Below are positions 1 to 64,000 of a stretch of 64,000 bases of DNA, in pieces. The stretch is taken from assembly GCF_036588685.1 (NCBI RefSeq), contig NC_086378.1, positions 29,016,001-29,080,000 on the forward strand, given 5' to 3'. Within the stretch, counting starts at the first letter, position 1, and each line of letters opens with the position of its first letter. Under the pieces are notes generated by a model. That model saw nothing but the letters and a program-made list of their open reading frames with translations. It searched no databases and was not told where the DNA came from. This stretch comes from Mytilus trossulus. Taxonomy: Eukaryota. The translations under genes were made by a program, and so were the position numbers.

Positions 1-680
1 ATATTGTCACTGTCACATGATTATAACCATGGGAACACTGGTAACACTGGGCTGAAAATATATTGTCACTGTCACATGATTATAACAATGGGAACACTGG
101 GCTGAAAATATATTTTCGCATGATTATTATAATGGGAACACTGGGCTGAAAAAATAATGTCACATGATAATTATATTGGTAACACTGGGCTGAAAATAGA
201 GCCACATGATTATTACAATGGAAACACTGGGCTGAAAATAGAATGTCACATGATTATTACAATAGGAACACATGTAAAACTGGGCTGAAAAAATAATGTC
301 ACATGATTATTATATTGGTAACATTGGGCTCAAAATAGAGTGTCACATGATTATTACAATGGAAACACTGGGCTGAAAATAGAATATCACATGATTATAA
401 CAATAGGAATACTTGTAAAACTGGGCTGAAAATATAATGATATGAATATTTCAAAGCAAACACTGGTAAAACTAGACTAAACAAATATGATGTGACCTAA
501 TTTTAAAAGTACAAAATGATATTACATTAATTGGACACACTGGTAATACTGCATTGAAAATATAATGTCATATGGTTTTATAATGTATTCATCATTAGGA
601 CAATAACACTGAGGTAAAAATGTTAATTTCACATGATGAAGTACAATATCATATTCTGATGGGAACATTTATAACACTGA
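1..680. repeat. Degenerate minisatellite, ~50-65 bp units (gtcacatgattattacaatggaaacactgggctgaaaata), truncated by window start
   Basis: cacatgatt and ctgggctgaaa motifs recur about every 50-65 bp and decay toward ~680. Confidence 0.85.
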
Positions 681-866
681 ACAAAAAATTCAGCCGTGAA
701 TTCTTTCTTTTTGGAAGGTATCAATTTCCCTAGATTGAGGAAAATTTACATTTTCAAGGATATTTGATTTTGTTGTTTAGCCAATCTGTGCATAAACAGC
801 ATATAGAATATATGTAATTAGTTGAACATTTGAATATATGTGGTTCATCTGTACCCACGAAAATGG

Positions 867-1215
867 TACTGTCGATTCATTATTATTCGTTGGATACCAA
901 TTTTCATGGATTTCATGGGTACAGGCCAAACTCAAAAATAAAAGTTCAAAAAATAACAATTTCCCTGTCTTGGATGCAAATTTGGCAAAACAAAAAAATT
1001 TAATATCCACAAACATGTAAGCTTTCCTTAATCCACAAAATTGGTACCCACGAAAATAAATGAATCCCAGTGACAGATCCATGGGTTGGAACCCCCCTCT
1101 TTTTTGGCCGATCAATGCATTTGAATGGGAGCATATAGTTGGAACAACCCCCCCCCCCCCCCCCTTTTTGAAATGGCTGGATCCCCAGTATCAAAAAAAA
1201 AAATGTATCTACAGT
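867..1215. mobile_element. MITE (tactgt..gattcatt / aatgaatc..cagta type) interrupted near its end by a GGATCC-type MITE (~1068-1190)
   Basis: Inverted termini tactgtcgattcatt vs aatgaatcccagt/aatgtatctacagta; inner piece cagtgacagatcc...ggatccccagt with poly-C. Confidence 0.5.
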
Positions 1216-2130
1216 ATGTAAGTCCTCACAAGTTAGGTTTATAGATATTTATCATAAGGATGATGAGTAATAATGTCAGACAAAAAATAATTTACATCAC
1301 AATTAGCACCTTATCTCTATGTGTTAAATGAAATCATTTCTTTTGTTTTCTGTCATATAAAAAACGTGATAAAGCTGACCTTAAGAGGTCTCTACACTAT
1401 GAGTCATACTCATGACTTGGTCTCCTTTCTTGTTTTGTTGATATTTCAGGCTGTTAATTTTCTCTTTTCAATTGTTTGGCATTTGCAGTTTCAGAGCAGT
1501 TATATATAGCTATGAGGTAATGGTTTTTCACATTGTTAAAAGCCCTATCATGACCTATAGATGCTAATTTCTTCGTCATTCGGACTCTGGTAGAGTCAGT
1601 TCTCTCATTTGTAATCATACCACAATATACTTATTTTAAAAACAAAATATTTCAAAGAGAAACCATTAATCCATTACTTGTGAAAGGACTGGCTTCCCTA
1701 AAAAAAATATATCAACAAATCGTTTCATTTTCTGGAAAACCATACGGAACACTTTGATAGTAAAATAAAACAAAGATTACTGAACATACCACTGATCAAC
1801 CCTTTCAGAAATTTCTGTAGTACACATGCACTAACAAAACTTTACTTCAGAACAGCAAAAGATTTTCACCTTATAGTATATATTAATTCTATGCTTCAAA
1901 TTCTTACATTGATGTGAAAATTGTGTTATTGCTTTTTTGTGTTCATAATTAGAAAACACGAGTAATACATGTTAGAAGAGCAATCGTATTCTAATAATGG
2001 TTTTTTGAATGAAGAATACCAAACTATATCTTAACCTTGAATGAGAAATGAACATGGGACTTGCACTTGCATATAAATGTTAATATTCTCACATTAAAAA
2101 AAAATAAAAAAATATTCTCACATTACATAG

Positions 2131-2352
2131 TACTGTAAATTCAGAAATTATAGCAATGTTTTCATTATTGCGAAAATACAACAGCCTGAACGGGGTTATA
2201 ATTGCAATATTAATTTCAACTCGCTTATTGAAATTCTTTATAAAGGATAATACAAGGATTTTCTCAATATGGCAAAAAATTAAATTGCATTTTAGTCTAA
2301 AATGACATAATCAAAATAATAAATGCCTATAATAATTTCTGATTTTACAGTA
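2131..2352. mobile_element. TA-flanked MITE; a related copy lies at ~9079-9293
   Basis: tactgtaaattcagaaattat ... ataatttctgattttacagta are reverse complements. Confidence 0.7.
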
Positions 2353-2559
2353 ATTATAGCTATAGTTTAATGATATAATACAAGTATCAAAATTTAAAAC
2401 AGTTCTTTTTGGTACTTAGAAATAATCAATTTGGCAAATATTTTTTTTTAAATTTTATATAAATTCAAGAATATACAGCTTTATTTCCCAAAAGTTGATT
2501 GAAATCTTACTCCAGCAATTCAACAGTAGATACAATAGCAAAATAAGCAAAAAAACTGG

Positions 2560-2910
2560 TACTCTTTGGAGGATAATAAGTTTAGAATCTTTATTTCAGG
2601 AGAAAAGTATGTCACAAGACCAACAAGCACCACCTTTTCTGATGTTGAAATTAGGCTGATTAGACTGTTACCCTTTTGAGGATAATAAGTTTAGAATCTT
2701 TATTTCAAGAAAAAGTATGGTAGACCAACAAGCTTGATATAACTTGTCTCTTTTGAGGATAAGTTTTTTTTAAATCAGGAAAAAGTATATGTCACTAGAC
2801 CAACAAGCACTAGAGGACTTGTCTCTTTTGAGGATAAGTTTTAAAAAAAAAATCAGGAAAGAGTATGTCACTAGTCCAACAAGCACGACAGGACTGTTCT
2901 CTTTTTCAGA
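2560..2910. repeat. Short degenerate tandem repeat (~4 units of 75-110 bp)
   Basis: Recurring ttttgaggataa(taa)gttt...aaaagtatgtcac(t)agaccaacaagcac. Confidence 0.7.
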
Positions 2911-5900
2911 TGCTAGTTGACAAACGTGACGTCCACTGATGTTAAACACCGTAGACATCAATACTTAATGTTTACAATGAGATTATGATAAATACTCAAA
3001 AGAACAATTAGAACCAACGTCAATGTACCAAAATCTTTATATTTACACGAACCCTAAGTACCAATGATGCCTTGGATGTAGGACACATCAATACACAGCA
3101 AGATGACAAGAAGTATAATACCCTAACATCCTGTCAACACAAATGTTTTAATTAGAAAATAAACAACAAAGTGTGTACTCCCACCGTTTTACAGGAAGTT
3201 GATCCAGATGGTACCTCTTCATGTCAAATACTATACTGACGTAAATCATATATAGTTGTATCCAGAAGTCAAGTCAAAATGACAGTATTGTTTGATTCTG
3301 ATAATTCTATCAAATATGGTAAGTCTCACATTTTTTTACATTTTTTCTATAAATTTACAGTTTACCATGTGTTATTTGAAACACTGGGGGATCAGAAAAA
3401 AAAATGTCAGATTAAGCAGGGTGTCGGAATACTCAGGCTTTTTATGCAAGGATATATGCAAATTTTTTTGGACCATGAAAATCTGTCAGTTAAAGCAGGA
3501 TATTTGAATACTCAGGTGTAGGATTAGGCAGATTGCACGGTATATATACCTATATATTACAGTTTATTGAATTTAACTGTGACCCTTAAATTCAATACAG
3601 CTCCACAGATGTTGTAGTTAAAATAATGACTCTCTTGAAATTTCTTAAGAATTTTCTACCCCTTTTTCTGCATAATAATTCAAGAATAAGGCCCAACATA
3701 AAATTAAAAAATGCAGAATCTTAAAAACATGTCTTATTCATTATGAAAGGCATGTAATGAAGTCTTTCTTTAATTTTTTAAAGTCTGATTGCCAAATAGT
3801 GTGAAATTCCCAATATATAACTTATTTTCTAAATAATTGCAACCAACCATTTTGAACTATAACCATACAAAAGTTAGTTATCTTCAGTTATACATGTTAT
3901 CAATCCAACACATAAAAACCTTGTGCTGCTATCAGAAAATTAAATGTTTTTTATTTATAAATATTTAACATGTTTTATATGTTTTAAAAAAACAATATGA
4001 TAGGTGGGTGGAAAATGGTTAGATTTTTTTTGCTTTAAACTGGTGTGGTTTCATTTTTGGCTTGATTTTCTATGTTTTTACGTTTTCGTTTCCTTTCTAT
4101 AATTTAAATGTAAATATGTTGATCAATATATTAAATAAATTAATAAATAAGTTATACCAGAGCTGTTATTATTTTATCTAATGTAATAATCTTGATTTAA
4201 CGATTACCAATATCCTGAAATAGGACTTTCATTTTGAGAAGTACAGTAAAAACTTTGTTTCATTCAAAAATTCACAAGAATTGGTATCATGGATGAATTA
4301 ATTGACAGAGGCAAGTGATATTTATAATTAATAACATAAGCATTATTTAATACAGTTAAACCAATCTTTCGTTACTTTTCTTTATTAAAATAGGCAGGCC
4401 AAATAATGTGCATTGGTCTTCCTCAATATGCATCAAATAACTTGCACTAGATGTTTAAATAGCGTAACAGTCGACAAATCATTAATTCAACCAAGAAGTT
4501 TTTAGCAGTAACAGGGGTGGATCCAGTCATTTTTAAAAGGGGGTCCCAACCCAGAATAAAATTGGGGAGGTCAATCCCCACAAAAAATAAAGGGGAGAGG
4601 GGGCAACAGTACATCCTTTTCAAATGCATTGTCTGTCCAAAAAAAAGGGGGGTTTCCAGGGATCACTTATCGAGTAAAATTTCTTATAAATCTAATATGG
4701 AAGTTGAAATCTCTTTGAACTGTAGTGTTAGTTAGTACTAGGATACCAGAAAACTCCACTAAACTCCCAAAAGTGTGAAATGAGGTCAAGGTCATACTTT
4801 GTAAAATAATTTTAGTTATTAGATGTTTTAAAGTTTCACATATTTCTTACAATGAGGAATGTGTTCATAGTTTTGTTTCTTCAGCTTAGCCTAGATCTGA
4901 ACAGAAATTTAAATTTACTTTTTTCATGTGACCTTATTTGGTAGGTTTTTACCTAAAATGGACCTTTTCCAAATTATAAATGTAATTGAATGACATAAAT
5001 ACAGTTCCTTGAAGGATACGTTAGGTCTATAATTGAAATGATGTTAATGAGATTAACTGACCAGCTTATCCATACAGCTATATATATATCAGGTGTTGAC
5101 AGATAGATAACCAATGTCAGTCACCTTAATGTCAAAGATAGTACAGTGCACTCAAAAAACTCTGGCGTATGGACACATATTTCTCTTATGGTATAAATAC
5201 CCACTTCTAAGACTGGAGCTGAATTCTTTCCGTAAAGACTTTTTGATGACTGGAACTTTTCTAGATAGTGAAATAAAATTGTGCAAAGAAAAGCCTCTTT
5301 ACTGAAAGACTTTTTGATGACTTTGGACAAGTCTAAGGTAAAATGAAAACATAAAGGAATATAAAGTTGGAATGAAAGATGCAAATAAAACTGGACATCT
5401 AAACTGTACAATGAAATAAATTATCAAAATACAGGTATCGTTTTTATTTATTTAATCACAATTTTATTGATAATACAATCTGTTTATAGGTTAAAGTATG
5501 TTTCTTTTCAAATTTAAATCAAGCAAACCATATTGAGGAATGTGATATTGCATATGTATATAAAAGGGAAATAACTCTTTAATAGTACAAATGTTAAGAT
5601 TGCATTAAAAATCAAATAAACATATGAAGCTTATAGACTAATACTTAAGTTTAAAAATACCTTTAGATATAAAAGTTTTCAACATTTGTTATTTTACTGA
5701 TTTTTCAAGTAAAAAAATGTAATTTGGACTTTGATATTCAGAAACTGGCAGGGGTGGGGGAAATGCTTTGGTTACTTAAAATTCTCCATTACTATAAAGT
5801 GCCAACAGAACTTATTCATCCTTGTTTTCAAAATTCCAATGAGAACATACTTCATATAATTGTATAAATAAACCATTTTTTCTTTTTTTCAAGACGTTTT

Positions 5901-6350
5901 GGCCATTGGCCTTCTTCAGTTCTTTATTTTTCCTCTAATGTGACCTTATATGGTTTTTACCTAAAAATGGACCTTTTCCAAATTATAAATGTAATTGAAT
6001 GACATAAATACAAAACAAACAAAAAATTGCGTGATTTCCAAACTTAAACTGACATCACGTACTAAAATTTCATCTTTCGTCCAGATTTAATCAAAACCAG
6101 CTGATAAATCATAACAAAATGGGTCAGACTATATGTGTTAAAATATGTGTTAATATACAAAGTCTTAGATATCTGGTCACTGACCAGAATAATAACCTTT
6201 AACATAACTGACCAACTGGTAATATGATGTCACAACTTTTATGTTGACAATCAAATATTAAAACAAAGAAAAGAATTATGTTCAAATAAGGCATGATTCA
6301 ATGTTGTTGTTTTCCTTATTAAAATGATTGCTTGTGATATTTCAATAGGA

Positions 6351-9300
6351 ATGGTGAGAGAAATACAGCAAAGAGTTGAGTTGAAAGCAATCAGTATGGA
6401 CCTGATGATAAACGTGTCTTGGGCTACTGCCTCTATCTCTATCTTCCTCCTGTATGTAACTGTAGTTTTACACTGGTACAAATCTCACACAGTACAACTG
6501 AGAATGAGGGACATTAATGGACTATTGGTTTTAGCAGGCCTAGCTTTCTGTGTGGTCAAATATGGACTGGGATTTCAAGGAAGCCTGGTACTTTTACTTG
6601 GGATTATGGTGTCATATCTACAGCTGGCACCAGTTATTCTCCAAGTCAACAATAAGGCTATAATCATAACAGGTAATTTTAAATTTAAAACATTAGGCCA
6701 GTTATAACAATTTTTGTTTTGAAATATATACAAGTATGGCCTTGAAAGTTTAGAGTAAAAGTTAGCAAAGTAAACATGTATTATCAATTTATGTAATATG
6801 GAAATAATTAGATAAAAAATACCCATAGAGAAGTTGTATATATTTGCTAGAGGTTATGGGCTACCAGAAATTGTATTTCATTTTTGCAATTTTTGTGATA
6901 AACTTACCACTTGCATAATTTGTACAAAAAATAAGATCACAAAAATGGATATTTTTTTTTACCATTCTTAATATTATCACTTACTACAGCATATCATAAC
7001 ATCTATGCATCCATCTTTTTGTTCTTTAAGCTGAGGTTATTTATTGTAAGGTACTTTTTTATTCTTTTCAAACTGAGGAATTCTATATCTTCAATTTTTG
7101 GAAATTGCTAGTTGACCACTTTGTTTTAATTTGTCATTAGGCTTCTGTCTCAATGGTGTTGACTTTTTGTTAAATTAATTCTATTTAACATATACTTCAT
7201 TGACTTAGTTTCTTTAAAAATCAATCCTTCAATAATACATTGCATAACTGAATTAAATAAATTTCTCAAAGGCTTTTTTTGCTGATTTTTCATTAGCTTA
7301 AGTTATGTAAGTGTTTAATTTTTTTTTAAAAGATATGGACAGAACTATATAAATTTTAAAAGTTTTTTACAAACTAAAGGATGTAGGAGCCCAGGGCAAG
7401 AAGTTAGTCCCCCCCTTTCCCATTCAGCAAAACGATTACTTATAAATAAACAAAAGAAAATGAAGGAAACCGACTAACTTCTAGAGTATTTTAAGACTAC
7501 AGATATGACTGTGTGTGCTTTTTCATGGTTTTTTTTGCTAAATAAGCACTTTTAGAGGTCACTTTGTAAAAATAAGTATCCTGGTAATATTGAAAATAAA
7601 ATATGAGAATGAAATAAAGGCTACAGTGGTATACCACTGTTCAAAACTCATAAAACGATAGAAAAAAACAAATACGGTTTACTAACTAAAACTGAGGGAA
7701 ACGCGTTAAATATAAGAGAACAACAACACAACATTAAAATGTAACACACACAGAAACGAACTAAGATGAGTCTGGATACTGACTTATAGACTATTAAAAT
7801 TATAGACGTGAGTGTGTGAGTGGTTTCTTTGTTGATGTTTGCTTGATATTTTCAGAAGTTTGAATCCCCTCCCCAAACTAATTCAGTCAACTTGTAAGCT
7901 AGTATAATATAAACAAAAAAAATTCTCACAAAATTCTATAAATTTGTAATTTGTAAAGCTTAGTCTTTTTACAAAATTCATGAAAAGGTATTCAAGATAT
8001 GTAACTATAAAGATGCCAAAAAGACAAAATAAATGTATCAACATCGTTGATAAACAATGTTAAAGAAACAAATTTATCAAGGGTATATAGCCTTAAGAGG
8101 ACATTTGTAAATAAGATTAATTAAAAAACTAAAACCACAGAATTAAAAGGATTTACTTTGAACTTTAAGTGGATCAATGATAAGAAATCTTTACCACAAT
8201 TGTACCACTGTCACATGACTGTTTTAAGTAAATAAGGAAGTTTCTAACAAGATTCGAAACCGTAGTTGTATACTACACTATAGGTTTAATCCTTTATAAA
8301 CAATATAATAGATGACGTAGATAATCATTTGACAAACGTCATTACGATCAAGTTTCCTAGAATTAGTCAAATAATTGAAGTTTTGTTAATTCATCCCATT
8401 GCTGCAACTACGTTGCAAATTGATATCTTTTACTTCGACCTAAATTACAACACAAATGCTGCAAAGTTTGAAACTATCATTTTTATTAACTACCCGGCAT
8501 GTATTATTAGGAAAAATTTAAGACATGCAAATAATTGTCACCCAGACCCAAAAACATCAGTAGAGTTAATCCTCTTTTTAAGATCATAACGCATATGTAG
8601 GCAGTGAGGGCAGGAGGGCAGTCCCCCCTTTTTTGAGGGAAAAATATAAATAGATATAAATAGTACATATGTATGTAATCCCTGTGAGACTAACAATAAT
8701 AGTTTATTTCAATGTGTCAAAGCATCGAAATAAAAATTTAAGCAACAAGAAAACTATTAATATCAGCTGTCACCTCAGAAGCTATATATATAGCAAGAAT
8801 TCACACGTAAACAACATGTAACAAACTTGTGAAATACTTATGGCAAAACAAAACATTTGTACTTTTCAAAGACATTTTATGGAAATTATCTAACAAGTGA
8901 CTTATACCTCCATAAAATGAAATTTAAATGTTCAGAATAAGTAGGGTTGAACACTTTGCAACCCAACCTGTTTCTTAGGCTCTGGTTATCTATTGAGAAG
9001 TCTTATCTATAAACTGTGTTTATGAAGTTCAAATCCAGAAATGTAGGTCAATTTTTTACCATATTCAACAAAATTAGATACTGTAAATCATGAAATTTTC
9101 AGGTTTTTATTGATGGGAATAAATGCAACTTCTTCAGTATTGCAGTAATAAGAACTTGCATTCTGATATGTGATACATATCTGTATGAAGTGTTTCATTT
9201 AATCGCAATAAATAAACTAGCAATTTTGTTTATTCTTCAAAATTGCAACAAAAACGTATGCAATAATTCTGAATAAATCATTGTTTACTGTATTGAAAAA

Positions 9301-12300
9301 AAAAATGTTTTATTATAATCATTATCAAAGACTACAACTTCTTAAGATATTACGCTTATATATAAATGTATCTTGGACATACAAGCAAATTCAATTTTAA
9401 AATTGTCAATTTTTCAACAATTGGTGTTTTACTCATTTCTGCAAATATTATTTGACCAAATTAAAAGAAAAGAAATTAATCTATATCAGAATTTACATTA
9501 ACTGTAGTTGGACCAATTTATATGATTTCTGACCCTTATAACTTCATGGCTTAATACATGTTTACCATTATACAATTCCTGTTTAATTTACTATTAATCA
9601 AAATTGACTTTTGGGTCAAGAGTTTGTCTAGTACAATATAAGACAGAAATTCTTACTTAGATCTATTGAGATATAGCATCGATTCTACAAAGATATAGTT
9701 GTACTGAGTACAATATAATTGAAAAAAGATCATTTTACGAAAGCTCTAGGGATAGAAAAGACATCCTCACCCCACCCCCTTTTTTCCCAAATGCAAGTAT
9801 AAAATTGAAGTGCATATAATGATTAGATCTGTGCTGAGGTAAAGCACTGGAATGACATTTATAATCTTTCAGATAACTGACATAACTAGTGTGTGTAAAC
9901 AACAGAACTTTTACATTCAAATTTCTCTCAGACCCCAAAACATGCTGATAGTCTGCTTCTTTTTTGGGGCTTTATAACATGCCTGACACTGAAAAAGGTA
10001 GAATGTAAAAAATTGTAAATTTTCATGAGTTGGACATCCAAAAATAATCATTAAAATAGGCGATTTTAAAATATCTTCTAAATTAGGAAATAATTGATAT
10101 GTTTGTACAGAATGACCTTGAATGGGCGCATGTCAATCCCCATTAATTAATGTGAACAATTATTGTTATGTTTGACTGAACTATAATTGCCAAACTGGTA
10201 TTTTTTTTAAAGGAAAATTAAGTGTAGATAGCAGATGTGTTGCTCTCTGGAGCCTTTTGCTTTTTTGCTAATGGTTTTCTGTCTCATTTGACATACATAC
10301 CACACCTCCATTTATTCAAACTTGAAGTAACTTATATATTTTCTTCAAACAATTTCAACTTTCCACTTCCATTTTTTATTATTTTTTCATTGATTAATTT
10401 TGTCTTTGGAGATATTATCTGAATATATATATAAAGGAAAATACGGTTCCCTTTTTGCACCTGCTGATGCCGTGAAACATCAGCCAGATTTTAATTATTT
10501 AGCTGTACTAAATATCAATGGGTTTCCAAGCACCTGACTTTGAAACAAGAGAAGAACCTCACTTTTATCATTATCTATAATCCAGAACAAAAAGAATGTG
10601 ATATCCAGATATACTTAACAGATGAAATGATTAACTCATTAATGTTTCATGACTGATTTTGAATCATATATATAAAAATATCTGTATAAGACTTACTGCT
10701 GAACTGTACCTGTTTTTATAGTATCAGTTAACTGGTATATAGTTCATATCTATTAAATCTGTTTGACAAAGCAAAGATAGACTTAAAAGTAACTTGATAT
10801 TTGTGAAAATAGCGTAGCAAGAAAACATGTATATATATAAAGTATTCTTTACTAAACAATATTAAAAGAATGATTTTTTTATATCATTAAACTCATTTGT
10901 TGCAGGTTGTGATCGTGGTATTGGCAAAGCTTTAGCCAAATATTTAGATAAGGCAGGATTCAAAGTTTATGCTGGCTGTTTGGAAAATGAAGGGCAAGGA
11001 AAACAAGATCTAATGAATTCCTGTTCATCAAGACTTCAAACAATTCAACTTGATGTAAGCGATGAAAGTCAGATAAAAACAGCTGCAGCTTTAGTACAGA
11101 AAGAACTTGAAATATCAGGTAAATATAAGTTCAAAAGTTTTTACAGAATGACCTTGAAATGATAGGTTAATACATGTCAAAGGTGGAAAGGTTTGTAAAT
11201 AATGACCTTGAAATGTCAGGTTAATACATGTCAAAGGTGGAAAGGTTTGTAAATAATGACCTTGAAATGTCAGGTTAATACATGTCAAAGGTGGAAAGGT
11301 TTGTAAATAATGACCTTGAAATGTCAGATTAATACATGTCAAAGGTGGAAAGGTTTGTAAATAATGACCTTGAAATGTCAGATTAATACATGTCAAAGGT
11401 GGAAAGGTTTGTAAATAATGACCTTGAAATGTCGGGTTAATACATGTCAAAGGTGGAAAGGTTTGTAAATAATGACCTTGAAATGTCAGATTAATACATG
11501 TCAAAGGTGGAAAGGTTTGTAAATAATGACCTTGAAATGTCAGATTAATACATGTCCTTAGGTGTGTATAGAATGACCTTGAAATGTCTGTTAATAAATG
11601 TCCTTAGGTTTGTACAGAATGACCTTGAAATGTCAGGCAAATACATGTCCTTAGGTTTGTACAGAAAGACCATGAAATGTCAATTGAATACATGTCCTTT
11701 GGTATGTTCAGAATGACCTTGAAATGTAAGGTAAATACATGTCCTTATGTTTGTACAGATAAACCTTACATGTCCTAATGTTTGTACATAATGACCTTGA
11801 AATGTTAGGTAAATACATGTCCTAATGTTTGTACATAATGACCTTGAAATGTTAGGTAAATACATGTCCTATTGTTTGTACATAATGACCTTAAAAAGTT
11901 AACTAAATACATGTCCTTATGTTTGTACAGATAAACCTTACATGTCCTAAGGTTTTTACAGAAGGACCTTGAAATGTTAGGTAAATACATGTCCTAATGT
12001 TTGTACATAATGACCTTAAAGAGTTAACTAAATACATGTCCTTATATTTGTACAGAATGACCTTGAAATGTCAAGTAAAAACATGTCCTTGAGATTTACA
12101 CAGAACGACCTTGAAATGTAAGCTCAATACAATCAAATTCATTGTAAAATAAAACAAAGCCATTCTTGTTTCATTAAAATAATATTATCTTGCAGTTAAA
12201 AAAAACCAAACTGATCAATGTATATTTCAATTGTCAGTTAAAACATACATCATTTGAATGGAAAGATGATTTTGAATGAGTAAACGTAGATACAAAGATG

Positions 12301-15300
12301 AAAAAGATTCAATTTTTTTCCAATACAAAAATTTACTACTGATTCTTTAAATATTTTATATATCAAAGCAATAACTTCATACTGAATTGATAATATCAAG
12401 AAAGAAATTCCAAAATATATATCAGAATCATTTTTTTGTTTGTGAGGGTCATATATATCCATATTTATGTTTTTGTGCAGTTCTTACAGACTATTTTTGC
12501 TTTTACAACTGTAGACTTTTTATTGTACCAACATTTTTTAATCAAGAAACATAAGTAATTCATAATTTTAAGCGTTTATGAATTATTGATTTTTCAATGT
12601 GTAAGCATACATGTAGTCAAGTTTTTTGTAAATGTGGTTTATAAGTGATTAATATCTTATTTCATATATTTTAAGAAGGCCATATAAAAAGAATTTCCTG
12701 TTATATATTTATCATACCACTTATATTATATCAAATTTTACTTAAAAATCATTTTCAGGTGATTGATTTTTTAATACATTTACATCAATATAAGGTTTCC
12801 TGCATAATCTAAATCTGGGTTAAATTGTTGTCACGAGTTTACTCGTTTATCTACTAAATAAACGTAAATATTTATATCCTTTTACTTCTGTACAACATTA
12901 AAAACAAACTTAATCTTGAACTTGTGATAAATTTAAATAACATTGAAAGTTACAAAGTCAAAGTATTTATACTATTATCAAATTGTAAACTGCATAAAGG
13001 TTTCTAAACTACTTTATCTTGATGAACTTTAAGGTCATAACCTAAAAGTACTGTTTAAAATATGTTAACAAATTTGAAAATGTCTTTAATGCTTTAGTTC
13101 ATGAAGTTCTGACAAAAAACTTATATATATATTATAAAGGGCACTTTGCATGGAGGATGAATATAGAAAAAAAACAAGAATGTGTCCATAGTACACAGAT
13201 GCCCCACTCACACTATCATTTTCTATGTTCAGTGGACCGTGAACATTGGGGTCAAAACTTTAATTTGGAATAAAATTAGAAAAATCATATCATAGGGAAC
13301 ATGTGTACTAAGTTTCAAGTTGATGTAACTTTAACTTCATCAGAAACTACCTTGACCAAAAACTTTAACCTGAACTTCGCACTATCATTTTCTATGTTCA
13401 GTGGACCATGAAATTGGGGTAAAACTATAATTTGGCATCAAAATTGGAAAGATCATATCATGGGGAACATGCGTACTAAGTTTCAAGTTGATTTGACTTC
13501 AAATTCTTCAAAAAAAACCTTGAACAAAAACTTTCACCTGAAGCAAACGAACGCACAGACGGACAAACGGAGGCACAGACCAGAAAACATAATGCCCCTC
13601 TACTATTGTAGGTGGGGCATAAAAAATCATAAAATGACTTATTCAAGAGTGTTTTATTGTTGTTCTTCATGCTAACATTTGCTAGAGGTATTTACTGATG
13701 AGCAAAATGGCTAAATAGGTCATTGCTGTTCTTCATTTTAACATTTGCTAGAGACATTCACTGATGAACAAAATGGCTCACAACATACAGCAAAGCCAAG
13801 ACACCTACATATACCATTGACAACATAGATCTATGTTATCTGATATGCTTAAGTTTTAAGAAATATTCTTAAAGAGATGCAATGTTGTGCAATATGTATT
13901 TTTTACCTACAATTTTCTTTAATTATTCTATCAGGTATAAAGTTATAGGGTGTAATCATCAATGCTTGTATTTGTTTATTTTGACAGGAATGAAATTATG
14001 GGGTGTAATTAACAATGCTGGTATTTGTTTATTTTAACAGGTATGAAGTTATGGTGTGTAATAATCAATGCTGGTATTTGTTTATTTCTACAGTTATGAC
14101 GTTAAGGGGTGTTATTTACAATGCTGGTATTTGTTTATATTTACAGGTATGAAATAATAGGTTTTTTATACAATGTGTTTTTTTATCTATTTTGACAGTA
14201 TTTACAATGCTGGTATTTGTTTATATTTACAGGTATGAAATTATAGTTTTTTATACAATGTGTTTTTTTATCTATTTTGACAGGTATGAAGTTATGGGGT
14301 GTAATTAACAATGCTGGTATATGTTTTATTGGTAATGTTGAGATGATGGTAACAGAAGACATTCATAAAATATTAGCTGTGAATTACCTAGGACCAGTGA
14401 CTGTGTGTAAACACTTCCTACCTCTACTCAGAGAAAGTCAAGGCAGAATTGTCAATGTAGCAAGCAACTGTGGTAAGCATTGATTGATGGTGAAACACAA
14501 AAAAAAAAAAATCTGGCTATTTTCTATTATTTCACCAAGAGTTTTCACAAATGATGACAATAACTAAGATAAAAGTGCGGTCAGCCCAATTTTTTTTAAT
14601 TTGGTCAGAATTAAGGATTTTTTTTATGCCATGCAATTGGCTTTTTGACTGATTGATACAAACTACAATTTGGCAATTTGGTCAATGCTATATTTAATGT
14701 CAACACTTGCATTTTAATCTTAGTAATACATGTAATATATCACAGTTATTTAATATTTGATACAAGAAAGTGACTTAAGTTCATTTTTAACTTTACAAAA
14801 TTGTTTAAAAAATTCCTTTGGTGGTTGTTTTGCATTGCTATCAAATAATTTCATTGCATATTTTCGCCAACAAGAAAAACAAAACTGTCAATGTTTTACT
14901 TTTAGGCCTGGCACCTGTACCACTAATGGGACCATACTGTGCTTCTAAGTCGGCACTGGCTACGATGTCAGAAGTATGGAGATATGAATTCAAAATGTGG
15001 AAGATAAAAGTCTGTACTATCATTCCTAGTGGATATAAAACAGGTTAAATATAATTATTTCTTATGAAGCAAGAATCTTACAACTAGATATATGTAGGCT
15101 AATTATCAACCCAAGTTAGCTATAATCATATTAAATTTCTGTAATTTTATAGGGATTTGTGATATGGACTCATAAAGGAAAATTTTCCATGATCATGATG
15201 TTATGGAAAAATACAAACACTTAATTAAATAATATATAACTAACAGGTCTTTATTTAAAATACATTTATGGAAATGTGGTAAGATTACCAATGAGATAGC

Positions 15301-16552
15301 TATCCACTAGAGCTCAAATAAAGATGATGTAAAATGCATTGTTCTCTGCAATCTATAAACTGCGCAAATGATTAATTGGATAAAGTTCTGTTAATTCTTC
15401 AAAATAACCACATGCCCAGTAGCATGGCAGAACGAATTGTTTGTCTACAAATAAAAATTGGGTTAAGGTACATAAGGGATACTGAACTAGATATTTTTTT
15501 ATTAAGTATGAATTGAAGTATGAACAAAGATAGTCATTTATGATTCTCAAGTAATTCAATAAAAAACTGACAAATAGTATTGCAATTATAAAGAAATTCA
15601 ATGAATATAAATTAAAACTGCAAACAGGCAATGTAAGTTTGAGATCTACACAATCTCCTATGCCATTTTTTTTCATAAACATTTTTTTTTGAAATTTTTA
15701 GGTATTATGGCTTATGACAAGGCTGCAGTGGCAGAAAGGTGGTGGAAAGGGGCAAGTAAATCTGTCAAAGAAAATTACGGCAAAGACTGTTTTTACATTA
15801 AACATAAGCTTAAAGGTATATCTAATTCTTTTCCCATTTTCTCTATATAATTTTTTTTTAAATCACACTTTTATTTTCTTATTCATGTTATTCTAAATCA
15901 ATGTAAGAATGATATAAATTTCTGATACTTTTCCTTCAAATTAAAATTATAAATAAATATATCACAATAAGTCTCAGTACTGTTATCAACTTTCAATTGC
16001 ACTGACATTTTCTAAGCAATTTAAAATCTCAACTTGTTATTGTCAACATATAAACAATATTTGTTGGTCATGATGACTTTGAACATTGTTGTAGACAATG
16101 TCAGAACTAAGAAGATTGTTATGTCAAAGGAGAAAATGCTTGCAATCAAATTATAACTAAAATTGCATATTTCTTCAATTAATCAGTATCACAATATCAC
16201 TAAAAAACGTTAATTAAATGTTCCAGAATTTGAAACAGTAATTTGATCTACTAAATAAAGAAAAGGAAAACTGTAAAAAAAAAACTCAATAGTCATATTT
16301 TCATGTTTTCTCTTTTCAGATCCAGAAGCTTATCTGAACCCAGACTTCACTGAAATTTTAGACAACATAAAATTAGCACTATTGTCAGTCAGTCCAAAGT
16401 CTCATTATTACAGTGGATTACTTTCAAGGGCATTGCCGTTCCTCTACCTGCATCTACCATCCTGTATTGGAGACAGAGTCATGTCTATAATGGTAAACTG
16501 GTTTGACTTTGTACCAAAAGCTTTATCACCGCAGCCTAAATCATGTCACTGA
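6351..16552 (+). CDS. Membrane-anchored classical SDR, SDR9C-type (17beta-HSD2/11beta-HSD2/RDH/BDH1-like), ~402 aa; coding exons 6351-6672, 10906-11118, 14284-14472, 14906-15043, 15702-15815, 16320-16552
   Basis: All introns GT-AG and phase 1; frame open across every junction to TGA at 16550-16552. Motifs: hydrophobic N-terminus, IIITGCDRGIG (TGxxxGxG), LDV, LWGVINNAG, RIVNVAS, YCASK (YxxxK). Start ATG could be 6351 or a later in-frame Met. Confidence 0.93.
11146..12125. repeat. Intronic minisatellite: ~7 near-perfect 54-bp units followed by degenerate ~47-bp units sharing the core aatgaccttgaaatgt...aatacatgtc
   Basis: Unit aatgaccttgaaatgtcaggttaatacatgtcaaaggtggaaaggtttgtaaat repeats directly; it accounts for the repetitive ORFs 11115..11990. 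Confidence 0.95.
13172..13625 (-). mobile_element. Non-autonomous Helentron-type (HINE/pearl-like) element with two ~170-bp internal units; shorter relative at 17884-18140
   Basis: Subterminal IR atgccccac / gtggggcat, gacg/gaca microsatellite, duplicated actatcattttctatgttcagtggacc unit, A/T-run flanks. Confidence 0.7.
13925..14283 (+). repeat. Tandem array (~53 bp x7) of duplicated SDR intron-2/exon-3 junction
   Basis: CAG at 13932, 13985, 14038, 14091, 14144, 14196, 14230 and 14281, each followed by variants of gtatgaagttatggggtgtaattaacaatgctggtat. Confidence 0.9.
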
Positions 16553-18222
16553 TTAACAGTTGTTTATAAATGACAATAAAATATCAACAGTGCCGTTAAA
16601 TCAAAACATTGAATGATTGATTGAAGACTGTTTAATCAAAATATTGTAACCTCAGGACAAGAACAATTGGTGCATAAATAATTTATAACAAGAACAGAGC
16701 TGTGATAATTGGATAGCCGCACACATGATGTATGGATTTGATGAACAGCTAAAACAGTATTGTTTTAATTGTCTATATATTGTAAGACTGAATTTTATAT
16801 ATTGTAAGACTGAATTTGTTACTATTCAAAATTTTCAAATCATTTAAATTCAAATAATAATTATAATTGATTAAATATCTGTTAAATAATTTTCTCAAAT
16901 GAATTTAAAAAAGAATCATGTTTCATATCAAACAGATACTTAACTGTTATAGCAATTACAGATGGCGACAAAGGGAGCTTATCAAATTATGAAATTCAAA
17001 GAAGTAAAAAAACAATAAGAAACAAGCAAGAACCTTACTTGGTAAAATAAATCATTCCTTATAGTCCAATTTTCAATTTAATAAAGAAAAAAAGAAAATT
17101 TGGAGATACACTTCTAGTTTCTAAATCAATTAAATGTTAAGTGTTTGTCTTCAAACTGATTAAGTGAATTATAAACATATTGAGTGCCTTTACACAACCT
17201 TCATTCTGAGATGAATATTGTTAATTTTATTTTTTGTTTGTGTTTCAAAATGAAGCTTATTTATTTACAAGCTCTCTATTTTTATATTACACCTCACATG
17301 CTATTTTTTTGTCTTTTCAAGATACCTAAATCAAATATATAATTGCAAATGTTCTTTTTATTGTATTTTTATCATATTATTATGGTGGAATATGTAATTT
17401 CAAAAGGTCAAATGTAAGAATGGGTACAGAAAGTATAAAACTTCTGGATGATCACTTTGACTGAAAATACATTGTAGACAATTTTATAAGACTTGTACAT
17501 ACAATACACTGAAAAAGTGTCAATCTCTTTACAAAATGATGGTTTGAATTGAATGAGTGATTTATGTAAAATGCAAACAGTTGTCTTGAGTTTGTGCTAG
17601 TCAGAATTAGACATACCGGTAATTTATTTATTTAGTCGTTTTTTATTTTGTTAAATATATAATTTATATTATTTGTTGTTATAGTATGTTGAATGTTAAA
17701 AATAAAATGTTAAAAAAAAATGATTGTTTGTATTGAAATTACCATTAGAAATGAACTACAGCTATCTATGTGTCTGAACTGTCATACGCAGAAAAAACTT
17801 CAATACACAAAAAAGTTTGAAACCCTGACATCTTGAATGAGAAAAATTATAATTTTCTCTAAACAATGTCACCTAGGGGAAATAACAAGAATGTGCAGTA
17901 CACAGATGCCCAACGCACACTATCATTTTCTATGTTCGGTAAATTAAGGTAAAAACTCACAAATAATTAGAAAAATCATAACATAGGGAACATGTGTACT
18001 AAGTTTAAAATTGGTTGTCCTTCAACTTCATCTAAAGCTACCTCGACAAAAAACTTACACCTGAAAAGACCAGACAGATGGTTAAATGAACAGACGTACA
18101 GACAGAAAACAACAAAATGCCCTTAGGTGGGGCATAAAAAACACTTTTCAAATTAATAAAACCACATCCATGTGTATCTCCCTTTCAGTAAATTTTCACA
18201 CATTGAAATTAATTCTACTTAC

Positions 18223-21200
18223 ATTCAACCCCTGCCTGTCTTTTAACATGATCTACAAACTTGGTCCTCGATGAGAACAGTCCTCCACAGGTTGGACAAG
18301 CTATCACTTTCTCCTGTGTATGACTTCTTAGATGTTCACGTAGTTTATACTTATTTTTAGCAACAGTCTCACACCCTATAATGATAAGAATGAGTCAATC
18401 AGTTAGAAAGCCTACAATATTTCTATCGTAAATTGGTTTTACTAAAACTGCATATGTAATAATTAAGACGTCTAAACTGTATGAATTTGTATTGATGACT
18501 AAAGTACAAGATAACATCATAAGTACACAACGTTGGATATACAATAATGCCGCGTCACGTTAACGTTCTCTTCTGTGCATGATTTCCAACATTCTCCGGC
18601 CCACGAAAAGTGAAAATATAAAACTTGTAAAATAATTTAAAGTCTCTTTGTTAAAATATTAATATGAAATTGACTTTAAAGTCCATCATTAAAATTAAAA
18701 CTTTTACCACAGTTCTTATAGTACGGTGTCACATTTCGTTCAAGTTCTTTTTTCTGGTAAGTTTCTCCCTGTAATCCAATTCCTGGTATAATTTAAACTG
18801 TTTGAACTGAGATTTAGATTTTTCCATTCCTTGTAAATCATCGTAAAAGTGTGTGTGGTGGTTTGTGTCTCTTGTCCACATTAAAGCTGATTTGTTTGTT
18901 CCATTTTCTGTCAACAGACCATTGTTTCTTTGTTTTGTTCTTGAAGTGTCCACAATTGTTGAAATAAGTTCAGTGTTAATAGTATTCTCTGTTTTCTCCT
19001 CGGTAGTGTGTATCTCTTCTGTTACATTGATTGAACTGGTTCTTTTGAGTGGTCCTGAAAGTAGGTATCCTAGTTTGGACTTTACTGCTGTTGGTCCCTC
19101 CCCCCTAATAATATCATCCTCGAAAATATCCCAGTATTGGTCAGCTCCAACAAGCAGTCCAATTTCAAATGATGTATCCTCAGTTACGGCGTGTTCTAAT
19201 GTTAAGTTTTGCAAATACGGTAACTTTCTTGCAGTTTCAATGTAAGCCTTGAATGGTGCGGCGATTTTAGGTTCAATTAAGACATCTACTGAAATATGGT
19301 CGCCATGAATAGTTTGGGAAGACATCAAAAGTTCAATGAAGGATAAAAAACTTAATTCACATAGTTTTTTCACTGACCCCCACACCCCCCCCCCCCTCTT
19401 AACCTAATTTGGGAAAAATTGATTGACCAATAGGGATATATGTAAAATCGATTTTAGATTAACACAACTTGCAGCAATGTTGACCCCCCACCCCCAAACT
19501 ATTTGATTTAAGTTTCTTATCCTACATCGATCTTTTGATGTCGTCCCTTACTGTTGCTGTGTTTAGCTGTTCAATAGAGTTGTTCTCATTATCGTCTCCA
19601 AATCTAGATAGCATAATTGCTTCACTTCCTATGGGTTTTAACTCCAATTTCTCTCCTAAATGTCTTGTTATAAATGACCTTGTGGCGCCTTCGTCAAAAA
19701 GGATCTTTGCATCAGTCGTTTGTTTTCTGTAGCTTAGCGGTGCAATTGCGGTCTTTAACAAGACATTTGGGCAATCACGGTCTAGAGATGAATATAAAAC
19801 TGTTGTCTCAGCTTCCTCCGCGTTGTGTGTTCGTACTGTCAGGGTTGGCAAAGTATTACCCGCCCGGGAATTCCTACTTGTAGTTGCAGTTTCTTTATCA
19901 TAGTCGTTGTTGCATAGGCTTGTGTGGTGACGTCTATCACATTTCTTGCAGTTGGATATACAATAATGCCACGTTACGTTAACGTTCTCTTCTGTGTGTG
20001 ATTTCCAACAATTTCTAATATTGAGACTGAGAAAGATATGATATATATAATGCGGTTGTATTAATTATGACGTAAAAGAATAAAAGTGAAAGTGAAAATG
20101 TAAAATAGTGTTCATAATGTAGCAAGAATAAAAGTTAAGTTGCTAGTGGTAATATTGTAGAAATGATGGAAGTGGCTCATAAAATGTCAGTTCATTTCCA
20201 AATTGGACAACACCCCATTGGCCATCCCGTACCAATTCAACTGGCTTTGCTCCGAGGGAGGTACTGCTTCCATTGAATTAGTAAAAGGTGAAGTGTATGA
20301 TCGCCGCAATTCTTGGAATTGTAAATCTTGGTAGATATGTTCGAGGTATTGTAGGTGGTTCTGGCTGCGGATGAACAGTCAGAAGAATGACTAGACAGGT
20401 ACATGAGATACAACTAGAGGCTCTAAAGAGCTACACATGTTGCTGACCTTGGTCTTTATGAGTATATACATATTCAACAAAGGACACGCTTCAAAATCAT
20501 GAAAATTATAAACAGGAATAGAATTTATGCAAAAAAAATCTTTTTTTGTTGTTGTTGTTGATCCATTTGTCTGGCTAGTTTCTATTTATCTTCTTGAGCT
20601 TTTGCTCAAAACACAAAAGGGGGTAAAAAAATCCTCATTAACAGCAATCACTCCTATAATATATTGACACTCTACTAACTGTACTATCAGCAAAATTTAC
20701 TTGTTAGTAGATCTTGTCTTTTTTATCATTTTAGCTTATTTATTTAAGTTTCTATCTATTTGCAGATTTGAAGATCTTGTCTGGATAATCCTTTTTGCAT
20801 CTCTATCTAGCATGAATATAGAATACACAAAAAAATAAAAATAAAAAAAAAATAAAAATATAAAGAATTGTCATCAAAGGGCAATAACTCTAATTGGGAT
20901 TCAACTAACATTTTAACCAGGAAGAACTTGCCTTGCTGATATAGTTTTTGCAATTCCAATTTTCTCTCTTTCTATAATAGTTTCTTAAAATAAAAAGCAG
21001 AAACTTATCAAAGAAAAATGGTAAAACTTGGCATATAAAGGTGATAACTTCTATAAGAAATCAACTGACATTTTTGACATCATGAACAATTGGTAGAGCA
21101 TAGCATTCTAAACATCTAATAGTTATCAAAAGTACCAGGATTACAATTTTATACCCCAGACACGCGTTTCGTCTACATAAGACTCATCAGTGACGCTCAT

Positions 21201-24200
21201 ATCAAAAAAGTTAAAAAGCCAAATAAATACAAAGTTGAAGAGCATTGAGGACCCAAAATTCCAAAAAGTTGTGCCAAATACGGCTAAGGTAATCTACTCC
21301 TGGGGTAAGAAAATCCTTAGTTTTTCGAAAAATTCTCAGTTTTGTAAACAGAAAATTTATAAAAATGACCATATAATTGATATTCATGCCAACACCGAAG
21401 TGCTGACTACTGGGCTGGTGATACCCTCGGGGACGAAACGTCCACCAGCAGTGGCATCGACCCAGTGGTGTAAATAGTTATCAAAAGTACCAGGATTACA
21501 ATTTTATACGCCAGACGCGCGTTTCGTCTACATAAGACTCATCAGTGACGCTCATATCTAAGCCATGCCAATTTTTCTCTATATACATGTATGGCGATTA
21601 TCGACATTATAGTAGACAAAAGTGACATTCTACCACTATGATCAATTTTTAGCCATGTTGCTCATCTTGATCAGCAGGTGGGTCATGAAAAAAAGGTTTT
21701 AAAACTAGATACCCAAATTATGATTCTGGTCAAGTTTCAAAGTAGTTTCAGAGAAGATTTTTGTAACTTTAAAATAAACAGATGACAACAGACACAAAGT
21801 GATGAGAAAACCTCACTTGGTCTATTGGGCCAAATGAGCTAAAATTTAAAGTAATAGTAATATAGCGCATACTTTTAGAGTGGAGTATAATATATATAAT
21901 GTGTAATAATGTTTTGTAAAATGTAACCATTACCTTCCCATTCACACCTCGCTCCGTGTTCCAAATTATTTCCCTCAGGAAATGTCTCTGAATGGTTATC
22001 TACATGGCGGTAAAATATCTCTGGATTGTCAATTATCGTCTAAAATTAAATGTAGGAAAAATGAAAGTTGTATTTTAGTTCTACCCTTCTCATGGTAAAT
22101 ATAAGCAATTAATTTCATGTGAACTTCTCCCAGTGGGACTTTAGATTTGAATCTGAGTAGATAATTTTGTTTACAATAATATTGTGCCCTTTGCTAAATT
22201 GAAAATAATAACAAGAATATTCCTTTAAAAGATAATAAGGAGTTGTTGTTGCTGATCAGACTATATTTTTATGTGTGTGTATTTCTTGTATTTCTCCCTC
22301 AGGCAAAGTTGGCCTTAGATGGAATAGGCTATTTTCAAGGTCTTTTTTAGTTTATATTGCTCTTCAATTGTTTCAGTTATACTCATACTTGACTTTCAAA
22401 TATTTGGCAATGAGCGTTCTTGATGAAGGTAAGTAAATCAAGAAAAGCGCTTAGGATGCATACATTTATAACTGTTTTTATTTTGTACCTCACCTCACAC
22501 ATATTCCAGCCACACTGGAGTCTTTCTGGTAACTCTGGTATCAAGTTACGACTTTGATTCTCTAACAAACATCCCCTTAAACCCATCTTACGTATCATCT
22601 GCTCTCCTATATTCTTAATTTTGACATGAAAACAATGGAAGTAGGCATGACGAAGAAAATCTGTTCTACGTCCCTGGACCATTGTGTTACATTCTCTCCA
22701 CTCACATGGGAACTCTCCATCTGAAATATAAACAACAGTCTCCTATATCAAATATAAATGATACCATGCATATAAAGAAGGTTGGTACCTATTCATACAT
22801 TTAAATCTGTTGCATTTGTTAGCACTTGTATTAAGTCAGAAAGTTGATGTTCAGTACTTAATGTTTGTTGATGTGGTTCATAAGAGTTTCTTGTTTTTTT
22901 ATATAGATTAGACAGTTGGGGTTCTTGTTTGAATGGTTTTACACATGTCATTTTTGGGGCCATTAACAGCTTGCTGTTCGGTGTGAGCCAAGGGTCTGTT
23001 ATGAAGACATATTTTGACCTATAATTGTTTACTTTTACAAATTGTGACTTGGATGAGAGAGTTGTCTCATTAGAACTCATACCACATTTTCCTTTATATA
23101 CATATACCTAAAGGATCATCCAGAAGGCGCATATATATTACAAAGCACTAGACATATTCACATAAAAAAGAAACACGGCAATGCATAAAGCTTAAGTTTC
23201 ATTTTAATATGAGTGTCCTACAGAAAATATAATTATCTTAGAAAATGAGCCAAATGTTGACAATTTAAGGTAGTTCTGTTGTACAACAAACATCCCTTGT
23301 ATCTTTGACCATTTCCATCATATATTTTTGGTTTTAGAATTGACTTTAATCTATCATGTTAATTACTTATGTCATCAATATCATCTTGTCTCCATTTACT
23401 CTCTAAGATCAAGATATTTCTCAATATCAATTGTATCATCATGATCATGATGATAATGAGTCTAAATGGAGAGAATTCAAGCAACAATAAGTCACCATAC
23501 AGCCTTCAACAAAGAGAAAAATTCATACCATATAACTAGTGAACTACAAAAGCCCACGCATGACAAAAGGTGATACAAATAAAAACTAGAGGCTCTAAAG
23601 AGCCTGTGTCGCTCACCTTGGTCTATGTGAATATTAAACAAAGGACGCAGCTTGATTCATGACAAAATTGTGTTTTGGTGATGGTGATGTGTTTGTACAT
23701 CTTAATTTACTGAACATTCTAGCTGCTTACAATTATCTCTATCTATAATTAACTTGGCCCAGTAGTTTCAGAGGAGAAGATTTTTGTAAAACATTACTAA
23801 GTTTACGAAAAATGGTTAAAAATTGACTATAAAGGGCAATAACTCCTAAATGGGTCAACTGACCATTTCGGTCATATTGACTTATTTGTAACTCTTACTT
23901 TGCTGAACAATATTGCTGTCTACAGTTTATCTCTATCTATAATAATATTCAAGATAATAACCAAAAACAGCAAAATTTCCTTAAAATTACTAATTCAGGG
24001 GCAGCAACCCAACAATGAGTTGTCCGATTCATCTGAAAATTTCAGGGCAGATAGATCTTGACCTGATGCACAATTTAACACCATGTCAGATTTGCTCTAA
24101 ATGCTTTGGTTTTTGAGTTATAAGCCAAAAACTGCATTTTTCCCCTATGTTCTATTTTTAGCTGTGGCAGCCATCTTGGTTGGTTAGCAGTCACGAAAAA

Positions 24201-26069
24201 CATTTTTTAACCTAAATACCTCAATGATAGTTGTGGCCAAGTTTGGTTAAATTTGGCCCAGTTGTTTCAGAGAAGATTTTTGTAAAAGATTACTAAGATT
24301 TACGAAAAATGGTTAAAAATTTACTATAAAGGGCAATAACTCCTAAACTGGTCAACTGACCATATCGGTCATGTTGACTTATTTGTAAATCTTACATTGC
24401 TGAACATTATTGCTGTTTACAGTTTATCTCTATCTATAATAATATTCAAGATAATAACCAAAAACAGTACAATTTCCTTAAAATTACCAAATGAGGGGCA
24501 GCAACCCAACAATGGGTTGTCGGATTCATCTGAAAATTTAGGGCAGATAGATCTTTACCTGATGAACAATTTAACACCTGTCAGATTTGCTCTAAATGCT
24601 TTGGTTTTTGAGTTATAAGCCAATAACTGCATTTTACCCCTATGTTCTATTTTTAGCCATGGCGGCCATCTTGGTTGGTTGGTTGGGCGGGTCACCGGAC
24701 ACAATTTTTAAACTAGATACCCCAATGATGATTGTGGCCAAGTTTGGTTTAATTTGGCCCAGCAGTTTCAGAGGAGAAGATTTTTGTAAAACATAACTAA
24801 GATTTACAAAAAATGGTAAATAAATTACTATAAAGGGCAATAACTCCTAAACGGGTCAACTGACCATTTCGGTCATGTTGACTTATTTGTAAATCTTACT
24901 TTGCTGAACATTATTGCTGTTTACAGTTTATTTCTATCTATAATAATATTCAAGATAATAACCAAAAAACAGCAAAATTTCCTTAAAATTACTAATTCAG
25001 GGGCAGCAACCCAACAATGGGTTGTCCAATTCATCTGAAAATTTCAGGGCAGATAGATCTTGACCTGATTAACAATTTTACCCCATGTCAGATTTGCCCT
25101 AAATGCTTTGGTTTTTGAGTTATAAGCCAAAAACTGCATTTTACCCCTATGTTCTATTTTTAGCCATGGTGGCCATCTTGGTTGGTTGGGCGGGTCACCG
25201 GACACAATTTTTAAACTAGATACCCCAATGATGATTGTGGCCAAGTTTGGTTTAATTTGGCCCAGCAGTTTCAAAGGAGAAGATTTTTGTAAAAGTTAAC
25301 GACGCCGGACGCCAAGTGATGAGAAGAGCTCACTTGGCCCTTCGGGCCAGGTGAGCTAAAAACAATGCCAGTTGTCATGATTGTAGTTTGTTTAGTATGA
25401 AATCACTGATTTAGATATGCAAGTTTTTACCCCATTAACAATGAAAATACAATGACATGTAGGTCAATATGAAACTTAAACAAAATAACCTCTAGTATTA
25501 TCTGAAAAGGGTTTATATTGCTATTTCTTTTAGACTTCATTCAGTTATTCAGTGTTGTATTTGAGTACCCTACTTTTTGATACATTTGTATCTTTGATGA
25601 TAAGACTTAACTATTGTAGGTATATTATCTAAATCTGGGGGGGGGGGGGGGGGGTGGCTTTGACTCCAGCATATTTTTTATATTTTTTGTGTTTTCTGTG
25701 TAATGTTTTGAAAATAAATGTTTGCATCATAAATGTTTTCTGACTTGAGATTCTTGACAGCATTTTTGGTTGTTTTTCTTTGACTTGAGGTTCTCAACTG
25801 CCTTTTTGGTGGTTTTTTTTCAAATGGCAAATCTTCTGAAAAAAAAAATGTAATAGGAATATAAGTTTATTTAAGTGTTACAAAGGTGAGCTACCTGTAT
25901 TAGGATCATCCCTTCCGACTTCATAATGATGTCCTATAAGATGTTGACTCATGTGGGATAAGAATTCCTCCATATTATTAAACTGATGAGAGCATTCTCC
26001 CCACTCACACAGTAACATCAGTTCAGACATTAAAATCTTTGTCTCTTTGGTATTAGGTTTGGGTGGCAT
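18223..26069 (-). CDS. HINFP: Histone H4 transcription factor (HiNF-P/MIZF), N-terminal four coding exons: 26069-25895, 22720-22494, 22039-21934, 18375-18223; C-terminal exons not found in window
   Basis: GT-AG junctions keep frame (phases 1,0,1,1). Peptides [101 protein letters not shown] match HINFP as I recall it. Confidence 0.93.
18424..20010 (-). mobile_element. Internally deleted BEL/Pao LTR retrotransposon (Gag knuckle + DUF1758-type protease remnant between LTR copies)
   Basis: Minus-strand [57 protein letters not shown]; ~60-bp direct repeat starting TGTTGG on minus (18532-18591 and 19952-20010), purine-rich tract before the 3' copy; left boundary uncertain. Confidence 0.85.
19316..19547. 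mobile_element. MITE nested in the BEL/Pao protease region
   Basis: ~44-bp imperfect TIRs gggaagacatcaaaagttcaatgaaggataaaaaacttaattca / tgatttaagtttcttatcctacatcgatcttttgatgtcgtccc. Confidence 0.8.
21118..21558 (-). mobile_element. Retrozyme: 355-nt unit bounded by two 86-bp direct repeats, each carrying a type I hammerhead ribozyme
   Basis: Repeats at 21118-21203 and 21473-21558; minus strand reads gcgtca CTGATGA gtct-tatgt-agac GAAA cgcgcg TC tggcgt. Confidence 0.9.
21508..21552 (-). ncRNA. Type I hammerhead ribozyme (intact copy; second copy with two substitutions at ~21153-21197)
   Basis: CUGAUGA and GAAA core, 4-bp stem II, palindromic short stem III (ACGCGCGU), GUC cleavage triplet, 6-bp stem I with G-U pairs. 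Confidence 0.88.
22412..22460 (+). ncRNA. Degenerate hammerhead ribozyme remnant of a different repeat family
   Basis: gagcgttc TTGATGA aggtaagtaaatcaa GAAA agcgct TA ggatgc: core C3 altered, stem II disrupted, palindromic stem III and stem I retained. Confidence 0.5.
23585..25360 (-). mobile_element. Young non-autonomous Helentron-type (HINE/DINE-1/pearl-like) element with ~3 internal ~500-bp tandem units
   Basis: Subterminal IR gctcacc/ggtgagc, hairpins aggctctaaagagcct and ggcccttcgggcc, gacgcc microsatellite, marker agaagatttttgtaaaa at ~23775, 24271, 24775, 25278; A/T-run flanks. Confidence 0.85.
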
Positions 26070-26547
26070 TTTCTTCTATTTATTCTGTAATGAAAAAAAA
26101 GAAAATGGCTTTGAAGGTGAAGTACATGTAACCTGTTTCTGCACATCTTGCATGGTTTATATTTTTTGTTTAATATCATAGCTTGGTACAGGTGCATTCA
26201 TATGACCTTGAAGTTCTACTACTTGATTACATATGGTTACAATAAAACTACCCAAGTTTGTCAGGAGTGTAACAATCGAGTTAAGATGTTATTTTTTAGA
26301 AACACTGTAGTCATACTTGTTGTTTGTTCTTGAATTTTCCGTGAACAGTATCTGCTGCAAGGCATTTACTATTTTGTCAAAACTATGAAGGTACCAGTCT
26401 TGTATTACAACTCCAGTTTCCAGTGCATGTCAAAACATGGAGAGAAACAAAATAGTCCATTTTTTTCTGATTTTTTTTCAGAACTCAATTTTTCAGTTTG
26501 ATTTATAGGATTGTGCTGAATTGAAACATATATATATATATATATAA

Positions 26548-27037
26548 AAAGCAAATTTACAGATCTAACATTGTTGGGTTGATGTTTAGACGAGTTGTAT
26601 ATACATTATGTACACAGCCATGTATCACCATCATTGATGGCGATCCGATGGACACATCTGTTGTAGGGTTGTCACTGACTCAGACGTACTTATGAATATA
26701 ATTATTTTCTGTGACTGTATCTTACATTAATTTGTAGGATCCTTTACTATAGATAATTTAGCTGATCTGTAACAATAACATCTTCATGCCTTATATATCA
26801 TGTACTGTAGTACGCCGCTAGATTAAAACTGACGAGGAAAGGTAACATATGCCCACCGAAAGCTCTTTTTTTGAGAGCCCAGGTGGTCGTGTGGTCTAGC
26901 GGGACGGCTGCAGTGCAGGCGATTTGGTGTCACGATATCACAGTAGCATGGGTTCGAATCCCGGCGAGGGAAGAACCAAAAATTTGCGAAAGCAAATTTA
27001 CAGATCTAACATTGTTGGGTTGATGTTTAGACGAGTT
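26548..27037 (+). mobile_element. Circularly permuted 441-bp tRNA-derived SINE-like unit with a minimal hammerhead, inserted in (TA)n
   Basis: Perfect 49-bp terminal direct repeat (26548-26596, 26989-27037); CTGACGA..GAAAGCTC at 26829-26865; T7 at 26866-26872; A box TGGTCGTGTGG 26884-26894; B box GGTTCGAATCC 26951-26961. Confidence 0.8.
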
Positions 27038-27388
27038 ATATATATATATATATATATACTAAATTACAATTTCACATTAGTACAAATGTAGTACATACAT
27101 GATATGAACATGTATTTTTTTTCAATGTAGCTTTTTAATTTATTTATTTTCAAAGATCAGCTGTTTTGCATATAAGCCTATTGAGCAGTCTATTACAAGA
27201 CTGCAACCTGGAGAGGCTAGACAGAAACTTATACATGAGATATTATTTAGCACAGGATCATAAAATATTGATTTAGAACTTTTATTGTCAATAGAAAATA
27301 AAGACAACTACTCTGTCTCTAATGAAACACTAATGAGAATTACACCGTTTTGATTAAAAACAGTCTTGTTATTTTTTAATTTTTCTTG

Positions 27389-28754
27389 CAGTCTGTGACG
27401 TTAAGCGGTATCCCAAAGCTCGTGTCTAGTTTTAATAAGCTCGGACTAGTTAATGTACACTGCTGATAGTCTGACCGGTCAAGTGCATATCTTTGTGCAC
27501 TTTTTCAATCGTTACCATAAGTTAACGCAGAATTCCACTCAACACCATCGATATTAATAAACTGATACTCTTTTCCTTGCAAAAACATAAACCAGTTTTG
27601 ACGGTCTCCCTAATAACTGATTGTTCAAAATAAAAAAAAATTGAAAACGTTCAGTACATGTACCACATGTTTTGAAAATGTCAAATTTTGGAAGTTATTG
27701 ATTCATTTATGTTGTATAGACTGAATAAAATATAATCATAACAGAAATTAAAAAAAAACATTGAACATTTTGGCGTCCGAAGATATTAATTCGTAATTGC
27801 CCGCTTGACATCTTGTGTATTTTTAGAAGATTGGTTATTAGGACAACTCCAGTGACTGGTTACCGTTAATTTATGAAGAAGTGGAACCAGTTTTGTTTTC
27901 AATTAAAGGGTGTACACATAATTTTGGTCACAAACATCCTTTAATATACATGGCTTCACTGTCGGAAAGTGCGAGACCATGAAAGGCACCAAAAAGGCCA
28001 TCTCGCAAGTCAGACCAAGATACTGAGGCTAAAAAAATGAGGATAAACAGGTCTGAGGATTCAAAACTCACTGGACGGACGGTCGTCCCTGACCCTGGCT
28101 CCTAGGATCATCTAGTTATGTTTTGTAGCTACTGCAAGGAGCAGGGAAAAGGATGCAAATTTGTATCTGTATTTGAATTTGAACAGGAGTTGTTCAGCAA
28201 ATTGAAAAATAATATGAAAAATTATGAAGAATAAAATTTTATATAAATGATTGATTTTCTTCTTTTCTTGGTTTGCATCAGAAAGGATGATCTCTTTAAC
28301 TTCCAAATTCAAATTTGAATGAGAAATTAATTTACACCAAATGTGATGGCAAGGGGTTTATACATGTATCTACATGTATACATTTATTTTACATGTATGT
28401 CTTAAATTCAAAGAAAAGAGTGTTAAACAGTCTTGTCAACATTTTTGGGAAGGTTTTTTTTAAGGAAAGTAGATTTTTTTTTTATTATATTGAGAAAAAA
28501 ATCTATATTTTTAAAAAGTTATATACACTTCTAGATACAAAAATGTAACCTCAGAATGCAGGATTTTACATCTAATATTTCAAAATTTTCTTGGGGGACC
28601 ATGCCCCCAAACCACCCTAGCTGGTTCACATCACTTCGTGATCCTCACTGGTGATACAGAATTTATTTTGTCCAGTACATATAATTTTGGGCTAGTATTT
28701 TTTTTATAACTAGCTCATAGGGCTAGTGCTTCAAATAGTTTTTGGCACAGACTG
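27389..28754. mobile_element. Non-autonomous hAT-like DNA transposon with apparent 6-bp TSD
   Basis: TIR cagtctgtg / cacagactg; ttcttg directly on both flanks. Confidence 0.6.
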
Positions 28755-28952
28755 TTCTTGTTGTTTGCCATGTTTGCTAAACATGCTAAATGTATGTTTT
28801 TAAATTTTTGTCTATATAATATGGTAAGTACAGTTGCCACCTATAAGTATATATTTAAAGTACATGTGAGTTTAACAGAGTGAAATTTGTACTTGTGAGA
28901 CTTTTATATTTACATGGGAGACAATCCAGTGTCAACAGAGACACCTACAGAA

Positions 28953-29114
28953 TACACCTTATCGCTAATCCCGGCTGACCGGGCCACTTGAATTTTTGAA
29001 GCATACAATAATAAATTTTCCATTGTGGCGTCAGATATTTTGTTTTATGACGTCAAAATTTTGCAGAAACCTGTGTGATATCCAGCAATGGCAGACAAAT
29101 AGTGATAAGGTGTA
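28953..29114. mobile_element. Small TA-flanked MITE
   Basis: tacaccttatcgcta / tagtgataaggtgta inverted termini. Confidence 0.7.
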
Positions 29115-30025
29115 TAAAGTCAGATAAAAGAACTAGGGAACATATGGCCCTTTATGTTATTGTAAAACCCAAACATTAAAGTGCCATGAGCACTTCTCTG
29201 TTTAATATCACCACTTCTCTATATCACACCCCATCGGCATTAGTTTCCCCCAAAAAAGTAACTTCTGTCCTGATGTCATGTGGTGTACAAATGGTGTATC
29301 AACTATTTGGACTATGGTACAAGAAAAACTGATAGTGAACCTCATGAAGTAGATGATATTGAAATAAACTTCACTTTACTTAAAATTCGTTCATCTGCCA
29401 ATGCATACACCATTTAAACAAAAACACAAAATTATGATTTTTTTTGTTATGTTGACACATTTTTAGTGTAAAATAGTAACAAACAACTTTGACTAAAATT
29501 AAAGTCCATACGTTTTCTAGAAAACCGTTGAAAAACAAATGACTTGTCGCGACATTTAATGTTTTTCTATACTGTTCAGTGGGTGTAAAAATCTATTCAA
29601 TATTGTCGCCTGCAGTCTGCATTTTTCCAGAATCGGCGGTCGACTGTTTTTGTAATTTTCAACGATCAACGAGCTATAATATTACAAAATTCGTAAACCA
29701 GTTGTAAAAATAAATTAAAAACGTTCTCGGTCACATTCGCGTACCAATTACGTTATTAATTTATGGGTTTAAAAAAAAAGAAGACAATAGTCAAAAATAC
29801 AGAATGAAGGGAGAATAGGAAATACAGTAAAATATGCAAAAGAAAAAAGAAGGAGAAATATGGAGAATAGAGAATAACATCCAAAATCAATAAAAATAGA
29901 GAAAAATGGTATAAAAATAACAGATCTAGACATGACAGAATTAAAACCGTCCGAAATACAGTATTACTGTCAATTTTTTTGTGGATCATATACTAAATAA
30001 GATTGTTTGGAAAATTACAATCGTA

Positions 30026-30265
30026 NNNNNNNNNNNNNNNNNNNNNNNNNNNNNNNNNNNNNNNNNNNNNNNNNNNNNNNNNNNNNNNNNNNNNNNNNNN
30101 NNNNNNNNNNNNNNNNNNNNNNNNNNNNNNNNNNNNNNNNNNNNNNNNNNNNNNNNNNNNNNNNNNNNNNNNNNNNNNNNNNNNNNNNNNNNNNNNNNNN
30201 NNNNNNNNNNNNNNNNNNNNNNNNNNNNNNNNNNNNNNNNNNNNNNNNNNNNNNNNNNNNNNNNN
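30026..30265. other. Assembly gap (240 N)
   Basis: Run of N. Confidence 1.
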
Positions 30266-30570
30266 GGTGCTCTAAAAGGGTAATTAAGCAGATTCTCCTC
30301 CACATCTGGCACCCGTGCTGTTTCTCATATCAGTCCACACCCGGTAATAAGTCTCATTCGGTAGGTCACATTTGTGAAAAGGGAACGGGATTGAAGTTAC
30401 CCGGTACTACATTAGGAACACATCCGATATCGATATGTGAAACGGATATTCCCGAACGGTCAGCCAACTCTAGATTACAGAGTTGTGAATTCAACTTCGC
30501 CACTTGAAACTCTTGGTTTAATAGCTTCCTTGTTAGCAGCAACCCTTTTCAAGGAAATCATTATAGGAAA
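30266..30570 (-). mobile_element. Penelope-like element 3' fragment
   Basis: Reverse complement resembles the fragments at 44220-44648 and 56260-56745 (ggcgaagttgaa, gtgacctaccgaat). Confidence 0.55.
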
Positions 30571-30623
30571 TACATGCCATATAATATGTGGGAGGCATTG
30601 TCAAGAATCAGTCCGGTCGACAT

Positions 30624-30633
30624 TGCGCATGCG
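30624..30633. promoter_or_regulatory. NRF1-like motif TGCGCATGCG, candidate promoter element
   Basis: Consensus-like palindromic motif in a locally CpG-richer patch between two divergently oriented genes. Confidence 0.3.
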
Positions 30634-33089
30634 TGAATTCAGATACCCTACATGGATACAATCGTTATATAGAAGTTGTATGGAAAATAATCTTTAACAG
30701 ACGATATTCGATTTTCTTCTCAGTTCTTTTATTCACTGTTGAGATCACCATAATCCTTAATGTGTCTTCTTTTTAATGATATAAATTATTTTAAATTTAT
30801 ATTTAAACTTAATGCAACAAATTTAGATTTTTCATAAAGGGATGTCAAATGGCTTACATTTGCCGTTATTCTTGCAGAAAATGTCATTTTTAGGAAAAGT
30901 GGTCAGTTTTGAAAAAATAAATAAAATACTTTTACTGATGACATTCCTTACCTGTTGAGACCAAGAGAAAGATGAAAAGTTATAGTTTAATGTGGTGTAG
31001 TTTATTTTTAAATTGGTTATTGTCTACTTGCACCAAATTTGATTTAAAAGTAGGCGATTTTAAGTTTTTATTCTATCAACTTTTATTTGACAACAGGATA
31101 CATTGTTTGTGTAAACAGATAGCAACCTGTTACACAATCTTATTTAGACAGTCACGCTGAGACATAATAATTCATGTGATATAGTTTAAACGACGTTTTG
31201 TATTAACTATGTTTAGGGCTGAAGGAATTACAAAACACTAAATAATATGAAATTCACGTTTTTATAATTGAAGTTATTTATAATCAAAGTTTTTGTTTGT
31301 GTCTGTTTTCACGTGCTTATAACCGATATTAAATAAAGTATGAGGATGCAATCGTAATCTAAACGAATTGTATTAATTATCAATACACAATCACTTTTTT
31401 TTTAATTAATGGGATTAAATGCGTTTGGAAATTTAAAAGACATTTTCGGATTTTAATATTTGTATATATATAAGGAAGTGGTGAGGTTGGCTTTTTAAAC
31501 GTTAACTATAAATATTTTAGACTTTTTTTTTGTTTATTTTGTATTGATATTCATTTAAAAAATCATCAGAATCGTAAAATTTACAATTTAATTCTAATAG
31601 ATCATTGTAAATGAAAATATCATCTTAATGCAAGTATGATTTATTTTGAAAAGTTGTCCTCCATGATATATACTCTATTATTAATGTACATAATTATTTC
31701 ATATACATATATATAAAATGTTGTTTGACAAAAATCTGTTTCATCCTTTGTTCTGATTATTTTTTACGTCTCTATTGAGATATTAATTATGTAATTTTAA
31801 CGGGATGACCTACTCTCCACCCACGAAATTCACAGGCTACTACTATATAGGGTTCTATAAACTTTAATTGAATAATTTGGCTGTCATAATGTATGAAACA
31901 CTTTCTTTTCCTTCATAAATGATTTAAACAGAGCCATAGATATTCATAGATATATGTATATCTACTTATTTATATCTCTGGTTAAACTTAGAAGTTAATA
32001 CGATAATTTACAAAATAAGACGAGGTGGTATGATTGGCAATGAGAATGGAAACGAAAAATGTGTAAAAAAGATAGACAACAATCCGACCAAAGAGCAAAA
32101 AACGGCCCAAATCCACAGGTCTTAAATGCAACACAAGAATATTCCGCGTGCGCTAGTTTGCCCCTATACACAAAGTTAACTATATTTCATCAAAAAGAAC
32201 GCCACACCTAACTCCGTAACATAAATGAACCAAAGCTAAAAAAAAACAACCTTGCACGCACGCACACAAGACTAACAAAGGCCAGATGTTCCTTACTTGG
32301 GACAAGCACAAAAATGCGGTGGGTGAAACGTGCTATATAACAGATCTCATGTTAAGTGTCGAAACAATGAAAATAGGGGGAAACCCAATTAAACGAACAG
32401 GTATATGCTTAATCAATAACACCAAGAAAATAAATATTTCAGACAGCAAGAAACGACAACCACATAATATATAGTTACAAGTAATTTGTTCCTGGCTTTA
32501 TAAAATGGAACTAGAAACCGTGATATTCAGCGGGGGTTAAAATGTTTGTGAGTGCTCAAATATATCTGTGGTATGAAAGCACAACACACGACAAAACTGT
32601 TGAAATTAGTAGAAAAGGCTTCCTTGTCAGATTGGTACGAAACTTATCTACAGAATACAAAAGATCTAAAGTACCGATTTGAAGATAAATTATCCACCAG
32701 TACACATCCAAAAAAATATTTAAAAAAAACCAAAGAGATGTGGTATGATTGCCAATAAAGACAACTATCCTCCAAAGTTCATATGAAGTGGACGTATTTA
32801 ATTATAGGCAACCGTACGGCCTTCAGCAATGAGAAACACATACCATTTAATCGGCTATAAAAGGCCCCAACATGAAAAATATAAAATTATTCAATTGAGA
32901 AGACTACATTCATAACAAAACAATTTACGAAAAAAAATATGACCGACATTAACCAACAACACTTTATTTTACTCGAGGAATTGTGTTGTTATCCGCACTC
33001 AAAGTATACTGTTAAATTTAATAATTTTGAACTGTCGATGAATGTTTGAAATTGAAAAACATATCGAATTGTTGAGGTACCAGGTATAT

Positions 33090-33325
33090 AGGAAGCTGTG
33101 GTATGAGTGCCAATGAGACAACTCTCCATCCAAGTCACAATTTGTATAAATAAACCTTTATAGGTCAAGGTACGGTGTTCAACACGGAGCTTAGTCTCAC
33201 ACCGAACAGCAAGCTATAAAGGGCCACAAAAATTACTAGTGTAAAACCAACGGTCTAATGTATATAAAAAAAATAGAAACACTTGTGAATCACATAAACA
33301 AACGACAACTACTGGACATCAGATT
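33090..33325 (+). repeat. Abundant dispersed repeat (aagatgtggtatgattgccaatgagacaact family); other copies at ~1510-1625(-), 15270, 22795-23090(-), 32020, 32735, 38698, 52480-52530(-)
   Basis: Same head motif and following ~200 bp recur throughout the window in both orientations. Confidence 0.75.
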
Positions 33326-34286
33326 ATATGAATAAAAAAATAGAATCGTAAGACAACTACCTTTCAGCCAATTACATGTGAAATAGTTGTACTAAAATTT
33401 CAATTACATTTCAGTCAGTTTGATGCTCAATTCATTTTAAAAAATAATATCTATTTTTATTTATATGCATCTTACATTTACCAATTGAGATCAAACATCG
33501 TGAGACGTTTTAAATAGGACTTATAATCTTCTTTAGAAGTCCCGGGTTTCAAAATAGATCGAAGATCTCTCCGGCCTTCAATCAATTTAACAAACTGCAA
33601 CAAAATACAGAAAACATGATTCGAAATTATCTTATAGATAACATCTGGTATTGGTTTTCACTGAAATTATCTTTACAAAACAGCGGGTGTTCGACCCCTC
33701 AATTGTGCGTCTTATCGCACATGTCAAATTATCAAGTAACCTCATGTGGAGCGAGGATGGGTTATCGTCCTTGTCGATACAATTAATTGTTATCAAATTG
33801 AGTTATCTCCCTTAAACCGGACAGATTCTTGGCAATGGTATACGTATCGCCTTTAAATGACGAATTTTACCACTTTTCCTTAATTACCTATAATTATTCA
33901 ATTCAAGTCTGCAGTGTTGGCCATGGAGAGTGCCCATTGTTGAAGGTGTACTCAGGCCTAGGTGAATTACACAGAATCTTTTAAGCCTGTAGACTATTCA
34001 TGTTTTTACGGGGAACTTCAAGAGGTTATAAACGTTTCGAAAAAAAGTCAAAAATACCGTCTTCCATCAAAAATAGATTTGAAACAAAGTGGTCAGGTCA
34101 CAAAAGAAAGTGCGCTCAACAGAGAGTGGCCTAATTAACTCTTTGTACAAAACATGCATATAATCATATCAAACAAAAAGTTTCCTATTTTATTAAATGG
34201 TCGTTTGGTAAATCTGAATGCACTGACATTGAGAATGGAAACAAGGAATGTGTCAAAGAGACAAAATCTGACCAAAGAGCAGAAAA

Positions 34287-35556
34287 CTATGGCGTACGGA
34301 AAGGGTCAAAAGTAAAAAGAGAAGCATAAGCAATATTTTATAGCTTATGCTGCTTTGTAGCATAAGCTATATTTTGTAGCATAAGCTATATTTTATAGCT
34401 TATGCTGCTTTGTAGCATAAGCTATATTTGACGTACCAAAAGGGTCAATATATATTTGTCTGGTTATGCTGCATTTTAATCGCATATGCTATATTACAAA
34501 CACTGACTATGCTATATTTTCAAATTGTAGCATATGCTGTACTATTTCAAACACATCAATAAAGGGTCAAAACTCGAAAGTAGCATAGGCTGTATAATTT
34601 ATTTTGATCGGACTGTATATTTCACTGTTGGAATGCGTGTTTAACGAATCTAGTAAATTGTCATCACTTAAGTCTCCGCCCTTTTTTATCAATACTTCTA
34701 GAAATGAAATGTATAATACGTTCATTTGAAAACAAAAACACAACTTTTTTAATGATCAAGTCGGAGTTTAATGAACAAAAAAAATCTTTTTGTTTTTATA
34801 TGATTACATTTTATATATACTACATATGTTTTTGCCTCGTATATTAGTGGATTTTATAAAACTGGCTTCGGGTAATTTTAAAACAAGGTGGTTGGAAACG
34901 TGGCACACATGAACAATAGTTTGCTTATATCATATCTGTCCCTTGTATTGTGCTACCTTAAATTTCATGTAAATATTCCGAATTTATTAGTAACTCTCTG
35001 AACTCGACTATCAATTAATTAAATCATAATGCTCTTAAACTTTCACACACCCTTAACAAAATGTGGTTTTGTTGGCGTTATCCTAATTTGTGAAAAAGTC
35101 TTCAAAGCTGAAGAGTGATTGACAGTAAATATATAATAGAATCATTTGTGATTGACAGTAACCCCACCTAATACCCATATGGCACAATACAGCTTATGCT
35201 ACATTTACTTTTGACCCTTTCGGGACTGTTATTACTTAAATGTAAATAATGTACATGTTTCAATAATTATAGCGTAATCTGTATTTCCTTTTGACCCTTA
35301 TGGTACGTCAACTGGACGCTTAAGCTGCATATGCTGTTTATTACAGCATAGGCTGCATTTAATATAGCATATGCTGTATTAATTATAGCATATGCTGTAT
35401 AAATTACAGCATATGCTACATATTATAGCCTAAGTGACATTAATTACAGCATAGGGTACATAAATTATAGCTTAAGCTGTAGTTTATATAGCATATGCTG
35501 TATTTACTGTAGCATATGCGAAATAATTTACTTTTGACCCTTTCCGTACGCCATAG
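34287..35556. mobile_element. Non-autonomous TIR DNA transposon with subterminal agcat(a)agct/agcatatgct repeats, inserted in a dispersed repeat
   Basis: 29-bp perfect TIR ctatggcgtacggaaagggtcaaaagtaa / ttacttttgaccctttccgtacgccatag; aaaa on both flanks; host repeat resumes after it. Confidence 0.88.
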
Positions 35557-35789
35557 AAAACAGCTCAACGCCACCAATAGGTATTCAACACAATGAAAAA
35601 ATCCTGCACCCAGAAGCGTGCTTCACTGAGCTGCATGGCTAATAGACAAAAATGAGTACTAGTTACGTGATAATGGACGTCATACTGAATTCCGAAACAG
35701 ATAAATGAACTGAAAATTTAAAATCGTACAAGACTAACTAAGACTAGATGCTCCTAACTTGCGACAGGCGCAAAAAAATGCGACGACGT

Positions 35790-36600
35790 TTATTTGCATC
35801 ATCTCATTAAAGCTCTGCTTCTATGAGAAAGGTAAATATTCTAGATATACTTACTGGAAATATTTGAAGCTGTTATTTTTCTATTTTCTTATATTCATGT
35901 ACGTTTCGGCTATACTGAAAGTTTATCGATAGTTGTAGGTATTCATATGGGCACCAACTGTGCACATATAAAAGCGGACTTGTTCTTGCACGGTTATGAA
36001 TCAAAATTTATGACCAAACTCACAAATAAAGGCCCGCCTAAATGGTATTTTATTGATAAATTCATCAACACTTTGTTTCGTTCCCTTTCGTTAGTTTTCC
36101 TTTTTTGGACGGTGATGTTCTTTTGGTACCATCTTACGGTGTATATGTATCAAAACTAGTTCACTACGCCCGTGTCTTTTGTAATGTTTTTGGATTTAAA
36201 TGAAAGTAATCTTTGTATTACTGGTAAATCATCAAGGCAGGAATTTCGTTACCACAAACTACTTAAAACCTTTACTTAATTACATCATCGATATAAAGAT
36301 TTGTTTTTGAAGTTTGGTTGTTCCTGTAAAAACTTATTTACGGGATAGCTGGTTTTTCCTTATTTCAAACAGAATAGCACATCCGCATTTTTACGGAGAT
36401 GTTGTTGATCTAGCCGTGAAATATGGAAACGATCCGTGTAAACTTTTCGATCCTTCAAAAAAAATAATTCAAAAAGGTTTCTAATTCAGCACTGTAATAA
36501 GATATATGTATACTGTTACATGTATTGTTTTTATTGGTATTAAAATGCTTTTGACTAGCAGTAAATTAAAATCAAACTAAGTTAAGGTATTACATTTTCA
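35790..36600 (+). mobile_element. Decayed Penelope-like reverse transcriptase fragment
   Basis: VGIHMGTNCAHIKADLFLHGYE resembles PLE RT GIPMGTNCAPLLADLFLYSYE; downstream RQEFRYHKLLKTF; stops and frameshifts. Confidence 0.75.
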
Positions 36601-36834
36601 TAGACATAGTATGTACATGCATCGCTCTAAACCTGCATCTGATTATTTAATTGCCATTTCACAAGGTCATGTTTTTCTCTGACTGTTAACAACGTCTAAT
36701 TCAATACATATGTAAATCAATGGACGTTGGTTGTGTACTGATTGATGGTTTATTCATAAATGTATAATTTTTCATTTATTGTTATTGGCTTTGAAATATC
36801 TGTCAATAACTGCGATTACAATTTGCGAGTATGG

Positions 36835-37060
36835 ACTTGAGAAACGATGAAAGTCCGTCTGAGGGGGACGATAAATGGCTTAACCGCGTGTTTAGAAAGA
36901 CCCACATTTCTTGCACGTAAAAGACACACGTACTTGTAGATTTCGAAAAAAAGAGGCTAATACCGCTTCAAGGCAGCACTCGCACCCGCGAGGTGGAAAG
37001 GAATTAATATAAGTTGCAATAACTTGTTTCTTAATCCACTAGCATGAAATAAATCTGTTT
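36835..37060 (+). mobile_element. SINE central-domain/tail remnant
   Basis: gggggacgataaatgg...cttgcacgtaaaagacac resembles conserved SINE core domains; no Pol III head visible. Confidence 0.4.
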
Positions 37061-37709
37061 AAACATGTTAAACAAACTGCGATAACCCTCAGATCTGTAC
37101 TTAGTGCATGTCTTTCTGTTGTGTGTATGTATACGCACCCGTAGGCACGGTAGACGTCCACTCTGTTTTTTTTTTATAGATGCATTTCTATTTGTTTCCA
37201 TCTAATGAGTTTAGCCTTTTTCAAAGGATTTTTATAGTTTGTTCTTATGTTGTACTGCTACACTCCTGTCCCTGCTTAGGGAGGGGATGGGGTAATTGGT
37301 GCCAACACACTAGTGTATTCCCACCCCATTATGTATGTGCCGGTCCAATGTCAGGAGCCTGTAACATCAAAGCCTTTAAGGTTGTCGTTTGTTGCTGTGT
37401 TACATATTTGTTTTTCGATCATTATTTTCTACATGAATTAAGCCGGTAGTTTTCTCGTTTCATTTATTTTATATTTGTCATTTCGGGCCCTTTTATAGCT
37501 GACTATGCGGAATGGTCCTTATCCAGTGTTGAAGGTCATACTTATATAAGGCCTGACTTATAGTTGTTAATATCTGTGTCTTTGTTGATTTGTGGGTTCA
37601 TACATTACATGGATTTGTTTAACTTTCCCTAACCAGAAACCATTATTATTTCTGTGAAACATTTACAAACAAGAAAATTAATTCCGTCCTAGAGATGAAT
37701 ACATTTAAT

Positions 37710-38195
37710 TTACAATATATGAGTGACAAAACCATGAGGCATCGACTAGGATACTCCGTTAATATCAAGCATAGTTGCAAGAAAACTGAATTTACAAGGA
37801 ATGTTAATTTTTCCTGCCAATGGTCGGTGTGTTTTTCCTGGCATTTGTGCTTCCTTTATCAATAAAAGTGTTTGCCAGCTAATAGCATGAATAGGGCCGC
37901 AAGTGGCGGTAACAACAATTAAGCAATGGCAGGACTAAATTGACCATATTTTAGAATATACATTATTATTCGGGCAAAGTCATAGATGCAGGAAGAACAT
38001 AAATAACAAGCTTTTTTTGAAAAGTTTTCAACTGTGTCGTAATGCTGAATACTAATTAGGCTCATCATATTCATGTTGCACCGTTAGCTGCATATATATA
38101 TATATATATATATATTCAGTTTTCTTTCAACTATGCTTGATATTAACGGAGTATCCTAGTCGATGCCTCATGGTTTTGTCACTCATATATTGTAA
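37710..38195. repeat. 82-bp inverted duplication (37710-37791 vs 38114-38195), second copy embedded in (TA)n
   Basis: Reverse-complement identity with one mismatch. Confidence 0.92.
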
Positions 38196-38373
38196 TATAT
38201 ATATATATGAAAATAACTGTAGGAACATCTCTAGAATTATCATTATCTGTTTCTAGATTTTTTCCAAAACCCATAATATATGTATATGTATACAGATTAT
38301 GACATAATTTATAACTAGTAACCACAGACTTTTGCTTCCAAAGAATTGTTATATAGCCGTCAGTTGCAAATAG

Positions 38374-40558
38374 GAGGGTCTGAAGGGGGGGTCTGTTATT
38401 CTGTAAACATTTAATCTTCACCCCTTTTTTCAATATTCTTAAAAAAATTAGCCTATTCTTTATGTTTTACGCATTATTCTCAAATTTTTTCCCCAGTTTT
38501 ATTTAATCTTAAAAAAAAGTAAAAAACATTCTTTTAAATGAATGAGAACGGTGATTTCGAAACAACAGTAAGGCTTTCATTTGTTTCTCAACAATGACGT
38601 GTTGATGTGTATTGTTCTGCATAATTAAAGTGCTAGTTTCTCGAAGTAACAAGTCCAAGTTCTTATCAGTTCTTTCCAGTGATTTTGACTACACATAAGA
38701 AGATGTGGTGTAATTGCCAATGAGACAACTCTTCAAAGAGACCAAATGACGCAGAAACTAACAACTATAGGTCACTGTACGGAATTCAACAATGAGCAAA
38801 AGCCAACTGCATAGTCAGCTATAAACAGGGGCGGATTCAGGTTTTTCGAAGAGGGGCTGTAAATTATTTTGGGCCTATTTAGGACTTAAAACATAAAATA
38901 AGTGAAAAATGCACTTTTTAAACAGTTCCTGGCGTGGGGCATGCGTATTTTGTAGTTGCTGGTAAGGTGTAAGGGTTTGACATTTAAGATGATGTATCTC
39001 CCTATCAATTTCTATCATTGAATGATAGTTTGGATCCAAGAACTATGTACTGATACATTTAATGTGTGATTTGTCAGTAAAACATAGGCATGGAAAATTC
39101 TCGCACGTTTGTTGTAAGCTAAGTTAAAATAACCTCACAGAGTTCTTGTTGTTAACAAGATATACGTTGGGCTATTCGATTGAATTTGAAATACGACCGA
39201 CACAAGTTAAAAAAAAAGACAAACAAGCAATTCTTATCCAAATGTTTGGTTGATATGTTTCATCCAACAACATTAAGGGAAGTAAAGGGTTCCAACTCAA
39301 TCAAAGGCTAATAATGAGTCTGAAATGACAATGAATTTATGAATGCAGGCCGACAAATGAAGACATAAAGGCCACATCCAGCAGGCAGGTTGCAGTCTGG
39401 TCTTGAAAAAAAGTATTCCATATATATATCAGTTCGGCGAAACAGACATTACGGTCAGACATGAAAACCCCTGCCACAAAAAAATATGCCCGCTTTTATT
39501 CATCATGTTCATTTAATGCTTAATAATTCTGCTGGGAATTTTCGTTTCTAATAGCAAAAAAGTGGACAAGAATTTTGTTTTGGGTCTAGAATTTTTGTTT
39601 AAGGCAAAAATCAGAGTTATTTTTTTCTCTCTCAAATATCTAAGACTGTTTCCTCAAATTAAATGGTTCGTACTTACGACTTTAAATCTATATAGAGCTT
39701 ATACTGACTGGGAATTTTTATTCAGCTATATTATTTTAAAATAGACTGGGGCGTTTGGGGTTAAACAAATTTCCGTAGTTAGATACTATTGCTGTGGAAC
39801 TTTTTTCATGAGAGTGTAATAGCCTATAGAGCATTACTTTCTGTTTGGTAGAATAGTGAAAAAGAAGTCAATATGTTCTTGCTTAATCCTGCATGTGCCA
39901 TGATTTAATAATCGTCTACAGCCTACGCAATTATTAATGTGTTACTGTAATTCGAATTTCAAAATGACTGAGAGACGTTTTATTCGACGTACTGGAGGTC
40001 AACTCCACCATATCGAATCACATGACTTTGATAATCAGTAAATTCCAGCGAAAAATATCTCAGTTATAAGTCAAGAATTGTCGTATAAAAATTAAAGAGC
40101 AGTACACGGGAAATGGCAAAGTTCACCATGTTCACAAAGTCTAGTCTGATTAATCATTTATAAAAAAAAAAAAATTCCGGGCAAAAGGAGGGGGCGTACG
40201 CCCTCTTCGCCCCCCTTTGGATCCCCCACTGAATTAAAAGTCCGAGTAGAAATATCGAAAACCAGTTCACATTGACTGAATCCTATTGTCTGTTATCACG
40301 AAACCAAAATGGTTTATCAAGTTTGTTTTCACTTTTATCATATTTTTACAATGATAATTTTGATAATTTTCTTTAAATTTTAAGAAGGAAAAATTCTGTT
40401 AACAGTTAATTATTAGCGTTTTCTTTTATTAATCATTCAATATTCATTATATTTTTAGACCACGAATTTCTCTAATCTTTATTTTTTTGCCCATTATTCT
40501 CTTATCTTCATTTTTTAAGGGCATTATTCTCTAATCATTTAACCCCATCCAAACCCTC
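38374..40558. mobile_element. TIR element with apparent 6-bp TSD containing a dispersed repeat (38695-38825) and a GGATCC-type TIR element (38826-40231)
   Basis: gagggtctgaagggg / ccccatccaaaccctc, aaatag on both flanks; inner caggggcggattc / ggatcccccactg. Confidence 0.65.
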
Positions 40559-41404
40559 AAATAGAGGAGGCTCTCGAAAAAGAAATAATTGGACATATAT
40601 CTCTCTGCTGTGTGCAATTCTTTTTTCTAATAATTTATTAATTATTTTGGTTGATCCATATCATAATGTAAAAGAAACCAAAATTTGATTTGCACAAGTA
40701 AGTTTTTCCTAGGTGACTGCGGTCTGATACCGGATCTGTCGAACATAATTTATACATAATTGCTATTTTTAAAGTATTCGGGATTTCCGATTATTCTACT
40801 TTCACTATCGTCGTTAGCGCACGTCACACCTAGACGACAAGTCAACAGGTATGAATTAATGTAACAATGTGCGATATTATATTTCTGCATCCATTTCTTT
40901 CAGTATTATCACTGTATAACAATGACAATTTATTTAAGTCGAATTTATTTTTAACATCTAAGATTTACGTCCTTGCTAGTATCATATGTCAAATATCTAC
41001 AATTTGTCCGTTTGTTGTCCACATCTCTCCCCTTCGAAATAAATTATAAGGTGATGATGTTTTTATTTAATATTATGTATGCAAACTGGTAGATTGCTCC
41101 GTTATTAGGAAGCTGTGTTACTAACGTATTTAAAACGATCAGATTTAAAATGACAATCCCAATCTGAACACAAAGGAAGTGCTAGCTAGGACACCAAGAA
41201 GCATATTATTATTGTTGGAGGAAGCCTAAAAACTCAGAAAGAACTACCGAGACACCACAGAGATAGCTGAAGATTGATCTCCAGGTCAAAGTAGGCTTAT
41301 GATATGGACTTTGACCAGTCGAGGCCCGCAATGTAATCATTCAAGTTTAAACTCGGTACCAGAGAAGTGTGGTGGGTGAAAACAACCTTTGTGACGAACT
41401 GAAA

Positions 41405-41480
41405 TATCCAGCGTCCCGAATCAGGAGCGAACCTGGCACCTTCAGCACTGTAGTCATCGGTATATTAACCACAAAACCAT
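41405..41480 (-). mobile_element. tRNA-derived SINE head
   Basis: Minus strand tggttttgtggttaa (A box) ... ggttcgctcc (B box); no complete cloverleaf. Confidence 0.5.
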
Positions 41481-43413
41481 AGAAACTAATAACCCATACT
41501 GGTATGCATCTGATATATGTTCATTTATAATGGAATACCATAGAACTTTCCAAACTTAATTCCACTGAAATATTAATCTTATAATACCACCAAATATTTT
41601 CCTGTCCTTCAGCACAACTTTGAAGCTCTTATTCCGAATAAAAGACTGTAAAATTACAAATTCTCCATCATCCTGAATATCATATATACAACTTGTACAT
41701 TTAAATTACATTTCTGCATATATGTTATCTTAATCTTTATTTATCAAAATTTTCAACTGAAGTAACTTGTCGAGGTAATGTATATTCATCTGTTTATGCT
41801 ATTTATTTTATTTTTGATTGTTTAATTGTGCAAATCAGTGGTTCTAGCTATTATAAAGTGTGCAATTGTTTATATCACAATTTTCTAGATATCACTTCAC
41901 ATTTTTGATCTGTATATCTATTTTGACACAGTAGCTGCCTTTCAAGTGTGTCTTAGTATAATTTTATGTACCACATTTACATAAAAGTTCAACTTTGGAC
42001 GTTGTGAATATTATAATTAAACTGTCTCGAGTGGAGAAATATCGTAATACACTTGTTGCAGTAGTGGAATATATATTTATCACACTGTAGTCAATAGTGG
42101 GGTGTTCTTACTTTTTTGTGTTTAGCCAAAAATGGAATGATATTACAGAAATCATATGTTAATTGGAACTACTGTGTTGAATCTTCCTTGGGAGTTCGGT
42201 ATTTTTTGTAATTTTACTGCTATAATATACCCGCTTATGACTATAATATCTATTGTTTTGTTTGATTTGATTAGAGACTGTCGATATAGCATATGTACGT
42301 TTGTTTTCTACTGAATTATTGCTTTGTCTGTACATGTTATTGAACAAAATAAAACTTTTTGAATCAATTTAAGCCTTTAAAGGAAACATATCAGATGAAG
42401 GTAGACTGTTCGATCTTTGGTATTTGTTGAATTTGGTTTTATACTTTGAGATAATACGTTAACAGAACAAGTTGGATATGTGTCTTATATATATATATAT
42501 TCTGATACTGTTACTTGTCTACATTTAGCATTTCTTTGTTATTAAGATTAAACGTCCAGTTGTGGTTGTCTGATTTTTTGTTTGTTTGTTTAGATCTTTG
42601 CTTTTGTGATGACACTTTTCTTTGGTTGTAAAGTTTAATGGTTTAGTTAACTGTATTGTAAGGCATGGTTTACCAAAATTTGTAAATTATATGGATAATG
42701 ACTTGTTATCATGTCAATCAAGCGTGAAACATACACCACAAAGAGTTGTTGACAGGGTTCGTAACGTGTTAAGAGCATGGTACTCTTTTTACACCCGAGG
42801 CATCGGATTTAATCCCAATTCTGACCGGACGTTGTGCACTGCCAAACTGACTCCACACTTTGGCAAGCGGTTTACTGCCGATCGAAAGAAGACCAAGTGA
42901 CCATATTTCAATTCTCCAGTCACCATTGGGGGTAAATCCTCTCTGTACATAGTGGGGATTGTTTCTCATTTTTTTGTATAAAGTCTATTTGGGGCATGTG
43001 TTATGTGTTTTCACAGAACATGGATAGCACAGTTGCTCTATAGTTCTTGGAGTCTGTCTTACTTCCTTTGTTAGATATAATAATAAAATATTCTGGTATT
43101 GATATACTATGTATGATGATATTCACACAGGATAGTAAATAATACGTGAAGTTTTCTCCTGCATGTACTATGTGTTCAATTGATAGATCAAAACTACCAT
43201 ATGATGTTTCTGTATTAGTAATAGATTTTAATGCTTCAACAAGTTCTCATCTTACTATTGTTCTGTTTGAAACTTGATCGTGTAGATACGTTATTGCTTG
43301 GTAATCTACACCACATATGTTTCTGGTGCTATAAATCGTATGTAGTATTCTGAATTAGTTCAGTTAGGTTTGTTTTTTTAAAATATTCGTGACAACCTTT
43401 TACCACTTCCTCA

Positions 43414-44823
43414 TTTTTGTCTCGCCTTGACGGAGTCAAAAAGCGAGACATATGTATGCTGTTTCCGGTGTCGGCGGCGGCGATGGCGTCAACAATTTAT
43501 TAGTTTGTGATTAGCTCAGTTTTATGGGGAACCACTGGTGGTAAGTCAATGATAATTTAGTATGCAGATGTACTACCATTGCAATATCTCATTCACATGG
43601 AGATTATTTGGCTCCGCCCTTCATTCATGATCTATTGACTTTGAATGGTTTGCTTACTTTAAATGTATTAGTTTGTGATTAGGTCTAGTTTAAGGTCAAC
43701 CAAAAGTGGTGCATCAATCATACTTTGTATGCAGTTGTATAAGCATTGACATATCTTATTTCCATGGAAATTATTTGGCCCTGCCTTCTCAATCATGGTC
43801 TATTGACTTGGAAACTTTTGCTTATTTTACATGTATTAGTTTGTGATTAGGTCAGTTTATGGGAAGCCACAAGGTCAATGATATTTGGTATGCAGTTGTA
43901 TAAGCATATGCATATCTCAATTCCATGGAGATAAACTGGCTCCGCCTCCTTCATTGTCCTTAGTCATGGTCTATTAACCTGGAATTTTTTCTAAGTAATC
44001 ATGTTTAAGTTTTTGATTAGGTCAGTTCAAAGGGAACAATTAGTGGTAGGCTAAAGTTAATTGGTATTCAGTTGTATAAGCATTGGCACATCTAATTTCT
44101 ATGGAGAATATTTGGCCTCGTCCCTCAGTCAGTCCAATTACTTTGACACTTATCGTAGTTTACTTGTATTAGTTTGTAATTAGATCAGTTTAAGATGAAC
44201 TGCTAATTTTAAGTCCCAGAGTTCCAAATGGTGAAGTTGAAATCATCCCTTCGTAAATTTTACGGACGCCATTACGAGTTGGTTGACCGTTATGGAATAA
44301 CCGTTTCACAAATGATATCGGATATGTTCCTTACGTCGTAACTACAATCCCCTTCCCTTTCATGAAAGTGACCTACCGAATTGGACTATTTACAGGGTTT
44401 GTTATCACATAAACAACACGACTGGTGCCACATGTGGAGCAGGATCTGCTTACCCTTCCGGAGCGCCTGAGATCACGTCTAGTTTTTGGTGGGGTTCGTG
44501 TTGTTTATTCTTTTGTTTTCTATGTCGTGTCATGTGTACTATAATAATTGCTTGTCTGTTTGTCTTTTTCATTTTTAGCCATGGTGTTGTCAGTTTATTG
44601 TAGATTTATGAGTTTGACTGTCCATTTGGTATCTTTCGTCCCTCTTTTAAGTCACTATTTAATATTTGTTATGCAAATTTATTGACATTTTCAAGTTTGT
44701 TCCACATTGACTTTGAATATTTGCATAAGTTGTGTAAGATGTTAAAGTAAATTGCTATTTTGATTTCAACATTTGCATAATCAAAATTTCTAAAAAGGCG
44801 AGACATATCTTTGTGATAACAGT
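43414..44823 (+). mobile_element. HINE-like element with ~165-bp internal tandem units, interrupted by a Penelope fragment
   Basis: tttttgtctcgcc-hairpin-gcgagaca start, ggc microsatellite, ttagtttgtgattag at ~43500, 43668, 43836, 44008, 44169, terminal ggcgagaca. Confidence 0.8.
44220..44648 (+). mobile_element. 5'-truncated Penelope-like element 3' end
   Basis: Encodes FQMVKLKSSLRKFYGRHYELVDRYG (PLE RT C-terminal region) followed by the same tail as 56330-56745. Confidence 0.7.
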
Positions 44824-44890
44824 ATAATTATATGTTTTATCTGATACATGCAGATCTAGAGATGCAGATCACTGATAAAGACGTTTTTTT

Positions 44891-45014
44891 CAGTAGCGGA
44901 TCCAGCCATTTTAAAAAGGGGGTTCCTAACCCTAGACAAAAGGGGGGGGGGTTCCAATTACATGTCCCCATTCAAACGCATTGATCGTCCCCCCCACCAC
45001 TGGATCCGCGCCTG
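44891..45014. mobile_element. GGATCC-type short MITE; relative at ~4511-4665
   Basis: cagtagcggatccag / ctggatccgcgcctg termini. Confidence 0.65.
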
Positions 45015-46518
45015 TTTTTTTGTTATTTCTTAGTTGGTATATATTAGCCTTTTAGTATGTGTGTTTGCAGCTACCTTTCTGTCTTTCTATATTATATGTT
45101 TACGTTTGGTGTCTTTTCTGTTCATAATTTAGTTCTAAATAGTTTTCCAGTTTCCTTTTTATTAACAACCGATGGGTGTTACGGGTAATTTAATCTTCAG
45201 TCTTTTTTCATACGTTTTTAGCAGAGTATTTCTTTGTTCAATGTATTTGAAAGTACTTCCACTGTGTTCATTGTTTGTTAAATCAAGGACATAAATTAAA
45301 TTTTTTATCGTGTTGCTTTCAAGTTGTTTGTCCCATCTAATTCTTGATTGCACGTTCCATTGAAGTATATCTTTCTTTACAAACTGACAACGAAGTGCGA
45401 TCTTGTTTCTTATTACGTCCAGATTCATTGGCATTCACATGAATTAGTCTCATTTGTTGAAGAAAGAATCCTGATACTCTCTCATGCTACTGTTTGTTCA
45501 ATATCTCTTTGTGAGGAACATTGATGTGTATTTGTGTTTGCATCATGCTAGCTGAGTTGATCTCCTATGAAGTCAATATATTACGGTCAATTTGAAAAGA
45601 GGATTTGATTTTTTATTTCATTGGTTTTGATTATAAACACACAAATTCGTATTTGTATATTTTCTTTCAGTTTTTTCTTATCTTCAATATTTCTTTTCTT
45701 TTCTTAAGTTTTTGTTCTATCTGTTTTAAATCACCCTTTGTGAGATCATTTGGTAAAGAGGTACATAGGAATGTCTGGCAGGTGAGTATTCTCAGAATCA
45801 ACAGGCTTATTTTGGCTAACCCTCCTGCTGATGCATTGTATGAAGTTTTTCTTGATTTGAAGCATCAGTATAATTTTTTGTGTACATAGGTGTCATAAAG
45901 ATTGTTGATAAAGAGTTGTCTTCTGTAATTAGGTGCAAGGCCATACCCTATCTGGTTTTTGGGATCATTTAACGATGTACTTGCCTTCGTTAGGGACGCT
46001 GCTGTCAGATCTTTTGTTTGTCAATCGAAATCAATGCAATGTTTATTTCTCAGCTTGAACAGGTAAAATTCAAAACCATTAACGTTATACTACTGTTGTC
46101 TTTAGTTACATGGTTGGTCCATTAGAATTACGTGAGTTGTTGAATAAGTATTATTTTGGAATGCGTGTCCTAAACAAGTTAGTTTATATAAATTATTTTG
46201 TATAATTTCTCATTTAGTGATTTGAAGGTCACTAGTCGGCATTTAGGACTTCATCTTTAATGATTTTATGTATTTTGTGATGTCATCTATAATAAAGATG
46301 TTAATATTACAGGCGTCACTTACTGAGTCACTATCCCGAAAATTGCACCAGATGGCCATACACATATGATTTTTTTTTCTTGCGATGTTGTATTAGAAAT
46401 TGTTTAAAATTCAATCACTAGCCGAGGTAAGCATACAAAAGATCACACGATTGCACCCGAACCATACACGAAAACAATGAAAATATGTGAATTTTTATAA
46501 CGATGTGTATACGCAGGA

Positions 46519-48957
46519 GACACGAAAACAGTACGATCACTATACACTGACGTTTTGATAGTACAATGAGACACGAAAACAGTACGATGACTATACACTG
46601 ACGTTTTGATAGTGCAATGAGACACGAAAACAGTACGATGACTATACACTGACGTTTTGATAGTGCAATGAGACACGAAAACAGTACGATGACTATACAC
46701 TGACGTTTTGATAGTGCAATGAGACACGAAAACAGTACGATGACTATACACTGACGTTTTGATAGTGCAATGAGACACGAAAACAGTACGATGACTATAC
46801 ACTGACGTTTTGATAGTGCAATGAGACACGAAAACAGTACGATGACTATACACTGACGTTTTGATAGTGCAATGAGACACGAAAACAGTACGATGACTAT
46901 ACACTGACGTTTTGATAGTGCAATGAGACACGAAAACAGTACGATGACTATACACTGACGTTTTGATAGTGCAATGAGACACGAAAACAGTACGATGACT
47001 ATACACTGACGTTTTGATAGTGCAATGAGACACGAAAACAGTATGATGACTATACACTGACGTTTTGATAGTGCAATGAGACACGAAAACAGTACGATGA
47101 CTATACACTGACGTTTTGATAGTGCAATGAGACACGAAAACAGTACGATGACTATACACTGACGTTTTGATAGTGCAATGAGACACGAAAACAGTACGAT
47201 GACTATACACTGACGTTTTGATAGTGCAATGAGACACGAAAACAGTACGATGACTATACACTGACGTTTTGATAGTGCAATGAGACACGAAAACAGTACG
47301 ATGACTATACACTGACGTTTTGATAGTGCAATGAGACACGAAAACAGTACGATGACTATACACTGACGTTTTGATAGTGCAATGAGACACGAAAACAGTA
47401 CGATGACTATACACTGACGTTTTGATAGTGCAATGAGACACGAAAACAGTACGATGACTATACACTGACGTTTTGATAGTGCAATGAGACACGAAAACAG
47501 TACGATGACTATACACTGACGTTTTGATAGTGCAATGAGACACGAAAACAGTACGATGACTATACACTGACGTTTTGATAGTGCAATGAGACACGAAAAC
47601 AGTACGATGACTATACACTGACGTTTTGATAGTGCAATGAGACACGAAAACAGTACGATGACTATACACTGACGTTTTGATAGTGCAATGAGACACGAAA
47701 ACAGTACGATGACTATACACTGACGTTTTGATAGTGCAATGAGACACGAAAACAGTACGATGACTATACACTGACGTTTTGATAGTGCAATGAGACACGA
47801 AAACAGTACGATGACTATACACTGACGTTTTGATAGTGCAATGAGACACGAAAACAGTACGATGACTATACACTGACGTTTTGATAGTGCAATGAGACAC
47901 GAAAACAGTACGATGACTATACACTGACGTTTTGATAGTGCAATGAGACACGAAAACAGTACGATGACTATACACTGACGTTTTGATAGTGCAATGAGAC
48001 ACGAAAACAGTACGATGACTATACACTGACGTTTTGATAGTGCAATGAGACACGAAAACAGTACGATGACTATACACTGACGTTTTGATAGTGCAATGAG
48101 ACACGAAAACAGTACGATGACTATACACTGACGTTTTGATAGTGCAATGAGACACGAAAACAGTACGATGACTATACACTGACGTTTTGATAGTGCAATG
48201 AGACACGAAAACAGTACGATGACTATACACTGACGTTTTGATAGTGCAATGAGACACGAAAACAGTACGATGACTATACACTGACGTTTTGATAGTGCAA
48301 TGAGACACGAAAACAGTACGATGACTATACACTGACGTTTTGATAGTGCAATGAGACACGAAAACAGTACGATGACTATACACTGACGTTTTGATAGTGC
48401 AATGAGACACGAAAACAGTACGATGACTATACACTGACGTTTTGATAGTGCAATGAGACACGAAAACAGTACGATGACTATACACTGACGTTTTGATAGT
48501 GCAATGAGACACGAAAACAGTACGATGACTATACACTGACGTTTTGATAGTGCAATGAGACACGAAAACAGTACGATGACTATACACTGACGTTTTGATA
48601 GTGCAATGAGACACGAAAACAGTACGATGACTATACACTGACGTTTTGATAGTGCAATGAGACACGAAAACAGTACGATGACTATACACTGACGTTTTGA
48701 TAGTGCAATGAGACACGAAAACAGTACGATGACTATACACTGACGTTTTGATAGTGCAATGAGACACGAAAACAGTACGATGACTATACACTGACGTTTT
48801 GATAGTGCAATGAGACACGAAAACAGTACGATGACTATACACTGACGTTTTGATAGTGCAATGAGACACGAAAACAGTACGATGACTATACACTGACGTT
48901 TTGATAGTGCAATGAGACACGAAAACAGTACGATGACTATACACTGACGTTTGATAG
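46519..48957. repeat. Near-perfect 51-bp minisatellite, ~48 copies
   Basis: Unit gacacgaaaacagtacgatgactatacactgacgttttgatagtgcaatga; variants only at the ends and near 47044. Confidence 0.98.
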
Positions 48958-49509
48958 TAAAATGCGATCGAACGTTGCCACGAATCCATCACGAGATAGC
49001 CCGATGGTACAAAACTTCGGCAAGCCATGGGAAATTTAATATAATTACATTATATGTTGGTCTTTTACCCTCACTAAACAAGTCATTTTAGTATATGTAG
49101 TATAACGTAATCAGAGATTAATGTTTTTTATAATTAGATTGCAACCGAGGTGGATTAAACTTGGGATGTATAGCTAGATATACCTCTCACTTGTATGACA
49201 GTTGTATAAAATTTCCACTATTTTGACATCGATTTGTAAAAAATTTAAACATACATTATTGTAAAAATGTCAAAAAATAGGGGTACAGCGGTCAACATTG
49301 TGTTATGATCATAATTACTACAAAGAAACAATATATTAAAAGAAGCACAAAAATGTATATAGACAAAGCACATTAGCAAAAATAAAAGACAAGAATACAA
49401 ACAATTACCATAGTACAATAACACAATGACGTGATGTTTAAGTACAGAGCCACGTCATATGTAAAAAGAAACACAAAAAGGCATATAGACGTAGCACCTA
49501 ATAGCAATA

Positions 49510-50033
49510 GGGCTAGTGTCTTCGGTGTATGGAAGGACTGTAAGGTGTACATGTCCAACTGGCAGATGTCATCTGACCTTGACCTCATTTTCATGTTTCA
49601 GTGGTTATAGTTAAGTTTTTGTGTTTTGGTCTGTTTTTCTCATACTTTATGCAATAGATCTACTATATTTGTTGTATGGAATGATTATAAGGTGTACATG
49701 TCTAGCGGGCAGATGTCATCTGACCTTGACCGCATTTTCATGGTTGAATGGTCAGTTAAGTTTTTAAGTTTTGGTCAATTTATCTAATACTATATGCTAT
49801 AGGTCAACTATATTTGGTGTATGGAAGCATTGTTAGCTGTTACAGTACATGTCTGCTTGGCATGGTTTATCTGACCTTGACCTCATTTGAATGGTTCATT
49901 GGCCTTTGTTTAGTTATCTTTGTTAATGTTAAGTGCATGTGCCAGTTTTTAATAAAGCTTTATACTTAGGACTATCAACATAAAATCAATTATAAGTAAA
50001 GAAGGCGAGACATTTCAGTGTGTGCACTCTTGT
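49510..50033 (+). mobile_element. 3' part of a HINE-like element with ~150-bp units
   Basis: Three copies of ctgaccttgacc.cattt; terminus ggcgagacatttcagtgtgtgcactcttgtt. Confidence 0.65.
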
Positions 50034-50731
50034 TGTTGAATAGGTACAATTTGTGTACTCGGTGCAATTCTGGTACTGCGACCTGAAGTCTTTGACAAAA
50101 GTGAATATACCATTACAGCATGTGTTGAAATAAAAATCAAAACATTTTTGTTTATAAAAACATTACATAGAAGTTTCATACACTTCTATAGCTCTTCGCT
50201 GCGTTCTCTATGCAGCAACTATTGTTTTGTTATTTGGTCGTGTTTTTTTAGTTTTGTTGGATCATGACATGGCCAGTTTGTTTTCGACTGATGAATATAC
50301 CTTTGATATCTTTTGCCTCTCTTTACATTGATCTATGTATTTCAAAAACTATATGTTATGCCCATATGAAATACAACATATGTGACTACTTGTTTTTTTC
50401 CTTGCCAATGTTCAAACAATACATTAAACAAAAAAGGGTTTTATTACCTTGAAGTATGATGACTGAATTATCTAAATGTTGTTATATGACTTGAAACATA
50501 AAGCTTTGAAAGTCTCAAACTAAATTTGCTTTGGTTATAATAAACATCAATATCGAATTTTAATAGGGAGCTTCCAAATAAAAGCTTCTTTAAAGCGGTT
50601 ACTGGTATTACTGTATGTCAGTTCCTGCTAGTATAGTCCTTTGTTAATGCATGTTTTTCATTGGCATTTTTTCTTTGTCACTTTTGTAACCTATTCTAAT
50701 ATCGAATTCGGATTCCTTTGAACTGCTTTTA

Positions 50732-53700
50732 TTATACGACCGCCAAATCATTTGCGTCGTAAATTTGGTATCACGTGTCATCGTCGTCGTCGTTAGCGTA
50801 GTCCGAAGACACTAAGTTACCCGGACAATAACTTAGTTATAATGAATGGATCTCTATGAGATTTAAACACAAGGTTTGAAGGAAAGTTGGGATTAATTTT
50901 GGGGGTTATGGTCCCAACAGTTTAGAAATAAGGGGGCCAAAAGGAGTCGAAATGAGTTATTTCTAGTTTCCAGACAATTACTTGTGTGTTAGTGTATGGA
51001 TCTTTCTGAAATTGTACCACAAGGTTCTATACCCAAAAAGGAAGGTCGGGATTGAATTTTTGGGTAATCACCCATGCTGTTTAGGAGTTAGGATTAAAAA
51101 AGGACCAAAACAATACTTTTCTAATACTTTGTATACCTTGCTTATTTCTTGAGCAATTTCAATGGGGTTTTATTCGTGAATTCTTGTTTTTATACGACCG
51201 CAAAAAGTTTGTGGTCGTATATCAGCTGACTTATGTTCTCGTCAATTTATTTTCCTGAGAAAAAATTTCACCGGGAAACAATGTAATTGTAAAACTGGTA
51301 GCCGATGGAAAACCATACGCACCGTACTTCTGTTTTCGCAGACTCTGTATACTGATTACATTACGTAACACAAATCACAGATAATTTATTAATAATTTTT
51401 AAATTTTAAGAAAAGGGGTGATTATCATTTTTCATAGAGTGATTAATTATTTTCTTAATGATTCTAGTATATAGTAGGGGAAACATTAAAATTGAGAATG
51501 GAAATGGGGGATGTGTCAAAGAGACAACAACCCGACCAAATAAAAAAACACAACAGCAGAAGGTCACCAACAGGTCTTCAATGCAGCGAGAAACTCCCGC
51601 ACCCGGAGGCGTCCCTCAGCTGGCCCCTAAACAAATATATACTAGTTCAGTGATAATGAACGCCATACTAATTTCCAAATTGTACACAAGAAACTAAAAT
51701 TAAAATAATACAAGACTAACAAAGGCCAGATGCTCCTGACTTGGGACAGGCGCAAAAATGCGGCGGGGTTAAACATGTTTGTGAGATCTCAACCCTCCCC
51801 CTATACCTCTAACCAATGTAGAAAAGTAAACGCATAACAATACGCACATTAAAATTCAGTTCAAGAGAAGTCCGAGTCTGATGTCAGAAGATGTAACCAA
51901 AGAAAATAAACAAAATGACAATAATACATAAATAACAACAGACTACTAGCAGTTAACTGACATGCCAGCTCCGGACTTCAATTACACTGACTGGAAGATT
52001 ATGATTTCATCATATGAACATCAGGCACAATCCTTCCCGTTAGGGGTTTAGTATCATACCATCAATAAATATATTCAAACATGAGGATAAATTGTTTGGA
52101 AAATTGTCCTAACGGACAGAATGACAAACAAACTAGTGATCACTAGTGAATAGGCGGACATAATGCAAACTTGTTTGACACTGAGACTACTACAACCATT
52201 ACCACTATTATTGTAGTCTCAGTTTGACATAAACAATGTTTCCCCTACTATCTACTAGAATCATAAATAGAAAATAATTAATCAATCTATGAAAAATGAA
52301 TATAGCCCCCCTTTTTTTTTAAAATTTAAACATTATTAATAAATTATTTGTCATCTGTGTTACGTAATGTAATCACTATACAGTGTCTGCTAAAATAGAA
52401 GTACGGTGCATTATTTTGTGCGTATGGTTTTCCATCGGCTACCGGTGGTTTTAAAAATTACATTGTTTCCCGGGGAAATTGTTGGTCTTTTGTGGATAGT
52501 TGTCTCATTGGCAATCATACCACATCTTCTTTTTATATTTTTTACCACATAAGGAAGGTTGGGATTGATTTTGGGGGTTATGGTCCCATCGGTTAAGGGG
52601 CCCAAAAATACATTTATCTAGTTTCAGGACAATAAGCTATGTTTAGGTGTTTAATAACTCTGAAATTGTACCACAATGTTCATACCATTAAGTAGAAGGT
52701 TGGGATTTATTTTAATGTTTCGGGGCAAACAGTCTAGGAATAAGGGGCAAACAAGGGACCAAAACAAGCATTTTTGAAGTTTCGGGACAATAACTTATGT
52801 TCAACTGTATTAATCTCTCTGACATTGTACCAAAAGGTTCCATATAATAAAGGGAAGGCTTGGAGTTAGTTTGAGGTTTATATCCTTGAACATTTAGGAA
52901 AAAGGGGCCAAAAAGAAGCATTTATCTAGTTTACAGATAATAACATGTGCTTGAGTGTATGGATCTCTATGAAATTATACTAAAAGGTTTCTTAATACAA
53001 AGAAAAGGCTGGAATTGAGTTTTGGGGTTCTTGCTCCAAGGGAGGTTTCAATAAGTGAGGGGCCAAACAAGGGGCCACAATAAACATTTTTTGTAGTTTT
53101 CAGTCAATAGCTTGTGTTAAAGTGTATACATCTCTCTGAAATTATACCATAAGTTTCCATACTACAAAGTGATGGCTATAGGTGTAATGGATCAAATCAT
53201 TTAACAATTAGGGGCAAAAAAGGGGAAACAAGTTTTTTCTGGTTCAAGAAAAATTTAGACAATTTAAAGCAGTGTAAGGGAGGTAATCCAATTCATATTA
53301 AAATTCAAAGAACCCTGTTATATATATGTCTGATTACTTGATTAACTCCCTGACACTGCTTGAAAATTATGTTAAAGGAAGTGACAATTGTCTTGAGATG
53401 TGTAGCTGTATGTTTTTTTAGAAGTTACTGTTAATTAATATTAATTTTAACCATGACTGTAAGTTATTTTATATTTTAATACTTTTAATATGATGTATTG
53501 AAATGAGTAGTTATTGTTGCCAACTTAATTAGAAATTTTAATTTAGATTATTTTTGGAATTAAGGATTGGGGGAGATGAAAAAATGTAGAGGAGCAGGGG
53601 GAAATTTTTCTCATTTCTGATTTCAGAAATTAAAAATATTTTTCTTCAAACATTTTTTTTTGAGGGGATTTATATTCAACAGCATAGTAAATTGCTCAAA

Positions 53701-53893
53701 AGCAAAAAAAAAATTTTTTAAGTTCATTAGACCACATTCATTCTGTGTCAGGAACCTTTGCTGTGTCAATTATATAATCACAATCCAAATTTAGAGCTGT
53801 ATCAAGCTTGAATGTTGTGTCGATACTTGCCCCAACTGTTCAGGGTTCGGCCTCTGCGGTCGTATAAAGCTGCGCCCAACGGAGCATCTGGTT
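50732..53893 (+). mobile_element. HINE-like element with ~115-120-bp internal units and nested insertions; a partial second 3' end lies at ~54360-54510
   Basis: tatacgaccgc start, gtc microsatellite, repeated tgaaattgtaccac..ggttgggatt units, terminal gcggtcgtata + hairpin. Confidence 0.7.
51266..52480. mobile_element. Long-TIR (~140 bp) non-autonomous element containing a well-preserved dispersed repeat (51489-52063)
   Basis: ccgggaaacaatgtaatt..ggtagccgatggaaaaccatacgcac..attacgtaacac is mirrored at 52320-52475. Confidence 0.75.
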
Positions 53894-54608
53894 TTTTAAT
53901 ATGCTGAATATAACCGTGAATTAGGTTTTTGGAATTTAGTCCCCGTTTTTAACTGGTCCACCTGGGGTCTAAAATAAAACTTTGTTTGATTTTAACAAAA
54001 AAATGAATATATGGGGTTCTTGACAAAACATGAATATATCGGGTTGTTATCCATTCGTTTGATGTGTTTGGACTTTTGATTTTGCCTTTTGATTTTTGAT
54101 TTTCCTTTTTGAATTTTCCTCGGAGTTCAGTATTTTTGTGTTTTTACTTTTTGATATGCTAAATCTAACCAAGTATTTAGATTTTTGATTTTTAAGCCCC
54201 GTTATCAGATTGATGACATTGAAAATGGTATAAATTTGAACTTTCTTTGATTTCATAAAAAAATGAATTATTGGGATTCTTTGATACGCTAAATCAACCC
54301 ATATATTTAGATTTTGGATATTGGACCATAATAGGTAAATTTTATATTTTAAAGTTAGTAAGACCACATTCATTCTGTGTCAGAAACCTATGCTGTGTCA
54401 AATATTTAATCACAATCCCAAATCACAGATGAATCAAGCTTGAATGTTGTGTCCATACTGACCTCAATTATTCAGAGTTCTACCTCTGTGGTTGTATCAA
54501 GCTGCGCCCTGTGGACCATTTTATTTTATAAGACCACTTGATTGGTTTATATTGCTAAATGTTTTATTCTGTGTATTAATATATATGTGTTTTAGAGAAG
54601 CTGATGAT

Positions 54609-57600
54609 ATGGCGACAATGGCTAAACAGAGAAAAAGTCATGTAAACATCAGACCACCACCTAAGTACCAGAAAGCAAAGCTGGATTATGAGATCGAAGA
54701 GGATGAAGATAGTTCAACAAGTTCACAGACGCCATCAATAGACAGAACTAGAGACTTGCCAAACTCCATTGACGAAGACAAATTGAGGAATTGGGAAGGA
54801 AAGATTTTGGGATCAGCATCAGGAGTATTTACCTTTAAAGTATCTCTGTAAGTATGATTTGTATAATTTATAAAATGGTTTATTAAGACTAAAAGTTAAA
54901 TTTTTATTTAACATCGAGGCGTAATAGAAACTCTTTGTCTTGATTCAGGTGATAATAAATTTAATCACGCAAACTTTATTATATAGAGAGAAAATACCAT
55001 TATGCTTTCTTCCCGAGTTAAAACTGAAAAAGTTGCAAGTTCATCTTTTTTAATTCTTAGATCCTTGAAGACATTGTAATGCTGATTTACAATAACCCTT
55101 AAAAAAGGCACAATGTGTTTACCACATAGTCAACAAATACTGACGAATGTGTACCACCATGGTAACATAATCCAAATTAAAGGCTTCAAATAAGGATATC
55201 CTGGTCTCAACATACAAATTGTTCTGAGCAAGACGTCATTACGTGTGCTCTCGTTTTTTGGAACCTATATCAACATTTTAACTTGTGATTTATTTATTTT
55301 ACATAAAAGAGGGGTGAAAGATATAAGAGGGACAGTCAAACTTATAGATCGAAAATAAACTGACATCGCCATGGGCTAACAAAGAAACAGACAAACAATA
55401 GTTTATAAGACACAATATAGAAAACTAAAGACTGAGCAACACAAACCCCACCAAAAACCGGGGGTGATCTCAGATGCTCTGGAAGAGTAAGCAGACTGAT
55501 CCTGCTCCACATATAACATATGTCGTGTTGCTCATGTTATTATATAAACCCGGGAAATGTTCTGGCCACATACCATAATTAATTCCTCTATCAGTTCTTT
55601 ATAACGTTTTGTATCATTAACAAAATTGCACCATGCACTTTTGTCATTTTTGTGTGTGTGTGTAATGTATAGTGCTAGTCCAAATATATATCCAAAATTC
55701 AGAAAGATTGAAGCAATCACTTTGAAAATTTAGCCAATACACATCCATACCCCTATTGACAAGTCAAGAGATGTTCCGAATACTGTAAATATAACCTTTT
55801 TGCACTTGGCCTAATCACTCATTCCATATCAAAATCAGTTTAAATACAACATCCAAATATTTATGTCACCTCTCTTCTTTCATTTGCACCCCAAAAAATC
55901 TTAAAATGAGTGAGGAAGGGAAAGAAAAAAAATAATGAAAAATACACTATAATTAAAAGGAACTATATTGGACAACGAAAAGCGGGGTCATTAATTGTGG
56001 TCTTGGACCTTCTCATTCGGTAGGTCACATTCGAGAAAAGGGAAGGGATTGTAGTTACGACAAAAGGAACACATCCGATATTATTTTGGAACGTTTTTCC
56101 ATAATGGTCAACCAATTCGTGATGGCGTCCGTTAAATTCACGAAGGGATAACTTCAACTTTACCATTTGAAAATCTTGGTTTAATATCCTTGTGAGCAGA
56201 GCTTGTGAGCAGCAACCCTCTATTAAGGAAATTGATAGGATATACAAGCCCGGTAATATCGTATCAATTGGGAGATATATACTCCTTGATAGGGGATTGC
56301 TATTCACAAGGAAGCTATTAAACAAAGAGTTCCAAATGGTGAAGTAGAAATTATCCCTTCGTAAATTTTCCGGACGCCATCACGAGTTGGTTGACCGTTA
56401 TGGAATAAACGTTACACATATTATATCGGATATGTTCCTTATGCCGTAACTACAATACCCTTCCCTTGTTACAAATTTGATTTACCAAATAAGACTATGT
56501 ACCGTATATTTATAACATTAGTAACACGACGGGTACCACATGTGGAGCAGGATATACTGACCCTTCCGGAGCACATGAGATCACCCCAAGTTTTTGTAGG
56601 GGATCGTGTTGCGTAGTCTTGATTTTTCTATGTTGTGTCTTCTGTACTATTATTTGTCTGGTTCGTCTTTTTATTTTTAGCCATGGCGTTGTCAGTTGTG
56701 AGTTTGACAATCCGGGGGCCCTCTGGTATCTTTCGTCCCTCTTTCGCTTCCTAAGAAGTTCCTGTATGAAGTGAGGCTCATAATATTAAGATATACTAAT
56801 TTGGAACATTATGATTACTTGTGGAAACGTTATAGTATAAAGTATGCGTAGGCTGCATTTTGATTCAATTCAAAGTATATTTAAAACAATACAATACGTG
56901 TAGGTAATCACTACACCTTAGGATAGGAGACCAGCATTGATCAGTTAAAATTTAATGTGACATACTTACTTTGTGGGTTAATTCAAGTCCTTCTTTTTTT
57001 TAAATAAAAACACCCATAATATCAAAACTTGAATAAGTTGATAACTAGTATAACATGTATAAACACACAGCATTACCACAAAAGAAACCATGTTTCAAGA
57101 CAAAACTGTTCGATGGTAGAATAATTATTTGTAACAAAGAACCGATGCACTAACAAAGTTTTTAAAGGAATAGAGCCTATTTTTCTATCATTGTATAACT
57201 CGAGGACGGTTTACCGAGGATACAGTCCTACACACAGCCCCCAAATTGAAAAGTTTTACAAAACTACTGTTTAGGTAAAAACAACATAAAACCTAAGTGG
57301 ATGTCAACATTCATTAAATGAAATTTGTCTCAAATTTTATATTTAAATAGCCCATCCGAGCTCACCAATGACAATGAGGCCCGGTGTTTCTGCCGTATAC
57401 AATATATATACAAATATATTGACCTGGAACTGGAAATTTTGTTTAAAATTTAAGAATTGCAAATGTTATATGATATTTCTTCAATCATCTTTTCAGACCA
57501 GCTTTAATGTTAGCAATAGCTGTAGGATATTACATAAAGATTGTCGAAAACCACTATGAACATAAATTCGAAGAGTTAATGCAATATGGAGATAATTTGA

Positions 57601-58620
57601 AAAAAATAAAGACACTTTCTGAAAAAGTTCCGTCTTTAGAAGACCGATTATCCAAGTTCCAGGAAGGATTAATACAAATTGATGAACGTGTGATTGGTAT
57701 GCAAAGAGAAATACGTACAGCAAACGATAAATTAACAAACGTAGAATCAAGAGTTAGTTCAATATCGGATACCAGTAGCAAACTAGAACACGATTTACCA
57801 ATACAAAGGAAAAGATTTGATGAAATGGAATATAAACTCAATAAAATGGGCATTAATATTTCCGATATATCAAAAAATATTACCTCATTTGAAGATCAAT
57901 TAAATGCTGTTAAGGAGCAAATTACAATGACAGAAAAAAATCAGACATCTCTGAAAGGTTTGCTTAACATAACAGTTGAAAAAGCCGAAAATGTCCACAA
58001 ACATGTATCTAAAATACAAAATATGTATTCTGAAATACAGGTTCATTTGCCTATTATAGAGAAAATCAACAAATCTGTTACCGTGATAATGACAATTCAT
58101 CAACATCTTCCTCAACTTCAAAGGCGCCTTCGTGGAAATAAAATTCGAATCCATGGTTTAGAGCTGGAGGTTAATAATACTGAGCCAAGATTTAATGCTT
58201 TAAAGTTAACATCAGAAAGTGTAGGCAAAACTGTTAATCATGTTAGGGATACACTGACAGATATTGAAACGAAAGTAAAGCTGTCTCAAGACGATCTATT
58301 TCAGCTAAAACAAGGCATGTCGAACACAGGAAACATCTTTAAGAATAGACTGACAAAATTAGAAGAAGATTTGGAAACATCTAATGGTAAAATTTTAAAG
58401 AGGACAAGTCAATTAGATACTGACATTTCCTCAACAGAAGTTAAAATAGGTACCATGATTGTCAAAGTAGACGATTACATGGGGAAACTAGGAAAGTTTG
58501 AAAGTTATGTGGATTCCCTCAGCGCTGATGTTAATAAGATGAAACCAATTGTTGATTATGCTGACCTTAAGTTACCGGAACTTGATATAGACGTTAGAAA
58601 TCTGCAGTCACAAAATACGG
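54609..58620 (+). CDS. Type II single-pass membrane protein with long coiled-coil ectodomain (partial); exons 54609-54847 and 57497-58620, probable next exon from 63982
   Basis: Acceptor at 54595, ATG 54609, phase-2 GT-AG junction giving VFTFKVSLPALMLAIAVGYYI (TM-like), then ~360 aa heptad-rich sequence; donor at 58621; phase-compatible acceptor ttttgcttcag at 63981. Confidence 0.82.
55307..56745. mobile_element. Inverted pair of Penelope-like 3' fragments (minus copy 55307-55550 + 56005-56255; plus copy 56260-56745)
   Basis: Minus ORF LNQDFQMVKLKLSLREFNGRHHELVDHYG and plus LLNKEFQMVK*KLSLRKFSGRHHELVDRYG; tails are reverse complements. Confidence 0.75.
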
Positions 58621-60194
58621 GTATGGTTTTTGTCTCATTTGTACCATGTAATAACATTTAATGTTTTTATTGCAACTAAATGAGTTTTGTTATTTATAGC
58701 AAATATAAATAAGTGTTATGAAGGTATAATGAATCGTCACAGTTGCATTTTCATTTTCAAAATCGAATAATATGCAACTCGTATCAATGAAAAAATTACA
58801 TAGACTGTCTGAAAGCAATGAATCTTGTACCTATGTCTTTTTGAAAATCGATCAAATACAGATTTCAATCGACATAACAAATCTTATTAAATTGCTTTTG
58901 GTCGTTTAAATATTTAACAAAATTTACCACATAACTATTTTTTTGTCTGCATTTATCATTCATGAATTTAAGATGTTTTAGTAGGGTTTAAAGATTTGGG
59001 GTAAAATTGGCAAACCTTTATTGCTTTTGTTTGTATCCTGAATTTAAATCTCGAATTCGGTTTCTTTTATGATACTTTTAATTTCAGAAATGTCCACTGA
59101 AAGCTTTTTAGATTTTATTACAGTGAGTTGACAATGGGTGTTTCTGTAAAACTTTACCTATAGCTCAACCTGTTTTTTAAAATTGAAAAAAAATACAATA
59201 GGGACATTTAAATTGACCAGTTGGTATTGTTAGATTTAAATCTACCTTGATTCTACCTATAGATTTTTTATTCACCTATTCCAACCTTAAAGCATGCTTT
59301 TTTCCTGATTTTATTCTTTACCTTGGATTATTCTATTAAAAAATTGATAGGGAAAAAATAGTATTGGTTTTCATTGTTTTAAATGCATGATTATATGATT
59401 TATATAATTTTTACCTAAAATTCTAAATCAGTAAAAGATTAAATCAACTACATGTTAATATGTTTGAAAATTTAAACTTTTTTACATACTTATTGCTTCT
59501 TTAAAATTCTAACCCTTATACATAGTATTGTCCAGCTGCCAGTGAAACAAGAAATAGCTGTTCAGGTGTTTACAGTTTAAATTTTCAGATGGATATGTTG
59601 TTCATTTCTTCACATGACCCTTCAAGATTTCCATTTTGGATTATTATTTTATTATTTGCAATGTTTGATATCTATTGGTATCATTGTGCATACAATATTG
59701 GATTTATTTTATTTGAATTCACAACTCAGACTTTTTAAAGTAATTTTGTTTCTTAAAATGAGATTTTTTTCTTCTCAAGAATTCATTGTCATGAAGGTAT
59801 CAAGGAGGAAATAATTCATTCAAACTGTTTTGTGGGGCTTACATATGATTTTGTACATGTAAATTTCAAATAATTTTGGAGTATACCTTGTCAGTGTTTT
59901 TTCTTTGAAATCTGCTATTATAATAGTCTGTTAGTAGGACTATTGTGCATAAAATGCTGTGTTCACTCTCGGAAATTTAAATTTCACAAGATGGGATTAA
60001 GTTATGTTGAAGATTAAAAAAAAATCAAAATTGGTATTCAAGTAGAAGATATAGTGTGAGCACATCCACCATGTTTCTGTTGCTTTAAGTGTGATTTTAA
60101 AAACATTCATTATTAATTTTGGGATCTATAATTCATCATTTAAATGGGAACTTGGAAATGAATAAAAATGTTGTATTAATGCAGTGGATATATA

Positions 60195-61415
60195 CACATG
60201 GAAAAAAGTATTGCAACACCTTGATTTTTTTAAAACTTGAACAATCAGCCTTTTTTTTGGATGAAATATAATAAAATATGTGTATAATATTATTGAAACA
60301 TAGTTTATGATAACATTGGCATTGAAACGAACAAAAAATGTTTGAAAAAAAATGATTTTTATAACCACAATTTTAATTACCAAATTGGAGTTTTTTTGTA
60401 CAAAAAAATGCATTTTACAACTTTTACTGTAATCGAACTTTACAATGTCAGACATTTCAAAATTAATCCTTAGATGACTGTTCATATCGTGGTTGATCGT
60501 TATACGCCAAAGAATTAGTACTTTGTGCCATAAATCGACTAATTTGTTGCTAATGTACCAGCAAGCATTTCTGATGAAGGGCATTGTTTATTTCATGATG
60601 TGTTTGAACTGGGGTGTCCTTTCGCGCACTTTCCGCCCAAAAGTGTCCCAAATATGCTCGAAATGGTTGAAAACCGGGCTTCGATCGTGCCAAGGAAGAT
60701 GAACCGAATTCCATTTGAACATTGGATCTTCCTCCACGATATTAATTTCCAACTTTGGCGAGCTCTGCACTACATTGGATACTGAAAACGGTGTGTCTGT
60801 TCGTTAGCAAAGGTCTCCGAAATGGTCCTATCGCACGATAACCAGTAGCAATGAGTCGACCTCGAACAGTTCTTGTTAAAAAGCTCTCTCTTTTTAGGAT
60901 TGTCTTGTATGCAATGGGTTTCCTTCTGACCAACCTTCATTATGCTTGATTTTCCTTAGCAAATGGTATAGGGGGTCTTCATTATCTCGGAATGTCTTTA
61001 ACAGCGTGTATAGCCTGATTTATTCTCAAAACGACTTATAGTGAAATGGTGATGACCAACAATACGTGCAGTTTTTACAGCGACATCCCTGCTTCCATTA
61101 TGCTGATAATCTGCCATCTTGCTGCAGTTAAGAGTTGTCAAGAACCCATTATAAAGTATCAATCACATAACTTTAAAAATTTGGTTATTTAAAGGGTTGA
61201 AAACAATGAGGATAAAACAACTGTTTTGCTGTTTAAGGGTACAGTAGCTGCATGTGCAGATAAAATATTATCGTGTCGATATTTATTGATTAAACTCAGG
61301 TGATACTTAAATAATGTTTAACTTTTTCTATTTTACCAAATTATATCCCAAAAAAATGAAAAGTGTTTTTGTAATTTCAATTTCAATTTGGTGTTGCAAT
61401 ACTTTTTTCCATGTG
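60195..61415 (-). mobile_element. Decayed Tc1-family transposon with internally deleted transposase
   Basis: TIR cacatggaaaaaagtattgcaacacc, TA flanks; minus-strand RTVRGRLIATGYRAIGPFRRPLLT and WHDRSPVFNHFEHIW (cf. WPARSPDLNPIEHIW). Confidence 0.9.
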
Positions 61416-62018
61416 TATAGTCTAATCGAGTGATAAAAAGTAAAATTGAAAGTAATATATTCTAAAGTATTCCTAATGCATGTAATGTGAGGATTAGTTT
61501 TAAGTAAATGTGAAATTGGAAATAGCAATTATAAAATTCTGGATCAAACATTGTTTAACTTGGAAATTTATCATAGGGAGTGAAATAAAAATGTATACAG
61601 TTGATAGAGTAAAATCAAGTGCTATAGTAAAAATATAAATAAAATATTACAAAATATTTGTAAAGTGAGGAATTTGGAATATAGTAATGGAAGTGATAAA
61701 ACAAACTTACAAGATTCTGAATTATGTAAAGATTCATTGGGATGTATATGATGGGAAGTTAATCAGAATATATACTATGGATTTAGAAAAAAAAAATCTA
61801 GTGACATAGTGAAAAATGAATGAAATTGGGAATTATTTAAATTAACAATACAAATGAAATAATATAGCGATTAAAGTGAGTTTTACAACTGGATTATTTG
61901 GGATATTAAACATAACTAGAATCTGGCTATGAAAACATTAGATGAAATGTAGTGCATTTTAGGCCATGCAATTTTAAATACACTGCAAGAAAATAACATA
62001 TAGACATTCTTGTTTGGC

Positions 62019-62560
62019 CATCTTCGCTAGCCAAGGGTAACGATCCACTCCCGCTCTCTTCACCCTTGGCGGATTGAGCCAACATTTGTGGTAACAATGT
62101 TCCGCCATCTATCGGAAGATAAAAATCACGCCAATTCCGAAAACATTAGTCTTGACAAATGGTAGCACTTGAACTTTTCAATTTGGAGGTAAAAACACGG
62201 CAGCGTCTAGATTCTACACACTTGGTAAAGCCGGAAATGAAAGCATACGTCAACGTTCATGCATTTGTGCATGAAACATACACAGGAACATCTATTTGTT
62301 GATTAAAAACATTCAAGTTTTCTCTAAATATAGTCGTTTGTTTAGGGATGTAAAGGCTTGTTGCACAAAAAACACGTGGCAATTGTTTACAAATTTTTCT
62401 ACATTTACACGTGATCATGTTTTAGGCGCATTTTAATTAGATGCAGCGAGTTTTGACTGCAACCAATAAAAATCCTTACCTTGTGTCTCCGAAATTTTAT
62501 CTCAATCCGCCAAGGGTGAAGAGAGCGGGAGTGGATCGTAACCCTTGGCTAGCGAAGATG
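62019..62560. mobile_element. MITE with ~60-bp TIRs and 9-bp TSD (Mutator- or Merlin-like)
   Basis: catcttcgctagccaagggt.acgatccactcccgctctcttcacccttggcggattgag mirrored; TSD ttgtttggc at 62010-62018 and 62561-62569. Confidence 0.92.
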
Positions 62561-62670
62561 TTGTTTGGCTTGATCACTCCTATATTTTAAATGACAGTAA
62601 AATAGAAATCTCTCTATTTCCTTCTGAATATTGTTTCTTTGGCAATTGTATGACCAATTTCTAGGAATAC

Positions 62671-63435
62671 TATAGGATTAAACACATTTTTTCTGGAGGT
62701 TATTGATGTGTAAACCGGGGCGGTTAACTCACAAACTGAATAAAAGTCCGAAGGACTTTTATGTCAAGTTTGTGAGTTAGAGACCCGGTTTACACATCAA
62801 TAACCTCTAGAAAAAATGTGTTTAATCCTTATAATTCTTCAGCCAAACACACGCGATTATTAATTTACATTATTACTTTGATGGCTACTATATGAAGCAC
62901 AATGGCATGTCGTAACTAAGGAGTACGCCGCCATCTTGACTTTATAAAAAACTTTAAAAATGTTCGATAAATGCAACAGAATCTAAAATGAACTAGCATC
63001 TACCTCAAAAACTTCATTTTAATTAGATAATATCCGAATTTGAAGCGTACAAGTAACGAAATAATCTTCCGTCTAAAAGTTTTCAATCGTATGACGTCGT
63101 GTTTTGCCATGACGTAAATTCACCAAATAATTCGTTGAATTTCCCGGAATTTTATTTTTATACATTTCCGAAGCTTTAGTGCATTTATTTATTTATTTAT
63201 TTTTGTTTGTTATATATTATATATGCATTAGAATAGAAACAACTGTTATGCAATTGTTTTATAATCCCAACTTGCTGAAAATTCAAGTATCCCTGCAAGA
63301 ATGTGTATAGCGCATGAATAGATTACAAAAGTAGTTTCGGAAGCCTGGTTTATCGAAGTGTAAACCAAGAGAAAAATTCTAATTGACCAATCTAATTCAA
63401 GTATTTATAGATATGCAAATGATATAAGAATTATA
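62671..63435. mobile_element. Non-autonomous element beginning with a ~160-bp palindrome (62671-62833)
   Basis: aggattaaacacattttttct..aaaagtcc-gaa-ggactttt..agaaaaaatgtgtttaatcct; tataattctt / aagaattata bound the remainder. Confidence 0.6.
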
Positions 63436-64000
63436 CTCATTTAAATGATTAAAAGATTGTAACTGCAATATTTATTTGCTTTAATTGTAAAGGATTCTCA
63501 AACGAAAAACAAATATAGTGATTTTTTTTTTAAATCAGTTTTCAACAAATATTATGAAATCTTTTACTGATAAAAGTTAGATAAATCATATACTTGATAT
63601 ATATTGGGGATTAAAACAATAAAAACCAAAACTATTTTCTTCCCTATCAATTTTACAAAAAAAAAATCTGAGTTAAAGAAAAAATTCAGGAAAAAAGCAT
63701 GCTGTAAGCAGGTAAGGTTGGAATTGGTCAATAAAAATGTACAGGTAGAATCAAGGTGTATTTAAATCTAACAATACCAACTGGTCAATTTAAATGTCCC
63801 TACTGTATTGTCAATTTTTAAAACAGGTTGAGCTATAGGTAAAGTTTTACAGTAATACCCATCATGGCCATAATCAACTCACTGTAAGAACTCTTAGAAT
63901 GAACTACTACAGTAATCATTGATTCATAGCAACATTCTTTCGTGCATCCATTTTATTTTGTCTGTAATAATTTTGCTTCAGAAATGCAAGGATATAAGAA

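What the first reader, a model, noticed from the sequence alone, without database searches (positions are those of the whole stretch)
21118..21558. Retrozyme with two hammerheads 355 nt apart, sense to the HINFP pre-mRNA
Seen: two 86-bp direct repeats, each with a type I hammerhead on the minus strand (GUC sites at 21516-21514 and 21161-21159). The spacer is structured and includes an 8-bp cUUCGg hairpin (21388-21407, minus). Known: non-LTR retrozymes with such hammerheads yield small circRNAs in Mytilus and other metazoans, and palindromic stem III motifs work as dimers. Inference: HINFP is transcribed on minus through this intron, so its pre-mRNA could be cut twice, releasing a 355-nt monomer or circle and possibly affecting HINFP splicing.
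Basis: partly seen in the sequence, partly recalled or inferred. Interest (0 to 1): 0.7.

Follow-up and report, generated by a model that had tools for sequence, protein, structure and literature searches.

The report
Mussel retrozyme insertion in HINFP intron
This is a recent copy of a known mussel jumping element, one of thousands, with two hammerhead-ribozyme motifs (the second damaged) in an intron of the HINFP gene; it is likely a harmless passenger, and it shares a folded RNA segment with Naiad retrotransposons that likely marks where their enzyme starts copying it.

Summary
Two type I hammerhead motifs lie 355 nt apart on the minus strand, sense to HINFP, in its third coding intron. They belong to a 436-nt insertion flanked by a 6-bp target duplication; a related mussel has the empty site. 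The genome holds 13,545 exact copies of the ribozyme core, so this is an ordinary member of the published Mytilus retrozyme family. Its proposed circle markers fail: one lies outside the circle, the other is shared. The more interesting point is family-wide. The spacer's GC-rich stem-loop also opens intact Naiad retrotransposons (13 of 13 pairs kept, 3 by double changes), and both element types end about 5 nt before it. Naiad reverse transcriptase therefore likely copies retrozyme circles from that signal. This scan noted the Naiad link before on other DNA; I re-tested it and did not find it in the papers searched.

The parts
21120..21555 (-). Retrozyme insertion, 436 nt = one 355-nt unit plus an 81-nt repeat (1.23 units); 5'-truncated, 3' end at the family's usual position
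   Evidence: empty site in run X6 joins 21557 to 21114
21556..21561 (-). Target-site duplication TTAGAT, upstream copy
   Evidence: one copy at the empty site (record 26)
21114..21119 (-). Target-site duplication TTAGAT, downstream copy
21505..21556 (-). Hammerhead 1 (type I), identical to the family's commonest form; predicted cut after C21514; stem III of 2 pairs with a palindromic GCGC loop
   Evidence: Rfam 33.0 bits; 6,225 exact copies of its 46-nt core; predicted active fold -5.1 kcal/mol
21150..21201 (-). Hammerhead 2, damaged: loop C>U at 21162 and stem I C>G at 21155 (G·G mismatch); predicted cut after C21159
   Evidence: Rfam 24.8 bits with non-standard pair; predicted active fold -1.6 kcal/mol; the pair of changes is in 2 of 41 copies with the loop change
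21159..21513 (-). 355-nt monomer that double cleavage would release; 38.9% GC; no protein family match above cut-off; private marker G at 21337
21409..21466 (-). GC-rich stem-loop shared with the 5' start of Naiad retrotransposons; likely recognition/priming signal for the Naiad reverse transcriptase
   Evidence: z = -3.14 for 21470-21405; alignment score 41 versus null maximum 25 in 300 resamples; 13 of 13 pairs kept in 8 of 8 Naiad loci, 3 double and 3 single changes
21388..21407 (-). 8-bp cUUCGg hairpin
   Evidence: predicted pair probability 0.99; other copies have G>A at 21389, turning U·G into U-A; the UUCG loop is not kept in most of the older subfamily
18375..21932 (-). Host intron: third coding intron of HINFP, 3,558 nt, GT..AG; cut site 1 is 419 nt from the donor and 3,139 nt from the acceptor
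   Evidence: spliced RNA contig
21933..22039 (-). HINFP coding exon 3
   Evidence: tblastn with P0001; RNA contig X17 record 11
18223..18374 (-). HINFP coding exon 4 (zinc fingers)

Best explanation
This is a recent 436-nt insertion of the mussel's high-copy 355-nt retrozyme into HINFP intron 3, likely copied from an RNA circle by a Naiad reverse transcriptase and likely a near-neutral passenger for the gene. Shown: the insertion, its 6-bp target duplication, an empty site in a related mussel, the copy number, the damage in hammerhead 2, the stem-loop shared with Naiads, and the matching 3' end points. Inferred: Naiad endonuclease nicked AT-rich DNA; its reverse transcriptase bound the stem-loop on a retrozyme circle, began about 6-8 nt before it, ran 1.23 turns and stopped; the two 81-nt repeats were then identical and hammerhead 2 has since mutated at two CpG sites. 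Predicted for the pre-mRNA: hammerhead 1 cuts a minority of transcripts before splicing (10-26% in 1-3 min at the published in-vitro rate, less if slower in the cell), hammerhead 2 cuts less often, the intron is still spliced, and this locus adds next to nothing to the circle pool.
For: 13,545 exact core copies, 0 in the reversed control. Nearest monomers differ by 3-5 of 355 nt. TSD TTAGAT and an empty-site contig with 454 and 240 nt on the two sides (X6 record 26). 30 of 40 non-redundant, non-edge retrozyme blocks (this one included) end 39-47 nt past the cut site with scattered 5' ends; a cleaved linear monomer would end at the cut site, so the template was a circle or an uncut multimer. 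The stem starts at +48. Intact Naiads (N-terminal GIY-YIG, CxC, DKA, YIDD; 1,056-codon frame) carry the homologous stem-loop at their start, and 6 of 6 Naiad copies with a visible 3' end stop 4-6 nt before it. Changes at the 21155 position are scattered single copies, mostly C>T (163 in all versus at least 6,225 with C), as expected for decay after insertion. HINFP is intact and single-copy, 8 coding exons. RNA contig X19 record 17 joins exon 4 to exon 2 with exactly the 107 nt of exon 3 between. RNA contigs over the element carry other letters at 21336 and 21389 in 97-100% of depth in 4 of 4 runs, so they come from other copies.
Against: No cleavage, RNA end, circle or expression level was measured; only contigs were available. 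The RNA runs are not known to come from carriers of the insertion: X19 is a gut metatranscriptome with 12 other letters in exon 2, and for X17 the 42 nt beyond exon 3 were not placed in the listing. The X1 contigs that suggest a second filled haplotype reach only 21-22 nt into the element, under the tool's 31-letter rule, and X1 may be the assembly's own sample. Three intact stem I pairs remain next to the core of hammerhead 2 and the cross stem III still forms (-11.4 versus -13.3 kcal/mol), so it may still cut. In Xenopus, retrozymes are depleted from introns (44% intronic; bioRxiv 10.64898/2026.07.22.740005), which implies some cost. The Naiad link is sequence evidence only; Naiads are reported to prefer (TA)n targets (PMC8557442) and this site is not a microsatellite. 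Identity to the published Mg353 sequence could not be checked because the supplement was unreadable.
Confidence: 0.78

Rival explanations
1. One reading: HINFP pre-mRNA is cut at both sites often enough to release 355-nt circles from this locus and to lower HINFP splicing measurably, as a mildly harmful or modulating allele.
For: Sense orientation; hammerhead 1 is the family's commonest form; 3.1 kb of intron follows cut site 1; the palindromic loops can still cross-pair; the CPEB3 intronic ribozyme (half-life 2-3 min, 9.9 kb to the next exon) affects splicing (PMC10919898 passages); a mussel dimer gave monomers that RtcB circularised (PMC7229834).
Against: G·G mismatch in hammerhead 2; published rate about 0.1/min, i.e. 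a half-life near 7 min in vitro; slow hammerheads did not block splicing (second-hand for Fong 2009 and Dye 2006); predicted stem I probability at most 0.002 in context (true of the family consensus too, so weak); spliced contigs exist and RNA contigs bear other copies' letters.
Confidence: 0.12
2. The retrozyme is mobilised by, or derived from, a canonical hammerhead-bearing Penelope-like element (C-terminal endonuclease) rather than a Naiad.
For: Xenopus retrozymes are related to pLTRs of such elements (bioRxiv 10.64898/2026.07.22.740005, abstract and passages). One such element with a minimal hammerhead-like motif lies about 1 kb upstream of the 39-kb array on C1, same strand, and a retrozyme copy lies about 1.1 kb 3' of a related element in L135.
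Against: In 15 GIY-YIG loci that are not Naiad-type the stem-loop motif was found once, inside that separate retrozyme copy; otherwise the monomer matched them only over 18 nt at E 0.12. The C1 element is separated from the array by (TA)n runs and unrelated sequence. Retrozyme copies lay in 4 of 30 GIY-YIG loci, so adjacency is common.
Confidence: 0.12
3. The element has been domesticated as a conserved regulatory switch of HINFP.
For: Sense orientation in a conserved single-copy gene; conserved intronic ribozymes exist in vertebrates (PMC7761336 passage).
Against: Empty site in a related mussel; 98-99% identity to dispersed copies; 3 changes peculiar to this copy in 436 nt, 2 of them in a ribozyme; the same intron also holds retrotransposon debris.
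Confidence: 0.02

Closest known systems
Non-LTR retrozyme of Mytilus galloprovincialis (Cervera and de la Pena 2020, PMC7229834; read parts 2-4 of 6 of the main text; supplement not readable)
   Same: Type I hammerhead in each 350-390-bp unit, GC under 50%, TSD longer than 4 bp, thousands of copies, dispersed and tandem, no protein. Published for the family: self-cleavage about 0.1/min, abundant circles, RtcB ligation.
   Different: This genome has at least 13,545 cores versus about 5,000 reported, and arrays of about 110 and over 230 units versus up to 62 reported for coral. This copy's second hammerhead is damaged. The paper names Penelope-like elements only as candidates; the parts read give no shared signal or priming point.
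Naiad Penelope-like retrotransposons (Craig et al. 2021, PMC8557442; read section 6 and passages)
   Same: Shared 5' stem-loop, same 3' end point relative to it, 5' truncation and partial-tandem structure.
   Different: Naiads encode endonuclease and reverse transcriptase and lack canonical hammerheads (none in the L144 unit); their stem-loop has an extra 23-nt hairpin; the retrozyme is non-coding.
Vertebrate non-LTR retrozymes as pLTR derivatives of Penelope-like elements (Li, Clavereau, Pollet, bioRxiv 10.64898/2026.07.22.740005; read part 1 of 5 and passages)
   Same: Non-autonomous, tied to Penelope-like elements, often intronic (42-44% in two Xenopus species).
   Different: The words Mytilus and mussel do not occur in the text; Naiads were found there only in coral. 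Here the partner appears to be a hammerhead-free Naiad.
Intronic self-cleaving ribozymes that affect splicing (CPEB3 HDV-like, PMC10919898 passages; amniote intronic hammerheads, PMC7761336 passage)
   Same: Self-cleaving motif on the sense strand of an intron.
   Different: Those are conserved and, for CPEB3, faster (half-life 2-3 min). This is a young, lineage-restricted, decaying repeat copy.

Membership tests
Type I hammerhead ribozyme | Core CUGANGA and GAAA, NUH triplet, stems I-III with stem I open | tested here: met
   Both motifs; Rfam RF00163 33.0 and 24.8 bits, under the gathering score of 34; hammerhead 2 has one G·G pair in stem I
Type I hammerhead ribozyme | Self-cleavage at the NUH site | not testable with these tools
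   Published for a family member; not measured for this copy
Metazoan non-LTR retrozyme (Mytilus family) | Short head-to-tail unit (350-390 bp in mussel) with one hammerhead per unit | tested here: met
   355-nt period; 194 of 224 sampled monomers are 355 nt
Metazoan non-LTR retrozyme (Mytilus family) | Many genomic copies, dispersed and in tandem arrays | tested here: met
   13,545 core copies; arrays on C1 and C8
Metazoan non-LTR retrozyme (Mytilus family) | TSD longer than 4 bp; GC under 50%; no protein | tested here: met
   6-bp TSD confirmed by an empty site; GC 0.389; 0 of 3 frames pass a Pfam cut-off
Metazoan non-LTR retrozyme (Mytilus family) | Sequence identity with the published Mg353 unit and mussel hammerhead families | not testable with these tools
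   Supplement too large to read; assignment rests on size, ribozyme type and a Mytilus-like host gene
Metazoan non-LTR retrozyme (Mytilus family) | Expressed as monomeric linear and circular RNA | tested here: inconclusive
   RNA contigs cover the unit in 4 of 4 runs but bear other copies' letters and cannot show ends or circles
Non-autonomous partner of Naiad elements | Shares a conserved cis-signal with the autonomous element | tested here: met
   Stem-loop kept with 3 double and 3 single changes, 13 of 13 pairs, 8 of 8 loci of two Naiad subfamilies; 0 of 300 resamples reach the alignment score
Non-autonomous partner of Naiad elements | Insertions end at the same place relative to that signal | tested here: met
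   Naiad 6 of 6 ends 4-6 nt before the stem; retrozyme 30 of 40 blocks end at +39 to +47, stem at +48
Non-autonomous partner of Naiad elements | Naiad reverse transcriptase copies the RNA | not testable with these tools
   Needs an in-vitro priming or cell retrotransposition assay
Domesticated intronic regulatory ribozyme | Conserved at the orthologous position across species | tested here: not met
   Empty site in organism C (X6 record 26)
Domesticated intronic regulatory ribozyme | Changes host mRNA level or splicing | not testable with these tools
   Only contigs were available

The most novel reading that the evidence does not exclude
Mussel retrozymes are parasites of hammerhead-free Naiad retrotransposons: a stem-loop taken from the Naiad 5' end recruits Naiad reverse transcriptase and fixes the start of copying about 5 nt before it, so that both the retrozyme circle and the Naiad's own RNA are copied as circles or head-to-tail multimers from one internal signal. 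This names the missing helper enzyme and gives a 58-nt signal that can be mutated and tested.
Probability: 0.7. Interest if true: 0.62.

Novelty: new member of a known kind. Interest (0 to 1): 0.38.

Why it matters
The locus itself matters little: it is one of thousands of copies, and 42-44% of retrozymes in two frogs are intronic too. It is a clean natural test case, because filled and empty alleles of one intron in a single-copy gene exist among related mussels and G21337 tags RNA from this copy, so one can ask how much a slow intronic hammerhead costs its host gene. The family-level result matters more. Which enzyme copies animal retrozymes, and how a circle with no 3' end is primed, is left open in the papers read. 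A stem-loop shared with Naiads, kept by compensatory changes and placed just past the common end point of both elements, makes that question directly testable.

Tried and rejected
Chance or tandem-duplication artefact: rejected. C26:1,853,115, the only other copy with both hammerhead 2 changes, as an allelic haplotig: rejected, its flanks do not match the window. Rfam at gathering thresholds: 0 hits; hits appear at E-value thresholds. Search for Naiad starts through a loop variant of the stem-loop: 118 matches; 0 of 30 fetched loci had a sense frame over 140 codons downstream, and most were an older retrozyme subfamily. Second-subfamily tail motif: 6 matches, no autonomous partner; the long frame beside L064 is antisense and was not identified. 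Canonical Penelope-like element beside the C1 array as co-insertion: not supported, other sequence lies between. Runs X2 and X4 (organism B) gave no listed contig across either junction, so nothing is concluded from them; all four DNA runs were swamped by repeat contigs. No raw-read runs were offered, so RNA ends, strand, level and back-junctions could not be seen. The first pair count on the Naiad stem was off by one base and is discarded; one search replaces it. The automatic alignments misplaced the Naiad stem and were not used for counts. Thermodynamic folding puts both hammerheads in an alternative hairpin; not used against activity, since the family is published to cleave. Fong et al. 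2009 was not held; it and Dye et al. 2006 are cited second-hand. No primary paper on stem I mismatches was found; a review passage says mismatches near the core impair cleavage, at least 500-fold at the first pair, and gives no figure for the fourth pair. Not-in-print searches: retrozyme+Mytilus+hammerhead (5 papers), Mytilus+Penelope+hammerhead+intron, retrozyme+Naiad (2 listed), retrozymes+Penelope+non-LTR from 2021 (8 listed); no passage seen reports the shared stem-loop or this locus. Subscription papers and the unread supplements could hold it. A search on HINFP dosage gave nothing used.
Full report
OBSERVATION. The repeat is real: 21118-21206 and 21473-21561, 89 nt, 97% identical, 355 apart. 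On the minus strand each copy reads stem I (GCGUCA), CUGAUGA, a 4-bp stem II, GAAA, a 2-bp stem III with a 4-nt loop, GUC, and the 3' strand of stem I. Rfam's type I hammerhead model matches both, at 33.0 bits (E 2.2e-6) and 24.8 bits (E 1.1e-3), under its gathering score of 34. A full descriptor finds these 2 sites in the window and none in 100 resamples. The cUUCGg hairpin is predicted at probability 0.99. Only the 5' GC-rich part of the spacer folds better than shuffles (z = -3.79); the rest does not (z = +0.50; whole monomer z = -0.82).

HOST GENE. Exon 2 is 99% identical to a protein named histone H4 transcription factor-like in Mytilus trossulus. That protein maps to 8 coding exons on the minus strand, 4 in the window and 4 beyond its start, as one full-length locus. 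The element is in the third coding intron (21932-18375, 3,558 nt, GT..AG), 419 nt from the donor to cut site 1 and 3,139 nt from there to the acceptor. So the orientation claim is right.

WHAT THE ELEMENT IS. The genome has 13,545 exact copies of the 27-nt core and 6,225 of the 46-nt form of hammerhead 1, with 0 in reversed controls. The nearest monomers differ from this one by 3-5 of 355 nt. The insertion is 21555-21120 (436 nt), flanked by TTAGAT on both sides. A 731-nt contig from DNA run X6 (organism C) runs from 22010 to 21557 and goes on at 21114, which leaves one TTAGAT: the empty site. Run X1 (organism A) has contigs entering the element from both flanks, but by only 21-22 nt, below the tool's bridging rule, and X1 may be the assembly's own sample. 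Runs X2 and X4 were uninformative. Size, ribozyme type, GC (0.389), TSD and copy number match the Mytilus non-LTR retrozyme of Cervera and de la Pena (PMC7229834, parts 2-4 read): 350-390-bp units, about 5,000 motifs, cleavage about 0.1/min, abundant circles. I could not compare sequences with that paper's supplement.

DAMAGE TO HAMMERHEAD 2. The two 81-nt repeats differ at 2 positions, both CpG sites in the family form: 21162 (loop GCGC to GCGU) and 21155 (stem I C to G). The second makes a G·G mismatch at the fourth pair from the core; the predicted active fold goes from -5.1 to -1.6 kcal/mol. The loop change is in 41 copies; both together are in 2 of those 41, the other at an unrelated locus. 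Non-C letters at the 21155 position occur in 163 copies, scattered and mostly C>T, which looks like decay after insertion (inference). In a double hammerhead the loops can still cross-pair (-11.4 versus -13.3 kcal/mol), but the mismatched strand is the one cut at site 2 either way. Three pairs remain next to the core, so 'weakened' is safer than 'dead'; I found no primary figure for a mismatch at this position.

EFFECT ON HINFP. At 0.1/min, 10% of transcripts would be cut at site 1 in 1 min, 26% in 3 min and 63% in 10 min; at 0.01/min, 1-10% (arithmetic on a published in-vitro rate, not a measurement). Passages in PMC2995048 and PMC10919898 report that introns cut by a slow hammerhead were spliced normally and that only fast ribozymes blocked splicing (the primary papers were not read). 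RNA contig X19 record 17 carries exon 4, 107 unlisted nt equal in length to exon 3, exon 2 and exon 1 in order; X17 record 11 joins exons 3, 2 and 1 and has 42 more nt not placed in the listing. Neither animal is known to carry the insertion. RNA contigs over the element bear other letters at 21336 and 21389 in 97-100% of depth in 4 of 4 runs, so they reflect other copies. Against my reading: retrozymes are depleted from Xenopus introns, though 42-44% lie there, and CPEB3 shows that an intronic ribozyme can matter. G21337 is the better tag (0 of 104 other distinct monomers; the sample leans to near copies and arrays).

HOW IT WAS COPIED. Of 40 retrozyme blocks in fetched loci (3 edge blocks and 3 duplicates dropped), 30 end 39-47 nt past the cut site with scattered 5' ends and mostly short AT-rich duplications; 10 end elsewhere. 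A cleaved linear monomer ends at the cut site, so the template was a circle or uncut multimer primed at a fixed internal point (inference). Earlier notes of this scan pointed to Naiad retrotransposons, and I tested that lead. A GIY-YIG search returned elements with an N-terminal endonuclease, CxC, DKA and YIDD motifs and a 1,056-codon frame, the Naiad marks given in PMC8557442. Their start holds a stem-loop homologous to 21466-21409: alignment score 41 against a null maximum of 25 in 300 resamples; 13 of 13 pairs kept in 8 of 8 fetched loci, with 3 double and 3 single changes relative to the retrozyme (the loci are closely related, so this is one comparison, not eight); both fold better than shuffles. 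The motif was upstream of the endonuclease in 6 of 14 Naiad loci (plus one fragment) and in 1 of 15 other loci, there inside a separate retrozyme copy. Six of 6 Naiad copies with a visible 3' end stop 4-6 nt before the stem; the retrozyme stem starts at +48, about 5 nt after the mean end of +42.7. This copy ends at +39 to +41. The simplest reading is that Naiad reverse transcriptase binds the stem-loop and primes just before it. This is inferred, not shown. A canonical Penelope-like partner remains possible.

COMPARISON AND NOVELTY. As an element it meets the tested features of the Mytilus non-LTR retrozyme and fails the conservation test for a domesticated intronic ribozyme. The HINFP location adds no evidence of function. 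The Naiad signal was not in the passages returned by four literature searches or in the parts of papers read, but this scan has noted it before at other loci of the same genome.

VERDICT. Observation confirmed; interpretation partly supported. Recent passenger insertion of a known retrozyme, likely Naiad-mobilised: 0.78. Measurable effect on HINFP with circles from this locus: 0.12. Domesticated switch: 0.02. Interest 0.38, carried mostly by the family-level Naiad link.

Noticed in passing
G000:C8:46,690,000-46,772,091 (L076, L053, L074, L072, L073, L054, L077): Head-to-tail array of the same 355-nt unit over at least 82 kb (over 230 units); all fetched stretches inside it were filled with units, the parts between were only partly covered by listed matches, and the lower end was not reached.
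   Followed up: partly
G000:C1:269,252-308,534 (L070, L052, L071): 39-kb array (about 110 units) with the family's usual 3' end at +43; about 1 kb upstream on the same strand lies a 5'-truncated canonical Penelope-like element (RT plus C-terminal GIY-YIG, minimal hammerhead-like motif) with an inverted copy.
   Followed up: partly
L140:6644-6682 and L118/L119/L123:541-578: One Naiad subfamily carries a 34-nt match to the retrozyme's last bases (+8 to +41) in its 3' untranslated part, ending at the retrozyme's usual 3' end; either a retrozyme fragment that landed in a Naiad or a second shared piece.
   Followed up: partly
G000:C1:161,300-165,100 (L068): About 1,055-bp tandem units made of a retrozyme piece preceded by TTAGGG-like repeats, near the contig start.
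   Followed up: no
window 10903-16552, plus strand: A short-chain dehydrogenase gene nested antisense in HINFP's 20-kb fourth coding intron; one RNA contig joins four of its exons.
   Followed up: partly
window 18729-20430, minus strand: Broken LTR-retrotransposon fragment (aspartyl protease and DUF1758-like hits below cut-off) in the same intron as the retrozyme; RNA contigs cover 20136-20342 in 3 of 4 runs.
   Followed up: no
L080-L109, L062-L067: An older, more diverged retrozyme subfamily with a different stem-loop loop and tail and mostly no UUCG loop; many copies lack an intact hammerhead core.
   Followed up: partly
G000, many contigs: Numerous Naiad copies with an intact 1,056-codon frame, some in full head-to-tail tandem (L141, L142), suggesting recent activity.
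   Followed up: partly

What the first reader, a model, noticed from the sequence alone, without database searches (positions are those of the whole stretch)
26548..27037. Permuted Pol III SINE-ribozyme unit: hammerhead + T7 + tRNA-like promoter, inserted in (TA)n
Seen: between two (TA)n tracts lies 1.11 copies of a 441-bp unit, with a perfect 49-bp terminal redundancy. Inside, on +, is taaaa CTGACGA gg..ggta-acata-tgcc..cc GAAA GC TC ttttttt, a minimal type I hammerhead with a nearly absent stem III. It is followed directly by T7 and a tRNA-like head with A and B boxes. Known: minimal hammerheads of this type occur in Penelope-like elements, and Schistosoma Sm-alpha combines a tRNA-derived promoter with a hammerhead. 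Inference: the natural order is promoter-body-ribozyme-terminator. This copy starts mid-body and wraps around, as expected from reverse transcription of a circular or multimeric RNA. It may be a self-transcribing, self-cleaving, microsatellite-targeting retroelement family; I do not know it as described in bivalves.
Basis: partly seen in the sequence, partly recalled or inferred. Interest (0 to 1): 0.8.

Follow-up and report, generated by a model that had tools for sequence, protein, structure and literature searches.

The report
tRNA-headed Penelope-type tandem retroelement, hammerhead unsupported
This is one copy of a very abundant, young and transcribed non-coding mobile element of a mussel-like genome that a Penelope-like retrotransposon probably copies into (TA)n tracts. 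Its hammerhead-ribozyme look comes from one recent base change in a minority subfamily and is not a conserved working part.

Summary
Window 26548-26988 is a 441-bp unit, followed by a perfect repeat of its first 49 bp, lying inside a (TA)n tract.

Genome-wide, the family has at least 4,093 insertion 3' ends and at least 5,400 units.
- **3' end:** fixed, at ...GTTTAGACGAGTTG(TA)n.
- **5' end:** truncated at variable positions.
- **Length:** about a third of insertions exceed one unit, and arrays reach 20 or more units.
- **Neighbours:** inverted copies often lie alongside.

[quoted passage not shown] RNA is abundant, strand-specific and confined to the element. Insertion 5' ends cluster just upstream of the tRNA-like A/B boxes, which fits a Pol III-type start.

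The hammerhead reading fails as a family feature:
- 86% of genomic units, about 90% of RNA reads and nearly all old copies read CTGACGT, not CTGACGA.
- The CTGACGA subfamily is nested and derived in the tree.
- The motif region is among the least conserved parts of the unit.
- No RNA ends or insertion ends pile up at the predicted cut.

Verdict: a new variant of a known kind, resembling Sm-alpha and animal retrozymes but with no conserved ribozyme. Other first readers of this scan flagged what look like copies of this family on other DNA.

The parts
26528..26546 (.). Left part of the (TA)n target tract
   Evidence: TRF (AT)9.5. In about 60% of sampled insertions the 5' flank is also (TA)n.
26548..26988 (+). 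One complete 441-bp unit (unit positions 1-441)
   Evidence: Matches are 97-100% identical genome-wide, mostly in tandem arrays with a 441-bp period.
26989..27037 (+). Second lap: unit positions 1-49, ending at the family's fixed 3' end (...GTTTAGACGAGTT, then TA repeats)
   Evidence: The same 3' junction occurs 4,093 times in the genome. All sampled arrays end here.
27037..27058 (.). Right part of the (TA)n target tract, merging with the unit's own GTATATA patch
26829..26865 (+). Hammerhead-like motif CTGACGA...GAAAGCTC. A26835 (core position A9) is a derived base of a 14% subfamily.
   Evidence: About 90% of RNA reads have T at 26835. The local minimum-energy fold does not form the hammerhead. 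No Rfam hit.
26866..26872 (+). T7 run (T5-T8 in other subfamilies), a putative Pol III terminator that most sampled RNA reads through
   Evidence: At least 896 reads in X21 span it, and depth there is 960-1240 against 1000-2500 elsewhere.
26873..26878 (+). Hot spot of insertion 5' ends (unit 327-331), the putative transcription start
   Evidence: 161 TATATA-adjacent matches (about 120 loci) against 17 for window 315-319 and 85 for 336-340. 4 of about 55 sampled insertions start here. RNA loose ends lie at 26874 and 26876.
26877..26979 (+). Degenerate tRNA-like head with A box 26892-26902 and B box 26951-26961
   Evidence: Sequence. ARAGORN calls it only at 80% threshold with an intron. The B box is 94% conserved in old copies.
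26980..26999 (+). Hairpin AAATTTGC-GAAA-GCAAATTT. cDNA often stops in its loop or 3' arm, which gives this copy its 5' end at 26548.
   Evidence: Sequence. 5'-end hot spots at unit positions 1-2 and 8-9, about 9 of 55 sampled insertions, including 41-49-bp tail-only insertions.
27000..27037 (+). Tail ACAGATCTAACATTGTTGGGTTGATGTTTAGACGAGTT, the most conserved part of the unit and the likely recognition and priming region. An internal copy lies at 26559-26596.
   Evidence: 95.6% conserved in old copies against 87% for the body. The TTAGAC plus 2-5 nt plus (TA)n ending is shared with a PLE and with family B.
26679..26703 (+). Minor alternative 3' end and priming site, CTCAGACGTACT followed by TA-rich sequence
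   Evidence: About 10% of junctions read ...CTCAGACGTACT(TA)n. 3' ends at unit positions 142-153 appear.

Best explanation
This is a copy of a young, high-copy, non-coding retroelement that depends on a Penelope-like element. Each 441-bp unit carries, in order: a degenerate tRNA-derived head with Pol III A/B boxes, a GNRA hairpin, a conserved tail ending in TTTAGACGAGTTG followed by a short UAUAUA patch, about 260 nt of body, and a T-run just upstream of the next head.

Inferred mechanism. The PLE endonuclease nicks a (TA)n tract. The freed (TA)n end pairs with the UAUAUA patch inside the RNA rather than at an RNA end. The PLE reverse transcriptase then copies towards the RNA 5' end over a template longer than one unit, either circular or multimeric. 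It stops at variable places, preferentially in the hairpin or at the RNA start near unit 328.

The window copy is one full lap plus 49 nt: start at the UA patch, once round, stop in the hairpin loop.

Shown: the anatomy, copy numbers, fixed 3' and variable 5' ends, multi-lap insertions, uniform arrays, strand-specific RNA, and the non-conservation of the hammerhead motif. Inferred: the identity of the PLE partner, Pol III use, internal priming, and the form of the template. The hammerhead look of this copy is read as an incidental single T-to-A change.
For: Structure.

Abundance and ends: 4,093 3' junctions against 0 for the control. In 50 loci taken in genome order, 5' ends are spread over the whole unit, about 35% of insertions exceed 441 bp, and many are followed by inverted truncated copies. 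These are the PLE hallmarks listed in PMC8557442.

Template: insertions of 1-2 units, such as this one, cannot arise by unequal crossover, so the template exceeded one unit. Units within an array are near-identical (0-0.3 differences) and share array-private unit lengths of 442 or 443 bp, while arrays differ from each other by about 3.75.

Partner: ORFs with RYIDD followed by a C-terminal GIY-YIG domain (PF01541, E 5e-6 and 2e-7) have a 3' UTR ending TTCTTAGACATT(TA)n. There are 171 such tails, 91 of them exact, several touching unit insertions (one search compared). A second 3' site in the unit also reads AGACG followed by TA-rich sequence.

Conservation: the tail is the most conserved region, at 95.6%.

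RNA: depth is 1000-2500 on one strand against 10-90 on the other and about 0 in the flanks. The family is held by three coded organisms and by fish-gut metatranscriptomes.

Start site: the 5'-end hot spot at 327-331 is about 5-fold over expectation.

Against the hammerhead.
Against: Homology between the unit and the PLE is limited to TTAGAC plus 2-5 nt plus (TA)n. No longer similarity was found, and at least one other (TA)n-targeting PLE family with a different tail exists (L007/L008).

Most RNA reads run across the T7 run. This is odd for a Pol III unit, so another polymerase or weak termination is possible.

The 328-330 hot spot lies in the 3' arm of a weak hairpin (GCTCT/AGAGC) and could be a reverse-transcriptase stop rather than an RNA start.

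The RNA strand call rests on the usual dUTP convention and was not calibrated.

The RNA pool is dominated by two older subfamilies, and the most abundant genomic subfamily is nearly absent from it. Units are therefore not equally active, or the RNA comes from a different population.

Circular and multimeric templates cannot be told apart with short reads.
Confidence: 0.7

Rival explanations
1. This is a Pol III-driven retrozyme whose minimal type I hammerhead, acting as a dimer through the palindromic AGCU, cuts multimeric transcripts into 441-nt monomers. These are circularised and reverse-transcribed. At most this could apply to the CTGACGA subfamily, where the motif would be newly born.
For: In this copy and in 770 units the full core is present: CTGACGA and GAAA, a palindromic AGCU helix III, H17 = C, and a 4-5 bp A-U helix I. 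The architecture resembles the min-HHRs of PLEs (PMC4209133). A descriptor fitted after the fact gave 0 hits in 300 shuffles of the window. This subfamily is very young and forms long arrays. The RNA test was too insensitive for a variant at about 10% of reads.
Against: 86% of units and about 90% of RNA reads have U at core position A9. Those units form arrays and multi-lap insertions just as well. A288 is derived. The older consensus also lacks helix I pairing and the inner helix II. GAAA and the 3' half of helix II are poorly conserved, and the variants at 26850, 26852 and 26856 are not compensatory. Only about 11 loci have 5' ends at 315-319, of which 2-3 are exactly at 319, against about 120 at 327-331. 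The hammerhead is not in the local minimum-energy fold, and Rfam finds nothing.
Confidence: 0.1
2. A SINE-derived satellite. An ordinary tRNA-derived SINE or repeat was turned into tandem arrays and spread mainly at the DNA level, by unequal crossover, extrachromosomal circles or recombination at (TA)n. Reverse transcription over a multi-unit template is not involved.
For: Arrays of 20 or more uniform units are what unequal crossover also yields. SINE-derived tandem arrays are reported in bivalves (PMC11481361). (TA)n tracts are recombination-prone.
Against: There are thousands of separate loci, each with the same 3' end and a different 5' truncation, from 41 bp upward and including many of 1-2 units. 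This polarity is typical of target-primed reverse transcription. The same (TA)n tracts hold PLE tails of the same type. RNA is abundant and strand-specific. DNA-level growth of arrays after insertion is not excluded.
Confidence: 0.1
3. A rolling-circle (Helitron-like) DNA transposon that inserts at A|T dinucleotides and leaves tandem copies.
For: Insertion lies within TA repeats and the copies are head-to-tail.
Against: There are no TC...CTRR termini and no 3' subterminal hairpin at the fixed end. On the strand carrying the tRNA head, the 3' end is fixed and the 5' end variable. No Rep/helicase partner was seen, whereas PLE ORFs abut the same tracts.
Confidence: 0.02

Closest known systems
Schistosome Sm-alpha / Sj-alpha SINE-like elements (Ferbeyre et al. 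1998; summarised in PMC6765202)
   Same: A repeat of a few hundred bp, both dispersed and in tandem. It carries a tRNA-type Pol III promoter with a hammerhead(-like) motif next to it, and a tandem arrangement is needed so that an upstream unit can transcribe a downstream one.
   Different: Sm-alpha hammerheads are conserved and cleave. Here the core is absent from 86% of units and from the ancestral sequence. This family has a fixed (TA)n-embedded 3' end and PLE-style truncation, and it occurs in a bivalve.
Animal non-LTR retrozymes, including those of Mytilus galloprovincialis (PMC7229834; PLE origin proposed in bioRxiv 10.64898/2026.07.22.740005)
   Same: Non-coding tandem units of a few hundred bp with low GC, highly expressed, thought to be copied by PLEs from circular or multimeric RNA.
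   Different: Retrozymes are defined by a conserved type I hammerhead in each unit, and no Pol III head is reported for them. This family has a tRNA-like head and no conserved ribozyme. The window holds a classical retrozyme of another family at 21118-21558.
Penelope-like elements with (TA)n insertion bias and their min-HHRs (PMC8557442, PMC4209133)
   Same: 5' truncation, partial tandems giving terminal repeats, adjacent inverted copies, a short tail extension, and (TA)n targets. The motif in this copy has the min-HHR layout.
   Different: The unit encodes no protein and shares only a TTAGAC...(TA)n ending with the PLE found here.
tRNA-derived SINEs of bivalves, some in tandem-like arrays (PMC11481361, PMC4758252)
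   Same: A tRNA-related head with A/B boxes, a microsatellite-ended tail, and occasional direct and inverted arrays.
   Different: Those SINEs are paired with LINEs (PMC11481361 does not contain the word 'Penelope'), start at the head and end at the tail. Here most copies run on past the head into a further 260-nt body, and 3' ends lie inside the repeat unit.

Membership tests
Hammerhead ribozyme (minimal type I, PLE type) | Conserved CUGANGA box | tested here: not met
   Present in this copy and in 770 units. 4,622 units read CUGACGU. About 90% of RNA reads have U. Old copies are 27 U to 2 A. A is derived.
Hammerhead ribozyme (minimal type I, PLE type) | Conserved GAAA box and helix II kept by compensating changes | tested here: not met
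   GAAA and the 3' half of helix II are below 85% conserved in old copies. The variants at 26850, 26852 and 26856 break pairs without compensation.
Hammerhead ribozyme (minimal type I, PLE type) | Self-cleavage 3' of H17 (after 26865) | tested here: inconclusive
   No pile-up of RNA ends at 26865/66, and depth is continuous. No insertion 5'-end hot spot at unit 319. The RNA test is insensitive for the 10% CTGACGA variant, and a religated circle would leave no ends.
Hammerhead ribozyme (minimal type I, PLE type) | Match to curated covariance models | tested here: not met
   No hammerhead family even at E<=10. These models also miss the canonical-looking hammerheads at 21118-21558 at gathering score, so this counts for little.
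Animal non-LTR retrozyme | Non-coding tandem units of a few hundred bp, AT-rich and highly expressed | tested here: met
   (no ORF in the unit).
Animal non-LTR retrozyme | One conserved type I hammerhead per unit | tested here: not met
   See the hammerhead rows above.
Animal non-LTR retrozyme | Monomeric circular RNA | not testable with these tools
   Short reads across the unit junction fit both tandem DNA and circles.
tRNA-derived SINE | Internal Pol III promoter (A and B boxes) in a tRNA-related head | tested here: inconclusive
   The B box is a perfect GGTTCGAATCC and the A box matches 9 of 11. The B box is 94% conserved. A tRNA fold is called only at 80% threshold with an intron, and Rfam tRNA does not hit.
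tRNA-derived SINE | Full-length copies start at the transcription start just upstream of the head | tested here: inconclusive
   A hot spot lies at unit 327-331, but most insertions run past it into upstream unit sequence.
tRNA-derived SINE | 3' tail shared with an autonomous partner | tested here: inconclusive
   Only TTAGAC plus 2-5 nt plus (TA)n is shared with a PLE.
Element mobilised by a Penelope-like retrotransposon | 5' truncation, partial tandem (terminal repeat), adjacent inverted copies, (TA)n bias | tested here: met
   The criteria are from PMC8557442.
Element mobilised by a Penelope-like retrotransposon | Dependence on the PLE RT/EN | not testable with these tools
   Needs a retrotransposition assay. 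Only co-location and the shared ending are shown.

The most novel reading that the evidence does not exclude
Tandem multi-lap insertion does not need a ribozyme. A Pol III-type, tRNA-headed RNA with no working hammerhead is still copied round and round by a Penelope-like RT, from a circle made by a route that does not use a ribozyme or by repeated template jumping. In one young subfamily a single T-to-A change has just created a complete minimal hammerhead, which would be a ribozyme caught at birth.
Probability: 0.12. Interest if true: 0.8.

Novelty: new variant of a known kind. Interest (0 to 1): 0.5.

Why it matters
Animal retrozymes are thought to owe their tandem structure to hammerhead-made RNA circles. 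This family shows the same tandem, multi-lap and polarised insertion pattern at several thousand loci, although most of its units and its ancestor lack the hammerhead core. The pattern may therefore belong to the Penelope-like copying machinery (internal priming at a UA patch, laps round a template) rather than to the ribozyme. The family would also be a tRNA-headed partner of a PLE, whereas the bivalve SINE survey checked here pairs its SINEs only with LINEs. With thousands of near-identical copies, abundant RNA and a candidate young PLE partner, it is a practical system for testing how PLEs prime and why they make tandems.

Tried and rejected
- **Rfam.** The locus at E<=10 and the whole window at gathering score gave no ribozyme or tRNA family.
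- **ARAGORN.** Default settings found nothing. Only relaxed thresholds gave a weak tRNA-like call.
- **Longer homology.** blastn with word size 7 between the unit, the PLE 3' UTR and family B found nothing beyond the terminal motif.
- **Strict hammerhead descriptor.** The first version missed even the window motif. The second was fitted to it, so its zero background overstates significance.
- **Larger unbiased sample.** The 5'-end histogram therefore rests on 50 loci plus genome-wide pattern counts.
- **Protein atlas.** The look-up of the PLE ORF failed.
- **Earlier scan notes by sequence.** Nothing was found.
- **Helitron reading.** Rejected on termini and polarity.
- **RNase Z cut after the tRNA-like head.** Considered as the cause of the 5'-end hot spot at unit positions 1-2. 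It is about 10 nt off, so this was left as a hairpin stop.
- **Literature.** Searches found no described PLE-dependent tRNA-headed SINE in bivalves. From memory only, Mytilus ApaI satellites were said to carry A/B boxes; that paper is not in the library and was not checked.

Full report
**1. Observation**

Window 26548-26988 is a 441-bp unit. 26989-27037 repeats its first 49 bp exactly, or 59 bp at 97%. The element sits between (AT)9.5 at 26528-26546 and (TA)11 at 27037-27058.

The + strand reads aaaaCTGACGA-ggaaaggtaacatatgcccacc-GAAA-GCTC-TTTTTTT at 26825-26872. A stretch with an A box (26892-26902) and a perfect B box (26951-26961) follows.

Curated models do not call it. Rfam gives no hammerhead or tRNA even at E<=10. 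ARAGORN gives nothing at default settings and a weak, intron-containing tRNA only at 80% thresholds.

**2. The family in its own genome (G000, 1.30 Gb)**

The unit gave at least 214 matches at 97-100% identity, mostly in head-to-tail arrays with a 441-bp period and up to 20 or more units.

The 3' junction GATGTTTAGACGAGTTG(TA)n occurs 4,093 times, against 0 for the reversed control. Each match marks one independent insertion.

I took 50 loci in genome order, which is an unbiased sample. They show:
- The 3' end is always at unit positions 49-57, where the unit's own GTATATA merges with the target (TA)n.
- About 10% of insertions instead end at a second site...CTCAGACGTACT(TA)n, near unit position 143.
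- The 5' end falls anywhere in the unit.
- About 35% of insertions are longer than 441 bp.
- Truncated inverted copies often lie alongside.

This matches the published description of Penelope-like element (PLE) insertions: high 5' truncation, partial tandems giving pseudo-LTRs, adjacent inverted copies, a short tail extension and a (TA)n bias (PMC8557442).

Insertions of 1-2 units, like the window copy, cannot be made by unequal crossover, so the template was longer than one unit.

Units within an array are nearly identical (0-0.3 differences) and share array-private unit lengths of 442 or 443 bp. Arrays differ from each other by about 3.75 positions. This fits repeated laps over one template sequence.

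**3. Where cDNA stops**

5' ends cluster in two places:
- At unit positions 1-2 and 8-9, inside the hairpin AAATTTGC-GAAA-GCAAATTT. About 9 of 55 sampled insertions end here, including tail-only insertions of 41-49 bp.
- At unit 327-331, just upstream of the tRNA-like head.

Genome-wide counts of TATATA-adjacent 5' ends, per 5-nt window, are:

| Window (unit positions) | Matches | Distinct loci (approx.) |
|---|---|---|
| 327-331 | 161 | 120 |
| 336-340 | 85 | 55 |
| 315-319 (includes the predicted hammerhead cut at 319) | 17 | 11, of which 2-3 exactly at 319 |

The window copy is therefore one lap that began at the UA patch and stopped in the hairpin loop. This explains the exact 49-bp redundancy.

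**4. The hammerhead**

- CTGACGA occurs in 770 units and CTGACGT in 4,622.
- In the unbiased sample every unit read CTGACGT.
- Copies below 95% identity are 27 T to 2 A.
- In a tree rooted on old copies, the CTGACGA subfamily is nested within CTGACGT lineages.
- The older consensus...CTGACGTGGAAAGGTAACACCCGGCCACCGAAAGCTTCATTTTTA, also lacks helix I pairing and the inner helix II.
- Across old copies the motif region is 81.5% conserved. The tail is 95.6%, the B box 94% and the body 87%. The GAAA box itself varies.
- The local minimum-energy fold does not form the hammerhead.
- A descriptor fitted to the motif had no hits in 300 shuffles. It was built after the fact, and the older consensus would not satisfy it.

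I conclude that the motif in this copy was completed by one recent T-to-A change. It is not a conserved working part. CTGACGT units make arrays and multi-lap insertions just as well.

**5. RNA**

Three coded organisms and fish-gut metatranscriptomes hold the family.

In two stranded runs, depth on the element is 1000-2500 for one orientation, 10-90 for the other and about 0 in the flanks. By the usual convention this is RNA of the + strand, the strand of the head and tail. I could not calibrate the convention.

No ends pile up at 26865/66. At least 896 reads in X21 span the T7 run, so most sampled RNA is continuous across the 'terminator' and the putative start. This means multimers or circles, and it is odd for a simple Pol III unit.

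At 26835, about 90% of reads carry T. The pool is dominated by two older subfamilies. The most abundant genomic subfamily is nearly absent from it.

**6. Likely copier**

[quoted passage not shown] This is a canonical EN+ PLE of Neptune-like layout.

Its 3' UTR of about 330 bp ends ...GTTTTAGTTATATTCTTAGACATT(TA)n. This tail occurs 171 times, 91 of them exact, often in inverted pairs and several times touching unit insertions (one search compared).

The unit (GTTTAGACGAGTTG), a second roughly 430-bp non-coding family B (TTTAGACTCG) and other short repeats share TTAGAC plus 2-5 nt plus (TA)n, but no longer homology. The partnership is inferred, not shown.

**7. Comparison and verdict**

The layout of promoter plus hammerhead(-like) motif in tandem SINE-like repeats is that of schistosome Sm-alpha (PMC6765202). 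Tandem non-coding units copied by PLEs are animal retrozymes, already described in Mytilus (PMC7229834; bioRxiv 10.64898/2026.07.22.740005). Minimal dimeric hammerheads are a PLE feature (PMC4209133). Bivalve SINE surveys pair SINEs with LINEs and do not mention PLEs (PMC11481361).

This family fails the defining ribozyme feature of retrozymes and of Sm-alpha, but it works like them in every other tested respect. I file it as a new variant of a known kind.

Earlier notes of this scan describe other retrozyme families of this genome as PLE-mobilised. They also list first-reader flags, not followed up, of tRNA-head-plus-hammerhead elements elsewhere in the genome. Those are probably the same family, but I did not verify this. 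That the genome is a mussel rests on those notes and was not checked independently.

Noticed in passing
L031 575-1005 (minus strand); fragments in L004, L006, L009, L010: Family B is a second non-coding element of about 430 bp that targets (TA)n. Its tail is ...GTTTTCAGTTTAGACTCG(TA)n and its 5' ends are truncated at variable positions. It often abuts the 441-bp family. It carries a hammerhead-like stretch, CTGAAGA-GACATTAATTGTC-GAAA-TCCAGATCTGG, with a palindromic helix III, but G sits where H17 should be.
   Followed up: partly
L032 minus strand (about 1537-3027) and L033 1-875: A young PLE with a C-terminal GIY-YIG endonuclease. Its 3' UTR holds CTGATGA-AGCTAATTTGTTTAGC-GAAA, a hammerhead-like motif about 120 nt before the TTAGACATT(TA)n end. 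Its fold and conservation were not examined.
   Followed up: no
window 21118-21558 (minus strand): A classical retrozyme of another family with two canonical-looking type I hammerheads (CTGATGAGTCTTATGTAGACGAAACGCGTGTC). It is not in a (TA)n tract. Rfam at gathering score reports nothing anywhere in the window, so the curated hammerhead models miss it.
   Followed up: partly
window 26835-26856, RNA runs X21 and X22: Expression is skewed by subfamily. The subfamily that is commonest in the genome (CTGACGT...ACATATGGCCACC) is nearly absent from RNA, while two older subfamilies dominate. This could be silencing of young arrays, a few master loci, or a population difference.
   Followed up: partly
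L007 / L008 minus strand, next to the unit's (TA)n: A second PLE family (ORF with a GIY-YIG match near threshold) whose 3' end reads ...TAATAATTTTCTT(TA)n, without TTAGAC. At least two PLE families therefore target (TA)n in this genome.
   Followed up: no
window 26711-26748 and 26832-26888 (RNA joints): Recurrent 36-nt and 55-nt skips appear in RNA reads. The 55-nt skip removes the hammerhead-like motif, the T7 run and the putative start, at a CGTG microhomology. These are most likely deletion-variant genomic copies rather than processing.
   Followed up: no
window 14952-17580 (minus strand): A long stop-free stretch in two frames (856-868 codons) made of a short tandem repeat (...SVYSHRTVFVSHCTIKT...). 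It is a minisatellite, not a gene, by appearance.
   Followed up: no
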